From NCBI RefSeq assembly GCF_055900595.2, contig NZ_CM148325.1: a stretch of 64,000 bases of DNA; one strand, written 5' to 3'. A program made the translations under genes and the position numbers. Within the stretch, counting starts at the first letter, position 1, and each line of letters starts with the position of its first letter. Of this stretch, positions 1-64,000 are shown one piece after another. The notes beneath the pieces are model-generated. The model was not told where the DNA came from. It saw only the letters and a list, made by a program, of their open reading frames with translations, and did not search any database.

Positions 1-134
1 AAGGGCAAACCACTGACTGGATCAACATTAACAGCGATAACGACAATAAACGCTGCGTCTCAAAAATCACCTTTTCCGGCCATACGGTGAACTCATCGGA
101 TATGGCCACGCTGAAAATTATCGGCGACGACTAA
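1..134 (+). CDS. yaaI: 3' end of YaaI-like protein (DUF2541); start lies outside the window
   Basis: Open frame 3..134 ending in TAA at 132..134 (…TLKIIGDD*); sits 25 bp upstream of yaaW as in K-12. Confidence 0.5.
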
Positions 135-159
135 CGCCAGAATATAGAAGCCACAAAAA

Positions 160-873
160 ATGAATGTTAATTACCTGAATGATTCAGATCTGGATTTTCT
201 CCAGCATTGTAGTGAGGAACAATTGGCAAATTTCGCCCGGCTGCTCACCCATAATGAAAAAGGCAAAACTCGCCTCTCCAGCGTACTGATGCGCAACGAA
301 CTGTTTAAATCGATGGAAGGACATCCCGAGCAACATCGCCGCAACTGGCAGCTGATTGCCGGAGAATTACAGCATTTTGGTGGCGATAGTATCGCCAACA
401 AACTGCGTGGACACGGTAAATTGTATCGGGCCATTTTGCTCGATGTTTCAAAACGATTGAAGCTGAAAGCCGACAAAGAGATGTCTACGTTTGAAATTGA
501 GCAACAGTTACTGGAACAATTTCTGCGTAATACCTGGAAGAAAATGGACGAGGAACATAAGCAGGAGTTTCTGCACGCGGTCGATGCCAGGGTGAATGAG
601 CTGGAAGAGCTGCTGCCGCTGCTGATGAAAGACAAATTATTGGCAAAAGGCGTGTCGCATTTGCTTTCCAACCAATTGACCCGCATTTTACGCACCCACG
701 CAGCAATGAGCGTACTTGGGCATGGTTTGCTGCGCGGCGCGGGGCTGGGAGGCCCTGTAGGCGCGGCACTAAATGGGGTTAAAGCGGTCAGCGGCAGCGC
801 CTATCGCGTGACGATTCCAGCCGTACTGCAAATCGCCTGCCTGCGTCGGATGGTTAGTGCCACTCAGGTCTGA
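160..873 (+). CDS. yaaW: UPF0174 family protein YaaW
   Basis: 237-aa ORF, length and position match K-12 yaaW between yaaI and satP. Confidence 0.8.
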   Translation: MNVNYLNDSDLDFLQHCSEEQLANFARLLTHNEKGKTRLSSVLMRNELFKSMEGHPEQHRRNWQLIAGELQHFGGDSIANKLRGHGKLYRAILLDVSKRLKLKADKEMSTFEIEQQLLEQFLRNTWKKMDEEHKQEFLHAVDARVNELEELLPLLMKDKLLAKGVSHLLSNQLTRILRTHAAMSVLGHGLLRGAGLGGPVGAALNGVKAVSGSAYRVTIPAVLQIACLRRMVSATQV

Positions 874-1021
874 TACCGGAAACCGGGGAAAATTTTCATT
901 TTCCCTTCAAAAGATCGTAGACACTGCCCCACTGGCTGATTATTATGCCGCGCCCTGAAAACACTACAGTTATTCAGGGAAATTATTTCACCATTCATTC
1001 GATGATGATTTTTGAGGAATT

Positions 1022-1588
1022 ATGGGCAACACTAAGTTGGCTAATCCGGCACCGCTGGGCCTGATGGGCTTCGGCATGACCACCATTCTGCTTAACCTGC
1101 ACAACGTGGGTTATTTCGCTCTTGACGGTATTATTCTTGCAATGGGCATTTTCTACGGCGGCATCGCGCAAATTTTTGCTGGTCTGCTGGAGTACAAAAA
1201 AGGCAACACTTTCGGTTTAACCGCATTCACCTCTTACGGTTCTTTCTGGCTGACGCTGGTTGCGATTCTGCTGATGCCGAAACTGGGTCTGACCGATGCG
1301 CCAAATGCACAGTTCCTTGGTGTATACTTGGGTCTGTGGGGCGTATTTACGCTGTTTATGTTCTTCGGCACGCTGAAAGGCGCACGCGTTCTGCAATTCG
1401 TTTTCTTTAGCCTGACCGTGCTGTTTGCCCTGCTGGCGATCGGTAACATTGTCGGTAATGCCGCGATCATCCACTTTGCCGGCTGGATTGGTCTGATCTG
1501 CGGTGCCAGCGCAATCTATCTGGCGATGGGTGAAGTACTGAACGAGCAGTTTGGTCGCACCGTTCTGCCGATTGGTGAATCCCACTAA
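1022..1588 (+). CDS. satP: succinate-acetate/proton symporter SatP (YaaH)
   Basis: 188-aa hydrophobic ORF, GPR1/FUN34/YaaH family; synteny upstream of mog. Confidence 0.9.
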   Translation: MGNTKLANPAPLGLMGFGMTTILLNLHNVGYFALDGIILAMGIFYGGIAQIFAGLLEYKKGNTFGLTAFTSYGSFWLTLVAILLMPKLGLTDAPNAQFLGVYLGLWGVFTLFMFFGTLKGARVLQFVFFSLTVLFALLAIGNIVGNAAIIHFAGWIGLICGASAIYLAMGEVLNEQFGRTVLPIGESH

Positions 1589-1598
1589 TTGTTTTGAG

Positions 1599-1626
1599 AT
1601 CCCCCCGCTCGGGGGGATTTTTTTAT
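1599..1626 (+). terminator. rho-independent terminator after satP (hairpin ATCCCCCC-GCTC-GGGGGGAT plus T-run); overlaps the mog stop codon
   Basis: Perfect 8-bp GC-rich stem at 1599-1618 followed by TTTTTTTATT. Confidence 0.75.
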
Positions 1627-2210
1627 TCGCTAACTTCGCGTCTTGCACTCTTCGGTCTGAATGCTGCAACTACTTCCGGTGCCGTTTCAACGTATGGCCC
1701 TTCCAGCAATTGAATGCAGTACGGTACGCTGGCAAAAATACCGTGTACCACAACGTTACCCTCAGCATCCTTCACCCCTTCCAGCGTCTCTTTAATAGAC
1801 TTCGGCTGACCGGGTAAGTTAAGGATTAGTGCTTGTTTGCGAATCACGCCCACCTGGCGCGAAAGGATCGCGGTTGGAACAAAATGCAGGCTAATTTGGC
1901 GCATCTGTTCACCAAAGCCTGGCATCTCGCGGTCCGCTACTGCCAGCGTCGCATCGGGTGTGACGTCACGACGCGCCGGGCCAGTTCCGCCCGTGGTGAG
2001 CACCAGATGGCAACTCATTTCATCCACCAGCTCACACAACGTTTGCTCGATGATCGCCTGCTCGTCGGGGATTAAGCGGGTTTCCAGTTCAAACGGCGTG
2101 GTTAGCGCCGATGTCAGCCATTCTTCCAGCGCTGGGATGCCTTTATCCTGATAAACGCCGCTGGATGCGCGATCAGAGATGGAAACTAAGCCAATACGTA
2201 AAGTATTCAT
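1623..2210 (-). CDS. mog: molybdopterin adenylyltransferase Mog
   Basis: 195-aa ORF (MNTLRIGLVSISDRASSGVYQDKGIPALEEWL…), MoaB/MogA fold; synteny. Confidence 0.9.
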   Translation of the reverse strand: MNTLRIGLVSISDRASSGVYQDKGIPALEEWLTSALTTPFELETRLIPDEQAIIEQTLCELVDEMSCHLVLTTGGTGPARRDVTPDATLAVADREMPGFGEQMRQISLHFVPTAILSRQVGVIRKQALILNLPGQPKSIKETLEGVKDAEGNVVVHGIFASVPYCIQLLEGPYVETAPEVVAAFRPKSARREVSE

Positions 2211-2324
2211 TAAGATTTTTCCGTTTAAACAGTCTCGTTAAACAGAATGATACACTGCGAAGGGAGTGACAGACAGGCTTCAGAAGAGGTAGCGTGACCG
2301 ACTTCCCGGTCACGCTAAGAATGA

Positions 2325-3278
2325 TTACAGCAGATCGCCGATCATTTTTTCCAGTTTTTCCTGGTCAACAGCAAACTTACGGATACCTTCTGCCAGTTTA
2401 TCTACTGCCATTGGATCCTGGTTGTGCTGCCACAGGAACTCGGACTCAGTGATACGCGCCGGACGCGCTTTCACTTCGCCGGTGTAAGACAGTTTACGCT
2501 CGACAGCCCCTTCGCTCTCAGCCAGCTCTTTCAGCAGTGCCGGTGCGATGGTCAGACGGTCGCAGCCTGCCAGTTCCAGAATTTCGCCGATGTTACGGAA
2601 GCTTGCGCCCATCACCACGGTTTCATAACCGTGCTCTTTGTAGTACTGGTAGATTTCAGATACAGAAACCACGCCCGGATCTTCTGCCGGAGCGTACTCT
2701 TTCTTATCAGTATTCGCTTTGTACCAGTCAAGAATACGGCCAACAAATGGCGAGATCAGGAACACGCCTGCTTCCGCACAAGCACGAGCCTGAGCGAAGG
2801 AGAACAGCAGGGTCAGGTTACAGTTGATACCTTCTTTTTCCAGCTGTTCTGCAGCACGGATACCCTGCCAGGTAGAAGCCAGTTTGATCAGAATACGATC
2901 GTTGCTAATACCTGCATCGTTGTAGAGTTTGATCAGGCGTTTTGCTTTCGCAATTGACGCTTCGGTGTCATAGGAAAGACGCGCATCAACTTCAGTTGAG
3001 ATACGGCCCGGAACCAGTTTCAGGATTTCCAGACCAATATTTACTGCCAGTTTGTCGGTCGCGTCCACGATTTGCTGCGCGCGATCGTTGCTCTGCTGTT
3101 TCGCCCAGGCGACAGCATCATCAATCAACTTACGATATTCCGGAATCTGCGCTGCGTTAAGAATGAGAGAAGGGTTGGTTGTGGCATCCTGCGGTTGATA
3201 CAGCTTCATTGCCGCGATGTCCCCAGTGTCGGCCACTACGGTGGTGTACTGACGAAGGGAGGTCAATTTGTCCGTCAT
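2325..3278 (-). CDS. talB: transaldolase B
   Basis: ORF 2325..3341; the known TalB N-terminus [20 protein letters not shown] begins at an internal Met, giving 317 aa. Confidence 0.92.
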
Positions 3279-3556
3279 GATAGTATTTCTCTTTAAACAG
3301 CTTGTTAGGGGGATGTAACCGGTCTGCCCTGATGATATCACGACGCAACGTCAGCGCAACCGCCGACAAGACGGTTATCGCCTGGCGAGACTGTTTCGGA
3401 TTTCTGACACTGCGTTGATATCGCCCGCCATTTTTATACAAAACCTCATGTATGCTACGCAGAAGTTATCAACTACCTCGTAGCGTATATACTTCTTAAA
3501 CAATTGGTAACGTTTACACAGGAAAGTCATCGCGACCGGCAATAAGAGGGATATGC

Positions 3557-4987
3557 ATGCCAGATTTTTTCTCCTTTATTAACAGCGTCCTTTGGGGATC
3601 GGTAATGATTTACCTGCTCTTCGGCGCAGGTTGTTGGTTCACTTTTCGCACCGGATTTGTGCAGTTTCGCTACATCCGCCAGTTTGGCAAAAGTCTTAAA
3701 AATAGCATTCATCCACAGCCAGGCGGTTTAACCTCATTTCAGTCATTGTGTACCAGTCTTGCGGCGCGCGTGGGTAGCGGCAACCTGGCTGGCGTTGCGC
3801 TGGCTATTACCGCCGGTGGACCAGGTGCCGTCTTCTGGATGTGGGTTGCCGCGTTTATCGGCATGGCGACCTCGTTTGCCGAATGTTCCCTTGCACAACT
3901 TTATAAAGAACGTGACGTTAATGGGCAGTTTCGTGGCGGACCGGCATGGTATATGGCGCGCGGGCTGGGGATGCGCTGGATGGGCGTTCTGTTCGCCCTC
4001 TTTTTGCTCATCGCCTACGGCATAATTTTCAGCGGAGTTCAGGCGAACGCCGTTGCCCGAGCCCTGAGTTTTTCTTTTGATTTTCCCCCGCTGGTGACAG
4101 GCATTATTCTTGCTGTCTTTGCTCTGCTGGCAATCACTCGCGGTCTTCATGGCGTCGCCCGGCTCATGCAGGGGTTTGTCCCGTTGATGGCGATAATCTG
4201 GGTACTGACCAGCCTGGTAATTTGCGTAATGAATATCGGGCAACTTCCCCACGTCATTTGGTCTATTTTTGAGAGTGCTTTTGGCTGGCAGGAAGCGGCA
4301 GGCGGCGCGGCGGGATATACCTTAAGCCAGGCGATTACTAACGGTTTTCAGCGCAGTATGTTTTCCAATGAGGCGGGAATGGGGTCGACGCCAAACGCGG
4401 CAGCGGCAGCTGCGTCCTGGCCTCCGCATCCCGCAGCGCAAGGGATTGTCCAGATGATTGGCATTTTTATCGACACCCTGGTCATCTGTACGGCAAGCGC
4501 CATGCTGATATTACTGGCGGGTAACGGCACAACCTACATGCCACTGGAAGGTATTCAGCTTATCCAGAAGGCGATGCGGGTGCTAATGGGTTCCTGGGGT
4601 GCGGAGTTTGTTACCCTCGTGGTTATTCTGTTTGCCTTCAGCTCCATCGTTGCCAACTACATTTATGCCGAAAACAATCTCTTCTTCTTACGCCTGAACA
4701 ACCCTAAAGCGATCTGGTGTCTGCGAATCTGCACCTTCGCAACGGTCATCGGCGGCACCTTGCTAAGTCTTCCGCTGATGTGGCAACTGGCAGATATCAT
4801 AATGGCCTGCATGGCTATTACCAATTTGACCGCCATATTACTGCTCTCGCCTGTGGTTCATACCATTGCCAGTGATTATCTACGCCAGCGTAAACTCGGC
4901 GTGCGCCCGGTGTTTGATCCGTTGCGTTATCCGGATATTGGTCGCCAGCTTTCTCCGGACGCGTGGGATGATGTTTCGCAGGAGTAA
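3557..4987 (+). CDS. yaaJ: alanine/glycine:cation symporter family transporter YaaJ
   Basis: 476-aa polytopic membrane ORF; AGCS family; synteny. Confidence 0.85.
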   Translation: MPDFFSFINSVLWGSVMIYLLFGAGCWFTFRTGFVQFRYIRQFGKSLKNSIHPQPGGLTSFQSLCTSLAARVGSGNLAGVALAITAGGPGAVFWMWVAAFIGMATSFAECSLAQLYKERDVNGQFRGGPAWYMARGLGMRWMGVLFALFLLIAYGIIFSGVQANAVARALSFSFDFPPLVTGIILAVFALLAITRGLHGVARLMQGFVPLMAIIWVLTSLVICVMNIGQLPHVIWSIFESAFGWQEAAGGAAGYTLSQAITNGFQRSMFSNEAGMGSTPNAAAAAASWPPHPAAQGIVQMIGIFIDTLVICTASAMLILLAGNGTTYMPLEGIQLIQKAMRVLMGSWGAEFVTLVVILFAFSSIVANYIYAENNLFFLRLNNPKAIWCLRICTFATVIGGTLLSLPLMWQLADIIMACMAITNLTAILLLSPVVHTIASDYLRQRKLGVRPVFDPLRYPDIGRQLSPDAWDDVSQE

Positions 4988-5056
4988 TCACAACTATCGA
5001 TCAACTCATTCTCTTTTTTTGCTAAAGTCGGCATAAATTTCCTGCAAGGACTGGAT

Positions 5057-5833
5057 ATGCTGATTCTTATTTCACCTGCGAAAACGCTCGATTACCAAAG
5101 CCCGTTGCCCACCACGCGCTATACGCTGCCGGAGCTGTTAGACAATTCCCAGCAGTTGATCCATGAAGCGCGGAAACTGACGCCTCCGCAGATTAGCACG
5201 CTGATGCGCATCAGCGACAAACTGGCGGGTATCAACGCCGCTCGCTTTCATGACTGGCAGCCAGATTTCACGCCAGAGAATGCCCGACAAGCGATTCTGG
5301 CATTTAAAGGTGATGTCTATACTGGCTTGCAGGCCGAAACCTTCAGCGAAGATGATTTCGATTTTGCCCAACAGCATTTGCGAATGCTTTCCGGCTTGTA
5401 TGGCGTACTGCGCCCGCTCGATTTAATGCAGCCTTATCGTCTGGAAATGGGGATCCGTCTTGAGAATGCCCGAGGGAAAGATCTGTATCAATTCTGGGGA
5501 GATATCATCACCAACAAGCTGAACGAGGCGCTCGCAGCACAAGGCGATAATGTGGTGATTAATCTGGCGTCAGATGAGTATTTTAAATCGGTGAAGCCGA
5601 AGAAATTGAATGCCGAGATTATCAAGCCAGTGTTCCTCGATGAGAAGAACGGCAAATTTAAGATCATCAGCTTCTACGCTAAGAAAGCACGCGGTCTGAT
5701 GAGTCGTTTCATTATTGAAAATCGGCTGACCAAACCAGAGCAACTGACTGGTTTTAATAGCGAAGGTTACTTCTTTGATGAAGCTTCCTCCAGCAACGGC
5801 GAACTGGTGTTTAAACGCTACGAGCAGCGTTAA
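5057..5833 (+). CDS. yaaA: peroxide stress resistance protein YaaA (DUF328)
   Basis: 258-aa [19 protein letters not shown]…; synteny. Confidence 0.88.
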
Positions 5834-5844
5834 GTTTGCAGTAA

Positions 5845-5965
5845 ATGCCGGATGCGGCGTGAACGCCTTATCCGGCCTACAAAAGCATGCAGATTCAATA
5901 TATTGCAGAATTAACGTAGGCCTGATAAGACGCGCCAGCGTCGCATCAGGCGCTGAATGCCGGAT
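5845..5965. repeat. REP (repetitive extragenic palindromic) elements
   Basis: GCCGGATGCGGCGTGAACGCCTTATCCGGCCTAC and TAGGCCTGATAAGACGCGCCAGCGTCGCATCAGGC motifs. Confidence 0.85.
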
Positions 5966-5985
5966 TGTTACCCAGCATTTGTCAT

Positions 5986-6282
5986 TTAGCGGTGATGTTT
6001 GCCTGGACCATGACCGCCGTGATGATCATGAGGAGCTTTCTTATGGTGGCGCGGCGGTGGCGGCGGTCCGTGTGGGTGCCAGCGATTGCCTCGCCATTCA
6101 TAATGTTGTTTCCACCAGCCGTGGTCGCGCCAGTGACCGCCATCCCAGTAATAGCCACGATTATCACGATCGCCTATCTGTAATTTTACTGACGGGACTA
6201 ACGTAATTTCCGCAGCCTGTGCTGCCATGGGAGCGACCAGAACCAGGGAAAGTGCGAGTACGATAGATTGCATCTTTTTCAC
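5986..6282 (-). CDS. yaaX: DUF2502 protein YaaX (signal peptide, His/Pro-rich C-terminus)
   Basis: 98-aa [26 protein letters not shown]…; synteny between yaaA and thrC. Confidence 0.7.
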
Positions 6283-6495
6283 AGGTTACTCCTTTTATCA
6301 TTGCCCGTTATGGGTCGATATCCGGAGATTACGCGATGAGAACGGCGGTTGTTATTCTCCGCAATCCTAATCTCTAAGTTACCGCATTTATTGAGAATTT
6401 CTCCTTTTTTCCTGTCGTTTTTCTCCATATTTTCTTCATAAAAAAGCCGGGCTGTATAAAAGCAAACCCGGCCTGATTGAGATAATGAATAGATG

Positions 6496-7782
6496 TTACT
6501 GATGATTCATCATCAATTTACGCAACGCAGCAAAATCGGCGGGCAGATTATGCGAAAGCAAGGGTAAATCAGCACGTTCTGCCAGCTCTTTTGGCAGATC
6601 CAATGTTTCACCGAGAATCGCTTCCACGCTCTCTTTAAATTTCGCCGGATGCGCGGTGCCGAGGAACAAGCCATATTCGCCTGGATGCAACTGGTCACGC
6701 AGCGCACGATAAGCTACGGCAGCGTGCGGCTCCGAGGTATAGCCCAGTTCTTTTAACTCACGCATTGTCTGTTGCGTGGTTTCATCATCTACGGCTGCAT
6801 AACCCAGCTCTTTCAGTTGCCAGATTTTGCGGCGGAATAACTCCTCCACACGCGGCCAGTTGTTCGGCTGACTCACGTCCATCGCATTGGATAATGTCGC
6901 CTGAGTCGCTTTAGGGGACCACTGCCCGTCGTGCAGGAAACGCGGCACGGTATCGTTCACGTTAGTGGCAGCGATAAAACGCTTCACCGGCAGGCCAAGA
7001 GATTTCGCCAGCAGGCCCGCAGTCAAATCGCCGAAGTTACCGCTCGGCACCGAGACAACCAGCTGGTTGCGCGCTTCCTGCGGCAGCTGCGCAACAGCTT
7101 CAAAGTAGTAGCAAATCTGCGCCAGCAAACGGCTGATGTTAATGGAGTTAGCAGAGTTTAGCCCCAGCGCCACTTTCAGTTCTTCATCATCAAACGCCTG
7201 CTTCACCAGCGCCTGACAGGCATCGAAATCGCCGTCGATGGCAACAGTTTCAATATTGCCGCCCAATGTACAGAACAGTTTTTCTTGCAGTGGACTGATT
7301 TTGCCTCGTGGATAGAGGATAACCACTTTCACATTCGGCAAACCGTAGAAAGCATGAGCCACTGCCGCTCCGGTATCACCGGAGGTCGCAGTCAGAATGG
7401 TCACTGGCTTATCGCCCGCAATATGGGTCAGCATTTGTGCCATAAAGCGACCGCCGAAATCTTTAAATGCCAGCGTTGGCCCGTGAAACAACTCCAGACA
7501 ACCGACATCGCTTTCAACATTGGCGACCGGAGCCGGGAAGGCAAACGCCGCGCATACGCGCTCTTCCAGGATTTCCTGCGGGATTTCATCACCAATAAAC
7601 GCCGAGAGGATCTTCGCACTGCGGGTGACAAAATCCAGCTTCAGCATCTCATCAATTTCAGTCAGGCTGAATTCCGGCAGGTCGTGCGGGAAAAACAGCC
7701 CCTGATTTTTGCCCAACCCCTGAGTTACGGCTTGCGCAAAGCTGACCTGTTCGTTGTGATCTTTCAGATTGTAGAGTTTCAT
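6496..7782 (-). CDS. thrC: threonine synthase
   Basis: 428-aa ORF MKLYNLKDHNEQVSFAQAVTQGLGKNQGLFFP…; last gene of thrABC. Confidence 0.95.
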   Translation of the reverse strand: MKLYNLKDHNEQVSFAQAVTQGLGKNQGLFFPHDLPEFSLTEIDEMLKLDFVTRSAKILSAFIGDEIPQEILEERVCAAFAFPAPVANVESDVGCLELFHGPTLAFKDFGGRFMAQMLTHIAGDKPVTILTATSGDTGAAVAHAFYGLPNVKVVILYPRGKISPLQEKLFCTLGGNIETVAIDGDFDACQALVKQAFDDEELKVALGLNSANSINISRLLAQICYYFEAVAQLPQEARNQLVVSVPSGNFGDLTAGLLAKSLGLPVKRFIAATNVNDTVPRFLHDGQWSPKATQATLSNAMDVSQPNNWPRVEELFRRKIWQLKELGYAAVDDETTQQTMRELKELGYTSEPHAAVAYRALRDQLHPGEYGLFLGTAHPAKFKESVEAILGETLDLPKELAERADLPLLSHNLPADFAALRKLMMNHQ

Positions 7783-8715
7783 TTAGTTTTCCAGTACTCG
7801 TGCGCCCGCCGTATCCAGCCGGCAAATATGAACAAAACCTTCCTGATTTTGCAGGTAGTTCTTACCCAACCAGTCGGCAACGCGCTGGACGGTATCCGGC
7901 TTGTCACACAGAGCGAACAAGGTCGGCCCGGATCCGGAGATACCGCTCGCTACCGCGCCGATTTCCGCGACCGCCTGCCGCGCCTGCTTGAAGCCAGGCA
8001 GTAAACGTTCACGGTAAGGTTCAGCGATAACATCTTTCATCAACTTCGCGGCAAGCTCAGGTTGACGGGAATAGCAGGCGTGAATGAAGCCTGCCAGATG
8101 TCGCCCGTGCGCAATGCAATCCTGGCGGCGATACTGTGCCGGTAAAATCGCCCGGGCTTCTGCCGTCGAGACTTTAATCCCCGGATATGCCAGCACCCAC
8201 AGCCACTCATCAAACCCCGGCACTTGCTGGCTGATGATGTCGTTTTCTTCGATCATCAACTGCATACCACCAAGAAAACACGGTGCCACGTTGTCGTAAT
8301 GAATGCTGCCGGAGATACGCCCTTCCAGCTCGCCCATCAAAGCCAGCAAACGAGTGTCATTAAGCGGCTTGCCGCAGTGTTCATTCATCGCCATCAGCGC
8401 CGCGACCACCGAACAGGCACTGGAGCCTAAGCCCGAGCCGATCGGCATATTCTTTTCCAGCGTCATTGCCACTGGAATTTGCTTGCCCAGCTCCTGGCAA
8501 AAACGCTCCCAGCACTGATAAACGATATTTTCCCGTGGTTCTGACGGCAGCTTATCGGCAAAGCGTCCAAGGTTGTTGAGACTGAATGTCTCTGCCGCCT
8601 CAACCGTGACTACATCTCCGAGCAATGCACCATCAACGGGTGTCACCGCCGCCCCGAGCACATCAAACCCGACGCTCATATTGGCACTGGAAGCCGGGGC
8701 ATAAACTTTAACCAT
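7783..8715 (-). CDS. thrB: homoserine kinase
   Basis: 310-aa [27 protein letters not shown]…; GHMP kinase. Confidence 0.95.
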
Positions 8716-8716
8716 G

Positions 8717-11179
8717 TCAGACTCCTAACTTCCATGAGAGGGTACGTAGCAGATCGGCAAAGACACCAGCAGCTGTAACGTCATTGCCCGCGCCATATCC
8801 GCGCAGAACCAACGGCAGCGGCTGATAATAGTGGCTATAGAAGGCCAGGGCGTTTTCGCCATTTTTCACTTTGAACAGCGGATCATTGCCATCCACTTCG
8901 GCAATCTTCACGCGGCAGATGCCATCTTCATCAATATTGCCAACATAGCGCAAAACTTTGCCCTCATCACGAGCCTTCGCCACGCGTGCGGCAAAGAGAT
9001 CGTCGAGCTGTGACAGATTCGCCATAAAAGCTGCAACATCACCCTCTGCGTTAAACTCTGCGGGCAGCACAGGTTCAATTTCAATATCCGCCAGTTCCAG
9101 TTCACGTCCCGTTTCACGGGCGAGAATCAATAGCTTACGCGCCACATCCATACCAGAAAGATCATCTCGCGGGTCCGGTTCGGTATAACCCATTTCCCGC
9201 GCCAGCGTGGTCGCCTCGGAGAAACTCATGCCTTCGTCTAACTTGCCGAAGATATAAGAAAGCGAACCGGAAAGAATGCCGGAGAACTTCATTAATTCAT
9301 CACCTGCGTTGAGCAGATTTTGCAGGTTCTCAATAACCGGTAATCCAGCCCCAACGTTAGTGTCATAGAGGAATTTACGCCGCGATTTTTCCGCCGCATA
9401 ACGCAACTGATGGTAGTAATCCATCGACGAGGTGTTGGCCTTTTTGTTTGGCGTAACCACGTGGAAACCTTCGCGCAGGAAGTCAGCATACTGATCCGCC
9501 ACCGCCTGGCTGGAGGTACAGTCGACAATCACCGGATTCAGCAAATGATATTCTTTCACCAGGCGAATTAAGCGCCCGAGGTTAAACGGCTCTTTGGCTT
9601 GCGCCAGTTCTTCCTGCCAGTTCTCCAGATTAAGGCCATGCACATTGGTGAGCAGAGCCTTTGAGTTGGCAACGCCGCAGACACGTAAGTCGATATGTTT
9701 ATTCTTCAGCCAGCTTTGCTGGCGCTTCAGTTGCTCCAGCAGCGCACCGCCAACACCACCGACGCCAATCACAAACACTTCGATAACCTGATCGGTATTG
9801 AACAGCATCTGGTGGGTAACGCGCACGCCAGTGGTCGCATCATCGTTATTTACCACGACAGAGATTGAGCGTTCAGAAGATCCCTGAGCAATGGCGACAA
9901 TGTTGATATTGGCGCGGGCCAGCGCGGCAAAGAATTTCGCCGAGATCCCACGCAAGGTGCGCATACCATCACCTACCACCGAGATAATGGCTAGCCGTTC
10001 CGTCACCGCCAGCGGCTCCAGCAAGCCTTCCTTCAGTTCAAGATAGAACTCTTCCTGCATCGCCCGTTCAGCTCGCACACAGTCGCTTTGTGGAACGCAG
10101 AAACTGATACTGTATTCAGAAGACGATTGCGTAATCAGCACCACTGAAATGCGAGCGCGTGACATCGCTGCAAAGACGCGCGCCGCCATGCCGACCATCC
10201 CTTTCATTCCCGGACCGGAAACGCTAAACATTGCCATGTTATTCAGATTGGAAATGCCCTTGACTGGTAATTCGTCTTCATCACGGCTGGCGCCAATGAG
10301 CGTACCTGGTGCTTGAGGATTTCCGGTGTTTTTAATCAGGCAAGGGATTTGGAACTGGGCGATGGGGGTAATGGTGCGGGGGTGAAGAACTTTAGCGCCG
10401 AAGTAGGAAAGCTCCATCGCTTCCTGGTAGGACATCGACTTCAACAACCTCGCATCGGGCACCTGACGCGGGTCGCAGGTATAGACCCCGTCAACGTCCG
10501 TCCAGATCTCGCAACAATCGGCGCGTAAACAGGCAGCCAGTACCGCGGCGGAGTAGTCGGAACCGTTACGTCCAAGCACCACCAGTTCGCCTTTTTCATT
10601 ACCGGCGGTGAAACCTGCCATCAGCACCATGTGGTCAGCCGGAATGCGGCTTGCCGCAATACGGCGGGTGGACTCAGCAATATCGACGGTAGATTCGAGG
10701 TAATGACCGACTGCCAGCAGTTTTTCGACCGGATCGATTACGGTAACGTTGTGACCACGCGCTTCTAACACGCCGGCCATAATGGCGATCGACATTTTCT
10801 CGCCACGGCAAATCAGTGCCGCGTTGATGCTATCCGGGCACTGCCCTAACAAACTAATACCATGCAGGACATGTTTAATTTGGGCAAATTCCTGGTCGAC
10901 GAAAGTTTTCAGCTGCGCCAGCGGGAATCCCGGCTGAGCGGCGGCGAGTCCCGTCAGAAGTTCGGCAAAAATACGTTCGGCATCGCTGATATTGGGTAAA
11001 GCATCCTGGCCGCTAATGGTTTTTTCAATCATCGCCACCAGGTGGTTGGTGATTTTGGCGGGGGCAGAGAGGACGGTGGCCACCTGCCCCTGCCTGGCAT
11101 TGCTTTCCAGAATATCGGCAACCCGCAGAAAACGTTCTGCATTTGCCACTGATGTACCGCCGAACTTCAACACTCGCAT
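8717..11179 (-). CDS. thrA: bifunctional aspartokinase I / homoserine dehydrogenase I
   Basis: ORF 8717..11221; canonical start [18 protein letters not shown] is an internal Met at 11179, giving 820 aa. Confidence 0.95.
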
Positions 11180-11204
11180 GGTTGTTACCTCGTTACCTTT
11201 GGTC

Positions 11205-11240
11205 GAAAAAAAAGCCCGCACTGTCAGGTGCGGGCTTTTT
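11205..11240 (-). terminator. thr operon attenuator (leader terminator hairpin plus U-run)
   Basis: AGCCCGCAC-CTGACA-GTGCGGGCT hairpin followed by T8 on the minus strand, between thrL and thrA. Confidence 0.85.
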
Positions 11241-11259
11241 TCTGTGTTTCCTGTACGCG

Positions 11260-11328
<69 letters not shown>

Positions 11329-11538
11329 TGTTGTGTACTCTGTAATTTTTATCTGTCTGTGCGCTATGCCTATATTGGTTAAAGTATTTAGTGACCTAAG
11401 TCAATAAAATTTTAATTTACTCACGGCAGGTAACCAGTTCAGAAGCTGCTGTCAGAGACACTTTTTTTAATCCACACAGAGACATATTGCCCGTTGCAGT
11501 CAGAATGAAAAGCTGAAAAACACTTACTAAGGCGTTTT

Positions 11539-12225
11539 TTATTTGGTGATATTTTTTTCAATATCATGCAGCAAACGATGCAACATTGCCGTGTCTCGTT
11601 GCTCTAAAAGCCCCAGCCGTTGTTGTAACCAGTCGACCAGTTTTGTGTCATCTGCCACTGCCATGGTCGTCAGCAATGACATGGCTCGTTCGCGTAAAGC
11701 TTGCAGTTGATGTTGGTCTGCCGTTGTGTCACTTTTGGCCGGTTGTTGTATTAATGTTGCTAATTGATAGCAATAAACCATCACCGCCTGTCCCAGATTC
11801 AGCGAAGGATAATCTGCCACCATCGGGACACCAGTAAGAACGTCAGCCAAGGCTAACTCCTCGTTAGTCAGCCCGGAATCTTCGCGACCAAACACCAGCG
11901 CTGCATGGCTCATCCACGAGGATTTTTCCTCTAACAGCGGCACCAGTTCCACCGGCGTGGCGTAGTAATGATATTTCGCCCGACTGCGTGCAGTGGTGGC
12001 GACAGTGAAGTCGACATCGTGTAACGATTCAGCCAGAGTTGGGAAAACTTTAATATTATCAATAATATCACCAGATCCATGTGCAACCCAGCGGGTAGCT
12101 GGCTCCAGGTGTGCCTGACTATCGACAATTCGCAGCTCGCTAAACCCCATCGTTTTCATTGCCCGCGCCGCTGCCCCAATATTTTCTGCTCTGGCGGGTG
12201 CGACCAGAATAATCGTTATACGCAT
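11539..12225 (-). CDS. yjtD: SpoU/TrmH-family RNA methyltransferase YjtD (LasT)
   Basis: 228-aa ORF MRITIILVAPARAENIGAAARAMKTMGF…; synteny next to thrL. Confidence 0.85.
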   Translation of the reverse strand: MRITIILVAPARAENIGAAARAMKTMGFSELRIVDSQAHLEPATRWVAHGSGDIIDNIKVFPTLAESLHDVDFTVATTARSRAKYHYYATPVELVPLLEEKSSWMSHAALVFGREDSGLTNEELALADVLTGVPMVADYPSLNLGQAVMVYCYQLATLIQQPAKSDTTADQHQLQALRERAMSLLTTMAVADDTKLVDWLQQRLGLLEQRDTAMLHRLLHDIEKNITK

Positions 12226-12624
12226 ATTGACACTCTTCTTGACCTAATAACCGCGCACAGGGTGATCATTGTCAACTTATTACGCGGATCGAATTTACAA
12301 ACCCTTAACGTAAGTCGCAGAAAAAGCCCTTCACTTAACTTAAAAAAGGCTAAACTATTTCCTGACTATACTAATGGTTGAATTGTTAAAAAATGCTACA
12401 TATCCTTCTGTTTACTTAGGATAATTTTATAAAAAATAAATCTCGACAATTGGATTCACCACGTTTATTAGTTGTATGATGCAACTAGTTGGATTATTAA
12501 AATAATGTGACGAAAGCTAGCATTTAGATACGATGATTTCATCAAACTGTTAACGTGCTACAATTGAACTTGATATATGTCAACGAAGCGTAGTTTTATT
12601 GGGTGTCCGGCCCCTCTTAGCCTG

Positions 12625-12765
12625 TTATGTTGCTGTTAAAATGGTTAGGATGACAGCCGTTTTTGACACTGTCGGGTCCTGAGGGAAAGTACCCACGACC
12701 AAGCTAATGATGTTGTTGACGTTGATGGAAAGTGCATCAAGAACGCAATTACGTACTTTAGTCAT
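12625..12765 (-). CDS. yjjY: small protein YjjY (46 aa)
   Basis: Hand-translated minus-strand ORF MTKVRNCVLDALSINVNNIISLVVGTFPQDPTVSKTAVILTILTAT*, about 96 bp from arcA start. Confidence 0.6.
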   Translation of the reverse strand: MTKVRNCVLDALSINVNNIISLVVGTFPQDPTVSKTAVILTILTAT

Positions 12766-12860
12766 GTTACGCCGATCATGTTAATTTGCAGCATGCATCA
12801 GGCAGGTCAGGGACTTTTGTACTTCCTGTTTCGATTTAGTTGGCAATTTAGGTAGCAAAC

Positions 12861-13577
12861 ATGCAGACCCCGCACATTCTTATCGTTGAAGACGAGTTGG
12901 TAACACGCAACACGTTGAAAAGTATTTTCGAAGCGGAAGGCTATGATGTTTTCGAAGCGACAGATGGCGCGGAAATGCATCAGATCCTCTCTGAATATGA
13001 CATCAACCTGGTGATCATGGATATCAATCTGCCGGGTAAGAACGGTCTTCTGTTAGCGCGTGAACTGCGCGAGCAGGCGAATGTTGCGTTGATGTTCCTG
13101 ACTGGCCGTGACAACGAAGTCGATAAAATTCTCGGCCTCGAAATCGGTGCAGATGACTACATCACCAAACCGTTCAACCCGCGTGAACTTACTATTCGTG
13201 CACGCAACCTGCTGTCCCGTACCATGAATCTTGGTACTGTCAGCGAAGAACGTCGTAGCGTTGAAAGCTACAAGTTCAATGGTTGGGAACTGGACATCAA
13301 CAGCCGTTCGCTGATCGGCCCTGATGGCGAGCAGTACAAGCTGCCGCGCAGTGAGTTCCGCGCCATGCTTCACTTCTGTGAAAACCCAGGCAAAATTCAG
13401 TCCCGTGCTGAACTGCTGAAGAAAATGACCGGCCGTGAGCTGAAACCACACGACCGTACTGTAGACGTGACGATCCGCCGTATTCGTAAACATTTCGAAT
13501 CTACGCCGGATACGCCGGAAATCATCGCCACCATTCACGGTGAAGGTTATCGCTTCTGCGGTGATCTGGAAGATTAA
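12861..13577 (+). CDS. arcA: aerobic respiration control response regulator ArcA
   Basis: 238-aa [46 protein letters not shown]…; OmpR family. Confidence 0.95.
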
Positions 13578-13593
13578 TCGGCTTTACCACCGT

Positions 13594-13630
13594 CAAAAAA
13601 ACGGCGCTTTTTAGCGCCGTTTTTATTTTT
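13594..13630. terminator. bidirectional rho-independent terminator between arcA and creD
   Basis: AAAAAAACGGCGC-TTTTTA-GCGCCGTTTTTATTTTT: stem flanked by an A-run and a T-run. Confidence 0.8.
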
Positions 13631-13635
13631 CAACC

Positions 13636-14988
13636 TTATTTCCAGATACGTAACTCATCGTCCGTTGTAACTTCTTTACTGGCTTTCATTTTCGGCAGTG
13701 AAAACGCATACCAGTCGATATTACGGGTCACAAACATCATGCCGGCCAGCGCCACCATCAGCACACTGGTTCCCAATAACAGTGCGCTATCGGTAGAGTT
13801 GAGCAGTCCCCACATCACACCATCCAGCAACAACAGCGCGAGAGTAAACAACATGCTGTTGCGCCAGCCTTTTAATACCGCCTGCAAGTAAATACCGTTC
13901 ATTAACGCCCCTATCAGGCTGGCGATTATCCATGCCACGGTAAAACCGGTATGTTCAGAAAGCGCCAGCAAGAGCAAATAAAACATCACCAATGAAAGCC
14001 CCACCAGTAAATATTGCATCGGGTGTAAACGTTGATCGGTAAGCGTTTCAAAAACAAAGAAGGCCATAAAAGTCAGCGCAATCAGCAAAATAGCGTACTT
14101 AGTCGCCCGATCCGTTAATTGGTATTGATCGGCTGGCGTCGTCACTGCGACGCTAAACGCCGGGAAGTTTTCCCAGCCGGTATCATTACCTGAAGCAAAA
14201 CGCTCACCGAGATTATTAGCAAACCAGCTGCTTTGCCATTGCGCCTGAAAACCAGACTCGCTGACTTCCCGTTTGGCTGGCAGAAAATCACCTAAAAAAC
14301 TGGGATGCGGCCAGTTGCTGGTTAAGGTCATTTCGCTATTACGCCCGGCAGGCACCACAGAAAGATTGCCGGTACCGCTTAAATTCAGCGCCATATTCAG
14401 CTTCAGGTTCTGCTTGCGCCAGTCCCCTTCGGGTAAAGGGATATGCACGCCCTGCCCGCCTTGCTCTAACCCGGTGCCGGGTTCAATGGTCAGCGCCGTT
14501 CCGTTAACGTCAGGCGCTTTCACCACACCAATACCACGCGCATCCCCGACGCTAATCACAATAAATGGCTTGCCTAAGGTGATATTTGGCGCGTCGAGTT
14601 CGCTAAGACGCGAAACATCGAAATCGGCTTTTAGCGTTAAATCACTGTGCCAGACCTGACCGGTATAAATCCCAATCTTGCGTTCTTCCACGTTCTGATT
14701 GCCATCAACCATCAATGACTCAGGTAACCAAAAATGGATAAAACTTCGTTTCCGCTCCACGGTTTTATCCTCTTCCTGCACCGTATAAAGCTCGGTCACA
14801 GGAATAGCGATGAGCGGCCCAACGAGTTTTTGCGGCCCGCTGGTACTTTGGCGAATCGCATCTTCCACATCGCTACGATAATCGGCACGTTCGACAATCA
14901 GCTGCCGAATCAGCATTATCGGAATCAACAACAGCAATACTGCACCAAACAGGGTGGTCATTTTCCAGAACAGGGGGGATTTCAACAT
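13636..14988 (-). CDS. creD: inner membrane protein CreD
   Basis: 450-aa ORF; synteny downstream of creC. Confidence 0.9.
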   Translation of the reverse strand: MLKSPLFWKMTTLFGAVLLLLIPIMLIRQLIVERADYRSDVEDAIRQSTSGPQKLVGPLIAIPVTELYTVQEEDKTVERKRSFIHFWLPESLMVDGNQNVEERKIGIYTGQVWHSDLTLKADFDVSRLSELDAPNITLGKPFIVISVGDARGIGVVKAPDVNGTALTIEPGTGLEQGGQGVHIPLPEGDWRKQNLKLNMALNLSGTGNLSVVPAGRNSEMTLTSNWPHPSFLGDFLPAKREVSESGFQAQWQSSWFANNLGERFASGNDTGWENFPAFSVAVTTPADQYQLTDRATKYAILLIALTFMAFFVFETLTDQRLHPMQYLLVGLSLVMFYLLLLALSEHTGFTVAWIIASLIGALMNGIYLQAVLKGWRNSMLFTLALLLLDGVMWGLLNSTDSALLLGTSVLMVALAGMMFVTRNIDWYAFSLPKMKASKEVTTDDELRIWK

Positions 14989-15045
14989 AGTCTTCTCCTT
15001 TGCAATGGCAGCAGGATACGAAGGCTATGTGGGAAGAATTTGAAG

Positions 15046-16470
15046 CTATGTGAAGTGACGGTGAAGTCGAAGCGAGGCCAGCACGCCACCTTCCTGCACG
15101 TTGTGCAGCGTGACTTCGCCGTTAAACAAACGGGCGACCTCACTGGCGAACGCCAACCCCAGACCACTACTTTTTTGCCCATTCGCACGCGGCAAAGAGT
15201 AAAAGCGCTCAAAAACACGCGACAGGGCGTAGTCAGGAATACCACTACCGGTATCCAGCACCTTAAGCGTAACGTGTTCATGATCCACTTCAGCGCTTAG
15301 CGTTATACGACCGCCCTCGGGGGTAAAATCGATGGCGTTATCCAATAAATTCCCCAGCGCCTGCTCCAGTAACGCCGATTCAGCAGCAACGTTAACCTCT
15401 GTGGGCATAACATGTAGAGTGATGTTTTTTTCCGCCAACTGCACGGTGCGCGCTTCGCTGATGCGGCGAAATAATGCCGCCACATCAACAGCAGTCAGAA
15501 CGACTTCCTGACGATTCTCCAGTCTTGCCTGGCGTAGTAACGTTTCCACCAGCGCCTGCATTCGCGCATTTTGTGTCAGAATGTTGTCAGTAAAACGAGC
15601 CACCACTTCCGGCGGCGGACCTTCGCGTAAAATTTCCGCCGCACCACGAATCGCCGCCAGTGGGCTTTTTAGCTCATGAGTTAACGCATAAACATACTGC
15701 TCAATATAGTTTTTCCCTTCCAGCTTCACGCGCATACTTTCCAGCGCCTGAGCGAGTTTACGCAGCTCGCTACTACCGAGATCGGGGAGAGGAACGGGCT
15801 TATTGTCAGTGACAGAATCAGCATAGCGAGTGAGCCGGGCAATGGAGCGGTTGATCCACCAAACCATGCCTGCGCCAATCACCAGTGCAATCCCCAACAA
15901 AATGGCGCTGGCCCATAAAATTCGCCGCTCGCTGCGCTTAATGACCGGAGCCATCGCCGCGTTCGGTTTGCCTACGCTCAAAACGCCAATAAGCCGCGAG
16001 CCGTCCATAATCGGCGCGGCAACATACATCACAGAACTTTCGGGATCGGCAGGATTTTGCAACGTGCTGCGCGCACCATACTGACCACGCAACGTTAGCC
16101 AGACGTCATTCCAGCGCGAATAATCCTGTCCAACGGCTTTATTTGCCGAATCGAACAATACTTTGCCCTGCGCATCGGTCATATAGACATGATATTCATT
16201 GCGCACTTTGTTAATGCCACCGATATTGGCGCGAAACGGCCGATGTTGTAGCTGATTAAACGCCTGCGCCAGTTGCCCATGCGTTGGGTCCCCAGAGAGC
16301 AAATCGGGACGCGCCAGCTCCGCCAGCAACGTTGCGGTGTCGATCAACGTCCCCTCCGTTGCTCTTCGCACGCCCGGTTTAACTTCTTTGACAAAAATTG
16401 CCAGTACGAACCAGGCCGCCACTGCCACCAGTAAAAAATAGCCCAGCAACAACCGCATGCCGATACGCAT
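15046..16470 (-). CDS. creC: sensor histidine kinase CreC
   Basis: 474-aa ORF with HisKA/HATPase motifs (…HELKSPLAAIRGAAEIL…, …GSGLGLAFASEVARLFNGEVTL…). Confidence 0.92.
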   Translation of the reverse strand: MRIGMRLLLGYFLLVAVAAWFVLAIFVKEVKPGVRRATEGTLIDTATLLAELARPDLLSGDPTHGQLAQAFNQLQHRPFRANIGGINKVRNEYHVYMTDAQGKVLFDSANKAVGQDYSRWNDVWLTLRGQYGARSTLQNPADPESSVMYVAAPIMDGSRLIGVLSVGKPNAAMAPVIKRSERRILWASAILLGIALVIGAGMVWWINRSIARLTRYADSVTDNKPVPLPDLGSSELRKLAQALESMRVKLEGKNYIEQYVYALTHELKSPLAAIRGAAEILREGPPPEVVARFTDNILTQNARMQALVETLLRQARLENRQEVVLTAVDVAALFRRISEARTVQLAEKNITLHVMPTEVNVAAESALLEQALGNLLDNAIDFTPEGGRITLSAEVDHEHVTLKVLDTGSGIPDYALSRVFERFYSLPRANGQKSSGLGLAFASEVARLFNGEVTLHNVQEGGVLASLRLHRHFT

Positions 16471-17158
16471 TACAGTCCCCTCAGGCTATATCCCATGCCG
16501 CGATGAGTATTAATCGGGGAAAGATCGGGGTTAATGGCGCGCAGCTTGGCACGCAGCGTTTTAATGTGGGTATCGACGGTGCGATCGTAGGTGTCCTGCG
16601 CATCTTCCCATACGCTATCCATCAGTTGCTGGCGGGACCAGACGCGGCCCGGTGACTTGAGTAACGTCTTCAACAATAAAAACTCATACCGAGTCAGCGC
16701 TAATGGCGTGTCAAACCAGCTGATCTGCGCCGCGGGTTCATTCAATTCAAAATGTCCAATACGGATGACGGGAGACGGCGTCGAGAACTTCTTCACCCGA
16801 CGCAGTAGGTGCGCACCCTGGCGCACACTTCGCGGGGTGAAAACGGTTTAGCCACGTAGTCGTCAGCACCAATTTCCAGCCCAAGCAGGCGATCGACCTC
16901 TTCACTTCGGGCCGTCAGGAACAGTACAGGTAACGCCGGATGGAGCGCCAGTAACTGGCGGCACAATTCAAAGCCGCTAATATCCGGCAGACCAACATCG
17001 AGAATCATGACGTCGGGTACCTGCTGGCGAGCTTTATCCAGCACCGGCAAGCCTCGCTCAAAGACCTCGACGGCAAAACCTTCCTGCTGCAACATGTAGA
17101 CCAGCGTGTCGGCGATCCCTTGCTCGTCTTCTACTAACCAGACCGTTTCCCGTTGCAT
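16470..17158 (-). pseudogene. creB: creB response regulator disrupted by a 1-bp frameshift (receiver domain and winged-helix domain in different frames)
   Basis: Two overlapping ORFs 16793..17158 (121 aa, receiver) and 16470..16826 (118 aa, DNA-binding); span is 689 nt, one short of the 690 nt needed for 229 aa plus stop. Confidence 0.7.
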
Positions 17159-17170
17159 AAATCGCCTCTG

Positions 17171-17644
17171 TTATTGCCGCCACGGCATGACAGGAACCGC
17201 GCTAATCGCGTTTTTCGGCGAACCTTCTACAACTTTGTCGGAGTAAGCCAGATAAGCGAGCGCGTTGCGTTTGGCATCATAAAAGCGCACGACCTGTAAC
17301 GACTTAAAGACCAGGGACGTGCGTTTTTTGAAAACTACCTCGCCCTGAGCTTTGCCGTTTTTAATACGATCCGACAGTTCAATCGGCCCGACTTGCTGAC
17401 AAGAAATAGCCGCATCGGAAGTATCTTCCGCCAGGCCCAATCCCCCTTTAATACCGCCGGTTTTCGCCCGGCTCACATAGCAGGTGACATTTTTCACATC
17501 GGGATCGTCAAAGGCTTCCACAACAATTTTGTGATCAGGGCCGATCATTTTAAATACAGTGTCGACCGAACCAATCTCTTCTGCATGAGCCAACGGCCCC
17601 AGCATTATCAGGCTTAAAGACAGAATCAAATGCTTGTATTTCAT
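17171..17644 (-). CDS. creA: periplasmic protein CreA
   Basis: 157-aa ORF with signal peptide [21 protein letters not shown]; first gene of creABCD. Confidence 0.9.
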
Positions 17645-17854
17645 ATTGTTACCATTTTTATCTATTACATGAGCAATTAGTTCACCACGATAAATAACAT
17701 ATTGATTAAGAACAAAATCTCAATACTTTTATTTCCGTCAAGCCCTAAAACATACGCTACTAAGAAAAAAACACTGAATGCTAAAACAGCAAAAAATGCT
17801 ATTATCCAATTACCTGATGTCAGGTGCTCGTTGTTGAAAGGATGAGGATATTTT

Positions 17855-18724
17855 ATGGATCAGGCCGGCATTATTCGCGACCTTTTAATCTGGCTGGAAG
17901 GTCATCTGGATCAGCCCCTGTCGCTCGACAATGTAGCGGCGAAAGCAGGTTATTCCAAGTGGCACTTACAGAGAATGTTTAAAGATGTCACTGGTCATGC
18001 TATTGGCGCGTATATTCGTGCTCGTCGTTTGTCGAAATCGGCGGTCGCACTACGCCTGACTGCGCGTCCAATTCTGGATATCGCGCTGCAATACCGCTTC
18101 GACTCTCAACAGACATTTACTCGCGCATTCAAGAAGCAGTTTGCCCAAACTCCTGCTCTTTACCGCCGTTCTCCTGAATGGAGCGCCTTTGGTATTCGCC
18201 CGCCGCTGCGTCTGGGTGAATTCACCATGCCAGAGCACAAATTTGTCACCCTGGAAGATACGCCGCTGATTGGTGTTACCCAGAGTTACTCCTGTTCGCT
18301 GGAACAAATCTCTGATTTCCGCCATGAAATGCGTTATCAGTTCTGGCACGATTTTCTTGGCAACGCGCCGACCATTCCGCCTGTGCTCTACGGCCTGAAT
18401 GAAACGCGTCCGAGCCAGGATAAAGACGACGAGCAAGAGGTGTTCTATACCACCGCATTAGCCCAGGATCAGGCAGATGGCTATGTATTGACCGGGCATC
18501 CTGTGATGCTGCAAGGCGGTGAATATGTGATGTTTACCTATGAAGGTCTGGGAACAGGCGTGCAGGAGTTTATCCTGACGGTATACGGAACGTGCATGCC
18601 AATGCTTAACCTGACGCGCCGTAAAGGTCAGGATATTGAGCGATACTACCCGGCAGAAGATGCCAAAGCGGGAGATCGCCCAATTAATCTGCGCTGTGAA
18701 CTGCTGATTCCGATCCGTCGTTAA
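17855..18724 (+). CDS. rob: AraC-family right-origin-binding protein Rob
   Basis: 289-aa ORF MDQAGIIRDLLIWLEGHLDQPLSLDNVAAKAGYSKWHLQRMFKDVTGHAIGAYIRARRL…. Confidence 0.95.
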   Translation: MDQAGIIRDLLIWLEGHLDQPLSLDNVAAKAGYSKWHLQRMFKDVTGHAIGAYIRARRLSKSAVALRLTARPILDIALQYRFDSQQTFTRAFKKQFAQTPALYRRSPEWSAFGIRPPLRLGEFTMPEHKFVTLEDTPLIGVTQSYSCSLEQISDFRHEMRYQFWHDFLGNAPTIPPVLYGLNETRPSQDKDDEQEVFYTTALAQDQADGYVLTGHPVMLQGGEYVMFTYEGLGTGVQEFILTVYGTCMPMLNLTRRKGQDIERYYPAEDAKAGDRPINLRCELLIPIRR

Positions 18725-19368
18725 CGCTGCAGCTCATCTAATGCAGGGGCGTCCAGATGCGAGATGTCCCCTGCGGTTTCAACCACCCAGCCAGACGCCA
18801 GCCACAAGCTTTCCTGATAATCCACGCGCGAAATAGAACAGTTACGCAGACGTAAGCGACGCTCTGCCCATGCTGGTAATCCGAGAATCGTACTCACCAG
18901 GCATCCCAGTGCAATACCGTGGCTCACCAGCAGCGGTCGGCTTCCCTGCGGTAATTCCCGACAAGATTCCAGTGCCGCATTGACACGATCGCTGAGCTCC
19001 TGCATAGACTCGCCTTCAGGAATACGTCCGTCGACAGTGCCATTGACCAGTTGGCGACGCCAGTTTTCTTCTTCTTCGGTGAGTGAATCGATATTTCTTG
19101 TTTCCAGTACACCCATATTTAATTCACGCAGGCGAGAATCAAAGATGATGTCACAGCCGCAGGCCTGGGCGATGATTTCCGCCGTGCGGCGGGTGCGCCC
19201 TAAATCGCTACTGATGATATGCGTAATGCCAAGCTCTTTGGCACGGGTCGCCACCTGCATCGCCTGTTGCTCACCTTTGGCAGTCAGCGGGCTGTCAGAC
19301 TGGCCCTGAATACGTCGCTCGGCGTTCCACTGCGTTTCACCGTGGCGGACTAGGTATACCTGTAACAT
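18721..19368 (-). CDS. gpmB: probable phosphoglycerate mutase GpmB (YtjC)
   Basis: 215-aa ORF MLQVYLVRHGETQWNAERRIQGQSDSPLT…; His-phosphatase RHG motif. Confidence 0.9.
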   Translation of the reverse strand: MLQVYLVRHGETQWNAERRIQGQSDSPLTAKGEQQAMQVATRAKELGITHIISSDLGRTRRTAEIIAQACGCDIIFDSRLRELNMGVLETRNIDSLTEEEENWRRQLVNGTVDGRIPEGESMQELSDRVNAALESCRELPQGSRPLLVSHGIALGCLVSTILGLPAWAERRLRLRNCSISRVDYQESLWLASGWVVETAGDISHLDAPALDELQR

Positions 19369-19407
19369 GCTTTTTTTCCGTATACTGCTGTAACGTTAAT
19401 TTTCTGA

Positions 19408-20270
<863 letters not shown>

Positions 20271-20302
20271 TTAGCGGGGGAAGCAAAATACCTCCCCCGG
20301 TT

Positions 20303-20320
20303 GTACTCGCTAAAGAGTAC
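20303..20320 (-). promoter_or_regulatory. TrpR operator in the trpR promoter (autoregulation)
   Basis: Palindrome GTACTCGCTAAAGAGTAC about 50 bp upstream of trpR start, matching the GTACT…AGTAC Trp-box pattern. Confidence 0.7.
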
Positions 20321-20344
20321 GATAGCATATCATAAACGTGCGGA

Positions 20345-22282
20345 TCAGTAACGACGTCCCCATTCCGTGGCGCTCATCAACGTTGGTTTATCCCCCATGA
20401 AATAGCGGTAGTAAGCGTCATAAGCCAGCACGTTCTTCACATAACCGCGCGTCTCGGAGAACGGAATACTCTCGACAAATGCCACTGCGTCGATACGACC
20501 AGCGCTATTGCCAAGCCAGGTGCGCACTCGTCCAGGTCCGGCGTTATAAGCTGCTGAGGCGAAAATACGGTTATTGCCAAACTGCTGATAAACATATTGC
20601 AGGTAACTGGTGCCGATGTTGATGTTCGTTTCCGGATCCAGCAATTGCCCAGGGCTGCTGTAGCCAGGAATAGAGAACATCTTCACCGTATGGGTCGCCG
20701 TACCAGGCATAATCTGCATCAGCCCGCTGGCCCCTACCGGTGACTTCACTTTCGGATTCCAGGCACTCTCCTGACGGGCAATCGCCATCGCATAGCTTTG
20801 CGGGATCTCCTTACCGCTGGTGTAACGTTTGAAAAGATCGTTGTAGGCCAGCGGGAATCGCTCTTCCAGATGATCCCACAACTTCCCGGCGATCGTCGCC
20901 TGAACGCTGAGATCCCACCATTGGTTGTTGAAAGCATACCGTGCCAGCTGTGCCTGCTCTGTTTTTGACTTGCTCTTCACCAGATTGGCCCACTCGCTAC
21001 GCGCGGTGTTATCGAGATTCCAGTACATCAACTCGCGCACGCGCGCCATCTCCGGCCCCTGAGTCAGAGTGCTGTCAACATTCTGCGGCGCTTTATCAAT
21101 CTTCAGCTCATACTCTTCGCCGATGCGCTGTGCAGCAACCATCGGGTAGAAACCACGCTGTTGCATAAGTTGATGCAGAATCTCTTTCGCTTCAGCTTCA
21201 CGTCCGCGTTCCAGCAATAAATCGGCCTGCCAGTAACGCCATTCATCTTTCTCTTTCGCTTCCATCGGCAAACGCGCCAGCCAGGTATTCAGGCCACGCC
21301 GATCGCCAGTACCAAGCGCCATCCGCACTCGGCGTTCAATCAACGAGGTGGATTGCGAGCGCATAATGGCGTCATCGCGCCATTTCGCCTGCTCGTCGGT
21401 GACATCGTTGCCCATCAAACGCCAGGCGACGATATCGCGCAGTTCCTGAATCTGATCTTCATTAAGCTGCTGTGCCTGAGCAAGCGATGGAATCATCAGC
21501 CGTGCATTTTCAGCATCCTGCCGCGCCACGCTGGCAAACGCCACCGCCGCCATTTGACGGGTAAAATCGGTCGCACCGGTTGTACGCGCGAAGGTCAGTA
21601 CCGTATTAGGGTTGTTCGCCAGAGAAATAATCGCCGAGGCGATAGTCTGGTAATCAGCAGGCATCTGCCCTGCCAGCACTGTCACCAGGCCTGTGTTACC
21701 CGCTTTCATCGCCAGACGGATACGCTCCAGATACGCCAGCGGATCTTGTTTGCCTGACGCACGCCAGACGCTAAATAACTTGTCACAGGCGTTAGGCTGG
21801 CTCTTGCCGGTTAGCCACAGCTCTTTCGCCCCTTGCCAGGCTTCTTCACTCTGCCCGGTGTTCCATTTCGCATAGTAGTAATTACATTGCGCTTCGGTAG
21901 TTCCGGGCTTTTCCGGGCTAAAGGCTAACAAGCCACGCCAGTCTTCACGCCGCGCCAGTTCATTGACGAAACGAGATTGCAGCGTGCGAGCGGGAGGAAG
22001 CGTGGGGTTAGCGCGAACAAAGTTAGTGACCGTCACCGCCGGTTGATTCATCAGGTCATCGGTGATCTGGCGGTATTCCAGATAGGGATAAAGTGGATAA
22101 TCCTTCAATCCAGGCATCATTTGTTCGACCACATCCATTTGTCGATTATCCCAGGCCTGCTTAATTTGCGCGTAACGGCTACGCTGCTCATCCAGTGAGT
22201 CGGCTCGCGCCACGCTGCTGACCGTCAGCAGACAGACACCGACAGCCAACAGCCGCCAGGTAACGTGTTTGGCTTTTTCCAC
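20345..22282 (-). CDS. slt: soluble lytic murein transglycosylase Slt70
   Basis: 645-aa ORF with signal peptide and C-terminal lysozyme-like motifs (…ESAWNPKVKSPVGASGLMQIMPGTA…). Confidence 0.93.
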   Translation of the reverse strand: MEKAKHVTWRLLAVGVCLLTVSSVARADSLDEQRSRYAQIKQAWDNRQMDVVEQMMPGLKDYPLYPYLEYRQITDDLMNQPAVTVTNFVRANPTLPPARTLQSRFVNELARREDWRGLLAFSPEKPGTTEAQCNYYYAKWNTGQSEEAWQGAKELWLTGKSQPNACDKLFSVWRASGKQDPLAYLERIRLAMKAGNTGLVTVLAGQMPADYQTIASAIISLANNPNTVLTFARTTGATDFTRQMAAVAFASVARQDAENARLMIPSLAQAQQLNEDQIQELRDIVAWRLMGNDVTDEQAKWRDDAIMRSQSTSLIERRVRMALGTGDRRGLNTWLARLPMEAKEKDEWRYWQADLLLERGREAEAKEILHQLMQQRGFYPMVAAQRIGEEYELKIDKAPQNVDSTLTQGPEMARVRELMYWNLDNTARSEWANLVKSKSKTEQAQLARYAFNNQWWDLSVQATIAGKLWDHLEERFPLAYNDLFKRYTSGKEIPQSYAMAIARQESAWNPKVKSPVGASGLMQIMPGTATHTVKMFSIPGYSSPGQLLDPETNINIGTSYLQYVYQQFGNNRIFASAAYNAGPGRVRTWLGNSAGRIDAVAFVESIPFSETRGYVKNVLAYDAYYRYFMGDKPTLMSATEWGRRY

Positions 22283-22492
22283 AAGCGCATCCTCTAAGTG
22301 TCAATACATCAATGCAGCGTCATGCCGCGTAATAGATTTATGCTAACCAGTCATTGCCGTTTACGCCACGTTACGGACACTTTTTTACTTTTACTGCGAG
22401 GGTGATCGACCGGCTGGGATTAGATAAGGAAACAGGCTACACTTCGCCTTTGAAAACTCATCATCACGATAAACATAGAGGCGAAGTCCAAC

Positions 22493-24160
22493 GTGGCTCA
22501 ATTCGTTTATACCATGCATCGTGTCGGCAAAGTTGTTCCGCCGAAACGTCATATTTTGAAAAACATCTCTCTGAGTTTCTTCCCTGGGGCAAAAATTGGT
22601 GTCCTGGGTCTGAACGGCGCGGGTAAGTCTACCCTGCTGCGCATTATGGCGGGCATTGATAAAGACATCGAAGGTGAAGCGCGTCCGCAACCGGATATCA
22701 AGATTGGTTACCTGCCGCAGGAACCTCAGCTGAACCCGGAACACACCGTGCGTGAGTCCATTGAAGAAGCGGTTTCTGAAGTGGTTAACGCTCTGAAACG
22801 TCTGGATGAAGTGTATGCGCTGTATGCCGATCCGGATGCCGATTTTGACAAGCTGGCCGCTGAACAAGGCCGTCTGGAAGAGATCATTCAGGCTCATGAC
22901 GGTCATAACCTGAACGTTCAGCTGGAGCGTGCGGCTGATGCGCTGCGTCTGCCGGACTGGGACGCGAAAATCGCTAACCTTTCCGGTGGTGAGCGTCGTC
23001 GCGTGGCGTTGTGCCGCCTGCTGTTGGAAAAACCAGACATGCTGCTGCTCGACGAACCGACCAACCACCTGGATGCCGAATCCGTAGCGTGGCTGGAACG
23101 CTTCCTGCACGACTTCGAGGGCACCGTGGTGGCGATTACCCACGACCGTTACTTCCTCGATAACGTTGCAGGCTGGATCCTCGAACTTGACCGCGGTGAA
23201 GGTATTCCGTGGGAAGGTAACTACTCCTCCTGGCTGGAGCAGAAAGATCAGCGTCTGGCGCAGGAAGCTTCACAAGAAGCAGCGCGTCGTAAGTCGATCG
23301 AGAAAGAGCTGGAGTGGGTACGTCAGGGAACTAAAGGCCGTCAGTCGAAAGGTAAAGCACGTCTGGCGCGCTTTGAAGAGCTGAACAGCACCGAATATCA
23401 GAAACGTAACGAAACCAACGAACTGTTTATTCCACCTGGACCGCGTCTGGGCGATAAAGTGCTGGAAGTCAGCAACCTGCGTAAATCTTACGGCGATCGT
23501 CTGCTGATTGATGATCTGAGCTTCTCGATCCCTAAAGGGGCGATCGTCGGGATCATCGGTCCGAACGGCGCGGGTAAATCAACCCTGTTCCGTATGATCT
23601 CTGGTCAGGAACAGCCAGACAGCGGCACCATCACTTTAGGTGAAACGGTGAAACTGGCATCTGTCGATCAGTTCCGTGACTCAATGGATAACAGCAAAAC
23701 CGTTTGGGAAGAAGTTTCCGGCGGGCTGGATATCATGAAGATCGGTAACACCGAGATGCCAAGCCGCGCCTACGTTGGCCGCTTTAACTTTAAAGGGGTT
23801 GATCAGGGTAAACGCGTTGGCGAACTCTCCGGTGGTGAGCGTGGTCGTCTGCATCTGGCGAAGCTGCTGCAGGTTGGCGGCAACATGCTGCTGCTCGACG
23901 AACCGACCAACGACCTGGATATCGAAACCCTGCGTGCGCTGGAAAACGCCCTGCTGGAGTTCCCGGGCTGCGCGATGGTTATCTCGCACGACCGTTGGTT
24001 CCTCGACCGTATCGCCACACACATTCTGGATTACCAGGATGAAGGTAAAGTTGAGTTCTTTGAAGGTAACTTTACCGAGTACGAAGAGTACAAGAAACGC
24101 ACGCTGGGCGCAGACGCGCTGGAGCCGAAGCGTATCAAGTACAAGCGTATTGCGAAGTAA
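22493..24160 (+). CDS. ettA: energy-dependent translational throttle EttA (ABC-F ATPase, YjjK)
   Basis: 555-aa ORF with two ABC cassettes (GLNGAGKST…LSGGERRR…LLLDEPTNHLD; GPNGAGKST…LSGGERGR…LLLDEPTNDLD). Confidence 0.95.
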   Translation: MAQFVYTMHRVGKVVPPKRHILKNISLSFFPGAKIGVLGLNGAGKSTLLRIMAGIDKDIEGEARPQPDIKIGYLPQEPQLNPEHTVRESIEEAVSEVVNALKRLDEVYALYADPDADFDKLAAEQGRLEEIIQAHDGHNLNVQLERAADALRLPDWDAKIANLSGGERRRVALCRLLLEKPDMLLLDEPTNHLDAESVAWLERFLHDFEGTVVAITHDRYFLDNVAGWILELDRGEGIPWEGNYSSWLEQKDQRLAQEASQEAARRKSIEKELEWVRQGTKGRQSKGKARLARFEELNSTEYQKRNETNELFIPPGPRLGDKVLEVSNLRKSYGDRLLIDDLSFSIPKGAIVGIIGPNGAGKSTLFRMISGQEQPDSGTITLGETVKLASVDQFRDSMDNSKTVWEEVSGGLDIMKIGNTEMPSRAYVGRFNFKGVDQGKRVGELSGGERGRLHLAKLLQVGGNMLLLDEPTNDLDIETLRALENALLEFPGCAMVISHDRWFLDRIATHILDYQDEGKVEFFEGNFTEYEEYKKRTLGADALEPKRIKYKRIAK

Positions 24161-24171
24161 TGCGTAAAATG

Positions 24172-24201
24172 CCGGATGCGGCGCGCCAGCATCGCATCCG
24201 G
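24172..24201. terminator. REP-like hairpin between the convergent ettA and antitoxin stop codons
   Basis: CCGGATGCG-(12 nt)-CGCATCCGG inverted repeat. Confidence 0.5.
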
Positions 24202-24215
24202 TAATAGTTAAATGA

Positions 24216-24500
24216 TTAATGGGAGGCAAGTTCCCGGAAAAAGGCAGGATTTTCTTTAATTGTGGCAAGTACTTTTGCAGCCAATCCCGTAGGATTTCTT
24301 CGCTTCGATTCCCAGCTTTTAATGGTATCCACACTGGTTCCCAGAGCTTTTGCCATCTCACTTTGCGAAACGTTGAGTTGCTCACGAATAGCTTTAACAT
24401 CCGCAATTTCGTAGCGGGTCACCCGTGCAGGTTCTTTTAAACCTTGTTTAATCTCGACAGCCTCTTCCAGAGAGGTTTTCAACTCATCAAAAAAACTCAT
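24216..24500 (-). CDS. XRE-type helix-turn-helix antitoxin (HigA-like)
   Basis: 94 aa from ATG at 24500 (MSFFDELKTSLEEAVEIKQGLKEPARVTRYEIADVKAIREQLNVSQSEMAKALGTSVDTIKSWESKRRNPTGLAAKVLATIKENPAFFRELASH); SD GAGG 8 nt upstream; starts 1 nt after the toxin stop. Confidence 0.75.
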   Translation of the reverse strand: MSFFDELKTSLEEAVEIKQGLKEPARVTRYEIADVKAIREQLNVSQSEMAKALGTSVDTIKSWESKRRNPTGLAAKVLATIKENPAFFRELASH

Positions 24501-24501
24501 T

Positions 24502-24834
24502 TTATACCTCACCTTTGAGCAGTTTCGTCAACTTCTTTAGTTGAGCTTTTTCCGTATCTGTCAGACTGTCTTTGGCATTCTTCGGATAGGCCATAATCAA
24601 ATAAATAATCTCTTCCGTCGCCAGAAAGTAAATTATTCTGACACTACCACTTTTTCCCTGTGAACCCGCAGCCATTCGGACTTTACGCAATCCACCAGTC
24701 TGCTGAATGAGATCACCTTTATCGGGAGTTCCGATGAGTTCTTTTTGCAATTCCTTTAATTCATCATCGGTTGCAATCTGCTTGATCTGACGCGTAAACA
24801 TTGGCGTCTCTATAAATATTATCGCCTTGCCCAT
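24502..24834 (-). CDS. RelE/ParE-superfamily toxin, HigB-like (Gp49-type)
   Basis: 110 aa from ATG at 24834 (MGKAIIFIETPMFTRQIKQIATDDELKELQKELIGTPDKGDLIQQTGGLRKVRMAAGSQGKSGSVRIIYFLATEEIIYLIMAYPKNAKDSLTDTEKAQLKKLTKLLKGEV); conserved GGLRKxR…GKSGxxRxIY core; SD GGAGG upstream. Confidence 0.75.
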   Translation of the reverse strand: MGKAIIFIETPMFTRQIKQIATDDELKELQKELIGTPDKGDLIQQTGGLRKVRMAAGSQGKSGSVRIIYFLATEEIIYLIMAYPKNAKDSLTDTEKAQLKKLTKLLKGEV

Positions 24835-24850
24835 TACCCCTCCCTGGCAG

Positions 24851-24884
24851 GTACATTGTACACCAAAATGGAGTACTAAGTACA
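24851..24884 (-). promoter_or_regulatory. putative operator and promoter of the toxin-antitoxin operon (two GTAC-core inverted repeats)
   Basis: GTACA-T-TGTAC at 24851-24861 and GTACT-A-AGTAC at 24874-24884, in the 91 bp between nadR stop and toxin start. Confidence 0.45.
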
Positions 24885-24925
24885 CTTTTGAATCAGTAAT
24901 ATCACTCAACATCTTATAAAGATGA

Positions 24926-26158
24926 TTATCCCTGCTCCCCCATCATCTCCCGCACCAGCTCCACGCAGCGCAGGAAACGGCTGTCGTAATCGTCCTCTTC
25001 AACCCGCACAAATTCGATATTGTTCTTTTCCAGCATCTCCACCAGCAAGTTCTGGAACTCTTTGCGATCCACCGAACTGCCGAGACTGCGTAAACCATCC
25101 GCCACCCACGGCGTGTTGTTCTCCAGCAGAATCACCAGATCGAAACGGTATTCATCGATCAGCGCCTGTACGAACGGATGCTCGCGCCCTTCGTACTTTT
25201 TGCAGAACGCCTGAGTTGTCACAAAATCGGTGTCGATAAACGCCACTTTATTGGCATATTTTACTGCAAAATCAATATATTGAGCGTGTCCAAGTGCGAT
25301 TTTATCGTAGTCGGAATACTGCAATGCAATCTCATCGCCGCCAAGATGCGAAAAGACATAATCGCGACCATATTCCCATGCACTGGTAGTGTTGAAGATA
25401 TTGGCAAGTTTGTTTACCAGGGTGGATTTACCGCTCGATTCGCCGCCGAGGATCGCCACGGTGCGCACAAAGAACGGCTTCACTTCGGTAGGAATATATT
25501 CCCAGTAGCGGAACGGATTTTCGCGGATCTGCGCACCACTGATACTCATAAAAGTACGTTTCGGATCGACCAACACCGTTTCGATCCCCAGATGTTCCAT
25601 ATACTGCGGCGCGTCGGCTTCTTCCGAGGTGTAGATCAGATCCGGTTGGATCCCTTTTTCAGCCATAAACTTTTTGATGCCGTTGCTCCACACATCCCAG
25701 CCATGCGGATACGGCTCCATGCCCTCTTCGTTGAAGGCATGAATGCGAATATTTTTCTGATATTTAAAAGTTTGCAATAACCAGCGCAGACGATCCGGCA
25801 CCGTGGGCTGCTGCGACATGGCGCTATCTTCGAACAACGCGCGGTCGCGGGTATCGTCAAAGCCCATAATGATATGCAGTTCGTCAACCTGACTACAGGC
25901 ACGCTGGATAAGGTAGATATGTCCGGTATGCAGCGGGTAAAACTTACCGAATACAACACCAATAGTTTTCTTCTGCCGGGGAAATTCAAGTCCCAAATAA
26001 CGGTGCAACGCCTCCAGCTTTTGCGCGCTGGGGCTTTTAATTTTGGCATTCAGTAACTGGCTTAAATACCCTTTGGTCATACCGCTGGCATCAGCCACCT
26101 GCTGTAGCGTACAGCCCTGTTGCTTGATGGCAGTTTTCAGATAATCAAATGACGACAT
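24926..26158 (-). CDS. nadR: trifunctional NAD biosynthesis/regulator protein NadR
   Basis: ORF 24926..26179; NadR N-terminus MSSFDYLKTAIKQQGCTLQQVADASGMTKGYLSQLLN begins at an internal Met, giving 410 aa. Confidence 0.93.
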   Translation of the reverse strand: MSSFDYLKTAIKQQGCTLQQVADASGMTKGYLSQLLNAKIKSPSAQKLEALHRYLGLEFPRQKKTIGVVFGKFYPLHTGHIYLIQRACSQVDELHIIMGFDDTRDRALFEDSAMSQQPTVPDRLRWLLQTFKYQKNIRIHAFNEEGMEPYPHGWDVWSNGIKKFMAEKGIQPDLIYTSEEADAPQYMEHLGIETVLVDPKRTFMSISGAQIRENPFRYWEYIPTEVKPFFVRTVAILGGESSGKSTLVNKLANIFNTTSAWEYGRDYVFSHLGGDEIALQYSDYDKIALGHAQYIDFAVKYANKVAFIDTDFVTTQAFCKKYEGREHPFVQALIDEYRFDLVILLENNTPWVADGLRSLGSSVDRKEFQNLLVEMLEKNNIEFVRVEEDDYDSRFLRCVELVREMMGEQG

Positions 26159-26178
26159 ATCTCCCTCCGTATCTCTCA

Positions 26179-27561
26179 TTATAAGTCGTCGAACACGCTA
26201 AGCGCGTCGGAGAGTTTTTTAACGCCAAAAATCTGCATCCCTTCCGGCGCTTTTTTCGGCACGTTGGCTGCCGGAACAATCGCCCGCCGAAAACCATGTT
26301 TCGCCGCTTCAGAAATCCGCTCCTGGCCGCTGGGCACCGGGCGGATCTCCCCTGCCAGCCCGACTTCACCAAACACCACCAGATCCTGCGGTAGTGGTCT
26401 GTCGCGCAGGCTGGAAACCATCGCCAGCAGTAACGCTAAATCGGCACTGGTTTCGGTTACCTTCACGCCACCGACCACGTTAACAAACACATCCTGATCG
26501 GCCATTTGCAACCCACCGTGACGGTGAAGCACCGCCAGCAGGATTGCCAGACGGTTTTGCTCCAGCCCTACTGCCACGCGGCGTGGATTCGCCATCATCG
26601 AGTGATCGACCAGCGCCTGGATCTCCACCAGCAGCGGACGCGTTCCTTCCCACACCACCATCACTGAGCTGCCGGAGGTCACTTCATCGCCGCGACTTAA
26701 GAAAATTGCCGAAGGGTTACTGACTTCACGCAGTCCCTGTTCAGTCATCGCGAAGACGCCCAGCTCATTCACCGCGCCGAAACGGTTTTTATGGCTGCGT
26801 AAGGTGCGGAAACGGGAATCGGCATCGCCATCCAGAAGCACCGAACAGTCAATACAGTGTTCCAGCACTTTAGGGCCAGCCAGCGAACCATCTTTGGTTA
26901 CGTGCCCCACCATGACAATCGCCACACCGCGCGTTTTGGCGAAGCGCGTCAGATAAGCCGCCGTTTCACGCACCTGTGCCACGCTGCCAGGCGATGACTG
27001 AACATCCGCCATATGCATCACCTGGATGGAGTCAATGACCATCAGCTTCGGTTGCTCTTCTTCGGCAATCAGGCAGATCTGTTCGATGCTGGTTTCCGAC
27101 AACATATTGAGATTGTCAGTCGGCAGGCCGAGGCGATGAGCGCGCATTGCCACCTGTTGCAGCGACTCTTCGCCAGTGACATATAGCGTTTTCATCTGCT
27201 GCGCCAGTTTGCACAGCGTTTGCAGTAGCAGCGTGGATTTCCCCGCGCCTGGGTTACCGCCAATCAGAATAGCGCTTCCTGGCACTACGCCACCGCCTAA
27301 TACGCGGTCGAACTCTTTAAATCCGGTGGAAAAACGCGGCAACTCCTCAAGGCTGATATCGGAAAGTTTCTGGACTTTTGCCACCCCGGCGCTACCGGCA
27401 TAGCCACTGAGACGCTCGTTACGCGCCACCGTTGGCGACGCAGCAAGACGCACCTCGGTGATGGTGTTCCAGGCATGGCAGGCGCTGCACTGCCCCTGCC
27501 AGCGCGGATAATCGGCCCCGCATTCATTACAAACAAAGGCGCGTTTTGGAGCTTTTGCCAC
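26179..27561 (-). CDS. radA: DNA repair protein RadA (Sms)
   Basis: ORF 26179..27609; zinc finger CNECGADYPRWQGQCSACHAWN, Walker A GNPGAGKST, Lon-like C-terminus; likely GTG start at (M)AKAPKRAFV. Confidence 0.92.
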   Translation of the reverse strand: MAKAPKRAFVCNECGADYPRWQGQCSACHAWNTITEVRLAASPTVARNERLSGYAGSAGVAKVQKLSDISLEELPRFSTGFKEFDRVLGGGVVPGSAILIGGNPGAGKSTLLLQTLCKLAQQMKTLYVTGEESLQQVAMRAHRLGLPTDNLNMLSETSIEQICLIAEEEQPKLMVIDSIQVMHMADVQSSPGSVAQVRETAAYLTRFAKTRGVAIVMVGHVTKDGSLAGPKVLEHCIDCSVLLDGDADSRFRTLRSHKNRFGAVNELGVFAMTEQGLREVSNPSAIFLSRGDEVTSGSSVMVVWEGTRPLLVEIQALVDHSMMANPRRVAVGLEQNRLAILLAVLHRHGGLQMADQDVFVNVVGGVKVTETSADLALLLAMVSSLRDRPLPQDLVVFGEVGLAGEIRPVPSGQERISEAAKHGFRRAIVPAANVPKKAPEGMQIFGVKKLSDALSVFDDL

Positions 27562-27609
27562 GGTGTACCTCGTTAATGCTGTGCCGCCCGCAGGATGACG
27601 GGCGGGCAA

Positions 27610-28578
27610 TTACTTCTGATTCAGGCTGCCAGAGAGGATGCAGAATACCCCCATCAGGTCAGCGTGACGGATGGTGACTTCCGTCTTTTCATTCACTTTT
27701 GGCTTGGCATGGTAGGCAATCCCCAGACCTGCCGCTTTGATCATCGGCAGGTCGTTGGCACCATCGCCAATCGCCACGGTTTGCGCCAGCGGGATTTCAT
27801 ACTCCTGCGCCAGGCGGGTCAGGGTTTTCGCTTTATACTGAGCGTCTACAATGTCGCCAATCACATTACCGGTAAATTTACCGTCCATGATCTCCAGTTC
27901 ATTGGCTACTACGGCGGTCAGGCGCAGCTTATCGCGCAGGTATTCGGCAAAGAAGGTAAAACCGCCGGAGGCAATCGCCACTTTCCAGCCCAGCGTTTCC
28001 AGCTTGAGTACCAGTTGCGTTAAGCCTGGCATCAGCGGCAAATTTTCACGCACCTGTTGCAGAATATTGGCGTCAGCGCCTTTCAGCGTTGCCACTCGAC
28101 TGCGCAAGCTGGCAGCAAAATCGAGTTCGCCGCGCATCGCCCGCTCGGTTACTTCCGCCACCATCTCGCCGGTTCCGGCCAGTTTGGCAATTTCGTCAAT
28201 ACATTCAATCTGAATGGCGGTGGAATCCATGTCCATCACCAGCAGACCTGGCGTGCGCAGATGCGGAATTTTCCCCAGCGGCGCGACATCCAGTTGTGCT
28301 TCATGGGCCAGGCGCGTAGCCCGGGCGGTAAGCGAACCTGCCAGACGAATCACCTGATAATCTTCCACGCACCAGGCGGCAACAATCACCATCGCCGCGC
28401 CCAGTTTGCTCTGGTATTGGGTCAGACGTTGTTTATCCAGCCCACGACCATACAGCAGCCAGCCGCTACGACCTGCGTGGTAATCCAGTGGCATTACTTC
28501 ATCACCACTTAATGAAAGAGGCAGACCAGGCCATAAAGAGACATCTTCAGGCAGGTCGCACCAGGTAATGTTAGGCAT
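27610..28578 (-). CDS. serB: phosphoserine phosphatase
   Basis: ORF 27610..28716; SerB N-terminus MPNITWCDLPEDVSLWPGLPLSLSGDE begins at an internal Met (322 aa); HAD motif DMDSTAI. Confidence 0.93.
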   Translation of the reverse strand: MPNITWCDLPEDVSLWPGLPLSLSGDEVMPLDYHAGRSGWLLYGRGLDKQRLTQYQSKLGAAMVIVAAWCVEDYQVIRLAGSLTARATRLAHEAQLDVAPLGKIPHLRTPGLLVMDMDSTAIQIECIDEIAKLAGTGEMVAEVTERAMRGELDFAASLRSRVATLKGADANILQQVRENLPLMPGLTQLVLKLETLGWKVAIASGGFTFFAEYLRDKLRLTAVVANELEIMDGKFTGNVIGDIVDAQYKAKTLTRLAQEYEIPLAQTVAIGDGANDLPMIKAAGLGIAYHAKPKVNEKTEVTIRHADLMGVFCILSGSLNQK

Positions 28579-28683
28579 TAAGGCTCCTGTAAAATCGTTC
28601 GAAGCAGGGAAAATAACGCATGAGGCTACCTTGTATCCATTGCTTCTGGCAACATTAAGTCTCAAATTTTCAAAGGGTGGAAG

Positions 28684-29328
28684 ATGGCTCGCACAAAACT
28701 GAAATTCCGGCTGCATCGGGCAGTGATTGTCCTGTTCTGTCTTGCCTTGTTAGTGGCGCTGATGCAGGGGGCATCATGGTTTAGTCAAAACCACCAGCGA
28801 CAGCGTAATCCGCAGCTGGAAGAACTGGCCCGCACCCTGGCGCGGCAGGTGACGCTGAACGTTGCGCCGCTGATGCGTACCGACTCGCCGGATGAAAAAC
28901 GTATTCAGGCGATCCTCGATCAGTTAACGGATGAAAGCCGCATCCTCGACGCGGGCGTGTATGACGAACAAGGCGATCTTATCGCCCGTTCTGGCGAAAG
29001 CGTCGAGGTGCGTGACCGGCTGGCGCTCGACGGTAAAAAAGCGGGCGGCTATTTTAACCAGCAGATTGTCGAACCCATTGCAGGGAAAAATGGTCCGCTT
29101 GGCTATCTGCGCCTGACGCTCGACACCCATACGCTCGCCACCGAAGCTCAACAGGTGGATAACACCACTAACATTTTACGCCTGATGTTGTTGCTCTCGC
29201 TGGCAATCGGCGTAGTGCTGACCCGCACGCTGCTACAGGGTAAACGCACCCGCTGGCAGCAATCCCCCTTCCTGTTAACCGCCAGCAAACCGGTGCCGGA
29301 AGAGGAAGAAAGCGAGAAAAAAGAGTGA
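28684..29328 (+). CDS. ytjB: membrane protein YtjB (Smp)
   Basis: 214-aa ORF; synteny between serB and lplA. Confidence 0.8.
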   Translation: MARTKLKFRLHRAVIVLFCLALLVALMQGASWFSQNHQRQRNPQLEELARTLARQVTLNVAPLMRTDSPDEKRIQAILDQLTDESRILDAGVYDEQGDLIARSGESVEVRDRLALDGKKAGGYFNQQIVEPIAGKNGPLGYLRLTLDTHTLATEAQQVDNTTNILRLMLLLSLAIGVVLTRTLLQGKRTRWQQSPFLLTASKPVPEEEESEKKE

Positions 29329-29355
29329 CCCATTACTACAAGAAAGGAAATCGTT

Positions 29356-30372
29356 ATGTCCACATTACGCCTGCTCATCTCTGACTCTTACGATCCGTGG
29401 TTTAACCTGGCGGTGGAGGAGTGTATTTTTCGCCAGATGCCCGCCACGCAGCGCGTTTTGTTTCTCTGGCGCAATGCTGACACCGTGGTGATTGGTCGCG
29501 CGCAGAACCCGTGGAAAGAGTGTAATACCCGGCGGATGGAAGAAGATAACGTCCGCCTGGCGAGGCGCAGTAGCGGTGGCGGCGCGGTGTTCCACGATCT
29601 CGGCAATACCTGTTTTACCTTCATGGCTGGCAAGCCGGAATACGATAAAACGATCTCCACCTCGATTGTGCTCAATGCACTGAACGCGCTCGGTGTCAGC
29701 GCCGAAGCGTCCGGACGTAACGATTTGGTGGTGAAAACCGCCGAAGGCGACCGTAAAGTCTCAGGCTCGGCCTATCGCGAAACCAAAGATCGTGGCTTCC
29801 ACCACGGCACCTTGCTACTCAATGCCGACCTTAGCCGCCTGGCAAACTATCTCAACCCGGATAAAAAGAAACTGGCGGCGAAAGGCATTACGTCGGTACG
29901 TTCCCGCGTGACCAATCTGACCGAATTGCTGCCGGGAATTACCCACGAGCAGGTTTGCGAAGCCATAACCGAGGCCTTTTTCGCCCATTATGGCGAGCGT
30001 GTAGAAGCGGAAATTATCTCCCCGGACAAAACGCCGGACTTGCCGAACTTCGCCGAAACCTTTGCCCGCCAGAGTAGCTGGGAATGGAACTTCGGTCAGG
30101 CTCCGGCGTTTTCGCATCTGCTGGATGAACGCTTTACCTGGGGCGGCGTAGAACTGCATTTCGACGTCGAAAAAGGCCATATCACCCGCGCCCAGGTGTT
30201 TACCGATAGCCTCAACCCCGCACCTCTGGAAGCTCTCGCCGGACGACTGCAAGGCTGCCTGTACCGCGCGGACATGCTGCAACAAGAGTGTGAAGCGCTG
30301 TTGGTTGACTTCCCTGAACAGGAAAAAGAGCTACGGGAGTTGTCGACGTGGATAGCGGGAGCGGTACGGTAA
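29356..30372 (+). CDS. lplA: lipoate-protein ligase A
   Basis: 338-aa [69 protein letters not shown]…. Confidence 0.95.
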
Positions 30373-30403
30373 CTCGCTGATTAAAATATCCAGGGAAGGA
30401 AAT

Positions 30404-30667
30404 ATGATCGATCTGAAGAACCAGGAACGGGAGATTATCAATTTAATGTTCAGCCAGGGTATATCCTGGCTAACCGCCGTGCGTATCAGGCATAAACTAT
30501 CACTTGCTGAAGTTAGTAAAATGTTGGGTATCTCGATTAATTCTCTAAAACAAATCGAAAAGACGGAACGGCTTAGTTCAAACATCAAAAACAAAATGGC
30601 AGGAATTTATGGTTGTCCGCCAGAGTTGCTGATATGCCCTTACTGGATGACGGCTGAACATAAATGA
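30404..30667 (+). CDS. small hypothetical protein with a helix-turn-helix motif (87 aa), in the position K-12 yjjJ occupies
   Basis: ORF with strong SD (AGGGAAGGAAAT-ATG) 31 bp after the lplA stop; HTH-like segment LSLAEVSKMLGISINSLKQIEK; AT-rich. Confidence 0.4.
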   Translation: MIDLKNQEREIINLMFSQGISWLTAVRIRHKLSLAEVSKMLGISINSLKQIEKTERLSSNIKNKMAGIYGCPPELLICPYWMTAEHK

Positions 30668-30766
30668 ATAGATTCGTGAATAGATACTCGAATGGATTTA
30701 ATTTTCTATCCATATGAAAAATAATAGTAAATCTATAAATCAGTCGCTATTGATGAATAGATACTA
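30664..30766. repeat. three direct copies of TGAATAGAT(A/T)C downstream of the small HTH ORF
   Basis: Copies at 30665-30673, 30678-30686 and 30755-30763; the first overlaps the ORF stop codon. Confidence 0.5.
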
Positions 30767-30794
30767 AAAAGCCGGAGCGGTCTCCCGCTCCGGC
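30766..30794 (-). terminator. rho-independent terminator of the deo operon (after deoD)
   Basis: GCCGGAGCGG-TCTC-CCGCTCCGGC hairpin followed by a U-run on the minus strand. Confidence 0.85.
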
Positions 30795-30827
30795 TTCACA
30801 CGACAATCGCCTTTCAGCGAAACACAA

Positions 30828-31547
30828 TTACTCTTTATCGCCCAGCAGAACGGATTCCAGTGCGATTTTGATCATGTCGTTGAAGGTAGTCTGACGCTCA
30901 GCGGCAGTGGTTTGCTCGTGAGTGCGGATGTGGTCAGACACGGTGCAGATGGTCAGGGCTTTCGCGCCAAACTCTGCAGCCACGCCGTAGATACCAGCCG
31001 CTTCCATTTCCACGCCGAGGATGCCGTATTTTTCCATCACGTCGAACATTTCGCCGTCCGGAGAGTAGAACAGGTCAGCGGAGAACAGGTTACCAACGCG
31101 AGCATCAATGCCCAGTGCTTTAGCTGCATCTACTGCGTTACGCACCATGTCGAAGTCAGCGATAGCGGCAAAGTCATGGTCTTTAAAACGGATGCGGTTA
31201 ACTTTGGAATCGGTGCAGGCACCCATACCAATCACTACGTCACGCAGTTTTACGTGCGGCAGAACTGCACCACAGGAACCAACGCGAATGATTTTCTTCA
31301 CGCCGAAATCGGTGATCAGTTCTTTAGTGTAGATGGAGCAGGACGGGATACCCATACCGTGGCCCATTACAGAAATTTTGCGGCCTTTGTAAGTACCGGT
31401 GAAGCCCAGCATACCGCGAACGTTGTTCACTTCACGAGCATCTTCAAGGAAAGTTTCAGCAATATACTTCGCACGCAGCGGGTCGCCTGGCATCAAAACT
31501 ACGTCAGCGAAATCGCCCATTTCTGCATTAATGTGTGGAGTAGCCAT
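30828..31547 (-). CDS. deoD: purine nucleoside phosphorylase DeoD
   Basis: ORF 30828..31604; DeoD N-terminus [33 protein letters not shown] begins at an internal Met (239 aa). Confidence 0.95.
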
Positions 31548-31603
31548 CATTTTATCCTTTTTGTGACATATTAAAGGCGGAGTCACTGCTCCGCCCAAAT
31601 CCA

Positions 31604-32848
<1,245 letters not shown>

Positions 32849-32878
32849 TCAAATTTAAATGATCAGATCAGTATACCG

Positions 32879-34201
32879 TTATTCGCTGATACGGCGATAG
32901 ACAGTCGGTGTGCTTTCCGGTGCTTTATCGGCAAGTTTAATTGCCGCTTTCACCGCTTTCGCCGCTTCCTGCCAGCTGTTTTCGTCTTTCGCGTGGATAA
33001 CCGCCAGCGGACGCTGACCGTCTACCTGGTCGCCCAGACGCGCCATATCAGTAAAGCCGACGCTGTAATCGATGGTGTCAGATGCCTGACGGCGACCGCC
33101 GCCCATTGCAACCACTGCCATTCCCAGCGCGCGGGTATCCATTTCACTGACAAAACCTTCGGTATCAGCATAGACTGCTTTCGTCAGCATCGCTGTCGGC
33201 AGATACTTCGCGTAGTTCTCAACGAAGTCGGTCGGGCCTTTTTGTGCTGCCACCATACGACCAAAGACTTCTGCCGCTTTACCGTTGTCCAGCACCGCCT
33301 GCAATTTCGCGCGCGCTTCGGCGTCATCTTTCGCCAGTTTGCCGGAGGTAAGCATCTCCACGCACAGTGCCATCGTGACATCAAACAGACGCGGGTTACG
33401 ATACTCACCCGTCAGGAACTGCACCGCTTCACGAACTTCAACCGCGTTACCTGCACTGGAGGCCAGCACCTGATTCATATCGGTGAGCAGCGCGGTGGTG
33501 CGCACGCCAGCACCGTTAGCCACGCCAACAATCGCTTCGGCAAGGGCTTCAGAGAGTTCGTAGGTCGGCATAAACGCGCCGCTACCCACTTTCACGTCCA
33601 TCACCAGCGCGTCCAGACCTTCCGCCAGTTTCTTCGCCAGGATCGAGGCAGTGATCAGCGGGATGGAATCCACGGTTGCGGTAATATCGCGGGTCGCGTA
33701 GAAACGTTTATCTGCCGGAGCCAGTGAACTGGTCTGGCCAATAATCGCCACGCCGACGTCTTTAATAATTTCGCGGAAACGGTTGTCATCCGGGAAAATG
33801 TCGAAGCCAGGGATGGATTCCAGTTTGTCGAGCGTACCACCAGTATGGCCGAGGCCGCGACCGGAGATCATCGGAATATAGCCGCCGCAGGCAGCGACCA
33901 TTGGCCCCAACATCAGCGAAGTCACATCGCCGACGCCGCCGGTCGAGTGTTTATCAACAATCGGGCCATTCAGATGCAGGCTTTTCCAGTCGAGAACGGT
34001 TCCTGAATCTCGCATCGCCATCGTCAGCGAGACACGCTCCGGCATTGTCATATCGTGGAAGAAAATGGTCATCGCGAGGGCGGCAATCTGCCCTTCGGAG
34101 ATAGTGTTGTCGCGAATGCCGTTGATAAAGAAGCGAATTTCTTCATCGCTCAGCGCATGACCATCACGTTTTTTACGAATAATTTCTTGTGCGAGAAACA
34201 A
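32879..34201 (-). CDS. deoA: thymidine phosphorylase DeoA
   Basis: 440-aa [50 protein letters not shown]…. Confidence 0.95.
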
Positions 34202-34254
34202 GGTAACCTCCCGTGGAATAAGTTTGAAGGCGTTGTTGCCAGATGGCGGATGTT

Positions 34255-34350
34255 GTTATTGCCTGATGCGATGCTGACGCATCTTACAAGGCCTACACGG
34301 CACTCGACCCGTAGGCCGGATAAGGCGTTCGCGCCGCATCCGGCATCCAC
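34255..34350. repeat. REP elements between deoC and deoA
   Basis: GCCTGATGCGATGCTGACGCATC… and …GTAGGCCGGATAAGGCGTTCGCGCCGCATCCGGCA palindromic units. Confidence 0.8.
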
Positions 34351-34368
34351 CCTCTGGCAAAAGGCAGC

Positions 34369-35148
34369 TTAGTAGCTGCTGGCGCTCTTACCGTCGCCGT
34401 GGCCCAGCGCTTTCAGCAGGCTTGCCAGCAGGCTGGAAGCACCAAAGCGGTAGTGACGCGCATCTGCCCAGTCAGCACCGAACAGTTCATCTGCAATCGC
34501 GAGATATTTCTGCGCATCTTCCGCAGTACGCACGCCGCCCGCAGGTTTGAAACCAACGGTTTTCTCTACGCCCATATCACGGATCACTTCCATCATGATG
34601 CGCGCGCTTTCCGGCGTCGCGTTCACTGCAACTTTACCGGTAGAGGTTTTGATGAAATCAGCACCCGCTTTAATGGAGATTTCAGACGCTTTGCGGATCA
34701 GCGCTTCGTCTTTCAGTTCGCCGGTTTCGATGATCACTTTCAGCAGTACATTCGCTGCCGCGCAAGCCTCTTTACAGGCTTTCACCAGGTCAAAACCAAC
34801 CTGCTCGTTACCCGCCATCAGCGCACGGTACGGGAACACCACATCAACTTCATCGGCACCGTAGGCGATTGCCGCGCGGGTTTCGGCCAGCGCGATTTCA
34901 ATATCGTCGTTACCGTGTGGGAAGTTGGTTACCGTAGCGATACGGATTTCCGGGGTGCCCTGCTCTTTCAGCGTTTTGCGAGCAATCGGGATAAAGCGAG
35001 GATAGATACAGATAGCGGCGGTATTGCCGACCGGAGTTTTGGCCTGATGACACAGAGCGATCACTTTCTCATCGGTGTCGTCGTCATTCAGGGTGGTCAG
35101 GTCCATCAATTTCAGTGCACGCAGGCTGCTTGCTTTCAGATCAGTCAT
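34369..35148 (-). CDS. deoC: deoxyribose-phosphate aldolase DeoC
   Basis: ORF 34369..35172; likely start at [26 protein letters not shown] (259 aa). Confidence 0.93.
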
Positions 35149-35192
35149 TTCATTCTCCTGGCTTGTCGCCAATAAAATTCACCTTGCGAGTT

Positions 35193-35208
35193 TGTTAGTA
35201 TTCTAACA
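35193..35208. promoter_or_regulatory. DeoR operator O2 at deoP2
   Basis: 16-bp palindrome TGTTAGTATTCTAACA about 45 bp upstream of deoC, matching the DeoR consensus TGTTAGAA/TTCTAACA. Confidence 0.8.
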
Positions 35209-35406
35209 TCGACTCCGCAACACACTTCGATATACATCACAATTAAGGAAATCTACTTACAAAATTGCATTACTGTAATGCGATCTGGTTCAAATAATTC
35301 ACTTTCAAATGAATGCGTCAGTGGTGGCAAACGCATCAGGATCAAAGTGAACATCACGAAACTTCTTACAATGGCGCATCACCTTCGGCATAAAAAGGAA
35401 CAGAAG

Positions 35407-36957
35407 ATGCCCACTTCTCATGAAAATGCACTGCAACAACGTTGCCAGCAAATTGTCACCAGCCCGGTACTTAGCCCGGAGCAGAAACGCCATTTTCTGG
35501 CGCTGGAAGCAGAAAACAATCTGCCTTACCCGGCGTTGCCTGCCGAAGCCCGCCGCGCGCTGGATGAAGGTGTAATCTGCGATATGTTTGAAGGTCATGC
35601 GCCGTATAAACCGCGCTATGTCTTACCCGATTACGCCCGTTTTTTGGCCAACGGTTCCGAATGGCTGGAGCTGGAAGGCGCAAAAGATCTTGATGACGCA
35701 CTCTCTCTGCTGACCATTCTTTACCACCACGTTCCTTCGGTCACATCGATGCCGGTCTACCTGGGGCAACTGGATGCGTTGTTGCAACCGTATGTTAGAA
35801 TTCTAACACAAGACGAGATCGATATTCGAATAAAACGTTTCTGGCGTTATCTCGACAGAACCCTGCCAGACGCCTTTATGCACGCCAATATTGGCCCATC
35901 TGATTCACCCATTACCCGTGCGATTTTACGCGCAGACGCAGAGCTGAAGCAGGTTTCACCGAACCTGACTTTTATCTACGATCCTGAAATCACCCCTGAT
36001 GACCTGCTGCTGGAAGTGGCGAAAAACATCTGTGAATGTAGCAAACCGCACATCGCCAACGGTCCCGTGCATGATAAAATTTTCACAAAAGGGGGCTACG
36101 GGATTGTGAGCTGTTACAACTCACTGCCGTTAGCGGGTGGTGGCAGCACGCTGGTACGCCTCAACCTGAAAGCCATTGCCGAGCGCAGTGAATCGCTGGA
36201 TGACTTCTTTACGCGCACTCTACCGCACTACTGCCAACAGCAGATCGCCATCATCGATGCGCGGTGTGAATTCCTCTATCAACAATCACACTTCTTTGAG
36301 AATAGCTTCCTGGTGAAAGAAGGGCTGATTAACCCTGAACGTTTTGTGCCAATGTTTGGCATGTACGGACTGGCAGAAGCGGTTAACTTGCTGTGTGAAA
36401 AAGAAGGAATTGCCGCGCGTTACGGTAAAGAAGCCGCCGCAAATGAAGTGGGTTATCGCATTAGCGCGCAACTGGCGGAGTTTGTCGCCAATACCCCCGT
36501 GAAATATGGCTGGCAAAAACGCGCCATGTTACACGCACAGTCGGGGATAAGTTCCGATATCGGCACCACGCCGGGCGCGCGTTTGCCGTATGGCGATGAG
36601 CCAGATCCGATCACCCATCTGCAAACTGTCGCCCCGCATCATGCTTATTATTATTCCGGCATCAGCGACATTTTGACGCTCGACGAAACCATCAAACGTA
36701 ATCCGCAGGCGCTGGTACAGCTTTGCCTCGGTGCCTTTAAAGCCGGAATGCGTGAATTTACCGCCAATGTCAGCGGTAACGATCTGGTTCGCGTTACCGG
36801 TTATATGGTGCGTTTGTCGGATCTGGAAAAATATCGTGCCGAAGGCTCACGTACCAACACCACCTGGCTGGGAGAAGAAGCCGCACGCAACACTCGTATT
36901 CTGGAACGCCAGCCGCGCGTTATAAGCCATGAACAGCAGATGCGCTTTAGTCAGTAA
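35407..36957 (+). CDS. yjjI: YjjI-family glycine radical enzyme (function unknown)
   Basis: ORF 35278..36957; start likely at [15 protein letters not shown] (516 aa); C-terminal glycyl-radical-like motif [13 protein letters not shown]. Confidence 0.85.
35793..35808. promoter_or_regulatory. DeoR operator O1 at deoP1, located inside the yjjI coding region
   Basis: Perfect 16-bp palindrome TGTTAGAATTCTAACA, 600 bp from the O2-like site, matching the reported 599-bp O1-O2 spacing. Confidence 0.8.
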
Positions 36958-37792
36958 GATTATCCCCTTCTCCTGCGTTGACGGGCCAGGCAGTCGTCTG
37001 GCTCTGTTTTTACAGGGCTGTAATCTGCGCTGCAAAAACTGTCACAATCCGTGGACAATGGGGCGCTGTAATGATTGCGGGGAGTGCGTGCCACAGTGTC
37101 CGCATCAGGCGTTGCAGATTGTTAACAGCAAAGTAGTGTGGAACGCAGCCGTCTGCGAGCAGTGTGATACCTGCCTGAAGATGTGTCCACAACACGCTAC
37201 GCCGATGGCGCAATCCATGAACGTGGACGAGGTGCTTAGTCACGTCCGCAAAGCGGTGCTGTTTATTGAAGGGATAACGGTAAGCGGCGGTGAAGCCACG
37301 ACCCAGTTGCCGTTTGTGGTGGCGCTGTTTACTGCTATCAAAAATGATCCACAACTGTGTCATCTCACCTGTCTGGTGGACAGTAACGGCATGTTGAGCG
37401 AAACCGGCTGGGAAAAATTACTCCCGGTGTGCGACGGCGCGATGCTCGATCTCAAAGCGTGGGGAAGCGAATGTCATCAACAGCTAACCGGACGCGATAA
37501 TCAGCAGATCAAGCGCAGCATTAGTCTGCTTGCCGAGCGCGGCAAACTGGCAGAACTGCGTTTGCTGGTAATCCCTGGCCAGGTGGATTATTTGCAGCAT
37601 ATCGATGAGCTGGCGGCGTTTATCAAGGGACTTGGCGATGTTCCGGTACGCCTGAACGCGTTTCATGCTCACGGCGTGTATGGCGAGGCGCAAAGCTGGG
37701 CGAGCGCCACGCCGCAAGACGTTGAGCAATTAGCTGATGCGTTACGGGAGCGCGGGGTAAGTCGGTTGATATTTCCAGCGCTGTATTTGTGA
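36929..37792 (+). CDS. yjjW: glycyl-radical enzyme activating protein YjjW (radical SAM / ferredoxin-like Cys clusters)
   Basis: 287-aa ORF with CxxCxNP and additional Cys clusters ([24 protein letters not shown]); overlaps the yjjI 3' end. Confidence 0.85.
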
Positions 37793-38021
37793 CATGCCGG
37801 ATGCGGCCTACGGTTCGGCACAGGCCTGTAGGCCTGATAAGACGCGTCAGCGTCGCATCAGGCATTCTGCGCCAACTGCCGGATGCGGCGTGAACGCCTT
37901 ATCCGGCCTACGGTTCGGCACAGACTTGTAGGCATGATAAGACGCGTCAGCGTCGCATCAGGCATTGTGCGTCGACTGCCGGATGCGGTGTGAACGCCTT
38001 ATCCGGCTTACGAAGGGCAGA
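37793..38021. repeat. BIME/REP cluster (several REP units)
   Basis: Repeated GCCGGATGCGGCGTGAACGCCTTATCCGGCCTACG and TGATAAGACGCGTCAGCGTCGCATCAGGCA units. Confidence 0.9.
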
Positions 38022-38804
38022 CTACCCACGAACGTTAAACACCGCGTACGTGTTATTAAGCAACACTTCGGCAATCTCATCCGCGGGTTCCGGGCGTAAC
38101 TCGCACAGCACGGCAAACACACGGGCGGCCTGCTCCGGGCGGTTAGCCTGCCCCTGAAAACCATTGAGCGGCATATCTGGTGCGTCGGTCTCCAGCAACA
38201 ACGATGCCAACGGTAATTTTGCGATGACATCACGGGTTTTACTGGCGCGTGGGTAGGTGATAGTACCGCCTACGCCAATTTTGTAGCCCAGCTGCACAAA
38301 CCGTTCGGCCTGTTGCAGGCTGCCAGAAAAACCATGAACCACACCAGTGCGTGGCAAATTTTGGCGTTTAAGATGCATCGCCAGTTTGTCGTGCGTGCGC
38401 CGTGAATGAAGGATCACCGGCAGATCGTAGCGTTTCGCCAGTTTCAGTTGTTCATCAAGCAACCACTGCTGCCTCTCAAATTGCGGATCGTCACCAAAGA
38501 GATCCAAGCCGATCTCCCCCACCGCCACCACCTTCGTCGGACGTCTTCCCAACGCCTGCTGTAACTGATCCAGCGATGCATCGTTATGTTTTTCCAACAT
38601 CCCCGGATGCAACCCTAAAGCGGCATACAGCGGTTGATAATTTTCCGCTAACGCCTGCACGCGGGCAAAATTTGCCGCCTCGGTGGCCGGAACAATGATC
38701 TTGCCTACGCCCGCTTGTGCCGCGCGTTGCAGGCTGGCCTCTTCATCGCCACTAAACGGCGGGAAATCAAAATGGCAGTGGGTGTCGATAAAACGGCAAA
38801 TCAA
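38022..38804 (-). CDS. yjjV: TatD-family metal-dependent hydrolase YjjV
   Basis: 260-aa ORF MICRFIDTHCHFDFPPF… (TatD HxH motif). Confidence 0.85.
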   Translation of the reverse strand: MICRFIDTHCHFDFPPFSGDEEASLQRAAQAGVGKIIVPATEAANFARVQALAENYQPLYAALGLHPGMLEKHNDASLDQLQQALGRRPTKVVAVGEIGLDLFGDDPQFERQQWLLDEQLKLAKRYDLPVILHSRRTHDKLAMHLKRQNLPRTGVVHGFSGSLQQAERFVQLGYKIGVGGTITYPRASKTRDVIAKLPLASLLLETDAPDMPLNGFQGQANRPEQAARVFAVLCELRPEPADEIAEVLLNNTYAVFNVRG

Positions 38805-39874
38805 GCCAAATCCTCATTGTTAAATGTCGGGTCGTTCGCCTGTGGAGCGTCTATCACCTCGGTAACCAGCGTATCGTTGGCGACGGGTGCAGGCGGAATA
38901 ACGATCGACTCCGGCGTCACCACCGGCACCAGATGGCGGCTCAGCGGCGCTTTTTCAGTCAATAACTTACCGACCGTTGCCAGAAAATAACGCCCGCATA
39001 AACGCCCAAGTTTATAGTCTTCACGCAGCGCCGGAATCCGACTGCCGAGCGCGATACTATGTAATGGCTTCGGCGGATAAATTTCGAATATCCGCAGCTT
39101 GCCCGGTGGTTTCTCAATAAATTGCTGAATCTCACGATAGCTGGTTTCATGATGCTGCACCAGATTGACCAGCGGCTGCAGGCTACTGTCACCCAACCAG
39201 CGTTCCATGCGTTTGAACCACTGCGGCGTATAGTACATTTGTGACGGCACAGTGCGGATGACGACCAACGTTTTTGCGCCCTGCCTTGCCGCCTCTTTAA
39301 CCGGGATCGCATCACTGATCCCGCCATCCAGGTAATTAATGCCTTCCAGCGACACTCCGGTACGATAAAAGCCCGGTATCGCACTGGAGGCGCGAATCAC
39401 ATCCAGCCAGTTTTGTTTAGTTGGCAAAAAGTAATTCGGCGCATAGTCATCCTGACGACAGGCGCACATATAAAATGATTTGCCGCTGTCAAATAGCCGC
39501 GCTGCGGTGTCCATTTGCAACGGCATCTGGCTTGCGGTGGCCTCCACCAGCCAGTCGAGATCGATAAGATTTCCTCCACGGACAAAGCGCAATGGATCGA
39601 AAAATTCGCGTTTTGTGGTGTAACGCATGATGACTTTGCGCGCGTAACCGGGCTGATTGCAGATATACGCCGAGAGGTTCTGCGCCCCAGCAGATGTGCC
39701 GAGATAAAGATCGAAAGGATTAAACTGCGCGCGCATAAACTCATCCAGCACGCCAGCTGTGAAAATTCCACGCTGCCCGCCGCCTTCGCACACCAGAGCT
39801 ATTCGTCCAGGCTGGAACGGCCTTAGCGACAACGGCGCAATATTACCAAGCGTTACAGGTATTCGCTGCCCCAC
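38801..39874 (-). CDS. yjjU: patatin-like phospholipase YjjU
   Basis: ORF 38801..39910 with GxGxxG (CEGGGQRG) and GTSAG lipase motifs; likely internal Met start. Confidence 0.85.
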   Translation of the reverse strand: MGQRIPVTLGNIAPLSLRPFQPGRIALVCEGGGQRGIFTAGVLDEFMRAQFNPFDLYLGTSAGAQNLSAYICNQPGYARKVIMRYTTKREFFDPLRFVRGGNLIDLDWLVEATASQMPLQMDTAARLFDSGKSFYMCACRQDDYAPNYFLPTKQNWLDVIRASSAIPGFYRTGVSLEGINYLDGGISDAIPVKEAARQGAKTLVVIRTVPSQMYYTPQWFKRMERWLGDSSLQPLVNLVQHHETSYREIQQFIEKPPGKLRIFEIYPPKPLHSIALGSRIPALREDYKLGRLCGRYFLATVGKLLTEKAPLSRHLVPVVTPESIVIPPAPVANDTLVTEVIDAPQANDPTFNNEDLA

Positions 39875-39995
39875 CTCTGCCTTCCTGTTTTTGTTGTGAA
39901 AGAATGACAAAGTAACGCAATTTATTATTCGCTAAAACCGCAAAAGCCAGTCCGTTGGACTGGCTTTGGATAAAATTTTCTTAATGGTCTGAAAT

Positions 39996-40157
39996 CTAGG
40001 GTCGTTTTCGGCCCATGAACAAACTCACCAGGAACAGAATAATCCCGACGACAAAGACAATTTTAGCTGCGCCTGCAGCAGTACCGGCCAGACCACCAAA
40101 CCCAAGTGCGGCGGCGATTAACGCGATAACCAGAAATATGATGCCCCAACGAAACAT
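39996..40157 (-). CDS. ytjA: DUF1328 small membrane protein YtjA
   Basis: [53 protein letters not shown] (53 aa). Confidence 0.8.
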
Positions 40158-40283
40158 AAGCGTCTCCTTTACCATAGTTAATGTCACCGCTTGATATGAG
40201 CGTGAAAATCACTCAATGCGATATTTTTAGTGTGGTGCACATCGCGCCTCCCGACAAAGTTCGGGAGGTCGAATTACGACGAA

Positions 40284-40889
40284 TTACTTAGTTTTCAGAT
40301 CATTTTTAACGCTTTTCACACCGTCTACCGCTTTGGCGATACTTTCAGCACGGTCGCTCTGTGCCTGAGAATCTACGGTACCGGAGAGCTGAACCACACC
40401 ATCGGTGGTTTCAACTTTCACTTTACGTGAAGGGACGATATCGTCCGCCAGCAGCTTGGCTTTGATTTCACTGGTGGTGGCGGTGTCACCCGCGTAGCCC
40501 TTCACAGAGCCTTCTTTAGCGTCGCGAACGTGCAGTTTGTCGCTGACAGAGGTCACGCCTTCAACGCCTTTCGCCACTTTCACTGCCTCTTCGGCCTGGG
40601 CCTGGCTTTCAACGAAACCGCTCAGAGTCACGACTTTTTGATCGGTTTTGACAGAGATATCGGTGCTCTTGATGTTGTCATGATCCACCAGGGCCGCCTT
40701 CACTTTCGCGGTGATGGCGCTGTCATCCATGAAATTACCGACTTTATTCATAGAGCTATCGACTTTTTGCCCTGCGCTTTCATTGGTAGTCTGCGCGTTG
40801 TTTTCTGCGTAGGCAGAGCCGGTCGCGACGGCAGAGGTCAACATTACAGCCAGCAGAGTTTTCGAAATCTTCAGTCTTGTCATAGTCAT
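40284..40889 (-). CDS. osmY: osmotically inducible periplasmic protein OsmY (two BON domains)
   Basis: ORF 40284..40967; likely start at [28 protein letters not shown] (201 aa). Confidence 0.92.
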
Positions 40890-41281
40890 CGATTTATTCC
40901 TGTATGTTTGCTCGTAATTTGAGCCGGGCAACACGAGGTTGCATTGCTGAATAGGGAGAGACTTCACCCTCTACAGAAGTCAATGGTCGCCATCACAAAA
41001 GCGATGGGTGATGAATAACGACCATTACAGCCTCTGAATCAGTTATTAATATCGGTAGAATGACAATCGACGGCTTTAGATACTGATATCTACGCATTGA
41101 ACGGTATTTAACGCCGCCAGAAATGTCATTACTTTGTTAAATATAGATCACAATTTTGAAACCGCTCGGGATATCCGCTAAAACATAAGCAAAAGTGAAT
41201 GTTTTAAGAACATTCCGTAAGCGGCTAATAAGGAAGGGAAATTGACAGGGCGCAGCGGCTGCCGCACCCTGGAGGCAAGAA

Positions 41282-42871
41282 TTAATGCTCGCGAGTCTGG
41301 TGGAACTGAACGTCCGGATAACGTTCCTGCGCCAGGCGCAGGTTGACCATGCTGGTAGCGATGTAAGCGAGGTTATCGCCGCCATCAAGCGCCAGTTGGC
41401 TTTCGTTCTTACGCTTGAACTCTTCGAATTTCTTCGCGTCCGCACATTCTACCCAGCGTGCAGTGGCAACGTTGACTGACTCATACACTGCTTCAACGTT
41501 GTATTCGCTCTTCAGGCGCGCTACCACCACATCAAACTGCAGCACACCAACCGCACCAACGATCAGGTCGTTGTTGGAGATCGGACGGAACACCTGCACC
41601 GCGCCTTCTTCGGAAAGCTGTACCAGCCCTTTGAGCAGCTGTTTTTGCTTCAGCGGATCTTTCAGGCGGATACGACGGAACAGTTCCGGCGCAAAGTTCG
41701 GGATACCGGTGAACTTCATCATCTCACCCTGGGTAAAGGTGTCGCCGATCTGAATAGTGCCGTGGTTGTGCAGACCAAGGATGTCGCCCGGATACGCTTC
41801 TTCAACATGCGAACGGTCGCCCGCCATAAAGGTCAGCGCGTCGGAGATCACCACATCTTTCGCGGTGCGCACTTGGCGCAGCTTCATACCTTTTTCATAT
41901 TTACCAGATACCACACGCATAAACGCCACGCGGTCGCGGTGTTTCGGGTCCATGTTGGCCTGAATTTTAAATACGAAGCCGGTAAATTTATCTTCGCTCG
42001 CCTCTACGGTACGGGTATCAGTCTGACGCGGCATCGGCGCAGGTGCCCACTCTACCAGGCCATCCAGCATATGATCGACGCCGAAGTTACCCAGCGCAGT
42101 ACCAAAGAACACTGGAGTAATTTCGCCCGCAAGGAACAATTCTTTGTCGAACTCGTTAGACGCGCCTTTCACCAGTTCCAGTTCGTCACGCAGCTGCTGT
42201 GCCAGATCTTCACCAACCGCAGCATCGAGATCCGGGTTATTCAGCCCTTTAACAATACGGACTTCCTGAATGGTGTGCCCTTTACCGCTCTGATAGAGAT
42301 AGGTTTCATCTTTATAAAGGTGGTAAACGCCTTTAAACAGCTTGCCGCAGCCAATCGGCCAGGTGATCGGTGCACAGCCGATTTTCAGCTCGTTCTCAAC
42401 TTCATCGAGCAGCTCCATCGGGTCGCGGATATCACGGTCAAGTTTGTTCATAAAGGTGAGGATCGGCGTGTCGCGCAGACGGGTAACTTCCATCAGCTTG
42501 CGGGTACGATCTTCAACACCTTTTGCGGCGTCGATAACCATCAGGCAGCAGTCCACCGCCGTCAGAGTACGATAGGTATCTTCCGAGAAGTCTTCGTGCC
42601 CCGGGGTGTCGAGCAGGTTAACCAGGCAGTCGTGATACGGAAACTGCATCACAGACGTAGTAATGGAGATCCCACGCTGCTTTTCCATCTCCATCCAGTC
42701 CGACTTAGCGTGCTGGTTGGAACCACGGCCTTTTACTGTACCGGCAGTCTGAATGGCCTGTCCGAACAGCAGCACCTTCTCGGTGATGGTCGTTTTACCG
42801 GCGTCCGGGTGAGAAATAATGGCAAAAGTGCGGCGCTTCGCCACCTCTTGCAAATAAGGAGACAACGTCAT
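41282..42871 (-). CDS. prfC: peptide chain release factor 3 (RF3)
   Basis: ORF 41282..42898; translational GTPase motifs [20 protein letters not shown]; start at [14 protein letters not shown] (529 aa). Confidence 0.95.
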
Positions 42872-42961
42872 AATTCTTTCTTCTTGAGTAAGCGGCATCG
42901 CGCCGCGCTTGTTGAAAACGAAAAATTGCGGCTATTTTACCCATCAACGGGGGGGAGGCAA

Positions 42962-43639
42962 TCAGTGTTTACACAGGAGCTGCTCCAGTTCGTGCAACGA
43001 AGAAACGGTCCAGGTAGGCGCGATGCCTTCTGGTTGCTCGCGATTGTGCGCATTCAGCCAGCAGGTCGCAAGCCCGGCGTTGATGCCACCGAGAATATCG
43101 GACTCGGCAGTGTCGCCAACCATCAGCACGCGTGAACGGTCAGGATTGCCCGCCTGTTCCAGCGCATAATCGAAAATTTTCTTATTCGGTTTGGCTACGC
43201 CAACTTCTTCGGAAATCACCAACAAATCGAAATAATCACGCAGGCCCGTGCGTTCCAGACGCACTTGCTGCAAGGCGCTAAAGCCGTTGGTGATGATGCC
43301 GATTTTGGCGTTGCCGCGAATGGCATTAAGCAGGGAAACCGCGCCCGGCAGCGGTGTGCAAATTTCCGCCATCGCATTAATGAAGGCCTCGTTGAGTTTA
43401 CCTGGCTCGACGTTCAGCCGTTCGGCCCAGCTCTCAAAACGCCCGTGCTGAAGCTGTAATGAAGTGATCGCACCGTTTTGATAATCTACCCACAGGGGCT
43501 TGTTAACGGCCTGATAGTCCTGAAAATCTTCAGCGGTAAAAGTGACGCTGTAATCAAGAAACATCCGCTGCAGGCCGGTGAATGAGTCAAAGGTAAACAG
43601 CGTTTCATCGGCATCAAAGAAAATCCAGTCCCACTTCAT
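42962..43639 (-). CDS. yjjG: HAD-family pyrimidine 5'-nucleotidase YjjG
   Basis: 225-aa [23 protein letters not shown]… (HAD DxDxT motif). Confidence 0.88.
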
Positions 43640-43653
43640 TATTCCACCTTGTC

Positions 43654-44100
43654 TTACATACTGATTGGCAACGCCATGATGATGGCGTCTTCGCGACCGT
43701 CCTTGGTGGGGTAGTAATTGCGGCGAATCGTCGCCTCGTTAAAGCCTAAACTTTCGTACAGGGCAATGGCGGCAGCGTTTGAGGCACGGACTTCCAGCCA
43801 TAGCGTCGCCACACCGCGTTTTTCCAGTTCGTCGATCAGATGTTCCAGCAGCGCCCTTCCCAGTCCCTGACGCTGATAGTCAGGATCGACCGCAATATTG
43901 AACAATGTAGCTTCATCCAGTACCACTTGCGTAATCGCAAACGCCGCCATTTTGCCGTTTTGCGTTAACTGAAAGTTGAGATAACGCTCGCCCTGATTAC
44001 TGGCAAAGGTTTTTTCACTCCACGGAAAGGCGTGGGCGCGTTGTTCAATGTGGAAAGCCGTTGGTAAATCAGTCGTTTCGAGGGAAGAAATCGTGTTCAT
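43654..44100 (-). CDS. rimI: ribosomal protein S18 alanine N-acetyltransferase RimI
   Basis: 148-aa GNAT ORF (…[22 protein letters not shown]…). Confidence 0.9.
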
Positions 44101-44482
44101 ATGTGCAAATTTGTTGCCATAACGCGGCGCGTGCCGTTGGGTTTGCCCGTAATTCGGTGAGCGCCGGTGATGCCACCTGAGCGCCTTCCAGTGATAGCGG
44201 TTCGTCAGTACCCAACCGCCAGCTGTTGCAGCGACTGCCTTGCGGCAGCATCGCGATTTTTTCTGGCGTCAGTTGCAGCACTTGATCGGGGCTGACGGTT
44301 AATGCACGCAGAACATCGCTCACCAGAGGATCGGTCAGGGCGGGAAGATCGTTTGCCACCATCACCAGACGGACGTGTGCCGGGATCGCAATGGCAATCT
44401 CCCCCTGCAACGCGCCAGGGCGACGCAGCGACCACTGGGTAATGCCCAGTTGCTGTAACTGCCAGTCTCGTCGGGATGTCAT
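44069..44482 (-). CDS. holD: DNA polymerase III psi subunit HolD
   Basis: 137-aa ORF MTSRRDWQLQQLGITQWSLRRPGALQGEIAIAIP…; overlaps rimI start. Confidence 0.9.
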   Translation of the reverse strand: MTSRRDWQLQQLGITQWSLRRPGALQGEIAIAIPAHVRLVMVANDLPALTDPLVSDVLRALTVSPDQVLQLTPEKIAMLPQGSRCNSWRLGTDEPLSLEGAQVASPALTELRANPTARAALWQQICTYEHDFFPRND

Positions 44483-44584
44483 AGCGAATCGCTCCTGTTG
44501 TCAGGGGCGCAAATATAGCAAATTCGTCGATACCGCGCCAACATATGGCTATAATCGCCGCCAGTATCAATTGAGGAGCATTCC

Positions 44585-45616
44585 ATGTCTGCATTTACCC
44601 CGGCAAGTGAAGTCTTGCTGCGTCACAGTGATGATTTCGAACAAAGCCGTATTCTTTTTGCCGGAGACTTACAGGATGACCTGCCCGCGCGTTTAGATAC
44701 CGCGGCCAGCCGTGCTCATACCCAGCAATTCCACCACTGGCAGGTGTTAAGCCGCCAAATGGGTGATAACGCCCGTTTTAGCCTGGTGGCAACGGCGGAT
44801 GACGTCGCAGATTGCGATACGCTGATTTACTACTGGCCGAAGAACAAACCGGAAGCCCAGTTTCAGTTAATGAATTTACTTTCTCTGCTGCCGGTGGGGA
44901 CGGATATTTTTGTTGTTGGCGAGAACCGCAGCGGCGTGCGCAGCGCCGAGCAGATGCTTGCAGATTATGCGCCGTTGAATAAAGTCGACAGCGCCCGTCG
45001 CTGTGGCCTCTATTTTGGTCGTCTGGAAAAACAGCCGGTATTTGATGCCGATAAATTCTGGGGCGAATACAGCGTCGATGGCCTGACGGTGAAAACGCTG
45101 CCTGGCGTGTTTAGCCGCGACGGTCTGGATGTCGGTAGCCAGTTGCTGCTCTCGACGTTAACTCCGCACACGAAAGGTAAAGTGCTGGATGTCGGCTGCG
45201 GTGCAGGCGTTCTTTCAGTTGCCTTTGCACGCCACTCACCGAAGATTCGTCTCACGTTGTGCGATGTTTCTGCGCCAGCGGTTGAAGCCAGCCGTGCAAC
45301 ACTTGCGGCCAACGGTATTGAAGGTGAAGTCTTTGCCAGCAACGTCTTTTCTGAGGTGAAAGGTCGTTTTGATATGATCATCTCCAATCCGCCGTTCCAC
45401 GATGGGATGCAAACCAGTCTGGATGCAGCACAAACGCTGATTCGCGGCGCGGTGCGTCATCTTAACAGCGGCGGCGAGCTGCGAATTGTAGCGAACGCCT
45501 TCCTGCCTTACCCGGACGTGCTGGATGAGACATTTGGCTTCCACGAAGTGATCGCGCAAACCGGGCGCTTCAAGGTGTATCGCGCCATTATGACCCGCCA
45601 GGCGAAGAAAGGTTAA
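44585..45616 (+). CDS. rsmC: 16S rRNA (guanine1207-N2)-methyltransferase RsmC
   Basis: 343-aa ORF with SAM-binding [11 protein letters not shown] and NPPFH motifs. Confidence 0.92.
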
Positions 45617-45634
45617 GTATCCCGCCGCAAGCCT

Positions 45635-45790
<156 letters not shown>

Positions 45791-45916
45791 CGTTAGTTTC
45801 CTGATGGACATTTTTCCAGCAATTACACCTCCGTCGATAATTAACTATTGACGAAAAGCTGAAAACCACTAGAATGCGCCTCCGTGGTAGCAATTCTTTT
45901 TAAGAATTGATGGTAT

Positions 45917-46003
45917 GCGAAGGTGGCGGAATTGGTAGACGCGCTAGCTTCAGGTGTTAGTGTCCTTACGGACGTGGGGGTTCAAGTCCCCCCCCTCGCA
46001 CCA
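45917..46003 (+). tRNA. leuV: tRNA-Leu (anticodon CAG)
   Basis: GCGAAGGTGGCGGAATTGGTAGACGCGCTAGCTTCAGGTGTTAGTGTCCTTACGGACGTGGGGGTTCAAGTCCCCCCCCTCGCACCA; copy 1 of 3. Confidence 0.93.
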
Positions 46004-46031
46004 AAAACCACGTTGATATTGCTCGCACTGG

Positions 46032-46118
46032 GCGAAGGTGGCGGAATTGGTAGACGCGCTAGCTTCAGGTGTTAGTGTTCTTACGGACGTGGGGGTTCAA
46101 GTCCCCCCCCTCGCACCA
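46032..46118 (+). tRNA. leuP: tRNA-Leu (anticodon CAG), variable-arm variant (T at 46079)
   Basis: Identical to the flanking copies except C to T at tRNA position 48. Confidence 0.9.
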
Positions 46119-46151
46119 AACGAGGCGATATCAAAAAAGTAAGATGACTGT

Positions 46152-46238
46152 GCGAAGGTGGCGGAATTGGTAGACGCGCTAGCTTCAGGTGTTAGTGTCC
46201 TTACGGACGTGGGGGTTCAAGTCCCCCCCCTCGCACCA
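46152..46238 (+). tRNA. leuQ: tRNA-Leu (anticodon CAG)
   Basis: Third tandem copy, identical to copy 1. Confidence 0.93.
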
Positions 46239-46276
46239 ATTATCTTTACTTCCTTTCTTGTTTCTTCCTTGTTTTT

Positions 46277-46513
46277 TCATCCCTGATTCCAGTTCATTAT
46301 CATCAGCATAACGCCAGCAATAAGCGCCAGGCACGATGGTAGCAAAATGTAATGCCGTAACTGTTTGTGATACAACATCGCTGGCGTCAACACCAATCCC
46401 ATCAGAATAACAATCCGCCACTGATCCGGCGATATATCCACATACGTCAGCCCTGCAATCAGCAATCCTGGCAGCAACACTCCCCAACCACTGCCCAGCA
46501 TACGTTGCAACAT
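46277..46513 (-). CDS. yjjZ: small membrane protein YjjZ
   Basis: 78 aa from internal Met: MLQRMLGSGWGVLLPGLLIAGLTYVDISPDQWRIVILMGLVLTPAMLYHKQLRHYILLPSCLALIAGVMLMIMNWNQG. Confidence 0.7.
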   Translation of the reverse strand: MLQRMLGSGWGVLLPGLLIAGLTYVDISPDQWRIVILMGLVLTPAMLYHKQLRHYILLPSCLALIAGVMLMIMNWNQG

Positions 46514-46530
46514 GGTTTCATCTCTTTCAT

Positions 46531-46570
46531 TGATAATGATAACCAATATCATATGATAATTTTTATCATT
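46531..46570. promoter_or_regulatory. Fur box(es) in the yjjZ / fhuF control region
   Basis: TGATAATGATAACCAATATCATATGATAATTTTTATCATT, 17/19 match to GATAATGATAATCATTATC; second Fur-like site GCAATCATTATCATT at 46621-46635. Confidence 0.7.
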
Positions 46571-46653
46571 TGCAAGCCAGAGAAATCCCTTGCTATCGGG
46601 TAAACCTATCGTTAGGATTAGCAATCATTATCATTTAGATTACTATCCCGATT

Positions 46654-47442
46654 ATGGCCTATCGTTCCGCACCGCTCTATGAAGATGTTATCTGGCGAAC
46701 GCATCTCCAGCCGCAGGATCCTGGACTTGCAGAAGCAGTACGGTCGACGATCGCAGAAAATCGTGAACATTTGCTGGAGTTTATCCGCCTGGATGAACCC
46801 GCCCCATTTAGTGCCCTGACGCTGGCGCAATGGTCATCACCGAATGCGTTAAGTTCTCTGTTAGCTGTTTATTCCGATCATATCTACCGCAATCAACCAA
46901 CGATGATCCGCGAGAATAAGCCGCTGATCTCCCTGTGGGCGCAATGGTACATCGGCCTGATGGTGCCGCCATTAATGCTGGCCCTGTTAACGCAGGAAAA
47001 AGCATTAGATGTGTCGCCGGAACATTTCCACGTTGAGTTTCACGAAACCGGACGCGCCGCCTGTTTCTGGGTCGATGTGTATGAAGATAAAAACGCAACA
47101 CCACATTCACCGCAGCAGCGAATGGAAACGTTAATTAGCAAGGCGCTTGTTCCGGTTGTGCAAGCATTAGAAGCGACTGGAGAAATTAACGGTAAACTTA
47201 TCTGGAGTAATACCGGTTATTTGATCAACTGGTATCTGACTGAGATGAAACAGTTGCTCGGCGAGGCGACAGTTGAATCGCTGCGCCATGCCCTCTTTTT
47301 TGAGAAAACGCTCACTACCGGTGAAGATAATCCACTCTGGCGTACCGTGGTGCTGCGCGACGGCCTGCTGGTGCGCCGCACTTGCTGCCAGCGTTATCGC
47401 TTGCCGGATGTGCAGCAATGTGGTGACTGTACGCTGAAATAG
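46654..47442 (+). CDS. fhuF: ferric-siderophore reductase FhuF (C-terminal Cys cluster for 2Fe-2S)
   Basis: 262-aa ORF MAYRSAPLYEDVIWRTHLQP… ending …RRTCCQRYRLPDVQQCGDCTLK. Confidence 0.92.
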   Translation: MAYRSAPLYEDVIWRTHLQPQDPGLAEAVRSTIAENREHLLEFIRLDEPAPFSALTLAQWSSPNALSSLLAVYSDHIYRNQPTMIRENKPLISLWAQWYIGLMVPPLMLALLTQEKALDVSPEHFHVEFHETGRAACFWVDVYEDKNATPHSPQQRMETLISKALVPVVQALEATGEINGKLIWSNTGYLINWYLTEMKQLLGEATVESLRHALFFEKTLTTGEDNPLWRTVVLRDGLLVRRTCCQRYRLPDVQQCGDCTLK

Positions 47443-47480
47443 AAAAATTTGCCGGGGAAGTAAACCCGGCATTAAGCGTA

Positions 47481-48158
47481 TTAATAGGGGTGCAACACGT
47501 TACTTGCTTCGCAATGACGCATACATAACAGAATGTCTGCGGCCTCCAACAACCCTGCATCAGAACTGACGCCCAGTTTCGACATTACATTAAATTTATG
47601 CGCGCGGATCGTTTTGATATTGCGTTTAAGCTGCTCGGCAATTTGTGTCATTGAGTAGCCACGCGACATAAAGCGCAATATTTCTCTCTCCGTCGGGCTT
47701 AGCGTCCGGCTTTGGTTAATGTACCACTGATTGTTCAATCGGTCGGTCGCCTGACGCACACCATTTAATGACAAAAAGAGTTCCTGATGAAAAATCTCCA
47801 GCGTCGACGCTTTACTTAATACACCGTCCAGCGGTGATGGCGACAATGAACCAATCAGCCGAGCTTCAATATCATCATCCGCAATAACTAAACGTCGGGT
47901 ACGCGGAAACTTAATCGCCAGTTCAGTCAGGCAAGATAATCCCTCTCTGCGTTTACTTCTCATGGCAGAAAAAGAAAAAATGACCGCCGCAAACGAGATC
48001 CGCGACATGGCATCCTGAAATGACTCCTGACTGGTATAGATATGGAGCTTATAAGGGTTACCTGCAAACTTTCTGAATAAACTCTCAATACCGATACTGC
48101 TCATGACGCATTTTTCTATGAGTGCGACATTTCTCTTCTTAATTCGGCTGTGTTCCAT
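47481..48158 (-). CDS. bglJ: LuxR-family transcriptional activator BglJ
   Basis: 225-aa ORF with C-terminal LuxR HTH (…[42 protein letters not shown]…). Confidence 0.9.
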
Positions 48159-48841
48159 TCTGCGGCATCTCCATAAACAGAAGGCAAGTTAAGTTCTCTT
48201 GCACCCTGCGCGCTATTTATCCATGCATACATTTCAGCGTTGCTGTGAATTGCCAGTCGACGCATCGCACTGTTTTTTTGGGCGCTGATAGTTTTATTAC
48301 TTTTCTTAAGCAATGAAGCTATCTGGTTGATGCCCCATCCTTTACCTAATAGCCGCAGTACTTTGCGCTCTGAAAGAGTGAGAATAACGGAGCGATAGCT
48401 AAAATCATGCGTTTCAGTCATTGCCGGAGAGGTCAGCATGGCACTGATACGCTCTGCGTGCGTATTGCCAGAACGCACGGTCTTGACCAGATTCTCAATG
48501 GGTTCAACATCAGACAATAATGTCGCCGTAGGGCACATGAGCAGTTCTACCGCCTGGGAATACCAGGAGCGTGACACCATGAAAACCCAGTGAATTTCCC
48601 GATATTGTGAGATTAAAGAATAATAATGCTCACAAACAGAACGAGGATCTTCACTTTCACCGGCTAAATCTGCAATAACTAATCCGGAACGACGTAATTG
48701 TAATAAGGTAAGGTCCTCCGCAGAGGCGCTGGATATTATTTTATATTCAGGGAAGTGAGTCCTCATGACCTCTTTTAACCCTGCTTGCATAACAGGTATT
48801 TTACTGATAACAATTCCATTTTTGCAGCATCCTGGCAACAT
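48116..48841 (-). CDS. yjjQ: LuxR-family regulator YjjQ
   Basis: 241-aa ORF with C-terminal LuxR HTH; overlaps bglJ start (yjjQ-bglJ operon). Confidence 0.9.
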
Positions 48842-49396
48842 ATTTCCTCCACATCCACTGTCTAAAAATCATGATGGTCTATTCAGGATATTCATTCCTT
48901 AAATGTTTCCAGCAAATTAATAGATTAAGCGAATAAATTATCCTTTGCATTCACTTTCATATCAGCATACTCCTGCTGCACAATAACTCCACTGCATGTG
49001 TCAGAAGGTTAGCATCAAATGATAACCTGGTGAAATAGCCTGGAGACATTTAAAATATCTACATTAAGTTGTTAGAAATACTTAATGAAAAACAGAATCC
49101 TCATTCATTTAATTTATAATTAACTGATATCCCTTCCCGCAGGATGCAAAATCACACAATCAATATTTATTCAATAAAATCTGATAGTTTTAACTTGTTA
49201 AAATTAAAAAACGCGCCCAGTTATCTTTTATCCTGATTCGTAAGGGCTAAACAATAAATTCATTATAGTGATAATATTCATGCGATAATTTGTTTGCGGC
49301 GAGAGATAATTCGCTTTTTAACACCGAGCTTCTCCCGATAACCAGGATTAATCAGCGCAATTTTGATCTTAACCTGCCGCAAAACAACCGCGCTTC

Positions 49397-50694
<1,298 letters not shown>

Positions 50695-50801
50695 AATTGC
50701 CTCACTTAAAGCACGCGGATGAGAGACAGCCTCCTCTCCTCCGTGTGTTACTATAAAAGTTATCTCCCTTCTCGTTCATCGTTCCATATTTGAGAAACAG
50801 T

Positions 50802-51341
50802 ATGTCTTCCAGAGTTTTGACCCCGGACGTCGTTGGTATTGACGCCCTGGTACACGATCACCAAACCGTTCTGGCAAAAGCTGAAGGCGGTGTGGTTGCC
50901 GTATTTGCTAACAATGCCCCGGCGTTTTATGCCGTCACGCCTGCGCGCCTGGCTGAACTGCTGGCGCTGGAAGAAAAGCTGGCGCGTCCAGGAAGCGATG
51001 TCGCTCTGGACGATCAACTCTATCAGGAACCGCAAGCCGCTCCCGTTGCTGTACCCATGGGGAAATTCGCCATGTATCCGGACTGGCAACCCGATGCCGA
51101 CTTTATCCGCCTGGCGGCGCTATGGGGCGTGGCGCTAAAAGAGCCGGTGACCACCGAAGAACTGGCCTCATTCATTGCCTACTGGCAGGCGGAAGGTAAA
51201 GTCTTTCACCATGTACAGTGGCAACAAAAACTGGCGCGCAGCCTGCAAATCGGCCGTGCCAGCAACGGCGGACTGCCGAAACGAGATGTGAATACGGTCA
51301 GCGAACCTGACAGCCAAATTCCACCAGGATTCAGAGGGTAA
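50802..51341 (+). CDS. dnaT: primosomal protein DnaT
   Basis: ORF 50790..51341; start [45 protein letters not shown] (179 aa). Confidence 0.93.
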
Positions 51342-51343
51342 CG

Positions 51344-52081
51344 ATGAAAAACGTTGGCGACCTGATGCAACGCCTGCAAAAAATGATGCCTGCCCATATC
51401 AAACCTGCGTTTAAAACGGGTGAAGAACTACTGGCCTGGCAGAAAGAACAAGGGGCGATCCGCTCCGCCGCTCTCGAACGTGAAAATCGGGCGATGAAAA
51501 TGCAGCGCACCTTTAACCGCTCCGGTATTCGTCCACTGCATCAGAACTGCTCCTTTGAGAACTATCGCGTTGAGTGTGAAGGGCAGATGAATGCGTTAAG
51601 CAAAGCGCGCCAGTATGTCGAAGAGTTTGACGGCAACATCGCCAGCTTCATCTTTTCTGGCAAGCCAGGAACCGGCAAAAACCATCTGGCGGCGGCAATC
51701 TGCAACGAGCTACTGCTACGCGGTAAATCCGTATTGATCATCACCGTGGCCGATATTATGTCGGCGATGAAAGATACCTTCAGGAATAGCGGTACCAGCG
51801 AAGAACAACTGCTTAACGATCTGAGCAACGTTGATCTGCTGGTGATCGATGAGATCGGCGTGCAGACCGAATCGAAATACGAAAAAGTGATCATCAACCA
51901 GATCGTCGATCGCCGCTCTTCTTCCAAACGCCCAACCGGGATGCTGACTAACAGTAATATGGAAGAGATGACCAAGTTGCTGGGCGAACGCGTGATGGAT
52001 CGTATGCGCCTGGGTAACAGTTTGTGGGTGATCTTCAACTGGGATAGCTACCGTAGCCGGGTAACGGGTAAAGAGTATTAA
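51344..52081 (+). CDS. dnaC: replicative helicase loader DnaC
   Basis: 245-aa ORF with AAA+ Walker A FSGKPGTGKNHLAAAI. Confidence 0.95.
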   Translation: MKNVGDLMQRLQKMMPAHIKPAFKTGEELLAWQKEQGAIRSAALERENRAMKMQRTFNRSGIRPLHQNCSFENYRVECEGQMNALSKARQYVEEFDGNIASFIFSGKPGTGKNHLAAAICNELLLRGKSVLIITVADIMSAMKDTFRNSGTSEEQLLNDLSNVDLLVIDEIGVQTESKYEKVIINQIVDRRSSSKRPTGMLTNSNMEEMTKLLGERVMDRMRLGNSLWVIFNWDSYRSRVTGKEY

Positions 52082-52129
52082 TCCCCGTTTCTGGCGGTAT
52101 ACTGCGACACAATTCCACATTGAGTAATA

Positions 52130-52624
52130 ATGATGAAAACTGTTAAACACTTTCTGTGCTGTGCCCTTGCCGCCAGCGCATTAATTTCCACCGGGGTGCA
52201 TGCTGCATCCTGGAAAGATGCGCTCTCCAGCGCCGCCAGCGAACTTGGCAACCAAAACAGCACGACACAAGAAGGCGGTTGGTCGCTCGCTTCATTAACT
52301 AGCTTGCTTAGCAGCGGGAACCAGGCCTTAAGCGCAGATAACATGAACAATGCCGCAGGCATACTGCAATACTGCGCGAAGCAGAAGTTGGCTTCGGTAA
52401 CCGATGCCGAAAACATCAAGAACCAGGTGCTGGAAAAGCTGGGCCTGAACAGTGAAGAGCAAAAAGAAGACACCAACTATCTGGATGGCATTCAGGGTTT
52501 GCTGAAAACCAAAGATGGTCAGCAACTCAATCTGGATAACATCGGAACGACTCCGCTGGCAGAAAAGGTGAAAACCAAAGCCTGCGATCTGGTGATAAAG
52601 CAGGGGCTAAACTTCATTTCCTGA
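52130..52624 (+). CDS. yjjA: periplasmic protein YjjA (signal peptide)
   Basis: 164-aa ORF MMKTVKHFLCCALAASALISTGVHA…. Confidence 0.8.
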   Translation: MMKTVKHFLCCALAASALISTGVHAASWKDALSSAASELGNQNSTTQEGGWSLASLTSLLSSGNQALSADNMNNAAGILQYCAKQKLASVTDAENIKNQVLEKLGLNSEEQKEDTNYLDGIQGLLKTKDGQQLNLDNIGTTPLAEKVKTKACDLVIKQGLNFIS

Positions 52625-52877
52625 TCCGCGAAACGCCGCGTTTTAGCTGTTACCCGGCTGACGCGGCTCTCTCCTGCCCTTTTCCCTGCTCCTGTACGGT
52701 TTTCCCCCTGTTACACGGGAAGCGACCGTAATCAAAAAAGTCTGTTTATAAACTAATTCCTAACAACATCGCATTTTTTTGACACTAGAATTGCAGCAAT
52801 ATGGCGACGCCATTACATTGTGCTTCTCAAAAAGCTTAAACGTTGGCTAAACGGCCCGGTTTAGTGAGGATCGCCCG

Positions 52878-55169
52878 TTGTCAGAACTACTCTCTTTCGC
52901 CCTTTTTCTCGCCTCTGTGCTGATTTACGCATGGAAAGCGGGACGTAACACCTGGTGGTTTGCAGCCACGTTAACGGTGCTGGGGCTATTTGTCGTTTTA
53001 AATATCACCCTGTTTGCCAGCGACTATTTTACTGGTGATGGTATTAACGACGCGGTTCTCTATACCTTAACCAACAGCCTGACCGGTGCTGGCGTCAGCA
53101 AATACATTCTTCCGGGTATCGGCATTGTGCTGGGGCTGACGGCGGTGTTCGGTGCTCTGGGCTGGATCCTGCGCCGTCGTCGTCATCATCCGCACCATTT
53201 TGGTTACAGCCTGCTGGCACTCTTACTGGCGCTGGGTTCAGTGGATGCCAGCCCGGCATTTCGTCAGATAACGGAACTGGTGAAATCCCAGTCACGCGAC
53301 GGCGACCCGGACTTTGCGGCTTATTATAAAGAGCCGTCGAAAACTATCCCTGACCCGAAACTCAACCTGGTTTATATCTACGGCGAAAGTCTCGAGCGAA
53401 CCTATTTTGATAACGAAGCTTTCCCGGATCTCACGCCTGAACTGGGCGCGTTGAAAAATGAAGGCCTGGATTTCAGCCACACGCAGCAGCTGCCAGGAAC
53501 GGATTACACGATTGCGGGCATGGTGGCTTCTCAGTGCGGCATACCGCTGTTTGCTCCCTTTGAAGGCAACGCCTCCGCTTCTGTTTCCAGCTTCTTCCCA
53601 CAGAACATCTGTCTGGGCGATATCCTGAAGAACTCGGGTTATCAGAACTATTTCGTGCAGGGCGCGAATCTGCGTTTTGCCGGTAAAGATGTGTTTCTGA
53701 AGTCGCACGGCTTCGACCATTTATATGGCTCAGAAGAGCTGAAAAGCGTGGTGGCAGACCCACACTATCGCAACGACTGGGGATTCTACGACGATACCGT
53801 GCTGGATGAAGCGTGGAAAAAGTTTGAAGAGCTTTCCCGCTCTGGCCAGCGATTCTCACTGTTTACCCTGACGGTCGATACCCATCACCCGGATGGTTTT
53901 ATCTCGCGCACCTGTAACCGCAAAAAATATGATTTTGACGGTAAGCCAAATCAGTCATTCAGTGCGGTAAGTTGCAGCCAGGAGAACATCGCAACGTTTA
54001 TCAACAAAATCAAAGCGTCACCGTGGTTTAAAGATACTGTTATCGTCGTCTCTTCTGACCATTTAGCGATGAACAACACGGCGTGGAAATACCTTAATAA
54101 ACAGGATCGCAATAACCTGTTTTTTGTCATCCGTGGAGACAAGCCGCAGCAAGAGACGCTGGCGGTGAAGCGTAACACGATGGATAACGGCGCGACGGTG
54201 CTGGACATTCTCGGTGGCGATAACTATCTCGGACTTGGTCGTAGCAGTTTATCCGGGCAGTCGATGTCGGAAATCTTCCTCAATATCAAAGAGAAAACAT
54301 TGGCGTGGAAGCCAGATATCATCCGCCTGTGGAAATTCCCTAAAGAGATGAAAGAGTTCACCATCGACCAGCAGAAAAACATGATTGCCTTCTCGGGTAG
54401 CCATTTCCGTTTGCCGCTGCTGTTGCGGGTTTCAGACAAGCGCGTAGAACCGCTGCCGGAAAGTGAATACTCAGCACCGCTGCGTTTTCAGCTGGCCGAT
54501 TTTGCTCCACGCGACAATTTCGTCTGGGTTGACCGTTGCTATAAGATGGCACAACTCTGGGCTCCGGAACTGGCACTTTCCACCGACTGGTGTGTCTCGC
54601 AAGGGCAGCTTGGCGGTCAGCAAATTGTCCAGCATGTTGATAAAACAACATGGAAGGGCAAAACGGCATTTAAAGATACGGTCATCGACATGGCGCGTTA
54701 CAAAGGCAATGTCGATACGCTGAAGATTGTTGATAACGATATTCGCTACAAAGCCGACAGTTTCATCTTTAACGTCGCCGGTGCGCCAGAAGAGGTGAAA
54801 CAGTTTAGCGGGATTTCTCGTCCGGAGTCGTGGGGCCGCTGGTCCAACGCACAGCTGGGCGACGAAGTAAAAATCGAGTACAAGCATCCGCTGCCGAAGA
54901 AATTTGACCTGGTGATTACCGCCAAAGCATACGGCAATAACGCCAGCCGTCCTATTCCGGTACGCGTTGGCAATGAAGAACAAACCCTTGTGCTAGGCAA
55001 TGAAGTAACCACCACCACGCTGCATTTCGATAACCCAACCGATGCTGACACGCTGGTGATTGTGCCACCTGAACCCGTCTCAACCAATGAAGGGAATATC
55101 CTCGGACACTCGCCGCGTAAGCTTGGTATCGGCATGGTGGAAATTAAAGTGGTGGAACGTGAAGGGTAA
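52878..55169 (+). CDS. opgB: phosphoglycerol transferase I OpgB (MdoB)
   Basis: 763-aa ORF with N-terminal TM segments and a sulfatase-like domain. Confidence 0.92.
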
Positions 55170-55303
55170 TTCCTGACTGATTTGTAGGTCGCATAAGGTG
55201 CGACCTACACACCTTCTCCGGCTCACAACACATTATTAAGAAACAAAAAAAACAGCGCCCAACACTTCCCCGGACGCTGCATGGCAACTTTAATAATCTC
55301 GCC

Positions 55304-56329
55304 TTATAAGAAAGTAATTACACCCTTAATCAACTCACGGTTGTTAATCACATCGCGCTCATAGGTTTCTGCCAGCGTGGCGAACGGATAGCGATGGGTT
55401 AACATCATGTCGGCAGTGATTTTTCCTTCCGCCATCAGTCGACCGACTTTAGCGAAATCTTCCGGCGTGGCGTTGCGGCTGCCCATCATCGTCGTTTCTT
55501 TTTTATGGAATTCCGGATCGGAGAACTGCAACTCACCTTTAAACAGACCGACAAATACCACCGTGCCGCCGTGACGAATCAGATTTACGGTGTTATTCAT
55601 CGCATGTTGATTACCTGTCGCGTCGATCACTTTCTGCGCCAGCGAACCACCAAACTGCGCCCGCAGCTGCGCGTCAAAATCTTCGGCTGACGGGTCCAGC
55701 ACGGGCAACTCCAGACGCGTTGCCACATGTTCTCGGCGTGCCGGACTGGTATCCGCCACCACCACCTGTGCGCCATCAGCTTTAGCGATTGCCGCCGCGC
55801 CCAGACCGATTGGCCCCGCCCCGACCACCAGCACCTGCTCGCCGGGAGCAATGGCTGCACGACGCACCGCATGTGCGCTAATAGCGAAAGGTTCAATCAA
55901 TGCTGCCGCCTGCGGGTCAATACCGTCTGCGGGCAAAATGTTCGCCACCGGCACGCTCAAATACTCACTAAAACCACCATCCTGATGCACACCAATAACT
56001 GAAATTTTTTCACAGCAATTGGTGCGACCGCTTTTACATGCCGGGCATTGCTGACAGGCAACATAAGGGATCACCGCAACTTGCTGACCATTTTTAAGAT
56101 TTGCAATATTTTTACCCAGCCCAACAATCTCCCCACATATTTCATGGCCTAAAACGCGTGGATAACTAAAAAATGGTTGATTCCCACCCCAGGCATGAAT
56201 ATCGGTACCACAAATCCCGACAGACTTAATTTTTATTAATGCTTCATTGTCACCCGGAATAGGTATCTCGCGTTGTTTCCAGACTAATTCTTTCGGCTGC
56301 TGGCAAATTAAAACATTCATCGTAGACAT
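55304..56329 (-). CDS. lgoD: L-galactonate-5-dehydrogenase LgoD (YjjN), zinc-type alcohol dehydrogenase
   Basis: ORF 55304..56344; MDR motifs GHEICGEI, GAGPIGLG; start likely MSTMNVLICQQPKEL. Confidence 0.88.
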   Translation of the reverse strand: MSTMNVLICQQPKELVWKQREIPIPGDNEALIKIKSVGICGTDIHAWGGNQPFFSYPRVLGHEICGEIVGLGKNIANLKNGQQVAVIPYVACQQCPACKSGRTNCCEKISVIGVHQDGGFSEYLSVPVANILPADGIDPQAAALIEPFAISAHAVRRAAIAPGEQVLVVGAGPIGLGAAAIAKADGAQVVVADTSPARREHVATRLELPVLDPSAEDFDAQLRAQFGGSLAQKVIDATGNQHAMNNTVNLIRHGGTVVFVGLFKGELQFSDPEFHKKETTMMGSRNATPEDFAKVGRLMAEGKITADMMLTHRYPFATLAETYERDVINNRELIKGVITFL

Positions 56330-56467
56330 GATTCGGCTCTCCATTTTTTGTTGCCTTAGATATCAATGAAAATGAAAAATGGCAGCGGAACGGAAAATCT
56401 GTTTTGTGAAAACACACGCATAAAAATGTTTTAAATCGGGTTTTAATGGACTCACAAGGAGGAAAAT

Positions 56468-57382
56468 ATGAGTCGCTCACAAAATTTACGCCACAATGTG
56501 ATTAACCAGGTCATTGATGATATGTCGCGGGGTCACATCCCTTCCCCACTTCCATCGCAAAGTGCGCTGGCGGAAATGTACAACATCAGCCGCACCACAG
56601 TGCGTCATATTCTCAGCCACTTACGCGAATGCGGCGTCTTGACGCAGGTTGGAAACGACTATGTTATTGCGCGTAAACCTGACCATGATGACGGTTTCGC
56701 CTGTACAACCGCTTCAATGAGTGAACAAAACAAAGTGTTTGAGCAGGCTTTTTTTACGATGATAAACCAGCGCCAGTTACGCCCAGGGGAAACTTTTTCT
56801 GAACTGCAACTGGCGCGGGCCGCGGGTGTCAGCCCGGTGGTTGTAAGAGAATATCTTTTAAAATTCGGCCGTTATAATCTTATTCAAAGCGAAAAGCGCG
56901 GCCAGTGGAGCATGAAGCAATTCGATCAATCCTACGCCGAGCAGCTGTTTGAGCTACGCGAAATGCTCGAAACACATTCACTTCAGCACTTTCTCAACCT
57001 GCCTGATCACGATCCCCGCTGGCTGCAGGCGAAAACCATGCTCGAACGTCATCGGCTACTGCGTGACAACATCGGCAATAGCTTTCGCATGTTCTCGCAA
57101 CTTGACAGAGATTTTCACTCCTTACTGCTTTCAGCTGCCGATAATATCTTTTTTTATCAATCGCTTGAGATCATCTCAGTCATCTTTCATTTTCACTATC
57201 AATGGGACGAAAGCGATCTTAAACAGCGCAATATCATTGCCGTCGATGAGCATATGACCATTCTCAGCGCTCTGATTTGCCGCAGTGACCTGGATGCCAC
57301 CCTTGCGCTCCGTAACCATTTGAATTCAGCTAAACAATCAATGATTCGATCCATTAATGAGAACACGCGTTATGCTCATTAA
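56468..57382 (+). CDS. lgoR: GntR/FadR-family regulator LgoR (YjjM)
   Basis: 304-aa ORF with N-terminal GntR HTH (…LAEMYNISRTTVRHILSHLRE…). Confidence 0.88.
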   Translation: MSRSQNLRHNVINQVIDDMSRGHIPSPLPSQSALAEMYNISRTTVRHILSHLRECGVLTQVGNDYVIARKPDHDDGFACTTASMSEQNKVFEQAFFTMINQRQLRPGETFSELQLARAAGVSPVVVREYLLKFGRYNLIQSEKRGQWSMKQFDQSYAEQLFELREMLETHSLQHFLNLPDHDPRWLQAKTMLERHRLLRDNIGNSFRMFSQLDRDFHSLLLSAADNIFFYQSLEIISVIFHFHYQWDESDLKQRNIIAVDEHMTILSALICRSDLDATLALRNHLNSAKQSMIRSINENTRYAH

Positions 57383-57596
57383 GTACGGATTAAAAACAGC
57401 AAACTATTAGCGGGTGCACGGTTTTATCAAAAGATAAATACCGGAAAATTCCCGCTTACCTATGCTCACAATCAGTCGACTAAAAATGTTTTTGTGAGCG
57501 GTAGTAAAGTCCTAAAACTTTTACCTGCCGTTAATGTCAACCTTGCGTAATGCACAATTACGTAAACAATTAAAATTATAAATACAGGAGTCCGGC

Positions 57597-58958
57597 GTGG
57601 AAAAAGAAAATATCACCCTCGATCCGCGTTCTTCATTTACTCCATCTTCGTCGGCAGATATTCCCGTGCCACCAGATGGATTAGTTCAACGCAGTACCCG
57701 AATTAAACGCATTCAAACCACCGCCATGTTGTTATTATTTTTTGCGGCGGTAATCAATTATCTCGACCGCAGTTCACTGTCGGTAGCAAATTTAACGATT
57801 CGTGAAGAATTGGGATTAAGTGCCACCGAAATCGGCGCTTTGCTCTCCGTGTTTTCACTCGCTTACGGGATTGCGCAACTTCCTTGCGGCCCACTATTGG
57901 ATCGTAAAGGCCCGCGCCTGATGCTGGGACTGGGGATGTTCTTCTGGTCACTGTTCCAGGCAATGTCTGGCATGGTGCACAGCTTTACGCAGTTCGTGTT
58001 GGTGCGTATCGGTATGGGAATTGGTGAAGCACCAATGAACCCATGCGGTGTAAAAGTCATTAACGACTGGTTCAACATCAAAGAGCGCGGACGCCCGATG
58101 GGCTTCTTCAACGCAGCTTCTACCATTGGCGTTGCCGTAAGCCCACCGATTCTGGCGGCGATGATGCTGGTGATGGGCTGGCGCGGGATGTTTATTACCA
58201 TTGGTGTGTTGGGTATTTTTCTCGCCATCGGTTGGTATATGCTCTATCGCAACCGCGAGCACGTAGAACTGACTGCCGTTGAACAAGCTTATCTCAATGC
58301 CGGTAGCGTCAATGCCCGCCGTGATCCACTCAGTTTTGCTGAATGGCGCAGCCTGTTCCGTAACCGCACAATGTGGGGAATGATGCTCGGATTCAGTGGC
58401 ATCAATTACACTGCGTGGCTGTATCTGGCCTGGCTTCCTGGTTACCTGCAAACAGCCTATAACCTGGATTTAAAAAGCACAGGATTGATGGCGGCTATCC
58501 CTTTCCTGTTTGGGGCTGCCGGGATGCTGGTCAACGGTTACGTTACCGACTGGCTGGTCAAAGGGGGAATGGCTCCGATTAAAAGCCGTAAGATCTGCAT
58601 TATTGCCGGGATGTTCTGTTCTGCCGCCTTTACGCTGGTCGTACCGCAAGCGACAACATCCATGACAGCGGTTCTGCTGATTGGCATGGCACTGTTCTGT
58701 ATTCACTTTGCCGGAACATCCTGCTGGGGCTTGATCCACGTCGCAGTTGCTTCTCGCATGACTGCGTCGGTGGGCAGTATCCAAAACTTTGCCAGCTTCA
58801 TCTGCGCTTCTTTCGCGCCGATCATTACTGGTTTTATTGTCGATACCACCCACTCATTCCGTCTGGCGCTAATCATCTGCGGTTGCGTCACCGCGGCGGG
58901 TGCACTGGCATACATCTTCCTGGTTCGTCAGCCGATCAACGACCCACGTAAAGATTAA
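57597..58958 (+). CDS. lgoT: MFS L-galactonate transporter LgoT (YjjL)
   Basis: 453-aa polytopic ORF, major facilitator superfamily. Confidence 0.88.
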   Translation: MEKENITLDPRSSFTPSSSADIPVPPDGLVQRSTRIKRIQTTAMLLLFFAAVINYLDRSSLSVANLTIREELGLSATEIGALLSVFSLAYGIAQLPCGPLLDRKGPRLMLGLGMFFWSLFQAMSGMVHSFTQFVLVRIGMGIGEAPMNPCGVKVINDWFNIKERGRPMGFFNAASTIGVAVSPPILAAMMLVMGWRGMFITIGVLGIFLAIGWYMLYRNREHVELTAVEQAYLNAGSVNARRDPLSFAEWRSLFRNRTMWGMMLGFSGINYTAWLYLAWLPGYLQTAYNLDLKSTGLMAAIPFLFGAAGMLVNGYVTDWLVKGGMAPIKSRKICIIAGMFCSAAFTLVVPQATTSMTAVLLIGMALFCIHFAGTSCWGLIHVAVASRMTASVGSIQNFASFICASFAPIITGFIVDTTHSFRLALIICGCVTAAGALAYIFLVRQPINDPRKD

Positions 58959-59005
58959 TCTCCCTATGCCCGATAACATTTTGCTTATCGGGCATTTTAT
59001 GGCGA

Positions 59006-60670
59006 TTAAAACGTTTCCCAGTTCTCTCCGCTATCTGCCACTGTCACTTTGCGCGGCGCTACTGGCGTCACAGTTTTTACTACTGCCGATGCTTCGCGCT
59101 GGCGTTGCTGCTCTTGCTGAATCCGGAACACTGCCACAGCTTCGGTCAGGCGACTGGCCTGCTCCTCCAGCGCGGCGGCGGCGGCGGCAGATTCTTCCAC
59201 CAGCGCAGCGTTCTGTTGGGTTACTCTGTCCATCTCAGCTACTGCTAAGCCAACCTGATCGATACCACGGCTCTGCTCATCAGAAGCCGAAGCAATTTCG
59301 CCCATAATGTCCGTCACGCGGGTCACAGCGCTGACAATCTCTGCCATGGTTTCCCCGGCGCTTTCGACCAGCGTAGAGCCAACATCCACTTTGCCCACCG
59401 AGTCTTCAATCAGGCTTTTAATTTCGCGAGCCGCCTGAGCGCTACGCTGGGCCAGATTACGCACTTCTCCCGCAACCACCGCAAAACCGCGCCCTTGCTC
59501 ACCCGCACGCGCTGCTTCAACCGCCGCGTTCAAAGCAAGAATATTGGTCTGGAAGGCAATGCCGTCAATTACGCTGATAATATCGGCGATTTTCTGCGAG
59601 CTGGTGGAGATATCGCGCATGGTCTGCACCACGTTATCAACCACTTTGCCGCCACGTTGCGCCGTTTCGGAAGCACTTAATGCCAGATGGCTAGCCTGAC
59701 GCGCATTCTCGGCGTTCTGTTTCACCGTTGCGGTCAGTTGCTCCATGCTGGCTGCCGTCTCTTCCAGCGAAGCGGCCTGTTGCTCGGTGCGCGAAGAAAG
59801 ATCGTTATTGCCGGTGGCGATTTCGCTGGCACCGCTATAGATAGCATTGGCCCCGTTGCGCACATCACCGACGGTACGCATCAGCTCTCCCTGCATATGG
59901 CGCAAACTCTCTGCCAGTTGCCCCATCTCATTAGAACCATCCACCTCAATCGGTTTCACCAGATCGCCACCTGCAATATGACGAATGCTGTCAATCAGGC
60001 GATTCATTGGCGCTACCAACGAGGCTTTAATACCGAACCAGACGGCGAAGATGACCGCCAGTACGACGATCATCACGCCCACCAGAATCCACATCGCCTG
60101 GCTGTAGGAGGCATTATTATCGCTGACGGCGATATCATAGAGCCGATCGTTTTGCTCCATGTAAGCCACATACTGCTTCTCGAAACCGTCCTGATATCCC
60201 TGAGTCGGCTGATCAAAGAATTCGTTGATTTTGCCTGCACCTAACAGTTGGATCAGTTCCGCCAGCGCATTGTGATAAATATCGTAATTACGTTTGATCT
60301 CTGCCGATGCGGCGGTGCTCTGACGCGGGTCACGCGGCAATGCTTCGTAATCCGCCCAGTTTTTTTCCGCCTGTTTCAGCGAAATACTGGCACTCTGCAT
60401 CAGCTCGGCAACGGTTGAACCGCTACCAATATTGTTCTGATCCATCATGTAGCGGATACCCGCGCGGTTGAGGGTGTTACGCGTCTGCAACAACGCGACC
60501 CAGCTGCCATTCAGCGTGGATTGCTGCTGGCGAATGGTTTGTAAAACAGTGAAATTTTCTTTGTCATTCTTTAAGGCATTAAAGAACAGACCGCCTGATG
60601 TCAGTTGTAAAAGGCCAAAAACGGCCAAAACCAGCAGTAAGCTGGTCACGATCTTGATACGTTTTAACAT
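59006..60670 (-). CDS. tsr: methyl-accepting chemotaxis protein I (serine chemoreceptor) Tsr
   Basis: ORF 59006..60685; start [23 protein letters not shown] (551 aa); HAMP and MCP signalling domains, C-terminal NWETF. Confidence 0.95.
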
Positions 60671-60701
60671 GGTTTCTCTTTCCACTAGACAGATACACTG
60701 G

Positions 60702-60728
60702 TTGTCGGCCTGGTGGTGGAAAACTTTA
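60702..60728 (-). promoter_or_regulatory. sigma-28 (FliA) class-3 flagellar promoter of tsr
   Basis: Minus strand TAAAGTTT-11 nt-GCCGACAA, matching consensus TAAAGTTT-N11-GCCGATAA, about 30 bp upstream of tsr start. Confidence 0.8.
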
Positions 60729-60809
60729 TGCTGTGGAAAAGCGTCGGCACTGCTTTTGTTGCAGCAAACTTGCGTTTTTTGTGAGGGTCACACTCTATAG
60801 CGGCAGTTT

Positions 60810-61715
60810 ATGGTACAAAGTATCAATCTTCTTCGAATCAGTGATACTCCTATGGCTTATAGCATCGATATCATCTCCTGCATTACCGAACGGTTTATGG
60901 CGTTAACAGCCACTGAAAAGCGTATCGCACAATTTATTCTTGATGACGTCTCTGCCGCAGTAGAGTTGCCAATTGCTGAGCTGGCACGGTTAACGCAAAC
61001 CAGTCAGGCGTCGGTGACGCGTTTTGCCCGTGCACTGGGGTGCAAAGATGTCCGCGAGTTGAAAGTAAAACTGGCGCAGTCACTGGCTGTCGGGCAGCGG
61101 TTTATTCTCGATGTACCGGATCTTGACGGTGTTCAGGGGATCTACGAAGCGATTATTAGCGTGCTGGAAACGCATCGTCGTTCGCTGGATATGAATGCCA
61201 TCAGCCAGGCTGTAAGCTGGTTAAGTCAGGCGCGGCAAATTCTTGCATTGGGAACTGGCGGCGGTTCCACTATCTGTTCACAGGAGATTCAGTACCGTTT
61301 ATTCCGTCTGGGGCTACCAGTGGTCAGTCAGAATGATGCCCTGATGATGAGAATGATGTGCTCGGCAGTGATGCCGCAGGATGTGGTGATTGTGCTGTCG
61401 CTGGGCGGTTATACACCGGAAATCATCGAAAGTGCGGCAATCGCCCGTCAGTATGGCGCGCGTGTTATTGCCATTACGCCAGCACAAACACCGCTGGCGG
61501 AACAGGTGGATCTGGTATTGCCGTTACTGGTTCAGGAAAGTGATTACATCTTTAAGCCCACCCCTTCCCGCTACGCGATGTTAGCCATGGTCGATGTACT
61601 GGCAACAGAACTGGCAATGGCAAATAAAGCGCAGGCGAAAGATCGCCTGCGGCGGATAAAACTGGTGTTAGACAGCCACCGTGGGGGCGCTAACCGCCAG
61701 CCACTTGGCGATTAG
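60810..61715 (+). CDS. RpiR/MurR-family transcriptional regulator (N-terminal HTH plus SIS domain)
   Basis: 301-aa ORF (possible true start at MAYSIDII…, 60849); HTH …TEKRIAQFILDD…IAELARLTQTSQASVTRFARALG…; not in the K-12 tsr neighbourhood as I recall it. Confidence 0.75.
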   Translation: MVQSINLLRISDTPMAYSIDIISCITERFMALTATEKRIAQFILDDVSAAVELPIAELARLTQTSQASVTRFARALGCKDVRELKVKLAQSLAVGQRFILDVPDLDGVQGIYEAIISVLETHRRSLDMNAISQAVSWLSQARQILALGTGGGSTICSQEIQYRLFRLGLPVVSQNDALMMRMMCSAVMPQDVVIVLSLGGYTPEIIESAAIARQYGARVIAITPAQTPLAEQVDLVLPLLVQESDYIFKPTPSRYAMLAMVDVLATELAMANKAQAKDRLRRIKLVLDSHRGGANRQPLGD

Positions 61716-61724
61716 CACTGTCGG

Positions 61725-63194
61725 TTATGCTTCTTCAGGTTTGGTGATCACGACACTCTGGTTTTCACGCTCATTGGTGATAATCGCCAAAGCTTCTTCC
61801 CGGCTGACCTGACTAGCTGGCGTTACCAACGTCACCAGTACGCCAGCGACCAGGCTGCCCAGCACTGACGGAATACACGGATTACCCCAGTAAGCCAGCC
61901 AGTCGGCATTCATCAGCACCACAATGGACATCACCATACCGCTCACTAACGCCGCCAGCGCGCCCTGCCAGTTAAAGCGTAGCCAGAAGCGACCGAGGAT
62001 TGAGCAGATAAACAGCCCGGACATCAGCATCGAAATCATTTTGGTAATGTAGCTGATGATGTCATTAGAGGTCAGAGCAAAGGCCAGCGCCAGGCCAATA
62101 ACAAAGGTCAACATCCAGCGTGAGTAAGTAATGGCCTTGTCCTCCGGCGGCATTCTGCCGGTAATCATGGTGTAGACGTCGCGCATCATAATCGCCACTG
62201 CCGCAATGGCATCGGAGCTGGCAGAAGACATGGTGGCAGAAAGCCCGGCAATCAGTACCACCAGCCCAAGAATGGCGGGTAAGAAGCTGGTCGCGAACAA
62301 GAAGGCATAGTTACTGTTTTCCAGATTCGGGTTCATGGTGAACGCCGCCATGCCGATAATGGCAGGCAGAATCGAGAAGAACAGATACAACACGCCAGTA
62401 ATAACAAATGAACGCCGTACAGAGGGAACGTCTTTTCCCGAGTAAATACGCTGGCGATAAGATGGTGTGGCCAGTACGCCGACACCAATAACCAGCGCCA
62501 GCGAAAGCGCAGGCAGCACGCCCATTTTATCAATCGCAAACAGGCTCATCGCTTTTGGGTCCATCGCCTGTTCAATCGCACTCCAGCCGCCAACGTGAAC
62601 AACGGCAAGAATAGCCATTAATATAAAGCCAAAGAACAGAATTAGGGCCTGAATAGTATCTGTCCACACTACCGCCGAATAACCACCGATAATAACGTAA
62701 ATCGCAAAAGCTAAGGCAATAATTAATTTTGCCACCGTAAGATCAATACCTGTTGCCCAGGCAAGATACATACTCCCACCTAATATATGCGCCCCCAGCC
62801 AGCCAATAGAGGCAATAAATATCATCAGGCCGACAATATTTTTAATTAAATGGCTGCCGCCAGTATAATAAGATATTTCTTCACTCATGGTCATAAAACG
62901 TAATTTACGTACCGGTGCAAACAGCCACGCCACCAGTAATATACCTACGGCCCCACCGACGCCATAAAGCATTCCGGCCCAGCCATTGCTGTAGCCAAAG
63001 CCCACTGCGCCCATACTGGAACCAGTGCCAACCATCGTGGCAACGGTTGACCCCAGCGTCAGAAACAGCGGCAGCGAACGCCCGCCCAGCAGAAAATCTT
63101 CTCCGTTTTTCTGATTACGAGAAACAAACCAACCAAGCCAAATCATGGCGATGGCATAAATAATAAAGCCGACTAAAAAGATATGACTGTTCAT
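61725..63194 (-). CDS. sodium:solute symporter family (SSF) transporter
   Basis: 489-aa polytopic ORF MNSHIFLVGFIIYAIAMIWLGWFVSRNQKNGEDFLLGGRSLPLFLTLGSTVATMVGTGSSMGAVGFGY…, typical SSF N-terminus. Confidence 0.75.
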   Translation of the reverse strand: MNSHIFLVGFIIYAIAMIWLGWFVSRNQKNGEDFLLGGRSLPLFLTLGSTVATMVGTGSSMGAVGFGYSNGWAGMLYGVGGAVGILLVAWLFAPVRKLRFMTMSEEISYYTGGSHLIKNIVGLMIFIASIGWLGAHILGGSMYLAWATGIDLTVAKLIIALAFAIYVIIGGYSAVVWTDTIQALILFFGFILMAILAVVHVGGWSAIEQAMDPKAMSLFAIDKMGVLPALSLALVIGVGVLATPSYRQRIYSGKDVPSVRRSFVITGVLYLFFSILPAIIGMAAFTMNPNLENSNYAFLFATSFLPAILGLVVLIAGLSATMSSASSDAIAAVAIMMRDVYTMITGRMPPEDKAITYSRWMLTFVIGLALAFALTSNDIISYITKMISMLMSGLFICSILGRFWLRFNWQGALAALVSGMVMSIVVLMNADWLAYWGNPCIPSVLGSLVAGVLVTLVTPASQVSREEALAIITNERENQSVVITKPEEA

Positions 63195-63296
63195 AATTCA
63201 CATCCTGCCAGTAGAGAGAGAATAATGTAAGAGTTCCCGGAGTGCTGAATGTATTCAGCACTCAATTGCGGTCTGTTTTTTTAATTCTTAAATTTA

Positions 63297-63692
63297 TTAG
63301 CGGGTCGCGTTATAACAGGTCACATCGACTTCGACTTTACAATCGACAACCAGATCAGCCACACAACAAATACGTGCAGGCGGATTCTCGCCAAAAAATT
63401 CTCTGAATACTTTATTAAATGACTGGAAATAGCGGGCGTCGGTCAGGATCACTTTCACGTGAACCACATCCGCCAGGCTATAACCGGCTTCAGTCATGAT
63501 GTCGACACAGTTTTGGATCGCCAGTCGTGACTGTTCAACGATTCCGCCTTCTACCACTTCACCGTTTTTCATGGGTGTTTGCCCGGAGACGTACAGCCAG
63601 CCGCCCGCCTCAACCGCCCTGGCAAAAGGCAAATGCTGCCCGCCAGTGCCTGTTCCACCTTCCGTACCGTAACGTTTAATGCTCATATTCAC
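63297..63692 (-). CDS. RidA/YjgF/TdcF-family protein (putative enamine/imine deaminase)
   Basis: 131-aa ORF (…GQTPMKNGEVVEGGIVEQSRLAIQNCVDIMTEAGYSLADVVHVKVILTD…FNKVFREFFGENPPARICCV…). Confidence 0.75.
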   Translation of the reverse strand: MNMSIKRYGTEGGTGTGGQHLPFARAVEAGGWLYVSGQTPMKNGEVVEGGIVEQSRLAIQNCVDIMTEAGYSLADVVHVKVILTDARYFQSFNKVFREFFGENPPARICCVADLVVDCKVEVDVTCYNATR

Positions 63693-63695
63693 TCC

Positions 63696-64000
63696 TTAAT
63701 GTGAGGTCTGCCGGCGCAGGAAGCGTCCCGCACGGCCTGTAATATGTTTATCGCGACCATAGCTCATAACGCCGTTCACCATCACCGCCTCAATGCCATC
63801 TGCCGGGCGTTTGGGATCAGAAAAGCTGGCAACATCACGAATGGTTTGTGGATCGAACAACACCAGGTCCGCAAAATAACCGACTTTCACCAGTCCTCGC
63901 TGGGGCAAGCGAAAACGGCTGGCAGAAAGCCCGGTCATTTTGTGGATAGCCGTGGTCAGTGGGAATAAGCCTTCATCACGGCAATAGTGGCCCAGCACGC
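63696..64000 (-). CDS. 3' end of an amidohydrolase, D-aminoacylase-like (partial; start outside the window)
   Basis: C-terminal 100 codons (…LTTAIHKMTGLSASRFRLPQRGLVKVGYFADLVLFDPQTIRDVASFSDPKRPADGIEAVMVNGV…) resemble N-acyl-D-amino-acid deacylase C-termini; stop 3 nt before the RidA start. Confidence 0.5.
   Translation of the reverse strand, partial: VLGHYCRDEGLFPLTTAIHKMTGLSASRFRLPQRGLVKVGYFADLVLFDPQTIRDVASFSDPKRPADGIEAVMVNGVMSYGRDKHITGRAGRFLRRQTSH

Follow-up and report, generated by a model that had tools for sequence, protein, structure and literature searches.

Short direct repeats between deoD and lplA in Escherichia coli are probably an orphaned control region of the toxin gene hipH (yjjJ)

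Introduction

In the stretch of 64,000 nucleotides of E. coli DNA analysed here (the window), the interval between deoD and lplA carries a small open reading frame (ORF) for a helix-turn-helix (HTH) protein and, at its 3' end, a series of short direct repeats. The question raised by this locus is what these repeats are and to which gene they belong. A first-pass annotation of the window had offered two answers, namely that the repeats are binding sites of the small HTH protein, or that they are scars of the event by which yjjJ was removed. We favour a different reading, to which we assign a probability of roughly 0.65: the repeats would be the orphaned cis-regulatory array of hipH (yjjJ), the gene of a HipA-family Ser/Thr kinase toxin with a fused N-terminal winged helix which presumably represses its own gene, and in this window they would be a relic.

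Results

Repeat units of the deoD-lplA interval

The interval (30373-30827) is bordered on one side by lplA on the plus strand, with its stop at 30372, and on the other by deoD on the minus strand, whose stop codon starts at 30828. Exact copies of TGAATAGAT are found on the plus strand at 30665-30673, 30677-30685 and 30754-30762, so that the triplet reported earlier is present, with its third copy starting at 30754 and not at 30755. The overlap with a stop codon is likewise correct, as the first copy covers the TGA (30665-30667) of the 87 amino acid ORF. The features of this part of the window are the following.

30404-30667, plus strand: 87 amino acid Xre-type HTH ORF, which extends with its last two codons and its stop into the hipH relic
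30665-30673, minus strand: box 1, exact unit, ATCTATTCA in hipH sense, which adjoined the former hipH start codon
30677-30685, minus strand: box 2, exact unit, 12 bp from box 1
30689-30697, minus strand: box 3, degenerate unit CGAATGGAT with 7 of 9 matches, in the 12 bp register, absent from the first-pass annotation
30754-30762, minus strand: distal box, exact unit, 65 bp upstream (in hipH sense) of box 3, measured start to start
30769-30796, minus strand: intrinsic terminator hairpin of deoD, with arms 30769-30780 and 30785-30796, complementary in 12 of 12 positions, and a 4 nt loop

The array is composed of three tandem units (30665, 30677 and 30689) with an exact period of 12 bp and of one distal unit. 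The distal box is located directly after the T-run of the deoD terminator, 7 nt from the hairpin, which is followed by TTTTT on the minus strand and bounds the element on its upstream side. The units are asymmetric direct repeats in which no dyad symmetry is present; the G+C content of the intergenic repeat region is 24%.

It is unlikely that these repeats arose by chance. Four exact copies of TGAATAGAT were observed in the 64 kb window against 0.39 expected, any 9-mer occurring three times was found in 65 out of 20,000 shuffles of the 455 bp intergenic region, and pairs of matches 12 bp apart (with up to two mismatches each) occur in the window in this array only. The fourth exact copy, at 6486-6494 on the plus strand, is isolated, has no tandem partner and is probably a chance occurrence. 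A 42 amino acid ORF on the minus strand (30585-30713), which begins upstream of the boxes, reads through them and is antisense to the 3' end of the 87 amino acid ORF, is probably spurious.

Several known types of repeat were considered and rejected. The region is single-copy, with a median of one place per genome in 4,925 genomes, and the Rfam search gave no match reaching the gathering score in the region, which speaks against a dispersed family of the REP/BIME or ERIC type and against a known RNA family. Plasmid-type iterons are repeats of 17-22 bp located by a rep gene and an origin, while the present repeats have a period of 12 bp and lie in the chromosomal deoD-lplA interval, where there is no rep gene. 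An operator of the HipB type was dismissed since the units are direct repeats and no TATCC-N8-GGATA palindrome is present in the list of inverted repeats for 30300-30900. To our knowledge, none of the sites of ArgR, TorR, IHF, DnaA, DeoR and CytR fits the box in both sequence and spacing.

Alleles of the interval in E. coli

The 455 bp interval of the window, referred to here as the HTH allele, is present as a whole in 4,037 of 5,426 complete E. coli genomes, and in 1,347 of them hipH (yjjJ) is found between deoD and lplA instead; hipH is missing in 74% of E. coli genomes. In genomes with the hipH allele, BLAST homology to the window begins at 30659, with about 82% identity, and the matching stretch is exactly the spacer between deoD and hipH. 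Read in hipH sense, this spacer ends in AAATCTATTCA AGTATCTATTCA CGAATCTATTCA TTA ATG, that is three perfect units with a 12 bp period which end 3 nt before the start codon, and a fourth unit 65 bp upstream abuts the deoD terminator. In K-12, AZ146 and E. albertii, box 1 of the window aligns with the unit whose end is 3 nt from the hipH ATG. Box 3, fused in hipH alleles to a -10-like hexamer, is perfect in K-12 and in the HTH-allele genomes S1, C311 and PK8568. The alignment adds three features to the window.

30659-30661, minus strand (CAT on the plus strand): relic of the hipH start codon, placed by the edge of homology, which now codes for His86 of the 87 amino acid ORF
30373-30658, plus strand: replacement segment of 286 bp in place of the 1.3 kb hipH coding sequence, holding most of the 87 amino acid ORF
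30698-30753, minus strand: spacer with the decayed hipH core promoter, as identified by alignment to hipH alleles

The swap of the hipH coding sequence is exact, reaching from its start codon as far as the lplA stop. The 286 bp segment is missing from the hipH-allele genomes and has homologues in Escherichia and Shigella only. No hipH coding sequence (winged helix and HipA_C kinase) was found after the window array, where only the ATG relic remains. Because the coding sequence has been replaced by 286 bp with an unrelated ORF, we regard the window array as a relic and not as a working member of its class. The gene order deoD-hipH-lplA is common to the Enterobacteriaceae loci, which makes hipH the ancestral occupant of the site.

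Since the repeats sit as an upstream region in the hipH alleles, they are neither made by a deletion nor tied to the new ORF. Judged by sequence comparison, the repeats of the window are the retained, putative upstream control region of hipH. Of the proposal that they are scars of the removal of yjjJ, the link to yjjJ is therefore upheld; the scar mechanism falls, as intact yjjJ/hipH alleles already contain the repeats, and the replacement has them on just one of its two sides. Comparison with other E. coli genomes speaks in particular against duplications at a deletion junction, the repeats being more perfect in intact hipH alleles than in the window. The related idea of a product of chance slippage which never had a function could appeal to the fact that 12 bp units can slip, exactly one having been lost in E. 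coli GN02270. The fixed positions of the units across bacterial orders, with flanks saturated with changes, refute it together with the scar on comparative grounds, and to both we give practically no weight.

Other arrangements of the interval were encountered. E. coli HS-02 carries a third allele without hipH and without the 87 amino acid ORF, in which the lplA stop is followed by about 32 bp of other sequence, with loss of box 1 and damage to box 2. In E. coli CFT073 an IS200C copy is inserted exactly between the T-run of the deoD terminator and the distal box, so that all four boxes stay with hipH and hipH is parted from deoD. The HTH allele is found in E. marmotae too.

Across the relic spacer (30659-30827) K-12 and the window share about 82% identity overall, with 34 of 36 positions identical in the boxes and 31 of 62 (50%) outside them. 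This divergence is far above that typical of E. coli DNA, and the sequences suggest either that the polymorphism is old and balanced or that the HTH allele was imported from another lineage of Escherichia.

Conservation of the array upstream of hipH

A search with YjjJ, limited to one genome per species, gave twenty loci: E. albertii, Pseudocitrobacter, four Buttiauxella, Dryocola, two Cedecea, Leclercia, Enterobacter Ag1, two Erwinia, five Yersinia, a Burkholderiales MAG and a Gallionellaceae MAG. All twenty carry the tandem motif with its 12 bp period directly before the hipH start codon. The five Yersinia loci have four tandem units, and the Burkholderiales and Gallionellaceae MAGs have units of the type ATCCATTCA/ATCTATTCA. 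When ATCTATTCA was searched with up to one mismatch, 78 matches were found in the twenty upstream segments of 140 nt versus 10 in 235 kb elsewhere, an enrichment of about 650-fold.

The position of the units is as conserved as their sequence. The offsets of the tandem units are fixed at -34/-22/-10 or at -36/-24/-12, and in 18 of 18 Enterobacterales hipH loci the distance from the distal box down to the first tandem unit is 64-66 bp. In these 18 genomes two to four tandem boxes are present, starting at the -10-like hexamer and ending 0-3 nt before the ATG; in some distant homologues they are farther away. In a footprint alignment of 19 taxa the mean majority fraction is 0.97 in the box columns, of which 24 of 36 are invariant, versus 0.63 and 3 of 62 for the other columns. 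The conserved blocks left in this alignment are the distal box, a -35-like CTTTAC, a -10-like TATAAA and the remaining boxes, and nothing else. Box 2 is the most conserved unit among the 19 hipH-bearing taxa. On the basis of more than forty hipH loci the array can be defined by the core ATCYATTCA on the hipH-sense strand, of which the window holds, on its minus strand, three exact copies and one copy with 7 of 9 matches.

Association of the array with hipH

Five distant HipH homologues, with 33-43% identity, from hosts of 43-61% G+C and with unrelated neighbouring genes, have YATTCA-type units with a 12 bp period near the start of the gene, and several of the five also have a distal copy. The association was then read in the reverse direction, by searching metagenomes with the motif pair alone and with a spacer that excludes the E. 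coli sequence, which gave 80 readable loci. In 16 of these an ORF with the HipH N-terminal domain is present within 200 nt downstream, and for 15 of the 16 tblastn also identified HipA-type kinases. The hosts of these hipH-type loci include genomes of 63-69% G+C, in which the AT-rich boxes stand out. About 54 of the 80 matches have no HipH ORF downstream, and many of them are AT-rich, of low complexity, microsatellite-like or other 12-mer arrays; because such arrays match as well, the motif pair is not diagnostic by itself. Ten metagenome contigs carry perfect 12-mer tandem arrays with ATCTATTCA, in three to four units, with no HipH-like ORF downstream.

The pairing of array and hipH spans Gammaproteobacteria and Betaproteobacteria, differing neighbour genes and a host G+C content of up to 69%. 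No other gene was found to be conserved beside hipH in all the array-bearing loci, and as none is consistently linked, the DNA-binding domain which always accompanies the boxes is HipH's own.

In every HipH homologue with the wing sequence R-S-I-(Q/H)-Y (six loci) the codons (C/A)GA TCY ATT CAN spell ATCYATTCA inside the gene, at about +152 from the ATG, and these codons are kept even at 65-67% G+C, where they should be rare. This copy is a possible intragenic operator, although coincidence may explain it as well.

Promoter, leader and spacer

In hipH loci the order of the blocks in the spacer is distal box, CTTTAC (-35-like), TATAAA (-10-like) 17 nt further on, and tandem boxes, the TATAAA being fused to the first tandem box. 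In the window, AATTAA (30698-30703) aligns with the -10-like TATAAA/TAATAA and TATTAT (30721-30726) with the -35-like CTTTAC, and both blocks are degraded. Consensus scans of both alleles detected no sigma-70 promoter on the hipH-sense strand, and the terminator scan detected the deoD terminator only. Since the consensus scans were negative, the hipH promoter is assigned by the alignment and by one SELEX paper, in which an RpoD-holoenzyme site and H-NS are reported in the deoD>yjjJ spacer of K-12 (Shimada et al. 2014, PMC3946193); the -10 predicted there (TCTATT) falls inside a box.

In the hipH loci examined (the twenty species-level loci and the five distant ones) no Shine-Dalgarno sequence could be recognised before the ATG, with one exception. 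The sequences suggest that translation of hipH dispenses with a Shine-Dalgarno sequence or starts on a very short leader. In three metagenome contigs found by the motif the last box abuts the ATG directly.

These data bear on the possibility that the units act in the leader of the hipH mRNA, where repeated AUCUAUUCA would control translation or stability. The tandem units do fill the stretch from the -10-like hexamer to the ATG, and the lack of a visible Shine-Dalgarno sequence would suit such a role. The distal box, however, lies upstream of the -35-like block, and would hence not be transcribed with hipH, yet it is equally conserved; moreover the -10 is partly shared with the first tandem unit, Rfam gave no matching family, and a strict 12 bp phase with variable 3 nt spacers is typical of protein-DNA arrays. 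We consider a role in the mRNA improbable.

The winged helix of HipH as candidate reader

The first 55 or so residues of HipH are modelled as a winged helix (H1-β-H2-H3-β-β) with a pLDDT of 91.7. The closest PDB structures found by Foldseek are the ArsR/SmtB repressors HlyU, SqrR, CzrA, BigR and NolR, with an rmsd of about 1.7 Å over some 53 residues, about 30% identity and E-values of about 0.09, which are weak because the domain is short. A sequence search of the PDB with YjjJ gave no relatives. From Escherichia to Betaproteobacteria the recognition helix has the invariant pattern S-Q-x-T-x-S-R, in parallel with the invariance of the boxes; as both are essentially invariant, co-variation between them cannot be used in support of their pairing.

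The literature on HipH is compatible with a DNA-binding function. In Gerdes et al. 2021 (PMC8262856) it was noted that the HTH "may function to bind DNA" and possibly takes the place of the missing HipB, and no operator was described. The HTH was later reported to be required for toxicity and for nucleoid localisation (eLife 2024, PMC11452175), and in the same work c-di-GMP binds HipH and the control of hipH expression by c-di-GMP maps to the promoter region. The repeat element was not found described in the searchable literature, which was queried with the motif strings, for a yjjJ/HipH operator, SELEX or ChIP, and in the Reg-Seq preprint supplement.

On the strength of these comparisons the box array is probably the DNA site of HipH's own DNA-binding domain. 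We further think, with somewhat less assurance than for the reading as a whole, that the winged helix may autorepress hipH by binding the tandem boxes, whose positions coincide in part with the -10, the start site and the leader. In such a model the ArsR/SmtB-like winged helix of each HipH molecule would bind one box, head to tail, and bound HipH would occlude the -10, the transcription start and the leader of its own gene, with the distal box adding cooperativity. Self-repression would give this single-gene toxin the autoregulation which HipB provides in hipBA, and binding of HipH to its own promoter region could explain how c-di-GMP, a ligand of HipH, raises hipH transcription through that region.

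The main competitor is another host factor, such as H-NS, a different nucleoid protein or a c-di-GMP-responsive regulator, which would bind the boxes, control hipH and could still bind the orphan sites of the window. A ChIP-exo experiment with YjjJ, myc-tagged at native level in K-12, gave zero binding sites (Gao et al. 2021, bioRxiv 10.1101/2021.06.10.447994), a result which speaks against HipH as the reader but for which very low expression or the experimental conditions could account. The H-NS signal reported in the K-12 spacer, the low G+C content of the region, the c-di-GMP regulation of the hipH promoter, which has no transcription factor assigned, and the boxes largely intact in the 74% of E. 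coli without hipH would all fit such a factor. However, hipH keeps the array in Betaproteobacteria and in genomes of 60-69% G+C, beside wholly different neighbours, and the factor would have to be conserved in all such hosts and read the same 9-mer there, where only HipH's own domain is always present; H-NS, for its part, has no need for an exact 9-mer at an exact 12 bp phase. We hold a separate host factor to be unlikely, though the least so of the alternatives, and retain HipH as the candidate reader.

The 87 amino acid ORF

The 87 amino acid protein matches the Pfam families HTH_3 and Sigma70_r4 with scores just above the cut-offs. It is confined to Escherichia and Shigella, its matches outside these being distant phage regulators only. 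BLASTP detected no similarity between this protein and YjjJ, and their Pfam families differ, which speaks against its being a homologue of the HipH N-terminus, derived by inversion or sharing its specificity. In RefSeq the ORF is a pseudogene, with an internal stop or a frameshift, in four of nine sampled HTH-allele genomes, all of which keep the repeats. The genomes with the pseudogene fall in a band of about 93% identity which holds most E. coli, and many truncated versions are present in the protein database. Divergent homologues of the 87 amino acid protein represent the same locus at 93-97% DNA identity, several of them from error-prone assemblies, and have little power as a measure of box conservation in the absence of hipH.

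The proposal that the repeats are operators of this protein drew on their adjoining the ORF and overlapping its stop codon, and on the plausible HTH of the protein. It does not withstand the comparison: the array far exceeds the gene in age and in distribution, being present in the hipH alleles of E. coli and in more than forty hipH loci of other taxa which have no homologue of the 87 amino acid protein, and everywhere outside Escherichia it occurs without this gene. The sites are located 3' of the ORF and not at its promoter, no copy is present in the 31 bp spacer between lplA and the ORF, the units lack the dyad symmetry, the ORF is often broken, and the protein has no similarity to the DNA-binding domain of HipH. 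That the repeats serve the 87 amino acid protein is in our view very improbable.

State of the array in the window

With the replacement of its coding sequence the array has lost both the gene and the presumed binder. Within the HTH-allele sequences 5 of 36 box columns are variable versus 3 of 75 in the flanks, a comparison of little statistical power because the E. coli alleles differ too little among themselves. Box 3 is the most variable unit among these sequences. The deletion in E. coli GN02270 removes exactly one 12 bp unit from the region homologous to 30665-30690, which is a signature of slippage, and E. marmotae carries substitutions in further boxes; box 1, box 2 and the distal box of the window are still perfect. 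The array of the window is probably a decaying orphan relic and, as far as can be deduced from its context, inert. In terms of events, the 286 bp segment with its unrelated Xre-type ORF on the opposite strand would have replaced the hipH coding sequence and left the promoter and operator behind.

Discussion

The relic matters mainly for what it points to, namely how HipH is controlled, the feature itself being probably inert in this window. For HipH, a toxin without a partner antitoxin, a 9 bp box at fixed positions from Escherichia to Gallionellaceae bears both on the control of the gene and on the target of the HTH, and the array offers a testable link between the binding of c-di-GMP by HipH and the transcription of hipH. 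For annotation, the deoD-lplA interval of most E. coli is better described as a hipH promoter relic with an often broken Xre-type ORF than as a regulator with its own sites.

The most far-reaching form of this reading, for which we see an even chance, would be that the ATCTATTCA array is the missing operator of HipH, on which an ArsR-like winged helix polymerises along direct repeats until released by c-di-GMP. HipH and its array would then form a one-gene, ligand-gated module of toxin-antitoxin type, with the orphan operator in three quarters of E. coli and an extra box in the codons of the wing in some Betaproteobacteria.

Retention of a promoter and operator beside a conserved neighbour, here deoD, after the swap of a coding sequence is what is seen in other orphan relics of gene replacement. 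What sets the present case apart is a replacement precise to the start codon, and a new ORF that extends by two codons into the relic.

An autoregulatory operator is the expected kind of element for a toxin gene; what the searchable literature does not describe is the asymmetric 9 bp box, its head-to-tail array with a 12 bp period at a start codon without a Shine-Dalgarno sequence, and the distal copy. The closest functional parallel is hipBA, in which HipB is a separate Xre-type dimer that binds TATCC-N8-GGATA palindromes. In both systems a HipA-family toxin gene has multiple operator copies in and around its promoter, presumably bound by the module's own HTH, and negative autoregulation is expected, in line with the proposal that the fused HTH of HipH compensates for the missing HipB (PMC8262856). 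Unlike HipB, the domain of HipH is a fused ArsR-like winged helix whose binding is predicted, and the sites are asymmetric 9-mers in 12 bp tandem with a distal copy 65 bp away.

The ArsR/SmtB repressors are the best structural matches of the HipH N-terminus and have a similar recognition helix (SQ.T.SR), but their dimerisation helices are missing from the HipH domain. Domains of this type normally bind imperfect inverted repeats as dimers, whereas the hipH units are direct repeats.

For the geometry of the array, parallels are found in other families. Winged helices of the OmpR/PhoB type read direct repeats head to tail. BldC (PMC5859096) and the oligomeric winged helix protein RdfS (PMC11963761) are likewise small HTH or winged HTH proteins which multimerise on short asymmetric tandem sites spaced by about one helical turn. 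The likeness is one of analogy only: HipH has no sequence relationship to BldC, OmpR/PhoB or RdfS, the period of its array is 12 bp instead of 10-11 bp, and its DNA-binding domain is tethered to a kinase.

Follow-up and report, generated by a model that had tools for sequence, protein, structure and literature searches.

The window analyzed here is a 64,000-nucleotide stretch of contig NZ_CM148325.1 (RefSeq assembly GCF_055900595.2), and it contains the divergent genes deoC and yjjI (Table 1). Gene annotations were transferred from Escherichia coli with a 3.6-kb query, and nearly all complete E. coli genomes matched it. Identity to the window was 98.7% for the best match and 95.7% for K-12. 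To the left of deoC follow deoA, deoB, and deoD, as RefSeq annotates the corresponding part of E. coli. A gap of 258 bp separates deoC from yjjI, whose product matches the YjjI-like family PF11230 from residue 22 to residue 504 (profile positions 1-485 of 485, E=3.9e-220). We found no Rfam families in 35100-36200; REP/naRNA4 elements, carried by flanking gaps, were the sole Rfam matches.

Table 1. Features of the deoC-yjjI region, with positions counted from the first letter of the window.
Feature	Position	Strand	Sequence	Remarks
deoC	34369-35148	-		First gene of deoCABD; RefSeq annotation transferred from E. coli
DeoR operator O2	35193-35208		TGTTAGTATTCTAACA; deo strand, TGTTAGAATACTAACA	Overlaps predicted deoP2 -10; conserved in intergenic alignment of 17 genera
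Predicted deoP2 -10 hexamer	35200-35205	-	TAGAAT + TGn	Extended -10; predicted TSS ~35193
CRP site 1 of deoP2	35226-35241		TTCGATATACATCACA	Conserved in intergenic alignment of 17 genera
CRP site 2 of deoP2	35279-35294		TGCGATCTGGTTCAAA	Conserved in intergenic alignment of 17 genera
Putative FNR site of yjjI promoter	35332-35345		CGCATcaggATCAA	Only the ATCAA half, within GGATCAAA, is conserved
Putative yjjI -10	35367-35372	+	TACAAT (TACACT in some genera)	Predicted TSS ~35379-35380
yjjI	35407-36957	+		516 aa; YjjI-family glycyl radical enzyme; RefSeq annotation; Pfam PF11230
DeoR operator O1	35793-35808		TGTTAGAATTCTAACA	Perfect palindrome; yjjI codons 129-134 (tAT GTT AGA ATT CTA ACA)
Predicted deoP1 -10 hexamer	35800-35805	-	TAGAAT + TGn	Extended -10, supplied by O1; predicted TSS ~35793
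Conserved block upstream of O1 in deo direction	35809-35845	-		deoP1 -35/upstream region; rare codons CGA141 and ATA142
DeoR operator OE	36072-36087		TGATAAAATTTTCACA; deo strand, TGTGAAAATTTTATCA	Within yjjI codons 222-227
yjjW	36929-37792	+		Glycyl-radical activase; overlaps yjjI 3' end by 29 nt

Operators and promoters of the deoC-yjjI region

An earlier sequence-only reading had proposed that a perfect 16-bp palindrome and a near-palindrome are the deo operators O1 and O2, and that a weaker site farther upstream is OE. A pattern search recovered the O1 and O2 16-mers at the places given for them, with zero and one mismatch to the palindrome. When up to three mismatches were allowed, these were the only two matches in the 64 kb, compared with an expected 0.19, and two matches were reached in 1 of 100 shuffles. 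The OE-like site is a 12/16 match, as had been claimed. At this level of four mismatches, the window holds six sites, and three of them are unrelated (8715, 46070, and 49196), so OE by sequence alone is not significant. Its reality rests on position and on conservation across orthologous loci, where it is identical in 62 of 74. All three operators alike match the CRP core TGTGA-N6-TCACA with two mismatches.

The proposed spacings were also borne out, with 600 bp between O1 and O2 and 279 bp between OE and O1. The corresponding distances in K-12 MG1655 are 599 and 279 bp, with O2 at 4617263, O1 at 4616664, and OE at 4616385, and there too O1 and OE fall inside yjjI (b4380, 4615515-4617065). Published operator sequences, quoted from the classical work (PMC5326754), are TGTTAGAA-TTCTAACA for O1 and TGTTAGAA-TACTAACA for O2; O1 of the window (direct) and O2 (as reverse complement) match these DeoR palindromes exactly. 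The deo promoter distance has been given as 599 bp (PMC3334521), and O1 and O2 as ~600 bp apart with OE ~300 bp further upstream (PMC8053113). The same work describes loops between all deo sites by EM and a predicted in vivo O1-O2 looping of ~72% (PMC8053113), and the reach of natural looping has been put at ~900 bp (PMC4217526). Sequences, spacing, and adjacency to deoC all agree with these publications. The sites in the window are the classical DeoR operators O1, O2, and OE of deoCABD, and the system is already known. Operator sites of deo have been known since the 1980s; O1, O2, and OE were reportedly described by Dandanell and Hammer in 1985, Valentin-Hansen et al. in 1986, Dandanell et al. 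in 1987, and Amouyal et al. in 1989. For OE, the literature also reports binding of DeoR and a need for the site in full repression.

O1, OE, and deoP1 lie inside the yjjI coding sequence on the opposite strand, both by the RefSeq annotation and by the extent of the Pfam domain, as the sequence-only reading had held. The encoded peptides are YVRILT at O1 (codons 129-134) and (H/N)DKIFT at OE (codons 222-227). The further statement that the region is antisense to the 5' third of yjjI applies to the part that deoP1 would transcribe antisense (~387 nt, 25%) but not to OE, which lies at 43% of the gene. A true yjjI start downstream of the operators, which would leave them in non-coding DNA, has nothing in its favor beyond the caveat raised in that reading (the mechanical open reading frame even reaches upstream to 35278) and is excluded because PF11230 spans residues 22-504; in addition, residues 13-230 are conserved in homologs down to 35% identity, the stretch 35407-36090 has the coding signature of synonymous diversity near 0.45 with conserved amino acids, and 15 of 17 genera have an ATG aligned with the one at 35407, the two exceptions reflecting extrapolation of the start for those loci.

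On the deo strand, O1 and O2 both read TGT-TAGAAT and contain the extended -10 TGnTAGAAT. Counted from the putative P2 start, the CRP sites lie at -40.5 and -93.5, which we take to be the published deoP2 CRP positions (papers of the Valentin-Hansen laboratory). In enterotoxigenic E. coli (ETEC), the motif of a CRP ChIP-seq peak at yjjI/deoC, TGTGATGTATATCGAA, is that of deoP2 CRP site 1 (PMC4287617), and a peak inside yjjI in the same study maps near O1, not near OE.

By analogy with P2, the deoP1 start is expected at ~35793, and transcripts from P1 would run antisense through nt 1-387 of yjjI and through its promoter before reaching P2 and deoC. We sought a good -35 element for deoP1 and found none, with CGAATA, TCGAAT, and TTCGAA as the best candidates, and deoP1 appears to rely on its extended -10. 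A promoter scan called neither P1 nor P2, since neither has a good -35. The scan also flagged a plus-strand TCGCCA-16-TAAAAT inside OE. Neither yjjI nor deoC is present in the supplements of a TSS resource (PMC3415461). Antisense open reading frames in the deoP1 leader (97, 76, and 54 aa) were rejected as genes, as stops interrupt them in other genera.

Two blocks of the deoC-yjjI gap bear on the promoter of yjjI itself. One is GGATCAAA (35339-35346), which does not vary among the 17 genera of the intergenic alignment, and the other is the conserved TACAAT/TACACT. The full FNR consensus, with up to two mismatches, is absent upstream of yjjI. We infer that GGATCAAA may be an FNR half-site near -41, in class II geometry, and that TACAAT may be the yjjI -10. 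An FNR ChIP peak that has been assigned to yjjI, ~93 bp upstream of the ATG (genome-version coordinates converted here), agrees with this arrangement, as does the FNR-dependent anaerobic activation of the gene (PMC3688515).

Synonymous constraint at O1 and OE

The two spots of lowest synonymous variability in yjjI are those that coincide with OE and O1. We scanned one genome per species with YjjI, which yielded 80 loci, and 74 of these have a divergent adjacent deoC (tblastn of DeoC). The exceptions are four Proteus species and two loci (L012 and L062) whose sequence ends before the deoC side and which were left out of the 74-locus set. The remaining genes range from Escherichia to Hafnia and Edwardsiella. 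O1 is a perfect palindrome in 52 of these 74 loci; 18 others carry a single mismatch, and the remaining 4 carry two. Pairwise synonymous codon differences were computed for all 511 six-codon segments of yjjI across the 74 genes. Compared with a gene mean of 0.446, synonymous diversity was 0.005 at OE (rank 1 of 511) and 0.024 at O1 (rank 3 of 511). After these two came the 3' end that overlaps yjjW, codons 295-301, and the block that adjoins O1 on its upstream side as read from deo. This ranking was unchanged after thinning to 48 sequences with less than 90% nucleotide identity.

Codon choice within the region follows the same pattern. Of the eight AGA, CTA, CGA, and ATA codons, which are the rarest in yjjI, five are clustered in 35797-35859 (hypergeometric P=3.5e-6), and they are kept across genera (AGA in 52, CTA in 72, CGA in 61, and ATA in 71 of the 74 genes). 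The invariant half of O1 consists of ATT (74/74) and CTA (72/74) and carries the deo-strand -10, with variation confined to the other half. The conserved block upstream of O1 is in part also under protein constraint, as it encodes a conserved KRFW motif. As judged from these alignments, the O1 and OE codons are demonstrated to be dual-use, with coding and regulatory constraint on the same bases. This quantitative demonstration from a 74-gene scan is what is new here, and it is a modest addition to a known system.

Loci outside the core set show that yjjI genes without the regulatory role lack the constraint as well. In the four Proteus species, deoC is not next to yjjI, which is instead preceded by serB and smp. 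At the homologous positions these genes encode YVG(E/N/S)LT and QDAVFGK, 6-12 of the 16 bases are unlike those of the operators, and synonymous drift is seen between species. A locus with a 66%-identical YjjI, in a cluster that includes Enterobacillus tribolii, has kept both O1, with a single mismatch, and OE at the codon offsets found in the window, and an O2 lies 612 bp away. The embedded arrangement is kept across Enterobacteriaceae, Hafniaceae, and Enterobacillus. Another locus (L085, with a 69%-identical YjjI) has an adjacent deoC, yet neither O1 nor OE is present in its yjjI. O1 and OE therefore come and go together, and a yjjI gene next to deoC need not carry the module.

The stretches of YjjI encoded at O1 and OE are variable in the family and lie between the conserved motifs LDxLLxP(Y/F)V...FW and PHIAN...YG(I/V)V (homologs to 35% identity). 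The operators thus appear to have been written into parts of the protein that tolerate substitution and to have been frozen afterwards. We also considered a general link between YjjI and nucleoside catabolism and rejected it, as homologs with 57%, 51%, and 46% identity keep the yjjI-yjjW pair with no deo or nup genes nearby.

These comparisons bear on whether OE is an operator at all. The 12/16 match could have arisen by chance, or the site could be CRP-like, with only O1 and O2 being real operators, and the unrelated four-mismatch sites of the window and the two-mismatch fit of OE to the CRP core are what such a reading would draw on. However, OE is the least synonymously variable spot of yjjI, with one form shared by most of the 74 loci, and where O1 is missing, in Proteus and in L085, OE is missing too. 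Its position fits the published third operator upstream of O1 (PMC8053113), and the ETEC CRP peak inside yjjI lies near O1 instead. We consider it very improbable that OE is spurious.

Constraint on yjjI mRNA or its translation, through structure or rare-codon pausing, could also conserve 35791-35845 and 36070-36092. The AGA, CTA, CGA, and ATA codons do cluster there, and such clusters have sometimes been proposed as translational pause sites. This explanation has very little probability, as the conserved cores coincide exactly with the 16-bp DeoR palindromes, and the half of O1 that does not vary is the one with the deo-strand -10. Moreover, both blocks occur together with O2 ~600 bp away, and yjjI genes of Proteus, Providencia, and others have neither the sequence nor the rare codons at these positions.

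Control of deo and possible effects on yjjI

The sites are very probably the classical O2, O1, and OE through which DeoR controls the tandem promoters deoP2 and deoP1, with the yjjI codons in dual use. The identity of the sequences, their spacing, their location in the coding sequence, and the synonymous constraint are observations made here, and together with DeoR binding, looping, and the inducer, which are taken from the literature, they suggest the following scheme. DeoR would repress deoCABD from the tandem promoters, and bound DeoR would occlude RNA polymerase because O1 and O2 each carry their own extended -10 (TGnTAGAAT, deo strand). Multimeric DeoR is expected to bridge O1, O2, and OE in single or double loops of ~600 and ~880 bp. 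Looping would make repression cooperative, and deoxyribose-5-phosphate would release DeoR. Since the control region reaches ~940 bp upstream of deoC and the gap to yjjI is far shorter, deoP1, O1, and OE lie inside yjjI. Selection at the DNA level for DeoR binding and promoter function would then fix the codons for YVRILT and (H/N)DKIFT.

An effect on yjjI is judged here from predicted transcription start sites and a predicted yjjI promoter. The sequence-only reading had taken the antisense layout to mean that yjjI and deoCABD are coupled, or interfere, in their expression; this overstates the case, as the step does not follow from sequence. Interference between the yjjI promoter and deoP1 is geometrically plausible, because the O1-O2 loop would enclose the predicted yjjI promoter, which points toward deoP1. 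In the fullest form of the idea, transcription of yjjI-yjjW would be impeded by the O1-O2 loop and by DeoR at its two sites in yjjI, induced deoP1 would fire head-on into the yjjI promoter, and yjjIW would in effect belong to the DeoR regulon by way of roadblocks, looping, or convergent transcription. We regard this as possible, though on balance unlikely.

Several features of the locus are consistent with such coupling. The predicted yjjI start at ~35380 falls between O2 and O1, so that yjjI transcription would have to cross O1 at ~+413 and OE at ~+692. Transcription from deoP1 (predicted start ~35793) and from the predicted yjjI promoter would converge over ~413 bp, in vivo looping between O1 and O2 is estimated at ~72% (PMC8053113), and the arrangement is conserved in Enterobacteriaceae, Hafniaceae, and Enterobacillus. 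Other evidence argues against coupling. The report of yjjI as FNR-activated and anaerobically induced leaves DeoR unmentioned (PMC3688515), and proteome tables of evolved strains with deoR mutations list DeoC and not YjjI (PMC6828540). Only the operators and the P1 promoter show synonymous constraint, which is as expected if deo control alone were selected. Distant yjjI-yjjW pairs with no deo neighbors argue against a general functional tie, and a loop of 600 bp is large, so that enclosure in it would not by itself be expected to repress strongly.

A literature search (yjjI; DeoR, deoC, and intragenic combined) turned up no link between yjjI and DeoR and no note of the intragenic location, in a sample that covered part of the yjjI literature. 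In that part, the experimental facts on yjjI are its FNR-dependent anaerobic activation (PMC3688515) and CRP ChIP-seq signals (PMC4287617). We think it rather unlikely that DeoR or deoP1 has a measurable effect on yjjI. A further reading is a history in which the deoP1/O1/OE module was set in two tolerant loops of YjjI, fixing residues such as R/K131, I132, K224, I225, and T227 along with rare codons, and would now gate anaerobic yjjI-yjjW expression through DeoR occupancy, looping, and deoP1 antisense transcription; we hold this to be doubtful. If it were true, the DeoR (deoxynucleoside) regulon would include an orphan glycyl-radical enzyme that had gone unnoticed as a member. Modulation of yjjIW by DeoR or deoP1 would likewise give initial insight into how a glycyl-radical enzyme of unknown function is regulated.

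Comparison with known systems

The deo operon is among the founding examples of long-range repression by DNA looping, and the operator sites described here therefore add nothing new to that subject. The locus is the same as that of K-12 deoCABD, with identical operator sequences that are placed alike with respect to deoC, deoP1, and deoP2. There is no mechanistic difference between the two; the window represents a lineage of E. coli with 95.7% identity to K-12 at this locus, and its O1-O2 distance is 1 bp longer. The classical papers on the deo operators predate the annotation of yjjI. In the parts of the deo and yjjI literature that we retrieved, the coding overlap of the operators with yjjI is not discussed.

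This overlap has practical and evolutionary meaning. A complete promoter and two operators have persisted for a long time in the reading frame of a neighbor, where they override codon preference and fix residues of the host protein. Recoding, deleting, or codon-optimizing yjjI unavoidably alters deo regulation, and the phenotype of a yjjI knockout may actually be a deo phenotype. Additionally, synonymous-constraint scans can place known operators to within one codon.

Auxiliary intragenic operators that act by looping are well known from lac, with O2 inside lacZ, and from gal, with OI inside galE. The deo locus resembles these in having an auxiliary operator hundreds of base pairs from the main one, in coding sequence, and a repressor that loops the DNA between them. 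In lac and gal, however, the operator within coding sequence is downstream and belongs to the operon under control, being in its first gene, whereas the deo sites are upstream, where an unrelated divergent neighbor contains an entire promoter along with two operators. Transcription of that neighbor, yjjI, must cross the operators and would meet deoP1 head-on.

Interference between convergent promoters, for example pR and pL of coliphage 186, and roadblocks by bound repressors have been shown experimentally. The deo-yjjI locus is similar in that deoP1 and the predicted yjjI promoter would stand face-to-face ~413 bp apart, with sites for a tight-binding repressor in the transcribed region. In contrast to the experimental interference at coliphage 186 pR/pL, interference at deo and yjjI is a geometric possibility read from sequence.

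Sense-strand elements at the upstream operators and a CRP signal near O1

The DeoR operators O1 and OE of deoCABD, which both lie within yjjI, also carry promoter-like elements on the yjjI sense strand. Because O1 is palindromic, TGTTAGAAT appears on this strand too, and OE shows TGATAAAAT, with a promoter scan flagging TCGCCA-16-TAAAAT with a TG at this site (coordinates in the table). As read from these motifs, O1 and OE could contain cryptic internal sense promoters within yjjI. We note that strict conservation does not extend to the plus-strand form of O1, which has TAAAAT or TGGAAT variants.

CRP ChIP-seq in ETEC is reported to give a peak within yjjI that is 544 bp away from the one at deoP2 (PMC4287617), and at this distance its centre falls ~23 bp from O1. 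Its assigned motif, which in K-12 reads TGTGACCGACGGTACG, has its counterpart in the window at 35731-35746, and each of the three DeoR operators matches the CRP core (TGTGA-N6-TCACA) with two mismatches. The intra-yjjI signal could reflect weak direct binding, or cross-linking via the DeoR loop. Terminator-like sites such as the hairpin in the deoP1 leader were as numerous as expected from shuffled sequence.

Features in and around the yjjI-deoC region (window coordinates unless a locus is named)
Feature	Position	Strand	Context
Weaker REP/BIME copies	34237-34350		deoC-deoA gap
Weak terminator-like hairpin GCAACGTTGTTGC, then T-rich tail	35433-35445	-	deoP1 leader, antisense to yjjI codons 9-13
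Motif of intra-yjjI CRP peak	35731-35746		
TGTTAGAAT	35796-35801	+	O1
Scan-flagged promoter	36053-36080	+	OE
Codons 295-301 (HFFENSF)	36289-36310		yjjI
Suppressed synonymous variation	36925-36957		yjjI 3' end/yjjW start (36929)
REP/BIME elements (Rfam naRNA4, 88.6 and 69.6 bits)	37831-37908, 37931-38008		yjjW-yjjV gap
NupC-family nucleoside transporter	L083 5910-7187; L085 5927-7204		between yjjW and TatD-family yjjV

Other constrained or repeated segments

Across the deoC-adjacent orthologues, yjjI codons 295-301 had a synonymous diversity of 0.088, the fourth lowest in the gene, with only OE, O1 and the yjjW overlap ranking below. This segment includes TTTGAGAAT, which loosely resembles a DeoR half-site or a -10 element. 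At the 3' end, where yjjI and yjjW share 29 nt, synonymous variation is suppressed, as would fit overlapping reading frames and translational coupling of the two genes. The REP/BIME elements explain why the E. coli search matched each genome at many places.

Distant loci and the yjjI/deoC junction

One 574-aa gene call (P0004), on a 2.9-kb contig, joins a YjjI-like Pfam domain to a DeoC one; an error of assembly or gene calling at the divergent yjjI/deoC junction is the probable cause.

Two distant Enterobacterales-like loci, L083 and L085, share the gene neighbourhood deoBAC, yjjIW, nupC and tatD, and this deoBAC/nupC theme was not found around yjjIW pairs more distant than these. At L085 (YjjI 69% identical), deoC is divergently adjacent across a gap of 404 bp, yjjI lacks both O1 and OE, and the sole operator-like site is a weak O2-like TGTGACTATTTCAACA. 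In its operator content, L085 is a naturally occurring variant whose deo control region is proximal only.

Follow-up and report, generated by a model that had tools for sequence, protein, structure and literature searches.

The gene pair yjjI-yjjW, analysed here within a window of 64,000 nucleotides (the whole stretch of DNA examined), is best explained as a whole, with a probability of roughly 0.5, as encoding a working, FNR-activated glycyl radical enzyme that is linked to anaerobic nucleoside or pentose metabolism and is likelier to be a redox-neutral eliminase. That YjjI and YjjW form a genuine glycyl radical enzyme plus activase is close to certain. An earlier note had described a conserved system rather than a new locus, divergent to the deo operon and with a Cys-rich activase encoded by the overlapping second gene, and these points were all borne out; the locus is already catalogued in E. 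coli. The coding features are located as follows.

34369-35148, minus strand: deoC, first gene of deoCABD and divergent neighbour of yjjI (ORF list, annotation).
35407-36957, plus strand: yjjI coding sequence, 516 aa, YjjI-family glycyl radical enzyme (ORF list, RefSeq annotation).
36929-37792, plus strand: yjjW coding sequence, 287 aa, radical-SAM activase (TIGR04041, Radical_SAM and Fer4 families).
36929-36957, plus strand: overlap of 29 nt between the yjjI stop and the yjjW start, suggestive of translational coupling (ORF coordinates, annotation).
35611-35634, plus strand: codons of P69-R70-Y71-V-L-P74-D75-Y76, the family's most strongly conserved motif.
36112-36114, plus strand: codon of Cys236 in the V-S-C-Y-N loop, predicted thiyl-radical cysteine.
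36787-36825, plus strand: motif of residues 461-473 with the predicted radical glycine Gly465 (36799-36801).
37019-37042, plus strand: codons of C31-x3-C35-x2-C38, the SAM-binding [4Fe-4S] motif of YjjW (translation, Radical_SAM match).
37067-37186, plus strand: codons of C47...C57 and C76...C86 of YjjW, a ferredoxin-like insert with two CxxCxxCxxxC motifs (translation; Fer4, Fer4_7 and Fer4_9 at residues 44-90).

The plus-strand ORF spans positions 35278-36957, and the ATG at 35407, with AGGA upstream at 35397-35400, gives the 516-aa product of the RefSeq annotation. YjjI scored 787.6 bits against TIGR04040 (curated cut-off 498.3) and 731.7 bits against PF11230 (cut-off 23; E 4e-220), and YjjW, whose gene adjoins yjjI, scored 399 bits against TIGR04041 (curated cut-off 250.2). 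The other YjjW matches were to Radical_SAM, Fer4_12 and several Fer4 families, and the next-best NCBIfam matches after TIGR04041 were the activases of HypD, sulfopropanediol, CutC, HPAD and PFL enzymes. In distant homologues the activase gene is always adjacent to that of YjjI, with comparable overlaps or gaps of at most 45 nt. The region is present at 80% coverage or more in 5422 of the 5426 complete E. coli genomes, and protein identity between genera amounts to 85-90%. For the ORFs of the pair, their family scores, their motifs and their conservation in E. coli, a chance match is ruled out.

The C-terminal glycyl-radical motif noticed earlier in the 516-aa product is present on alignment: none of 23 homologues, which go down to 30% identity, departs from Gly465 or Arg462, and R462-V-T-G465-Y conforms to the R-V-x-G-[FWY] loop of glycyl radical enzymes. 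It aligns with 'IRVSGYAV' of PFL (RVTGY opposite RVSGY) and forms a hairpin in the structure model (strands 460-462 and 467-469). The strict PROSITE-style glycyl-radical pattern differs from YjjI at two positions (L for [STIV] and T for [CSA]). Cys236 is the only invariant cysteine among 52 homologues, is likewise kept down to 30% identity, and sits in the model at the apex of the beta-hairpin that strands 231-234 and 238-241 form, in a loop whose N238 is nearly invariant; in the profile alignment S235-C236 stands opposite C418-C419 of PFL. The P69-Y76 segment is invariant or nearly so in the homologue alignments and was the most conserved stretch in the profile scan of loci. Conserved polar residues of YjjI comprise E62, R70, Y71, D75, D123, D150, H159, N186, K213, N218, N238, R251, E305, H376, Q378, D384 and R392. 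R251 aligns with the arginine of the PFL 'GARANL' segment, which we take to be the pyruvate-binding Arg435, and the PFL segment 'GRIIGDYRR' (Arg176) presumably resembles a ten-residue stretch of YjjI. PFL was not retrieved by a sub-profile search with YjjI residues 50-135. That the pair might be an inactive evolutionary relic, as the absence of any phenotype or activity report from PMC full text and bioRxiv could suggest, is extremely improbable in view of its status as a core gene of E. coli, the identity between genera, the invariance of the catalytic glycine and cysteine, the constant retention of the activase and the regulated expression.

Structure prediction, which the earlier note had proposed along with a comparison to PFL-like enzymes, confirmed the fold. 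The YjjI model (pLDDT 92, pTM 0.91) is the ten-stranded alpha/beta barrel common to PFL and ribonucleotide reductase (RNR), and in a Foldseek search NrdD ranked first (E 5e-18, TM 0.74), followed by PflD, dehydratases and PFL, so that class III RNRs are its closest relatives of known structure, slightly ahead of PFL. A single-sequence search of PDB sequences returned noise only, and a profile was needed for the alignment to PFL. Among 23 family members, PFL-like Pfam families matched in 16 and NRDD in 15 (E<=1; best 3e-15). E. coli YjjI itself scored 11.1 bits against PF13597 (NRDD), below the gathering threshold of 26.2, and showed no match to PF02901 or PF01228 at E<=1, the curated threshold not being reached.

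This proximity to NrdD, together with the EPPK and LDxLLxP motifs common to both proteins in the N-terminal half, the family's NRDD matches and the DeoC-containing operons that adjoin the pair, might indicate that YjjI is a second, simplified anaerobic reductase, converting a ribosyl compound (nucleoside, nucleotide or ribose phosphate) to its 2-deoxy form with formate as reductant, and supplying DeoC or deoxynucleoside salvage. We consider this quite unlikely, as YjjI is a stripped-down barrel without the reducing cysteine, Zn-ribbon and NrdG-type activase of class III RNRs. In place of the NrdD reducing cysteine (E. coli 'FNC', S. thermophilus 'TNCC'), YjjI has R70-Y71, which stands opposite 'TNCC', hhalign leaving a gap at the E. 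coli 'FNC'; this residue mapping, which puts Tyr71 at the reducing-cysteine position of the Asn-Cys strand, comes from weak alignments (hhalign probability 68%, HMMER E 0.67). No second conserved cysteine was found among the 52 homologues, and the C-terminal CxxC...CxxC zinc site is absent because residues 430-516 contain a single cysteine, Cys439, which is not conserved. The allosteric region of NrdD, with the ATP-cone or specificity site, is likewise missing from the 516-aa protein, and the finger loop, C-x7-GG, is shorter than the C-x17-GR of NrdD. The activase differs as well, since the 287-aa, three-cluster YjjW is of the PFL-AE/ferredoxin type, whereas NrdG has 154 aa. E. coli nrdDG is present elsewhere, and nrdD mutants of E. 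coli are incapable of strictly anaerobic growth; YjjI is therefore no replacement for NrdD.

YjjI is also distinct from the other known glycyl radical enzymes. PflB has a Cys-Cys pair on its finger loop, whereas YjjI has Ser235-Cys236, with a single cysteine, and is about 240 residues shorter; PFL-AE, in turn, is without the ferredoxin-like insert of YjjW. PflD/YbiW have an eliminase-type Cys-loop motif and are encoded in PTS/aldolase operons, unlike YjjI with its S-C-Y-N loop and its nucleoside or deo neighbours. These sugar-phosphate lyases (PDB 8id0, 8yjo and 8yjn, the first with bound 1,5-anhydromannitol 6-phosphate) are PFL-like proteins of about 765-810 aa, compared to the 516 aa of YjjI. 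The radical 1,2-eliminases (glycerol and propanediol dehydratases, CutC, HypD, IslA) have the same ferredoxin-domain type of activase as YjjI and perform redox-neutral elimination, the reaction class favoured here. The Cys loop of radical 1,2-eliminases of the GDH, CutC and HypD type carries a G-C-x-E motif. This motif is missing from the V-S-C-Y-N loop of YjjI, and the proposed elimination chemistry would therefore be without sequence precedent.

The gene neighbourhoods of the pair were compared in two sets. Enterobacterales loci, on which the synteny and operator counts are based, were obtained by a profile scan of genome contigs with a mixed alignment, and distant contexts by scanning metagenomes with an alignment of distant homologues only. 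Operons for nucleoside uptake and catabolism flank or contain the pair in at least 13 of about 37 distant lineages; in about two thirds of the lineages it has no nucleoside neighbour. When the neighbour families of 34 non-enterobacterial lineages were clustered without prior selection, the six most frequent were all nucleoside genes: ABC ATPase (14 lineages), permease (11), Bmp/PnrA-type nucleoside-binding protein (9), PfkB (6), nucleoside hydrolase (5) and PNP (4). Three lineages (L118, L169 and L162) share an operon Bmp-YjjI-activase-ABC-permeases, in which the genes of a nucleoside ABC transporter enclose the pair, that for the binding protein on one side and that for the ATPase on the other, and in the first of these lineages PsuK/PsuG also adjoin it. 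In a further lineage (L140) the order is YjjI-activase-Cdd-Pdp-DeoC-DeoB-PNP, so that a complete deo gene set recurs in an independent lineage. Labelled neighbours fell from 60 of 282 at gene ranks 1-5 to 7 of 118 at ranks 6-11, and the nucleoside-linked lineages are dispersed over the tree. Among the matches listed, adjacency to deoCABD is kept across Enterobacteriaceae, Hafnia and Edwardsiella, and Kluyvera carries an inserted CNT nucleoside transporter behind yjjW. Members of the family are frequent among gut and marine facultative anaerobes (Enterobacterales, Vibrio, Photobacterium, Shewanella and Haemophilus) and among Lachnospiraceae of rumen and gut; the cultured Butyrivibrio sp. WCD3002 has a YjjI with 79% identity to the one encoded in the nucleoside operon of L169, which is metagenomic.

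In Vibrio, Shewanella, Proteus, Providencia, one actinobacterium and one archaeon the pair stands alone or by unrelated genes. The flanking genes in Proteus are ytjB, serB, radA and nadR, which we take to be the genes beyond deo in the E. coli K-12 order, the position of ytjB being confirmed in the annotation. If so, the enterobacterial deo adjacency could be inherited synteny rather than the result of selection. YjjI might be a glycyl radical lyase or dehydratase whose substrate is some widespread central metabolite (e.g. a 2-oxo acid, a diol or another sugar phosphate), unrelated to nucleosides, its neighbourhoods being due to inherited synteny and to anaerobic or catabolic regulation in common. 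The free-standing two-gene cassette of many lineages, the aldehyde dehydrogenase gene immediately upstream of the pair in Shewanella, typical of aldehyde-forming radical dehydratases, the alignment of R251, the PFL-like Pfam matches and the gene order in Proteus fit such a role. It appears unlikely, however, given the nucleoside genes that head the unbiased count, the location inside a nucleoside transporter operon in three lineages, the recurring deo set and the decay of the enrichment with distance. Comparative genomics suggests instead that the deo adjacency is functionally meaningful and not mere location, and from the neighbourhoods we lean slightly towards a link of YjjI to nucleoside or pentose metabolism.

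The regulatory elements of the deoC-yjjI region, the operators being listed without strand, are the following.

35332-35372, plus strand: predicted yjjI promoter with an FNR-type site CGCATCAGGATCAA, its good right half-site ATCAA at 35341-35345, and a -10 element TACAAT at 35367-35372.
35193-35208: DeoR operator O2 (TGTTAGTATTCTAACA) at deoP2 in the deoC-yjjI intergenic region, kept in neighbouring genera.
35793-35808: DeoR operator O1, the perfect palindrome TGTTAGAATTCTAACA, within yjjI (codons Y-V-R-I-L-T).
36072-36087: candidate DeoR operator OE (TGATAAAATTTTCACA) within yjjI (sequence, spacing).

The promoter was predicted from the sequence, from an alignment of 11 genera, in which the blocks GGATCAA and TACA(A/C)T upstream of yjjI are conserved, and from FNR ChIP, the site itself being putative. 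Published data locate an FNR ChIP peak some 50 bp in front of yjjI, whose anaerobic induction they describe as FNR-dependent, by direct activation (PMC3688515), and anaerobic expression was found in Yersinia intermedia (PMC3792023). A table of the HU regulon was also counted as evidence of anaerobic yjjI expression. The best intergenic match to the FNR consensus, at 35227-35240, was rejected as an FNR site, as it is the CRP site of deoP2; its reverse complement, TGTGATGTATATCGAA, is the published CRP ChIP-seq motif for yjjI/deoC. Operator O1 has 0 mismatches, with 0.19 matches expected in the window, and among the matches listed it is found at +386 of yjjI in all 72 deoC-adjacent loci and is missing from all 8 Proteus and Providencia loci. 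The candidate OE lies 279 bp from O1, matching what we take to be the O1-OE distance published in the deo literature.

In a co-expression study of E. coli and Salmonella, yjjI and narGHJI fell into one bicluster marked by FNR and NarL-like motifs, and this was read as nitrogen metabolism (PMC3228777). A role of YjjI in nitrate, nitrite or nitrogen metabolism, as this co-expression with narG and the co-induction with respiratory genes might imply, is nevertheless very unlikely: no nitrogen-oxide or nitrogen-assimilation gene was found as a recurrent neighbour in 34 lineages, and yjjI and narG are co-expressed because both are under FNR control. To our knowledge, no glycyl radical enzyme acts on inorganic nitrogen species.

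For the preferred reading, an enzyme of anaerobic nucleoside or pentose metabolism, the following mechanism is proposed. In the absence of oxygen, yjjI-yjjW would be transcribed from the FNR-activated promoter. The next steps are modelled on those of all superfamily members characterised so far. YjjW, with one SAM-binding cluster and two auxiliary [4Fe-4S] clusters, would cleave S-adenosylmethionine reductively, and the resulting 5'-deoxyadenosyl radical would strip Gly465 in YjjI of a hydrogen atom, leaving a stable glycyl radical there. This radical would be passed to Cys236 on the opposing finger loop, whose thiyl radical would abstract a hydrogen atom from the substrate. Judging from the gene neighbourhoods, the substrate may derive from nucleoside breakdown, the products common to the linked pathways presumably being ribose 5-phosphate or ribose 1-phosphate and free bases. 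The favoured reaction would be redox-neutral, a radical elimination with a ribosyl compound or a pentose phosphate as substrate. It would correspond to the opening half of RNR catalysis, in which a leaving group such as a hydroxyl is expelled from the position adjacent to the radical, and the resulting keto or deoxy sugar would enter DeoC-type or aldehyde metabolism. YjjI is more likely such an eliminase than a reductase, and that it acts as an eliminase on a ribosyl substrate in particular is put forward only tentatively. Equally tentative is the proposal that YjjI represents a reaction class new among glycyl radical enzymes; it would be derived from RNR by loss of the reducing cysteine and perform the radical elimination half-reaction only, on ribose 5-phosphate, ribose 1-phosphate or a ribonucleoside.

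The only published facts on the pair found in PMC full text and bioRxiv were its direct FNR activation and anaerobic induction. No relevant account of nucleoside or deoxyribose metabolism involving a glycyl radical enzyme was found there, and no assignment of a substrate, in agreement with the earlier note; a recent characterisation may exist in subscription journals, which lie beyond these two sources. A 2025 preprint on candidates for the E. coli glycyl-radical signal does not mention YjjI, which seems to have been overlooked among the glycyl radical enzymes of this species. New here are the invariance of Gly465 and Cys236, the presence of Arg70-Tyr71 at the NrdD reducing-cysteine position together with the missing Zn-ribbon, and the nucleoside-operon neighbourhoods, whose comparison leads to a short list of purchasable candidate substrates. 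If YjjI is related to RNR and confined to elimination, it would bear on the divergence of ribonucleotide reductases and other radical enzymes. If the proposed role is true, gut Enterobacteria and Lachnospiraceae would have an oxygen-free route from ribonucleosides to DeoC, aldehyde and glycolytic metabolism.

The reading frames of the pair and its divergent neighbour were delimited as follows.

35278-36957, + strand: open reading frame in the yjjI frame (ORF call)
35407-36957, + strand: yjjI CDS, 516 aa, ATG at 35407 according to the RefSeq annotation, with AGGA six bases 5' of the ATG
36929-37792, + strand: yjjW CDS, 287 aa (ORF call), starting 29 nt ahead of the yjjI stop
from 35148, - strand: deoC, divergent from yjjI and followed by deoA, deoB and deoD

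A 559-aa YjjI starting at an in-frame upstream ATG (35278-35406) is supported neither by the RefSeq annotation nor by homologues, and the additional segment overlaps the deoP2 CRP region. The yjjI-yjjW stretch was found in 5422 of the 5426 complete E. coli genomes, with a top DNA identity of 98.9%, and the YjjI protein is identical to the copy of strain R32_14_1F. The query stretch has a median of 9 match places per E. coli genome, because the gap between the convergent yjjW and yjjV genes (37793-38021) is filled with REP/BIME-type palindromes, consisting of GCCGGATGCGGCGTGAACGCCTTATCCGGC and GCCTGATAAGACGCGTCAGCGTCGCATCAGGC units.

YjjI matches PF11230 over its full length (E 4e-220) and TIGR04040 with 787.6 bits (cut-off 498.3). 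YjjW matches TIGR04041 with 399 bits (cut-off 250.2), followed by the HypD, PFL, CutC and HPAD activases; NCBIfam labels both TIGR models 'hypoth_equivalog'. The YjjI family is small, with 541 matching clusters, about 25 of them full length, among 1.84 billion representative proteins. Cys236 (V-S-C-Y-N), Arg462 and Gly465 (R-V-T-G-Y) are among the residues invariant across 23 homologues, the most distant at 30% identity, and Cys236 forms the only invariant Cys column in 52 sequences. In a profile search, Ser235-Cys236 align with Cys418-Cys419 of PFL and RVTGY with RVSGY. The radical-glycine motif is therefore present on alignment, and the earlier note, which had described a 516-aa glycyl-radical-like protein, an overlapping activase gene, divergence from deo and a conserved system rather than a new locus, was correct in all details; the locus and the family are already known and annotated.

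As proposed in that note, the structure was predicted and compared with PFL-like enzymes. In the AlphaFold model built from the homologue alignment (pLDDT 92.1, pTM 0.91), Cys236 and Gly465 each lie at the tip of a beta-hairpin. The top Foldseek matches in the PDB were class III ribonucleotide reductases (NrdD) of Prevotella copri, Streptococcus thermophilus and phage T4 (E 5e-18 to 1e-14, TM ~0.7), followed by PflD, diol and hydroxyproline dehydratases and PFL. At the sequence level the family touches both branches: PFL-like was matched by 16 of the 23 members (best 2e-9) and NRDD by 15 (best 3e-15); E. coli YjjI lies below threshold for both.

Expression of the gene is anaerobic. FNR binds and activates yjjI directly, with a ChIP peak ~50 bp ahead of the start codon (PMC3688515), yjjI is among the FNR-activated genes of an HU regulon study, and the absence of oxygen induces it in Yersinia intermedia (PMC3792023). 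Co-clustering of yjjI with narG has prompted the guess that it acts in nitrogen metabolism (PMC3228777); we consider this very unlikely. The fold, the loops, the invariant Gly and Cys, the cognate activase and anaerobic expression are established. YjjI and YjjW are almost certainly a genuine enzyme-activase pair, and an inactive relic is hardly credible.

The YjjI family aligns with E. coli NrdD only weakly (hhalign, E 5e-5 over 407 columns, probability 68%), and a weak sub-profile alignment with S. thermophilus NrdD (E 0.67) shares the motifs EPPK and LDxLLxP(F/Y) in the N-terminal half. In these weak alignments the NrdD strand carrying the reducing cysteine ('TNCC', 'FNC') corresponds to P-R70-Y71-(I/V)-L-P-D-Y, the most conserved motif of the YjjI family, with Arg-Tyr in place of Asn-Cys. 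The two alignments agree, and both fit the order of the structural matches. No second conserved Cys was found in the 23- and 52-sequence alignments, nor a CxxC pair ahead of the glycine loop in the translation and homologue alignment. YjjI also lacks the Cys-Cys pair of PFL, its V-S-C-Y-N loop differs from that of the G-C-x-E eliminases, and YjjW is a three-cluster, PFL-AE-like activase, whereas that of NrdD is NrdG (nrdDG lies ~140 kb from yjjI in E. coli). YjjI therefore belongs to none of the three families and forms a compact branch of its own within the glycyl radical superfamily.

In agreement with the earlier note, no substrate of YjjI/YjjW was found in the searchable full-text literature on yjjI, yjjW and glycyl radical enzymes, a scope outside which subscription journals lie. 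Gene neighbourhoods were compared. Among the matches listed, which include at least 80 enterobacterial loci, Escherichia, Salmonella, Citrobacter, Enterobacter, Kluyvera, Kosakonia, Hafnia and Edwardsiella have the pair divergent to deoC; this arrangement is absent in Proteus and Providencia, where the pair is flanked by ytjB, serB, radA and nadR, presumably the genes beyond deo in the K-12 order. In Kluyvera ascorbata (L053, 10381-11658) yjjW and yjjV are separated by an inserted gene for a CNT-family (NupC-like) nucleoside transporter, and Trabulsiella and Pseudocitrobacter loci have a gap of similar size. Such gaps were seen in L033, L049, L051, L055, L057, L058, L060, L061, L064, L065, L068, L073 and L081-L083. 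YjjW diverges much faster than YjjI or DeoC (~65-84% identity to E. coli, against 80-91% for YjjI and 92-96% for DeoC, among the matches listed for Enterobacterales loci L006-L085).

Distant loci were collected by a metagenome scan with an enterobacteria-free alignment and by exact-protein look-ups, giving 34 lineages with YjjI proteins <70% identical between them. Genes up to 6 kb from the pair were grouped by clustering before any label was assigned, and representatives were annotated afterwards. The activase adjoins YjjI in nearly all lineages, and the most widespread other families were:

duplicated ABC ATPase, 14 of 34 lineages
BPD_transp_2 permease, 11 lineages
Bmp/PnrA-type nucleoside-binding protein, 9 lineages
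PfkB kinase, 6 lineages
inosine-uridine nucleoside hydrolase, 5 lineages
purine/uridine phosphorylase, 4 lineages
ADP-ribosylglycohydrolase-family protein, 3 lineages

A nucleoside-specific marker lies near the pair in 12 of the 34 lineages, one further lineage being the thirteenth, and these lineages are scattered across the YjjI tree. Labelled genes made up 60/282 neighbours at gene ranks 1-5 versus 7/118 at ranks 6-11. In three lineages (L118, L169, L162) the transporter's binding-protein and ATPase genes enclose the pair; the last genes of the L118 operon encode PfkB and a pseudouridine-5'-phosphate glycosidase-type protein. L140 has the order YjjI-activase-Cdd-pyrimidine nucleoside phosphorylase-DeoC-DeoB-PNP, with the transporter divergent. 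Close relatives of the L169 YjjI (76-79% identical) belong to named Lachnospiraceae, including Butyrivibrio sp. WCD3002. Beside YjjI, ADP-ribosylglycohydrolase-family genes are repeatedly accompanied by those for nucleoside hydrolase and PfkB kinase (L091 1187-2206, L095 7449-7874, L154, L167 5805-7835), a set which we take to resemble the uncharacterised yegTUV of E. coli. On a 30% GC contig (L093 1264-2805), a YjjI homologue has one in-frame TGA and its stored protein differs from the table-11 translation, suggesting that TGA specifies an amino acid in this genome (code 4 or 25).

Counting against a nucleoside link, the pair stands alone in Vibrio, Shewanella (with an aldehyde dehydrogenase gene upstream), an actinobacterium and an archaeon; that YjjI is a lyase for an unrelated central metabolite is a less likely alternative. 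A convergent LysR gene directly follows the activase in three gammaproteobacterial lineages (L086, Vibrio and Shewanella). It may encode a regulator specific to the pair, in which case its ligand could point to the substrate.

L086 10466-11362: convergent LysR-type gene
L178 9465-10601: convergent LysR-type gene
L179 9441-10451: convergent LysR-type gene

Taken together, we give a link of YjjI to nucleoside or pentose metabolism a probability of about 0.55. The linked pathways (hydrolase and kinase, phosphorylase and mutase, PsuK/PsuG, Cdd) would have in common ribose 5-phosphate or ribose 1-phosphate and free pyrimidine or purine bases, and the gene context suggests a substrate derived from nucleoside breakdown. 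A pentose phosphate would explain the many genomes without a transporter or extra enzyme beside the pair, as well as several invariant basic residues (R70, K213, R251, R392). By analogy with the superfamily, YjjW would cleave SAM, the 5'-deoxyadenosyl radical would generate the Gly465 radical, and this would pass on to Cys236, whose thiyl radical would abstract a substrate hydrogen. The lack of the reducing cysteine leads us to favour, over reduction, a redox-neutral elimination that would correspond to the first half-reaction of ribonucleotide reductase. An eliminase acting on a ribosyl substrate is a tentative proposal, and a formate-dependent reductase is unlikely.

The regulatory region of deo extends into yjjI. 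The DeoR operator palindrome has two matches in the window, besides a weaker candidate.

35193-35208: DeoR operator O2, deoC-yjjI intergenic, palindrome match
35793-35808: DeoR operator O1, 386 nt inside yjjI at the variable-loop codons Y-V-R-I-L-T, perfect palindrome
36072-36087: candidate operator OE inside yjjI, 279 bp further in than O1, weaker palindrome
between O2 and O1, + strand: predicted yjjI promoter, conserved GGATCAA ~22 nt upstream of TACAAT

The 279 bp are presumably the O1-OE distance of published deo work. Among the matches listed, O1 lies at exactly +386 of yjjI, with 0-2 mismatches, in 72/72 loci of deoC-adjacent genera, and is absent from 8/8 loci of Proteus and Providencia, in which deoC does not adjoin yjjI. 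CRP ChIP-seq in ETEC gave one intergenic peak, the motif of which corresponds to 35227-35240, and a second ~544 bp away inside yjjI (PMC4287617). Together these positions place deoP1 and two of the three operators (O1 and candidate OE) within the yjjI frame, so that deoP1 transcription would run antisense to its first ~400 nt. The predicted yjjI promoter would then lie within the DeoR loop, and looping may repress yjjI.

This analysis adds a testable hypothesis of function and places YjjI as a putative ribonucleotide reductase-like, non-reductase branch of glycyl radical enzymes. No expectation is overturned, but the question of what this core E. coli gene does can now be put to a direct test.

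What the first reader, a model, noticed from the sequence alone, without database searches (positions are those of the whole stretch)
46032..46118. Middle copy of the tandem tRNA-Leu(CAG) triplet carries a variable-arm substitution
The three tandem 87-nt tRNA-Leu genes are identical except position 46079, where copy 2 has T (GTGTTCTTACGG) and copies 1 and 3 have C (GTGTCCTTACGG). This turns a predicted C-G pair in the variable-arm stem into a U-G wobble. It is either a real isoacceptor microvariant or a sequencing error.
Basis: seen in the sequence. Interest (0 to 1): 0.2.

Follow-up and report, generated by a model that had tools for sequence, protein, structure and literature searches.

The report
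Known leuP tRNA-Leu variant, not an error
The single T in the middle of three tandem leucine-tRNA genes is the normal, long-catalogued leuP allele of E. coli: it is present in the K-12 reference and about 89% of complete E. coli genomes, so it is real but ordinary.

Summary
Three 87-nt tRNA-Leu(CAG) genes lie at 45917-46003, 46032-46118 and 46152-46238 (+). They differ only at 46079, gene position 48, which is T in copy 2 and C in copies 1 and 3. C48 pairs with G55 in a 4-bp variable-arm stem, so the change gives a U•G wobble.

It is not a sequencing error or a strain-private variant. This is the leuQ-leuP-leuV operon between rsmC and yjjZ/fhuF, and K-12 MG1655 has the same T in leuP. A probe that can only seed on the T allele hits 4852 of 5426 complete E. 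coli genomes, usually once per genome. About 97% of genomes that keep leuP in context carry T.

The rest have a homogenised C-C-C array (O55:H7) or a contracted array; 425 genomes, mostly O157:H7, have one copy. The C-U-C layout recurs in at least 11 genera of Enterobacteriaceae. The U form also occurs in Morganellaceae and in the leuT gene of many genera.

The difference is already published (GtRNAdb Leu-CAG-1 versus Leu-CAG-2), and both RNAs have been seen in native tRNA. E. coli LeuRS does not read the variable arm, so the variant is most likely functionally near-equivalent.

Already known; low interest.

The parts
45848..45875 (+). [quoted passage not shown]
   Evidence: This is the best consensus match in the region, 10 of 12. 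It is identical in K-12 and nearly invariant in 14 genomes from other genera. Its function as the promoter is inferred from position and conservation.
45876..45916 (+). 5' leader of the polycistronic precursor, with a hairpin (inner stem 45891-45909)
   Evidence: The fold gives -7.2 kcal/mol, z = -1.6. The stem changes on both sides between genera: AATTCTT/AAGAATT in E. coli against GATACT/AGTGTC or AGTATC in Klebsiella and Kosakonia. The leader is removed by RNase P according to PMC2190699.
45917..46003 (+). leuQ, tRNA-Leu(CAG), C at gene position 48 (window 45964)
   Evidence: ARAGORN and Rfam. Identical to K-12 leuQ, with the 3' flank CCAAAAACC.
46004..46031 (+). 28-nt spacer between leuQ and leuP
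   Evidence: Identical to K-12. 82-100% identical across genera.
46032..46118 (+). leuP, tRNA-Leu(CAG) isodecoder (GtRNAdb Leu-CAG-2 type), U at gene position 48
   Evidence: ARAGORN and Rfam. Identical to K-12 leuP.
46079..46079 (+). The variant base: T (U48 of the tRNA), 5' side of the third pair of the variable-arm stem
   Evidence: The T-allele probe hits 4852 of 5426 complete E. coli genomes.
46086..46086 (+). G55, the pairing partner of position 48 (U•G here, C-G in leuQ and leuV)
   Evidence: Hairpin fold. Pair 48:55 is CG in 13 and UG in 7 of 20 distinct Enterobacterales sequences and is never unpaired.
46119..46151 (+). 33-nt spacer between leuP and leuV (A6 run; K-12 has A7)
   Evidence: Alignment with K-12 shows a 1-nt indel in the A run.
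46152..46238 (+). leuV, tRNA-Leu(CAG), C at gene position 48 (window 46199)
   Evidence: ARAGORN and Rfam. Identical to K-12 leuV.
46239..46276 (+). C/U-rich unstructured stretch downstream of leuV, reported as a Rho-dependent terminator region
   Evidence: No intrinsic terminator is found on the + strand. PMC2190699 states that an unstructured Rho-dependent terminator follows leuV. The boundaries given here are approximate.

Best explanation
The T at 46079 is the normal allele of leuP, the middle gene of the E. coli leuQ-leuP-leuV operon. The three tRNA-Leu(CAG) genes are transcribed from one strong promoter as a single precursor. RNase P separates the three tRNAs, their 3' ends are trimmed, LeuRS charges them, and they read CUG. 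leuP yields an isodecoder whose variable-arm stem has a U•G wobble where leuQ, leuV and E. coli leuT have C-G. The helix is kept, though about 3 kcal/mol weaker. E. coli LeuRS does not use the variable-arm sequence, so the two forms are most likely functionally near-equivalent. The dimorphism is old: it is inherited copy by copy across Enterobacteriaceae and beyond. It is lost only occasionally, by gene conversion to C or by recombinational collapse of the array. Shown here: the gene's identity, the reality of the allele, its frequency, its conservation and the retained pairing. Taken from the literature: expression of both RNAs, the processing pathway and LeuRS indifference to the variable arm. 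Inferred: functional equivalence.
For: The window is identical to K-12 MG1655 leuQ/leuP/leuV, including T in leuP. The flanking genes are the same: rsmC at 44585-45616 and yjjZ/fhuF downstream. A T-allele 55-mer, in which every 28-nt seed covers the site, hits 4852 of 5426 genomes, median one place each. The C-allele 55-mer hits 5425 genomes, median three places. The leuP 5' context is present in 4998 genomes. The exact T version matches 4525 of them. The exact C version accounts for about 133 (564 minus 431 partial hits). The C-U-C arrangement occurs in 32 species representatives of at least 11 named genera, with each copy identical to its E. coli counterpart and with orthologous promoter, leader and spacers. 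The variable-arm stem is 100% paired in 20 distinct sequences. Pair 48:55 is CG or UG, and 47:56 shows one compensatory UA to CG change. [quoted passage not shown] PMC9976931 says the sequence and folding of the E. coli tRNALeu variable arm do not correlate with leucylation, and that variants lacking the arm remain active. PMC2190699 describes RNase P processing and the Rho-dependent terminator.
Against: No experiment compares the U and C forms for charging, stability, decoding or fitness, so 'near-neutral' is an inference. The copy-specific persistence of C-U-C across genera, beside a downstream region only about 50-75% identical, could also reflect selection to keep both forms. Reads for this particular assembly were not available.
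Confidence: 0.85

Rival explanations
1. Sequencing or assembly error: the true base at 46079 is C and all three copies are identical.
For: Repeats and the C8 run in these genes do attract assembly errors. Public assemblies show 84-, 86-, 88- and 89-nt versions of these tRNAs. One K-12 MG1655 assembly (CP025268.1) reads C-C-C with an 88-nt third copy.
Against: The same T is in the K-12 reference, in 4852 of 5426 complete E. coli genomes and in the middle copy in at least 11 other genera. Both RNAs are reported in native tRNA (bioRxiv 10.64898/2025.12.27.696718). Cross-mapping among copies would erase a unique T, giving C-C-C as in CP025268.1. It would not create one.
Confidence: 0.005
2. A recent, strain-specific point mutation (C to T) in this isolate or its close lineage.
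For: C to T transitions are the commonest substitutions, and highly transcribed genes expose the non-template strand (general knowledge).
Against: T is the majority allele, about 97% of E. coli genomes that retain leuP in context. It is shared with E. albertii, Salmonella enterica subsp. arizonae, Citrobacter, Klebsiella, Raoultella, Kosakonia and others at the orthologous copy.
Confidence: 0.005
3. A functionally specialised isodecoder: selection maintains the U form alongside the C form because they differ in stability, processing, fragment production, modification or susceptibility to some nuclease.
For: The C/U dimorphism is found on two different acceptor-stem backgrounds: A5/C79 in Enterobacteriaceae and G5/U79 in Morganellaceae. 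Copy-specific states persist across genera although the downstream non-coding DNA has diverged to about 50-75% identity. Many genera also carry U in leuT. The wobble weakens the arm by about 3 kcal/mol.
Against: E. coli lineages that lost the U form, O55:H7 and O157:H7 with 425 one-copy genomes, are successful. LeuRS ignores the variable arm (PMC9976931). Other variable-arm variants at 49, 50-53 and 47:56 occur freely in related genera, as expected of a weakly constrained region. No function is reported in the papers read. The sample is ascertainment-biased.
Confidence: 0.07
4. An array-stabilising mismatch. The central U in the middle copy cuts uninterrupted identity between neighbouring repeats from 87 nt to 47 and 39 nt. 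This would lower RecA-dependent deletion and conversion, so arrays that keep it survive longer.
For: The O55:H7 lineage has a homogenised C-C-C array. Its O157:H7 relatives have two copies (leuQ plus a leuP/leuV chimera) or one copy (leuQ 5' flank, leuV 3' flank). 425 genomes have one copy, always of the C type in those inspected. In 37-38 of 46 three-copy arrays retrieved from other species, the U is in the middle copy.
Against: This rests essentially on one lineage-level anecdote. Contraction also occurred in non-O157 strains of unknown ancestry, HS30-1 and 22AR0747. One mismatch still leaves 47- and 39-nt identical blocks. The species counts are neither phylogenetically independent nor free of ascertainment bias. 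No rates were measured.
Confidence: 0.05

Closest known systems
E. coli K-12 leuP (b4369), GtRNAdb tRNA-Leu-CAG-2-1
   Same: Identical 87-nt sequence including U48. It has the same position as the middle gene of leuQ-leuP-leuV between rsmC and yjjZ, and the same spacers apart from a 1-nt A-run indel.
   Different: Nothing of substance. The window comes from another E. coli strain, with A6 instead of A7 in the leuP-leuV spacer and a few flanking SNPs.
E. coli leuQ, leuV and leuT (tRNA-Leu-CAG-1 type)
   Same: Same anticodon, same length and 86 of 87 identical bases. leuQ and leuV share the operon with leuP.
   Different: They have C48, a C-G pair, instead of U48, a U•G pair. leuT lies in the argX-hisR-leuT-proM operon.
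leuT-type tRNA-Leu(CAG) of Klebsiella, Citrobacter, Enterobacter, Raoultella, E. whittamii, Morganella and Xenorhabdus
   Same: Carries the same U48 variable arm, GUUCUUACGGAC. In Enterobacteriaceae it is identical to E. coli leuP over all 87 nt.
   Different: It sits in the Arg-His-Leu-Pro operon rather than the tandem array. In E. coli that gene carries C.
Other E. coli isodecoder pairs (for example valV/valW)
   Same: Near-identical tRNA genes with the same anticodon coexist in one genome. The nanopore preprint counts six E. coli isoacceptors with two isodecoders each (bioRxiv 10.64898/2025.12.27.696718), and PMC2190699 calls valV and valW nearly identical.
   Different: Different amino-acid identity and different sites of variation. 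These were not examined here.

Membership tests
tRNA (Rfam RF00005), type II tRNA-Leu | Cloverleaf scoring above the family threshold | tested here: met
   All three copies score 48.5 bits against a gathering score of 29. 98.1% of pair cells are standard pairs over 20 distinct homologues, against 46-65% when the partners are slid.
tRNA (Rfam RF00005), type II tRNA-Leu | Leucine anticodon (CAG) at positions 34-36 | tested here: met
   ARAGORN calls tRNA-Leu with anticodon cag at position 35 of each gene.
tRNA (Rfam RF00005), type II tRNA-Leu | Long variable arm (more than 10 nt) forming a stem-loop | tested here: met
   There is a 12-nt insert in the variable region. It forms a 4-bp stem with a UUAC loop. 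The stem is 100% paired with one compensatory change.
tRNA (Rfam RF00005), type II tRNA-Leu | Discriminator A73 and the D-loop/hinge elements used by E. coli LeuRS (A14, A15, G18G19, U48) | tested here: met
   Read directly from the sequence. It ends ...GCA-CCA, giving A73 plus an encoded CCA. The D loop is AAUUGGUAGA, and a U precedes the T stem. The list of elements comes from PMC9976931.
E. coli leuQ-leuP-leuV operon, gene leuP (Leu-CAG-2) | Three tandem tRNA-Leu(CAG) genes between rsmC and yjjZ/fhuF | tested here: met
   K-12 annotation. Window ORFs: rsmC 44585-45616, yjjZ within 46277-46624 (-), fhuF 46654-47442. 99% identity to K-12 over 500 nt.
E. coli leuQ-leuP-leuV operon, gene leuP (Leu-CAG-2) | U at gene position 48 in the middle copy only | tested here: met
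E. coli leuQ-leuP-leuV operon, gene leuP (Leu-CAG-2) | The U-variant RNA is made and is mature | not testable with these tools
   Literature only. [quoted passage not shown]
E. coli leuQ-leuP-leuV operon, gene leuP (Leu-CAG-2) | The U variant is aminoacylated with leucine as well as the C variant | not tested
   Expected, because LeuRS does not depend on the variable arm (PMC9976931). No isodecoder-specific charging data were found.

The most novel reading that the evidence does not exclude
The C/U dimorphism at variable-arm position 48 is not just tolerated but actively maintained across Enterobacterales. Either the U•G isodecoder has a distinct property, or a mismatch in the middle repeat protects the tandem array from recombinational collapse. 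On the second reading, homogenisation to C-C-C (as in O55:H7) would predispose the array to the contractions seen in O157:H7.
Probability: 0.1. Interest if true: 0.45.

Novelty: already known. Interest (0 to 1): 0.1.

Why it matters
For the scan, this closes the item. The base is correct, the gene is leuP, and nothing needs fixing in the assembly.

There is a practical lesson. Single-base differences among tandem tRNA copies can be genuine and conserved. The typical artefact runs the other way: polishing erases the difference, or it miscounts the C8 run.

One modest point goes beyond the textbook. This isodecoder pair is old, and the C-U-C order is shared by many enterobacterial genera. The lineages that lost the U form are also the ones with shrunken arrays. 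That makes a cheap, testable question about what keeps small tRNA gene arrays heterogeneous and stable.

Tried and rejected
- **Whole-tRNA MFE folding.** It did not return a cloverleaf for either copy, which is common for unmodified tRNA sequences. I relied instead on the Rfam covariance model, folding of the hairpin alone, and comparative pair counts.
- **Original 1981 operon paper** (Duester et al., PMC326830). It is not held, and a text search for it returned only unrelated papers. I therefore cannot say whether the difference was already noted in 1981.
- **Mohanty & Kushner 2007** (PMC2190699). The paper describes the four Leu1 genes as having 'identical nucleotide sequences'. That is a simplification contradicted by the K-12 sequence itself.
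- **Spacer extraction.** A first regular expression was wrong and was redone.
- **Limits of the E. coli counts.** The tool gives only summaries and up to 60 rows. I could not list which genomes carry more than one T copy (maximum 4 places). I could not count two-copy arrays, or cross coverage with identity exactly. The figure of about 133 C alleles in leuP context is a subtraction (564 - 431) and is approximate.
- **Sequencing error and private mutation.** Both were considered and rejected on the distribution data.

Full report
**1. What is in the sequence**

The window holds three tandem tRNA-Leu(CAG) genes on the + strand, at 45917-46003, 46032-46118 and 46152-46238 (ARAGORN). Rfam RF00005 scores each at 48.5 bits against a threshold of 29.

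Aligned, the three 87-nt genes are identical at 86 positions. They differ only at gene position 48, which is C in copies 1 and 3 (45964, 46199) and T in copy 2 (46079).

**2. Where the site lies in the tRNA**

The covariance-model alignment puts the site inside the 12-nt variable-region insert typical of type II tRNAs. That insert folds as a 4-bp stem (G46-C57, U47-A56, C/U48-G55, C49-G54) closed by a UUAC loop. The fold energy is -5.2 kcal/mol with C and -2.3 kcal/mol with U.

I tested the stem on 20 distinct tRNA-Leu(CAG) sequences gathered from Enterobacterales.
- The stem is paired in 100% of cells.
- Pair 48:55 is C-G in 13 sequences and U-G in 7.
- Pair 49:54 is C-G in 16 and U-G in 4.
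- Pair 47:56 shows one compensatory U-A to C-G change.

So the substitution does convert a C-G pair into a U•G wobble while keeping the helix. MFE folding of the whole tRNA did not give a cloverleaf, so I did not use it.

**3. What the locus is**

The genes lie between rsmC (44585-45616, +) and yjjZ/fhuF. Over 500 nt the region is 99% identical to the leuQ-leuP-leuV operon of K-12 MG1655. In K-12, leuP, the middle gene, carries the same T. K-12 leuT, the fourth gene of this tRNA, carries C.

Upstream is a strong consensus promoter, TTGACG-16-TAGAAT, at 45848-45875. There is no intrinsic terminator downstream of leuV.

According to Mohanty & Kushner (PMC2190699), the operon is transcribed as one precursor. 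RNase P alone separates the tRNAs, and transcription ends at an unstructured Rho-dependent terminator.

**4. Is the T real? E. coli genomes**

I used a 55-nt probe centred on the T, so that every 28-nt megablast seed must contain it.
- The T probe hits 4852 of 5426 complete E. coli genomes, with a median of one place per genome.
- The matching C probe hits 5425 genomes, with a median of three places. This fits the pattern leuQ, leuV and leuT = C, leuP = T.

I then used 97-nt probes that include 22 nt of the leuQ-leuP spacer, in a T version and a C version.
- 4998 genomes have leuP in its 5' context.
- 4525 match the T version exactly.
- The C version's top identity band holds 564 records, of which about 431 are partial hits from genomes lacking that context. 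This leaves roughly 133 genomes with C in leuP.

T is therefore the allele in about 97% of genomes that retain leuP. Sequencing error and private mutation are both excluded.

The artefact seen in public assemblies runs the opposite way. One K-12 MG1655 assembly (CP025268.1) reads C-C-C and also has an 88-nt third copy. Several other assemblies miscount the C8 run, which is a known indel hotspot (PMC8510543).

**5. Genomes without the T**

- O55:H7 CB9615 has three copies, all C.
- O157:H7 TR01 has two copies: leuQ plus a chimera with the leuP 5' flank and the leuV 3' flank.
- O157:H7 PNUSAE146744 has one copy, with the leuQ 5' flank and the leuV 3' flank.

A synthetic probe for the one-copy junction covers at least 80% in 425 genomes. 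In the five sampled rows these are mostly O157:H7, but they also include HS30-1 and 22AR0747. Loss of the U form thus occurs by gene conversion and by unequal recombination, and it is tolerated.

**6. Beyond E. coli**

I ran ARAGORN on all of them, with these results.
- **Tandem array reading C-U-C:** 32 species representatives of at least 11 named genera. These are Escherichia, Salmonella (subsp. arizonae), Citrobacter, Klebsiella, Raoultella, Kosakonia, Phytobacter, Pseudocitrobacter, Pseudenterobacter, Intestinirhabdus and Enterobacter spp.
- **U in the middle:** 37-38 of the 46 three-copy arrays retrieved.
- **U in the leuT-type gene** of the Arg-His-Leu-Pro operon: 39 genomes, including Klebsiella, Citrobacter, Enterobacter, E. 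whittamii, a genome labelled Pantoea, Morganella and Xenorhabdus.
- **Two-gene arrays:** U-C in 15 Xenorhabdus and C-U in 9 Proteus/Morganella.

Xenorhabdus belongs to Morganellaceae and Pantoea to Erwiniaceae, so the U form reaches beyond Enterobacteriaceae.

In 13 genomes compared in detail, each copy is identical to its E. coli counterpart. The promoter, leader and spacers are 81-100% identical. The 40 nt downstream are only 47-75% identical outside Escherichia. Sequence variation in this tRNA concentrates in the variable arm and in acceptor pairs 5-7:77-79.

Two caveats apply. Only loci containing U were retrievable, and the scan was truncated, so there is no count of species lacking the U form.

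**7. What is already published**

- A tRNA-seq preprint lists (leuP) separately from the identical set (leuQ leuT leuV).
[quoted passage not shown] It describes them as differing at 'reference position 47 (V13 in Sprinzl coordinates)'. It reports two corresponding populations in native E. coli MRE600 tRNA.
- The review PMC9976931 summarises that A73 and hinge tertiary contacts determine leucine identity in E. coli. The variable arm's sequence and folding do not correlate with leucylation, and tRNALeu lacking the arm is still charged.

**8. Interpretation**

With high confidence, the feature is the standard leuP isodecoder. The most likely account is that it works like its siblings: same promoter, processing, charging and decoding. 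The U•G wobble would then be a tolerated, nearly neutral state in the least constrained helix of the molecule, inherited copy by copy and occasionally erased.

Two less likely readings remain open. One is selection for a distinct property of the U form. The other is that the mismatch in the middle repeat reduces recombination between neighbours, as suggested by the O55:H7 (C-C-C) to O157:H7 (two copies or one) series. Neither can be tested properly here, because of the ascertainment bias and the lack of rate data.

**9. Verdict**

The 'sequencing error' alternative is refuted. The variant is real, conserved and already known. Interest is low.

Noticed in passing
window 45695-45777 (-); also 37831-37908 and 37931-38008: Rfam naRNA4 (REP/BIME-type palindromic repeat) matches. 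One lies between rsmC and the leuQPV promoter, at 70.3 bits against a gathering score of 59.5.
   Followed up: no
window 11205-11324 (-): Threonine operon leader (Thr_leader, 121 bits). About 35 kb from the tRNA array, it shows the window runs across the K-12 coordinate origin in reverse orientation.
   Followed up: no
window 5881-5923 (+): Borderline Rfam hit to ES036 (CssrF) sRNA, 38.7 bits against a gathering score of 37.6.
   Followed up: no
window 45884-45916 (inner stem 45891-45909): The 5' leader of the operon forms a hairpin. Its stem changes on both sides between genera: AATTCTT/AAGAATT in E. coli against GATACT/AGTGTC or AGTATC in Klebsiella, Raoultella and Kosakonia. This suggests a conserved structure in the precursor.
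   Followed up: partly
window 45987-45994, 46102-46109, 46222-46229 (C8 run in each tRNA); loci L003, L004, L075, L120, L128: The C8 run is a documented indel hotspot (PMC8510543). It is miscounted in several public assemblies, giving tRNA-Leu genes of 84-89 nt.
   Followed up: partly
L003 (E. coli UTAK-18, NZ_CP157132.1) 1481-1806: All three copies carry the same extra G in the anticodon stem, GCTGAGC instead of GCTAGC. This looks like a systematic basecalling or polishing error rather than biology.
   Followed up: no
E. coli genome collection: The number of tRNA-Leu(CAG) places per genome ranges from 1 to 10 (median 4), so the array both contracts and expands. O157:H7 genomes with one copy at this locus still show 3 places, implying an extra copy elsewhere that I did not locate.
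   Followed up: no
L125 (K-12 leuT) against L007, L062, L069 and others: E. coli leuT carries C48, but the orthologous gene in E. whittamii, Klebsiella, Citrobacter, Enterobacter and others carries U48. The 3C:1U ratio in E. coli therefore looks derived from about 2C:2U.
   Followed up: partly
window 45921 with 45995 (gene positions 5 and 79) and the equivalent positions in copies 2 and 3: The acceptor stem has an A5•C68 mismatch in E. coli, flagged by Rfam. It is G•U in Morganellaceae, A-U in some Enterobacter/Lelliottia-type copies, and C opposite C in others.
   Followed up: no
PMC2190699, Table 1 against its text: The paper's Table 1 swaps the 3' flanks of leuQ and leuP (leuQ CCAAACGAG, leuP CCAAAAACC). 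The window and K-12 agree with the paper's text: leuQ CCAAAAACC, leuP CCAAACGAG.
   Followed up: yes

What the first reader, a model, noticed from the sequence alone, without database searches (positions are those of the whole stretch)
46531..46653. Fur boxes shared by divergent yjjZ and fhuF
Fur-box matches at 46531-46570 and 46617-46635 lie between divergent yjjZ and fhuF. This is consistent with iron-dependent co-regulation of the siderophore-iron reductase and the small membrane protein YjjZ.
Basis: partly seen in the sequence, partly recalled or inferred. Interest (0 to 1): 0.15.

Follow-up and report, generated by a model that had tools for sequence, protein, structure and literature searches.

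The report
Known Fur operators between yjjZ and fhuF
The 140-base gap between the E. coli genes yjjZ and fhuF holds two binding regions for the iron-sensing repressor Fur that are already documented by experiment, so the finding is correct but ordinary; the one addition is that each region belongs to its own gene and the two became neighbours only after a gene between them was lost.

Summary

- **Locus:** the window carries the E. coli rsmC–leuVPQ–yjjZ<>fhuF–bglJ locus.
- **Strong cluster (46526-46573):** it contains the two best matches to the 19-bp Fur consensus in the whole 64 kb (17/19 and 15/19). It maps onto the high-affinity DNase I footprint fhuF1 (46525-46577).
- **Weak cluster (46614-46638):** it reaches only 12/19, which is not significant alone. 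It maps onto the low-affinity footprint fhuF2 (46607-46660) of Chen et al. 2007.
- **Regulation:** ChIP-exo, expression and reporter studies place both genes in the core Fur regulon.
- **Refinement:** the clusters are not one shared operator.
  - The strong cluster covers the whole yjjZ promoter (TTGCAA-16-TATGAT, start 46540).
  - The weak cluster covers the fhuF −10, transcription start and leader (start 46623/4).
- **Comparative evidence:** in 53 loci from most Enterobacteriaceae genera sampled, a GGDEF diguanylate-cyclase gene separates the clusters by about 1.3 kb, and each cluster stays with its own gene. Escherichia, Leclercia/Silvania and one other lineage lost that gene.

This layout fits the known weak Fur repression of fhuF despite the strong site nearby. 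Novelty: already known. Interest: low.

The parts
46277..46513 (-). yjjZ coding sequence: 78 aa, DUF1435, with three hydrophobic segments, so probably a small inner-membrane protein
   Evidence: ORF; RefSeq annotation of matching E. coli genomes; Pfam PF07256 E=9e-36; hydropathy peaks at residues 11-25, 34-48 and 56-72
46525..46577 (.). Strong Fur cluster, equal to the published high-affinity footprint fhuF1. Overlapping Fur boxes lie at 46526-46573. It acts as the yjjZ operator.
   Evidence: 17/19 and 15/19 consensus matches, the top two in the window. Footprint 4603763-4603815 (old K-12 numbering) maps here. GATAATGATAACCAATATC-type box lies about 20 nt upstream of the yjjZ ATG in all 67 loci examined: at least 14/19 in all, 17/19 in 48.
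46540..46575 (-). yjjZ sigma-70 promoter: -35 TTGCAA (46575-46570), 16-nt spacer, -10 TATGAT (46553-46548), transcription start at 46540
   Evidence: Consensus scan. TTGCAA-16-TATGAT listed by PMC3946193. Start at 4,605,777, active in vitro and de-repressed in a fur deletion (PMC10301672; that paper prints an 18-nt spacer, the sequence shows 16). Mapped through the K-12 annotation.
46578..46589 (.). Short spacer between the two regulatory modules. It marks where a GGDEF gene sits in most other Enterobacteriaceae sampled.
   Evidence: Homology to Citrobacter yjjZ-upstream DNA ends near 46577, and homology to Citrobacter fhuF-upstream DNA starts near 46578-46588. Gene order in 53 loci.
46590..46624 (+). 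fhuF promoter: -35 TTGCTA (46590-46595), 17-nt spacer, -10 TAGGAT (46613-46618; TATGAT in K-12), transcription starts at 46623/46624
   Evidence: Starts 4603717/4603716 given in PMC2189734 Figure 5 legend, mapped through the two start codons. The hexamers are read directly from the sequence. CTTGC and TAGGAT are 90-100% conserved across 80 loci, and these flanks were not forced by the search pattern.
46607..46660 (.). Weak Fur cluster, equal to the published low-affinity footprint fhuF2. Best Fur-box registers are 46614-46632 and 46620-46638. It covers the fhuF -10, transcription start and leader, and acts as the fhuF operator.
   Evidence: Footprint 4603680-4603733 maps here. 12/19 matches 6 bp apart. 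Stays with fhuF when a GGDEF gene separates fhuF from yjjZ.
46621..46641 (+). Invariant 21-mer GCAATCATTATCATTTAGATT, spanning the fhuF transcription start and the first 18-19 nt of the leader
   Evidence: Exact match in 79 species-representative genomes of more than 25 genera, upstream of fhuF wherever the flanking DNA was held. Also present in 4 of 4 loci chosen through YjjZ rather than through this motif.
46595..46631 (.). Candidate OxyR operator (inferred only), overlapping the fhuF spacer, -10 and start
   Evidence: 13 of 20 specified positions of ATAGnTnnnAnCTATn7ATAGnTnnnAnCTAT, among the ten best in the window. OxyR repression of fhuF is reported in the literature (PMC8115020). The paper that mapped the site could not be read.
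46654..47442 (+). fhuF coding sequence: 262 aa siderophore-iron reductase with a C-terminal 2Fe-2S motif
   Evidence: ORF; NCBIfam NF007932 at 470.8 bits and TIGR03951; Pfam FhuF and FhuF_C

Best explanation
The yjjZ-fhuF spacer holds two separate, already characterised Fur operators, each lying on the core promoter of one gene. When iron is sufficient, Fe2+-Fur fills the strong cluster (46525-46577). That cluster covers the -35, spacer, -10 and start site of the yjjZ promoter, so yjjZ is shut off tightly. Fur binds more weakly to the second cluster (46607-46660). That cluster covers the -10, start site and first part of the leader of fhuF, so fhuF is repressed loosely and responds to small drops in active Fur. 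From the fhuF start the strong cluster sits at about -47 to -99, upstream of the fhuF -35, and is not placed to block RNA polymerase there. The two operators were ancestrally about 1.3 kb apart, with a GGDEF diguanylate-cyclase gene between yjjZ and fhuF. They lie about 80 bp apart in Escherichia because that gene was lost.

Shown by others' experiments: Fur protection of both regions, both transcription starts, and Fur- and iron-dependent expression of both genes. Shown here: the sequence matches, the coordinate mapping, conservation of each cluster with its own gene, and the gene-order distribution. Inferred: repression by promoter occlusion at each site, functional independence of the two clusters in E. 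coli, and the direction of the gene-loss event.
For: Consensus matches and their rarity. Footprints fhuF1 (high affinity, protected at 50 nM Fur) and fhuF2 (weakly protected at 50 nM), and the fhuF starts (PMC2189734). yjjZ start, sigma-70 promoter, strong in vitro activity and de-repression in a fur deletion (PMC10301672; PMC3946193; scan). yjjZ in the core Fur regulon across strains (PMC10164565; PMC7157518). Iron repression of Salmonella PyjjZ (PMC8432900).

Comparative data: gene order is yjjZ | GGDEF, fhuF in 53 loci of many genera. The strong box lies 13-42 nt from the yjjZ ATG and the weak box 31-43 nt from the fhuF ATG. No conserved extra Fur box lies near GGDEF in 48 of the 53. Loss of GGDEF left different junction sequences and spacer lengths in Escherichia (140 bp), Leclercia/Silvania (153-166 bp) and strain LSJC7 (166 bp).

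[quoted passage not shown] That fits only the weak cluster lying on the fhuF core promoter.
Against: No experiment read here mutates one cluster and measures both genes. A contribution of the strong cluster to fhuF repression in E. coli, through Fur spreading or cooperative binding over about 80 bp, is therefore not excluded. Chen et al. treat both clusters as fhuF promoter sites. The footprints and start sites come from K-12, which differs at four intergenic positions, two of them (46612, 46615) in the fhuF -10 region. A promoter-like site on the plus strand inside the strong cluster (TTGATA-16-TATGAT, 10/12) could be a second, tightly repressed fhuF promoter; no start site was found for it in the papers read. 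The set of 79 loci was selected by the weak-cluster 21-mer, so conservation of that motif itself is not measured without bias. Salmonella and Klebsiella pneumoniae were not among the hits.
Confidence: 0.8

Rival explanations
1. One shared operator. In E. coli the two clusters work as a unit: Fur bound at the strong cluster nucleates cooperative binding or a short loop to the weak cluster, and both clusters are needed to repress both genes. This is how some divergent iron-regulated promoter pairs are described.
For: The clusters are only about 80 bp apart centre to centre in a 140-bp spacer. Both genes are de-repressed without Fur. Fur is known to extend its footprint at higher concentration (PMC2189734). 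Three lineages independently reached the same close juxtaposition.
Against: In 53 loci of most genera sampled the clusters are about 1.3 kb apart and still conserved, each next to its own gene, so neither needs the other. The footprint shows two distinct protected regions with different affinities and an unprotected gap. fhuF behaves as a weak Fur target despite the strong neighbouring site.
Confidence: 0.13
2. The fhuF-proximal element is mainly something other than a Fur site, for example the OxyR operator or a functional 5' leader of fhuF mRNA, and weak Fur binding there is secondary. Fur control of fhuF would then come mostly from elsewhere.
For: Only 12/19 to the Fur consensus. The 21-mer is invariant in 79 species whose FhuF proteins are only about 54-80% identical to this one, tighter than a degenerate repressor site usually needs. 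18-19 of its 21 nt are transcribed. An OxyR-like match overlaps it. No Shine-Dalgarno sequence is evident before the fhuF ATG (read directly from the sequence), so the AU-rich leader may matter for translation.
Against: Fur does protect this region in vitro. It contains ATTATC/GATAAT-type hexamers in 6-bp register. The leader has no stable structure (z = +1.27) and no Rfam match. Overlap of the -10, start, Fur and OxyR sites could by itself explain strong constraint.
Confidence: 0.06
3. The matches are chance AT-rich sequence with no regulatory role.
For: The second site alone is not statistically significant. Fur-box consensus resembles promoter elements and AT-rich spacers.
Against: 0.02 matches are expected against the 17/19 match observed. 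Published footprints, ChIP and expression data agree. Conservation runs across more than 25 genera.
Confidence: 0.01

Closest known systems
E. coli K-12 fhuF promoter Fur sites fhuF1 and fhuF2 (Chen, Lewis, Shultzaberger et al., Nucleic Acids Res 2007, PMC2189734) and the database-recorded yjjZ promoter with its Fur sites (as cited in PMC10301672)
   Same: Same locus and same two clusters. The window is 136/140 identical to K-12 in the spacer, and the Fur-box cores are identical. Same promoters and transcription starts after coordinate mapping.
   Different: Four substitutions relative to K-12, including TAGGAT instead of TATGAT at the fhuF -10. The flanking coding sequences are about 9% diverged from K-12.
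Divergent Fur-controlled promoter pairs of the enterobactin region (fepA-fes, fepB-entC, fepD-entS)
   Same: Back-to-back iron-regulated genes with Fur boxes in a short common spacer. Repression is by Fur binding over promoter elements.
   Different: Here there are two separate footprints of unequal affinity, each on one promoter. They are ancestrally unlinked, with a GGDEF gene between them in most genera sampled. How far the ent-region pairs use a truly common operator was not examined here; that comparison rests on general knowledge and on titles cited in PMC2189734.
Composite Fur/OxyR control of iron genes (OxyR activation of fur; OxyR repression of fhuF, Zheng et al. 2001)
   Same: fhuF is listed as OxyR-repressed, and an OxyR-like match overlaps the fhuF -10 and start next to or over the weak Fur site.
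   Different: The OxyR site position was only inferred here from a 13/20 consensus match, because the primary paper could not be read. A cell-free test of the yjjZ promoter showed no H2O2/OxyR response (bioRxiv 10.1101/2022.03.16.484621).

Membership tests
Fur operator (E. coli Fur box) | Match to the 19-bp consensus GATAATGATAATCATTATC, or arrays of GATAAT-like hexamers, beyond chance | tested here: met
   Strong cluster: 17/19 and 15/19, the best two in 64 kb, with 0.02 expected at 3 mismatches or fewer.
Fur operator (E. coli Fur box) | The same sequence criterion applied to the second, fhuF-proximal site | tested here: inconclusive
   Best 12/19 (two registers 6 bp apart). 87 positions in the window score as well. 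Supported instead by the published footprint and by conservation.
Fur operator (E. coli Fur box) | Overlap with promoter elements of the regulated gene | tested here: met
   The strong cluster covers the yjjZ -35 to +1. The weak cluster covers the fhuF -10 to about +37. Coordinates were mapped.
Fur operator (E. coli Fur box) | Direct metal-dependent Fur binding | not testable with these tools
   Published DNase I footprints on the K-12 sequence with Mn2+-Fur (PMC2189734), and membership of ChIP-defined Fur regulons. Not repeated on this window's variant sequence.
Fur operator (E. coli Fur box) | Fur- and iron-dependent expression of the adjacent genes | not testable with these tools
   Literature only: yjjZ is up-regulated in fur deletions of nine strains; the yjjZ start is seen in a fur deletion and in vitro but not in wild type; fhuF::lacZ is iron- and Fur-responsive.
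Single shared operator of a divergent promoter pair | One contiguous operator whose occupancy blocks both promoters, with the two genes kept together with it | tested here: not met
   There are two separate clusters with an unprotected gap. In 53 loci they are separated by a 354-aa GGDEF gene and each stays with one gene.
FhuF siderophore-iron reductase | Full-length match to the curated equivalog model, plus the C-terminal Cys-Cys-x10-Cys-x2-Cys 2Fe-2S motif | tested here: met
   NF007932 at 470.8 bits (cut-off 300), residues 1-262 of 262. Pfam FhuF_C. The C-terminus reads ...RRTCCQRYRLPDVQQCGDCTLK.
DUF1435 (YjjZ) | Match to Pfam PF07256 over its full length | tested here: met
   122.3 bits (cut-off 22.9), residues 1-75 of 75. 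No NCBIfam model matches. Function unknown.

The most novel reading that the evidence does not exclude
The fhuF-proximal 'weak Fur box' may be part of a composite element that does more than bind Fur. Its 21-nt core (46621-46641) is identical in at least 79 species of more than 25 genera, although FhuF itself is only about 54-80% identical to this one in most non-Escherichia loci. The core spans the transcription start and the first 18-19 nt of a leader that is unstructured and has no evident Shine-Dalgarno sequence. It could combine Fur and OxyR operators with a leader needed for translation or for an unknown RNA-level control. Separately, the E. coli arrangement would be a secondary fusion of two independent Fur operators, produced by recurrent loss of a GGDEF diguanylate-cyclase gene.
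Probability: 0.3. Interest if true: 0.3.

Novelty: already known. Interest (0 to 1): 0.12.

Why it matters
As a discovery it matters little. Fur control of fhuF has been used as a laboratory tool for decades (the Fur titration assay), both clusters were footprinted in 2007, and yjjZ is an accepted core Fur-regulon gene.

The practical value of this check has three parts.
- **Assignment of sites.** One of the stronger predicted Fur clusters of the E. coli genome (22.3 bits in Chen et al.'s genome-wide table) belongs to the uncharacterised yjjZ, and the weak one belongs to fhuF. This fits fhuF's reputation as a weak Fur target despite a top-ranked Fur site 50-100 bp upstream.
- **Evolutionary context.** A GGDEF gene was lost between the two operators. 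Anyone interpreting 'divergent co-regulation' at this locus should know that.
- **A caveat on the model strain.** The K-12 fhuF -10 (TATGAT) is not the common form (TAGGAT), which could affect how far K-12 reporter data transfer to other strains.

Tried and rejected
1. I considered that the E. coli yjjZ -35 (TTGCAA) was created as a hybrid at the deletion junction, because Citrobacter has TGTCAG there. I rejected this: TTTGCAAG also occurs in genera that keep the GGDEF gene (L050, L067, L079, L085).

2. I looked for a known RNA element or a structured leader in the spacer. Rfam reports only the three tRNA-Leu genes, and the fhuF leader folds worse than shuffled sequences.

3. I looked for an extra conserved Fur box serving the GGDEF gene in other genera. 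None is conserved: 48 of 53 loci have none at 13/19 or better beyond 75 nt from yjjZ.

4. I tried to read Zheng et al. 2001 (PMC95352) for the OxyR footprint and the primer extension. The paper is not held, so the OxyR site stays an inference from a 13/20 consensus match.

5. I searched for papers linking Salmonella STM4551 (a GGDEF protein that I recall, from memory only, as lying next to fhuF) with fhuF. None was found, so the Salmonella gene order was not verified.

6. One row of alignment A4 (L030) used wrong-strand coordinates and should be ignored.

7. The homologue search with YjjZ listed only Escherichia and Citrobacter in its top 120. The wider taxon sample therefore came from the DNA-pattern scan, which is biased towards genomes that keep the 21-mer.

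Full report
**What is at the coordinates**

The region is the E. coli locus rsmC – leuV/P/Q (three tRNA-Leu genes) – yjjZ – fhuF – bglJ – yjjQ.
- yjjZ occupies 46277-46513 on the minus strand. It encodes 78 aa, matches Pfam DUF1435 (E = 9e-36) and has three hydrophobic segments.
- fhuF occupies 46654-47442 on the plus strand. It encodes 262 aa and matches the NCBIfam equivalog NF007932 at 470.8 bits against a cut-off of 300.
- The two genes diverge from a 140-bp spacer, 46514-46653.
- The spacer is found in 5424 of 5426 complete E. coli genomes, at 95% identity or more in all but 8.
- It differs from K-12 MG1655 at four positions: 46515, 46582, 46612 and 46615.

**Is the observation more than chance?**

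For the first site, yes.
- GATAATGATAACCAATATC (46532-46550) is the only place in 64 kb within three mismatches of the 19-bp Fur consensus, where 0.02 are expected.
- 46555-46573 scores 15/19, second best in the window.
- Further matches lie 6 bp apart at 46526, 46538 and 46549. This is the overlapping-hexamer pattern typical of Fur operators.

For the second site, sequence alone does not decide.
- The best registers (46614-46632 and 46620-46638) score 12/19.
- 87 window positions do as well, which gives roughly a one-in-six chance of such a match in any 140 bp.

**What experiments by others show**

Chen et al. 2007 (PMC2189734) predicted two clusters here. One had sites of 16.1, 20.8 and 22.3 bits, the other sites of 14.6 and 9.3 bits. 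They then footprinted both with Fur.
- fhuF1 (4603763-4603815) has high affinity.
- fhuF2 (4603680-4603733) has low affinity.
- The fhuF transcription starts are at 4603717/4603716.

Their stated start codons (fhuF 4603686, yjjZ 4603827) are 141 apart, as 46654 and 46513 are in the window. Mapping through them gives fhuF1 = 46525-46577, fhuF2 = 46607-46660 and fhuF starts = 46623/46624.

The yjjZ start is recorded at 4,605,777 in current K-12 numbering, 27 nt before the ATG, which is window 46540. The promoter is sigma-70-like. It gave 1494 read starts in vitro, was silent in wild type and was transcribed in a fur deletion (PMC10301672). That paper prints TTGCAA-18-TATGAT. The sequence, the scan and PMC3946193 all give a 16-nt spacer.

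Other regulon evidence:
- yjjZ is named in the core Fur pan-regulon of nine E. coli strains and is up-regulated without Fur; fhuF appears in the same paper's table of regulon genes by function (PMC10164565).
- A Salmonella PyjjZ-gfp fusion is repressed by iron and induced by chelation (PMC8432900).

**Anatomy**

| Element | yjjZ (minus strand) | fhuF (plus strand) |
|---|---|---|
| -35 | TTGCAA, 46575-46570 | TTGCTA, 46590-46595 |
| Spacer | 16 nt | 17 nt |
| -10 | TATGAT, 46553-46548 | TAGGAT, 46613-46618 |
| Start | 46540 | 46623/4 |
| Fur cluster over it | strong, 46525-46577 | weak, 46607-46660 |

- Every yjjZ promoter element lies inside the strong cluster, and the promoter spacer is itself a Fur box.
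- The weak cluster covers the fhuF -10, the start and the leader.
- Seen from fhuF, the strong cluster lies at about -47 to -99, upstream of the -35. There it would not be expected to exclude RNA polymerase.
- This layout fits an apparent oddity. [quoted passage not shown] Yet the 'fhuF' cluster is listed among the strong Fur clusters of the genome in Chen et al. (22.3 bits, against a top value of 27.4). On this reading the strong cluster is the yjjZ operator.

**Comparative evidence**

YjjZ homologues were used to fetch loci from E. marmotae and three Citrobacter species. In Citrobacter a 354-aa GGDEF (diguanylate cyclase) gene lies between yjjZ and fhuF.
- The strong cluster stays just upstream of yjjZ.
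- The fhuF promoter with the weak cluster stays just upstream of fhuF, after the GGDEF stop codon.

A scan of one genome per species for the 21-mer GCAATCATTATCATTTAGATT (46621-46641) returned 79 loci from more than 25 Enterobacteriaceae genera.
- tblastn shows the motif 31-43 nt before the fhuF ATG in nearly all loci that hold the downstream DNA. The exceptions are two Atlantibacter loci whose tblastn match starts at residue 24, and the upstream copy of the duplicated motif in Cedecea colo.
- 53 loci have the complete order yjjZ(-) | GGDEF(+) fhuF(+), with a 244-268-bp yjjZ-GGDEF spacer.
- Genera with that order include Citrobacter, Enterobacter, Lelliottia, Kosakonia, Cedecea, Atlantibacter, Raoultella, Trabulsiella, Siccibacter and Franconibacter.

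In all 67 loci that include the yjjZ start, a Fur box sits about 20 nt upstream of the ATG. It scores at least 14/19 in all and 17/19 in 48. This set was not selected on that sequence. Only 5 of the 53 GGDEF-bearing loci have any further Fur-like match nearer GGDEF.

Direct yjjZ<>fhuF juxtaposition occurs in three groups, each with a different junction sequence:
- Escherichia (coli, albertii, marmotae, whittamii and unnamed species), with a 140-bp spacer.
- Leclercia and Silvania, with 153-166 bp.
- Strain LSJC7, with 166 bp.

Parsimony therefore makes the GGDEF-containing order ancestral and the E. coli arrangement a secondary fusion of two operators.

The fhuF -35 (CTTGC) and -10 (TAGGAT) are 90-100% conserved in the 80 aligned loci, and those columns were not forced by the search pattern.

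**Mechanism and confidence**

I put 0.8 on two gene-specific Fur operators acting by promoter occlusion, tight for yjjZ and loose for fhuF.
- Binding, transcription starts and regulation are experimental results of others on K-12.
- Occlusion and independence are inferences.

The main rival (0.13) is cooperative action of the two clusters in E. coli. This cannot be excluded without cluster-specific mutants.

A smaller rival (0.06) is that the fhuF-proximal element is chiefly an OxyR operator or a leader element.
- For it: the 21-mer is invariant across proteins that are only 54-80% identical, most of it is transcribed, no Shine-Dalgarno sequence is evident, and an OxyR-like match (13/20) overlaps it.
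- Against it: the leader is unstructured (z = +1.27) and matches no Rfam family, and Fur does protect the region.

**Comparison with what is known, and novelty**

This is the same feature as the published fhuF1/fhuF2 sites and the database-recorded yjjZ promoter, so it is already known. It resembles the divergent Fur-controlled pairs of the enterobactin region but fails the test of a single shared operator.

None of the papers I could read states two small points: that each cluster stays with its own gene, and that the clusters were brought together by recurrent loss of a GGDEF gene. Both are modest. I score interest at 0.12. The most novel reading not excluded is a composite Fur/OxyR/leader element at the fhuF start, with probability about 0.3 and interest about 0.3 if true.

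**Limits**
- Zheng et al. 2001 could not be read.
- Salmonella and K. pneumoniae were not sampled.
- The 79-locus set is biased towards genomes that keep the 21-mer.
- No tool here can test binding or expression.

Noticed in passing
L004 191-1255 (C. amalonaticus); the same position in L005-L007, L010, L014-L019 and others; the corresponding place in the window is about 46578-46589: A 354-aa GGDEF diguanylate-cyclase gene lies between yjjZ and fhuF in 53 loci of most Enterobacteriaceae genera sampled. It is absent in Escherichia, Leclercia/Silvania and strain LSJC7, with different junction sequences, which implies two or three independent losses.
   Followed up: yes
window 46613-46618 (and 46612): The fhuF -10 hexamer is TAGGAT here, in five E. 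coli strains sampled across the identity ranking, in E. marmotae and in Citrobacter. K-12 MG1655 has the more consensus-like TATGAT, and E. albertii and E. whittamii have TAGTAT. The T at 46612 was not seen in any other sequence examined. K-12 reporter data for fhuF may therefore overstate promoter strength in other strains.
   Followed up: partly
window 46277-47442 compared with L002 (K-12): The coding sequences flanking the spacer are unusually diverged from K-12 for one species (yjjZ 91.1% nt and 71/78 aa; fhuF 91.5% nt), while the spacer is 97.1% identical. Over 46200-46800, 4377 of 5424 E. coli genomes are only 90-95% identical to the window. This suggests deeply split haplotypes of this locus with a conserved regulatory core.
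   Followed up: partly
window 46514-46624, minus strand; proteins P0003-P0120: Many database versions of YjjZ are called at 91, 98, 100 or 133 aa, and a 115-aa ORF starts at TTG 46624 in the window. These extensions begin upstream of the mapped yjjZ transcription start (46540) and run through the Fur boxes, so they are probably start-codon miscalls. Some JGI records carry the name 'coenzyme F420-reducing hydrogenase delta subunit', which looks wrong.
   Followed up: partly
window 46530-46557, plus strand: A promoter-like site, TTGATA-16-TATGAT (10 of 12), lies inside the strong Fur cluster and points towards fhuF. PMC3946193 lists TTGATA-19-GATAAT as a predicted fhuF promoter in the same place. 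No transcription start for it appeared in the papers read. It may simply reflect the resemblance of Fur boxes to promoter hexamers.
   Followed up: no
L051 417-716 and 3543-3842 (Cedecea colo): A 300-nt direct repeat (97% identical) containing the fhuF promoter, the weak Fur cluster and the start of fhuF flanks an insert of about 2.8 kb that carries several ORFs. The fhuF regulatory region is therefore duplicated in this species.
   Followed up: partly
window 46624-46653: The fhuF leader (about 30 nt) is AU-rich and unstructured, and has no evident Shine-Dalgarno sequence before the ATG (…ACUAUCCCGAUUAUG).
   Followed up: partly
window 45620-45790: Between rsmC and the first tRNA-Leu gene there are two copies of a GC-rich palindromic motif (…GGATGCGGCGTG(A/C)(A/T)CGCCTTAT(C/A)C(G/A)ACCTAC…). 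They look like REP/BIME-type repeats.
   Followed up: no
window 45917-46239: Three tandem, near-identical tRNA-Leu genes (leuV/P/Q in K-12) lie immediately downstream of the yjjZ stop codon on the opposite strand. The window's copies differ from each other by one base in the variable arm (GTGTCC versus GTGTTC).
   Followed up: no
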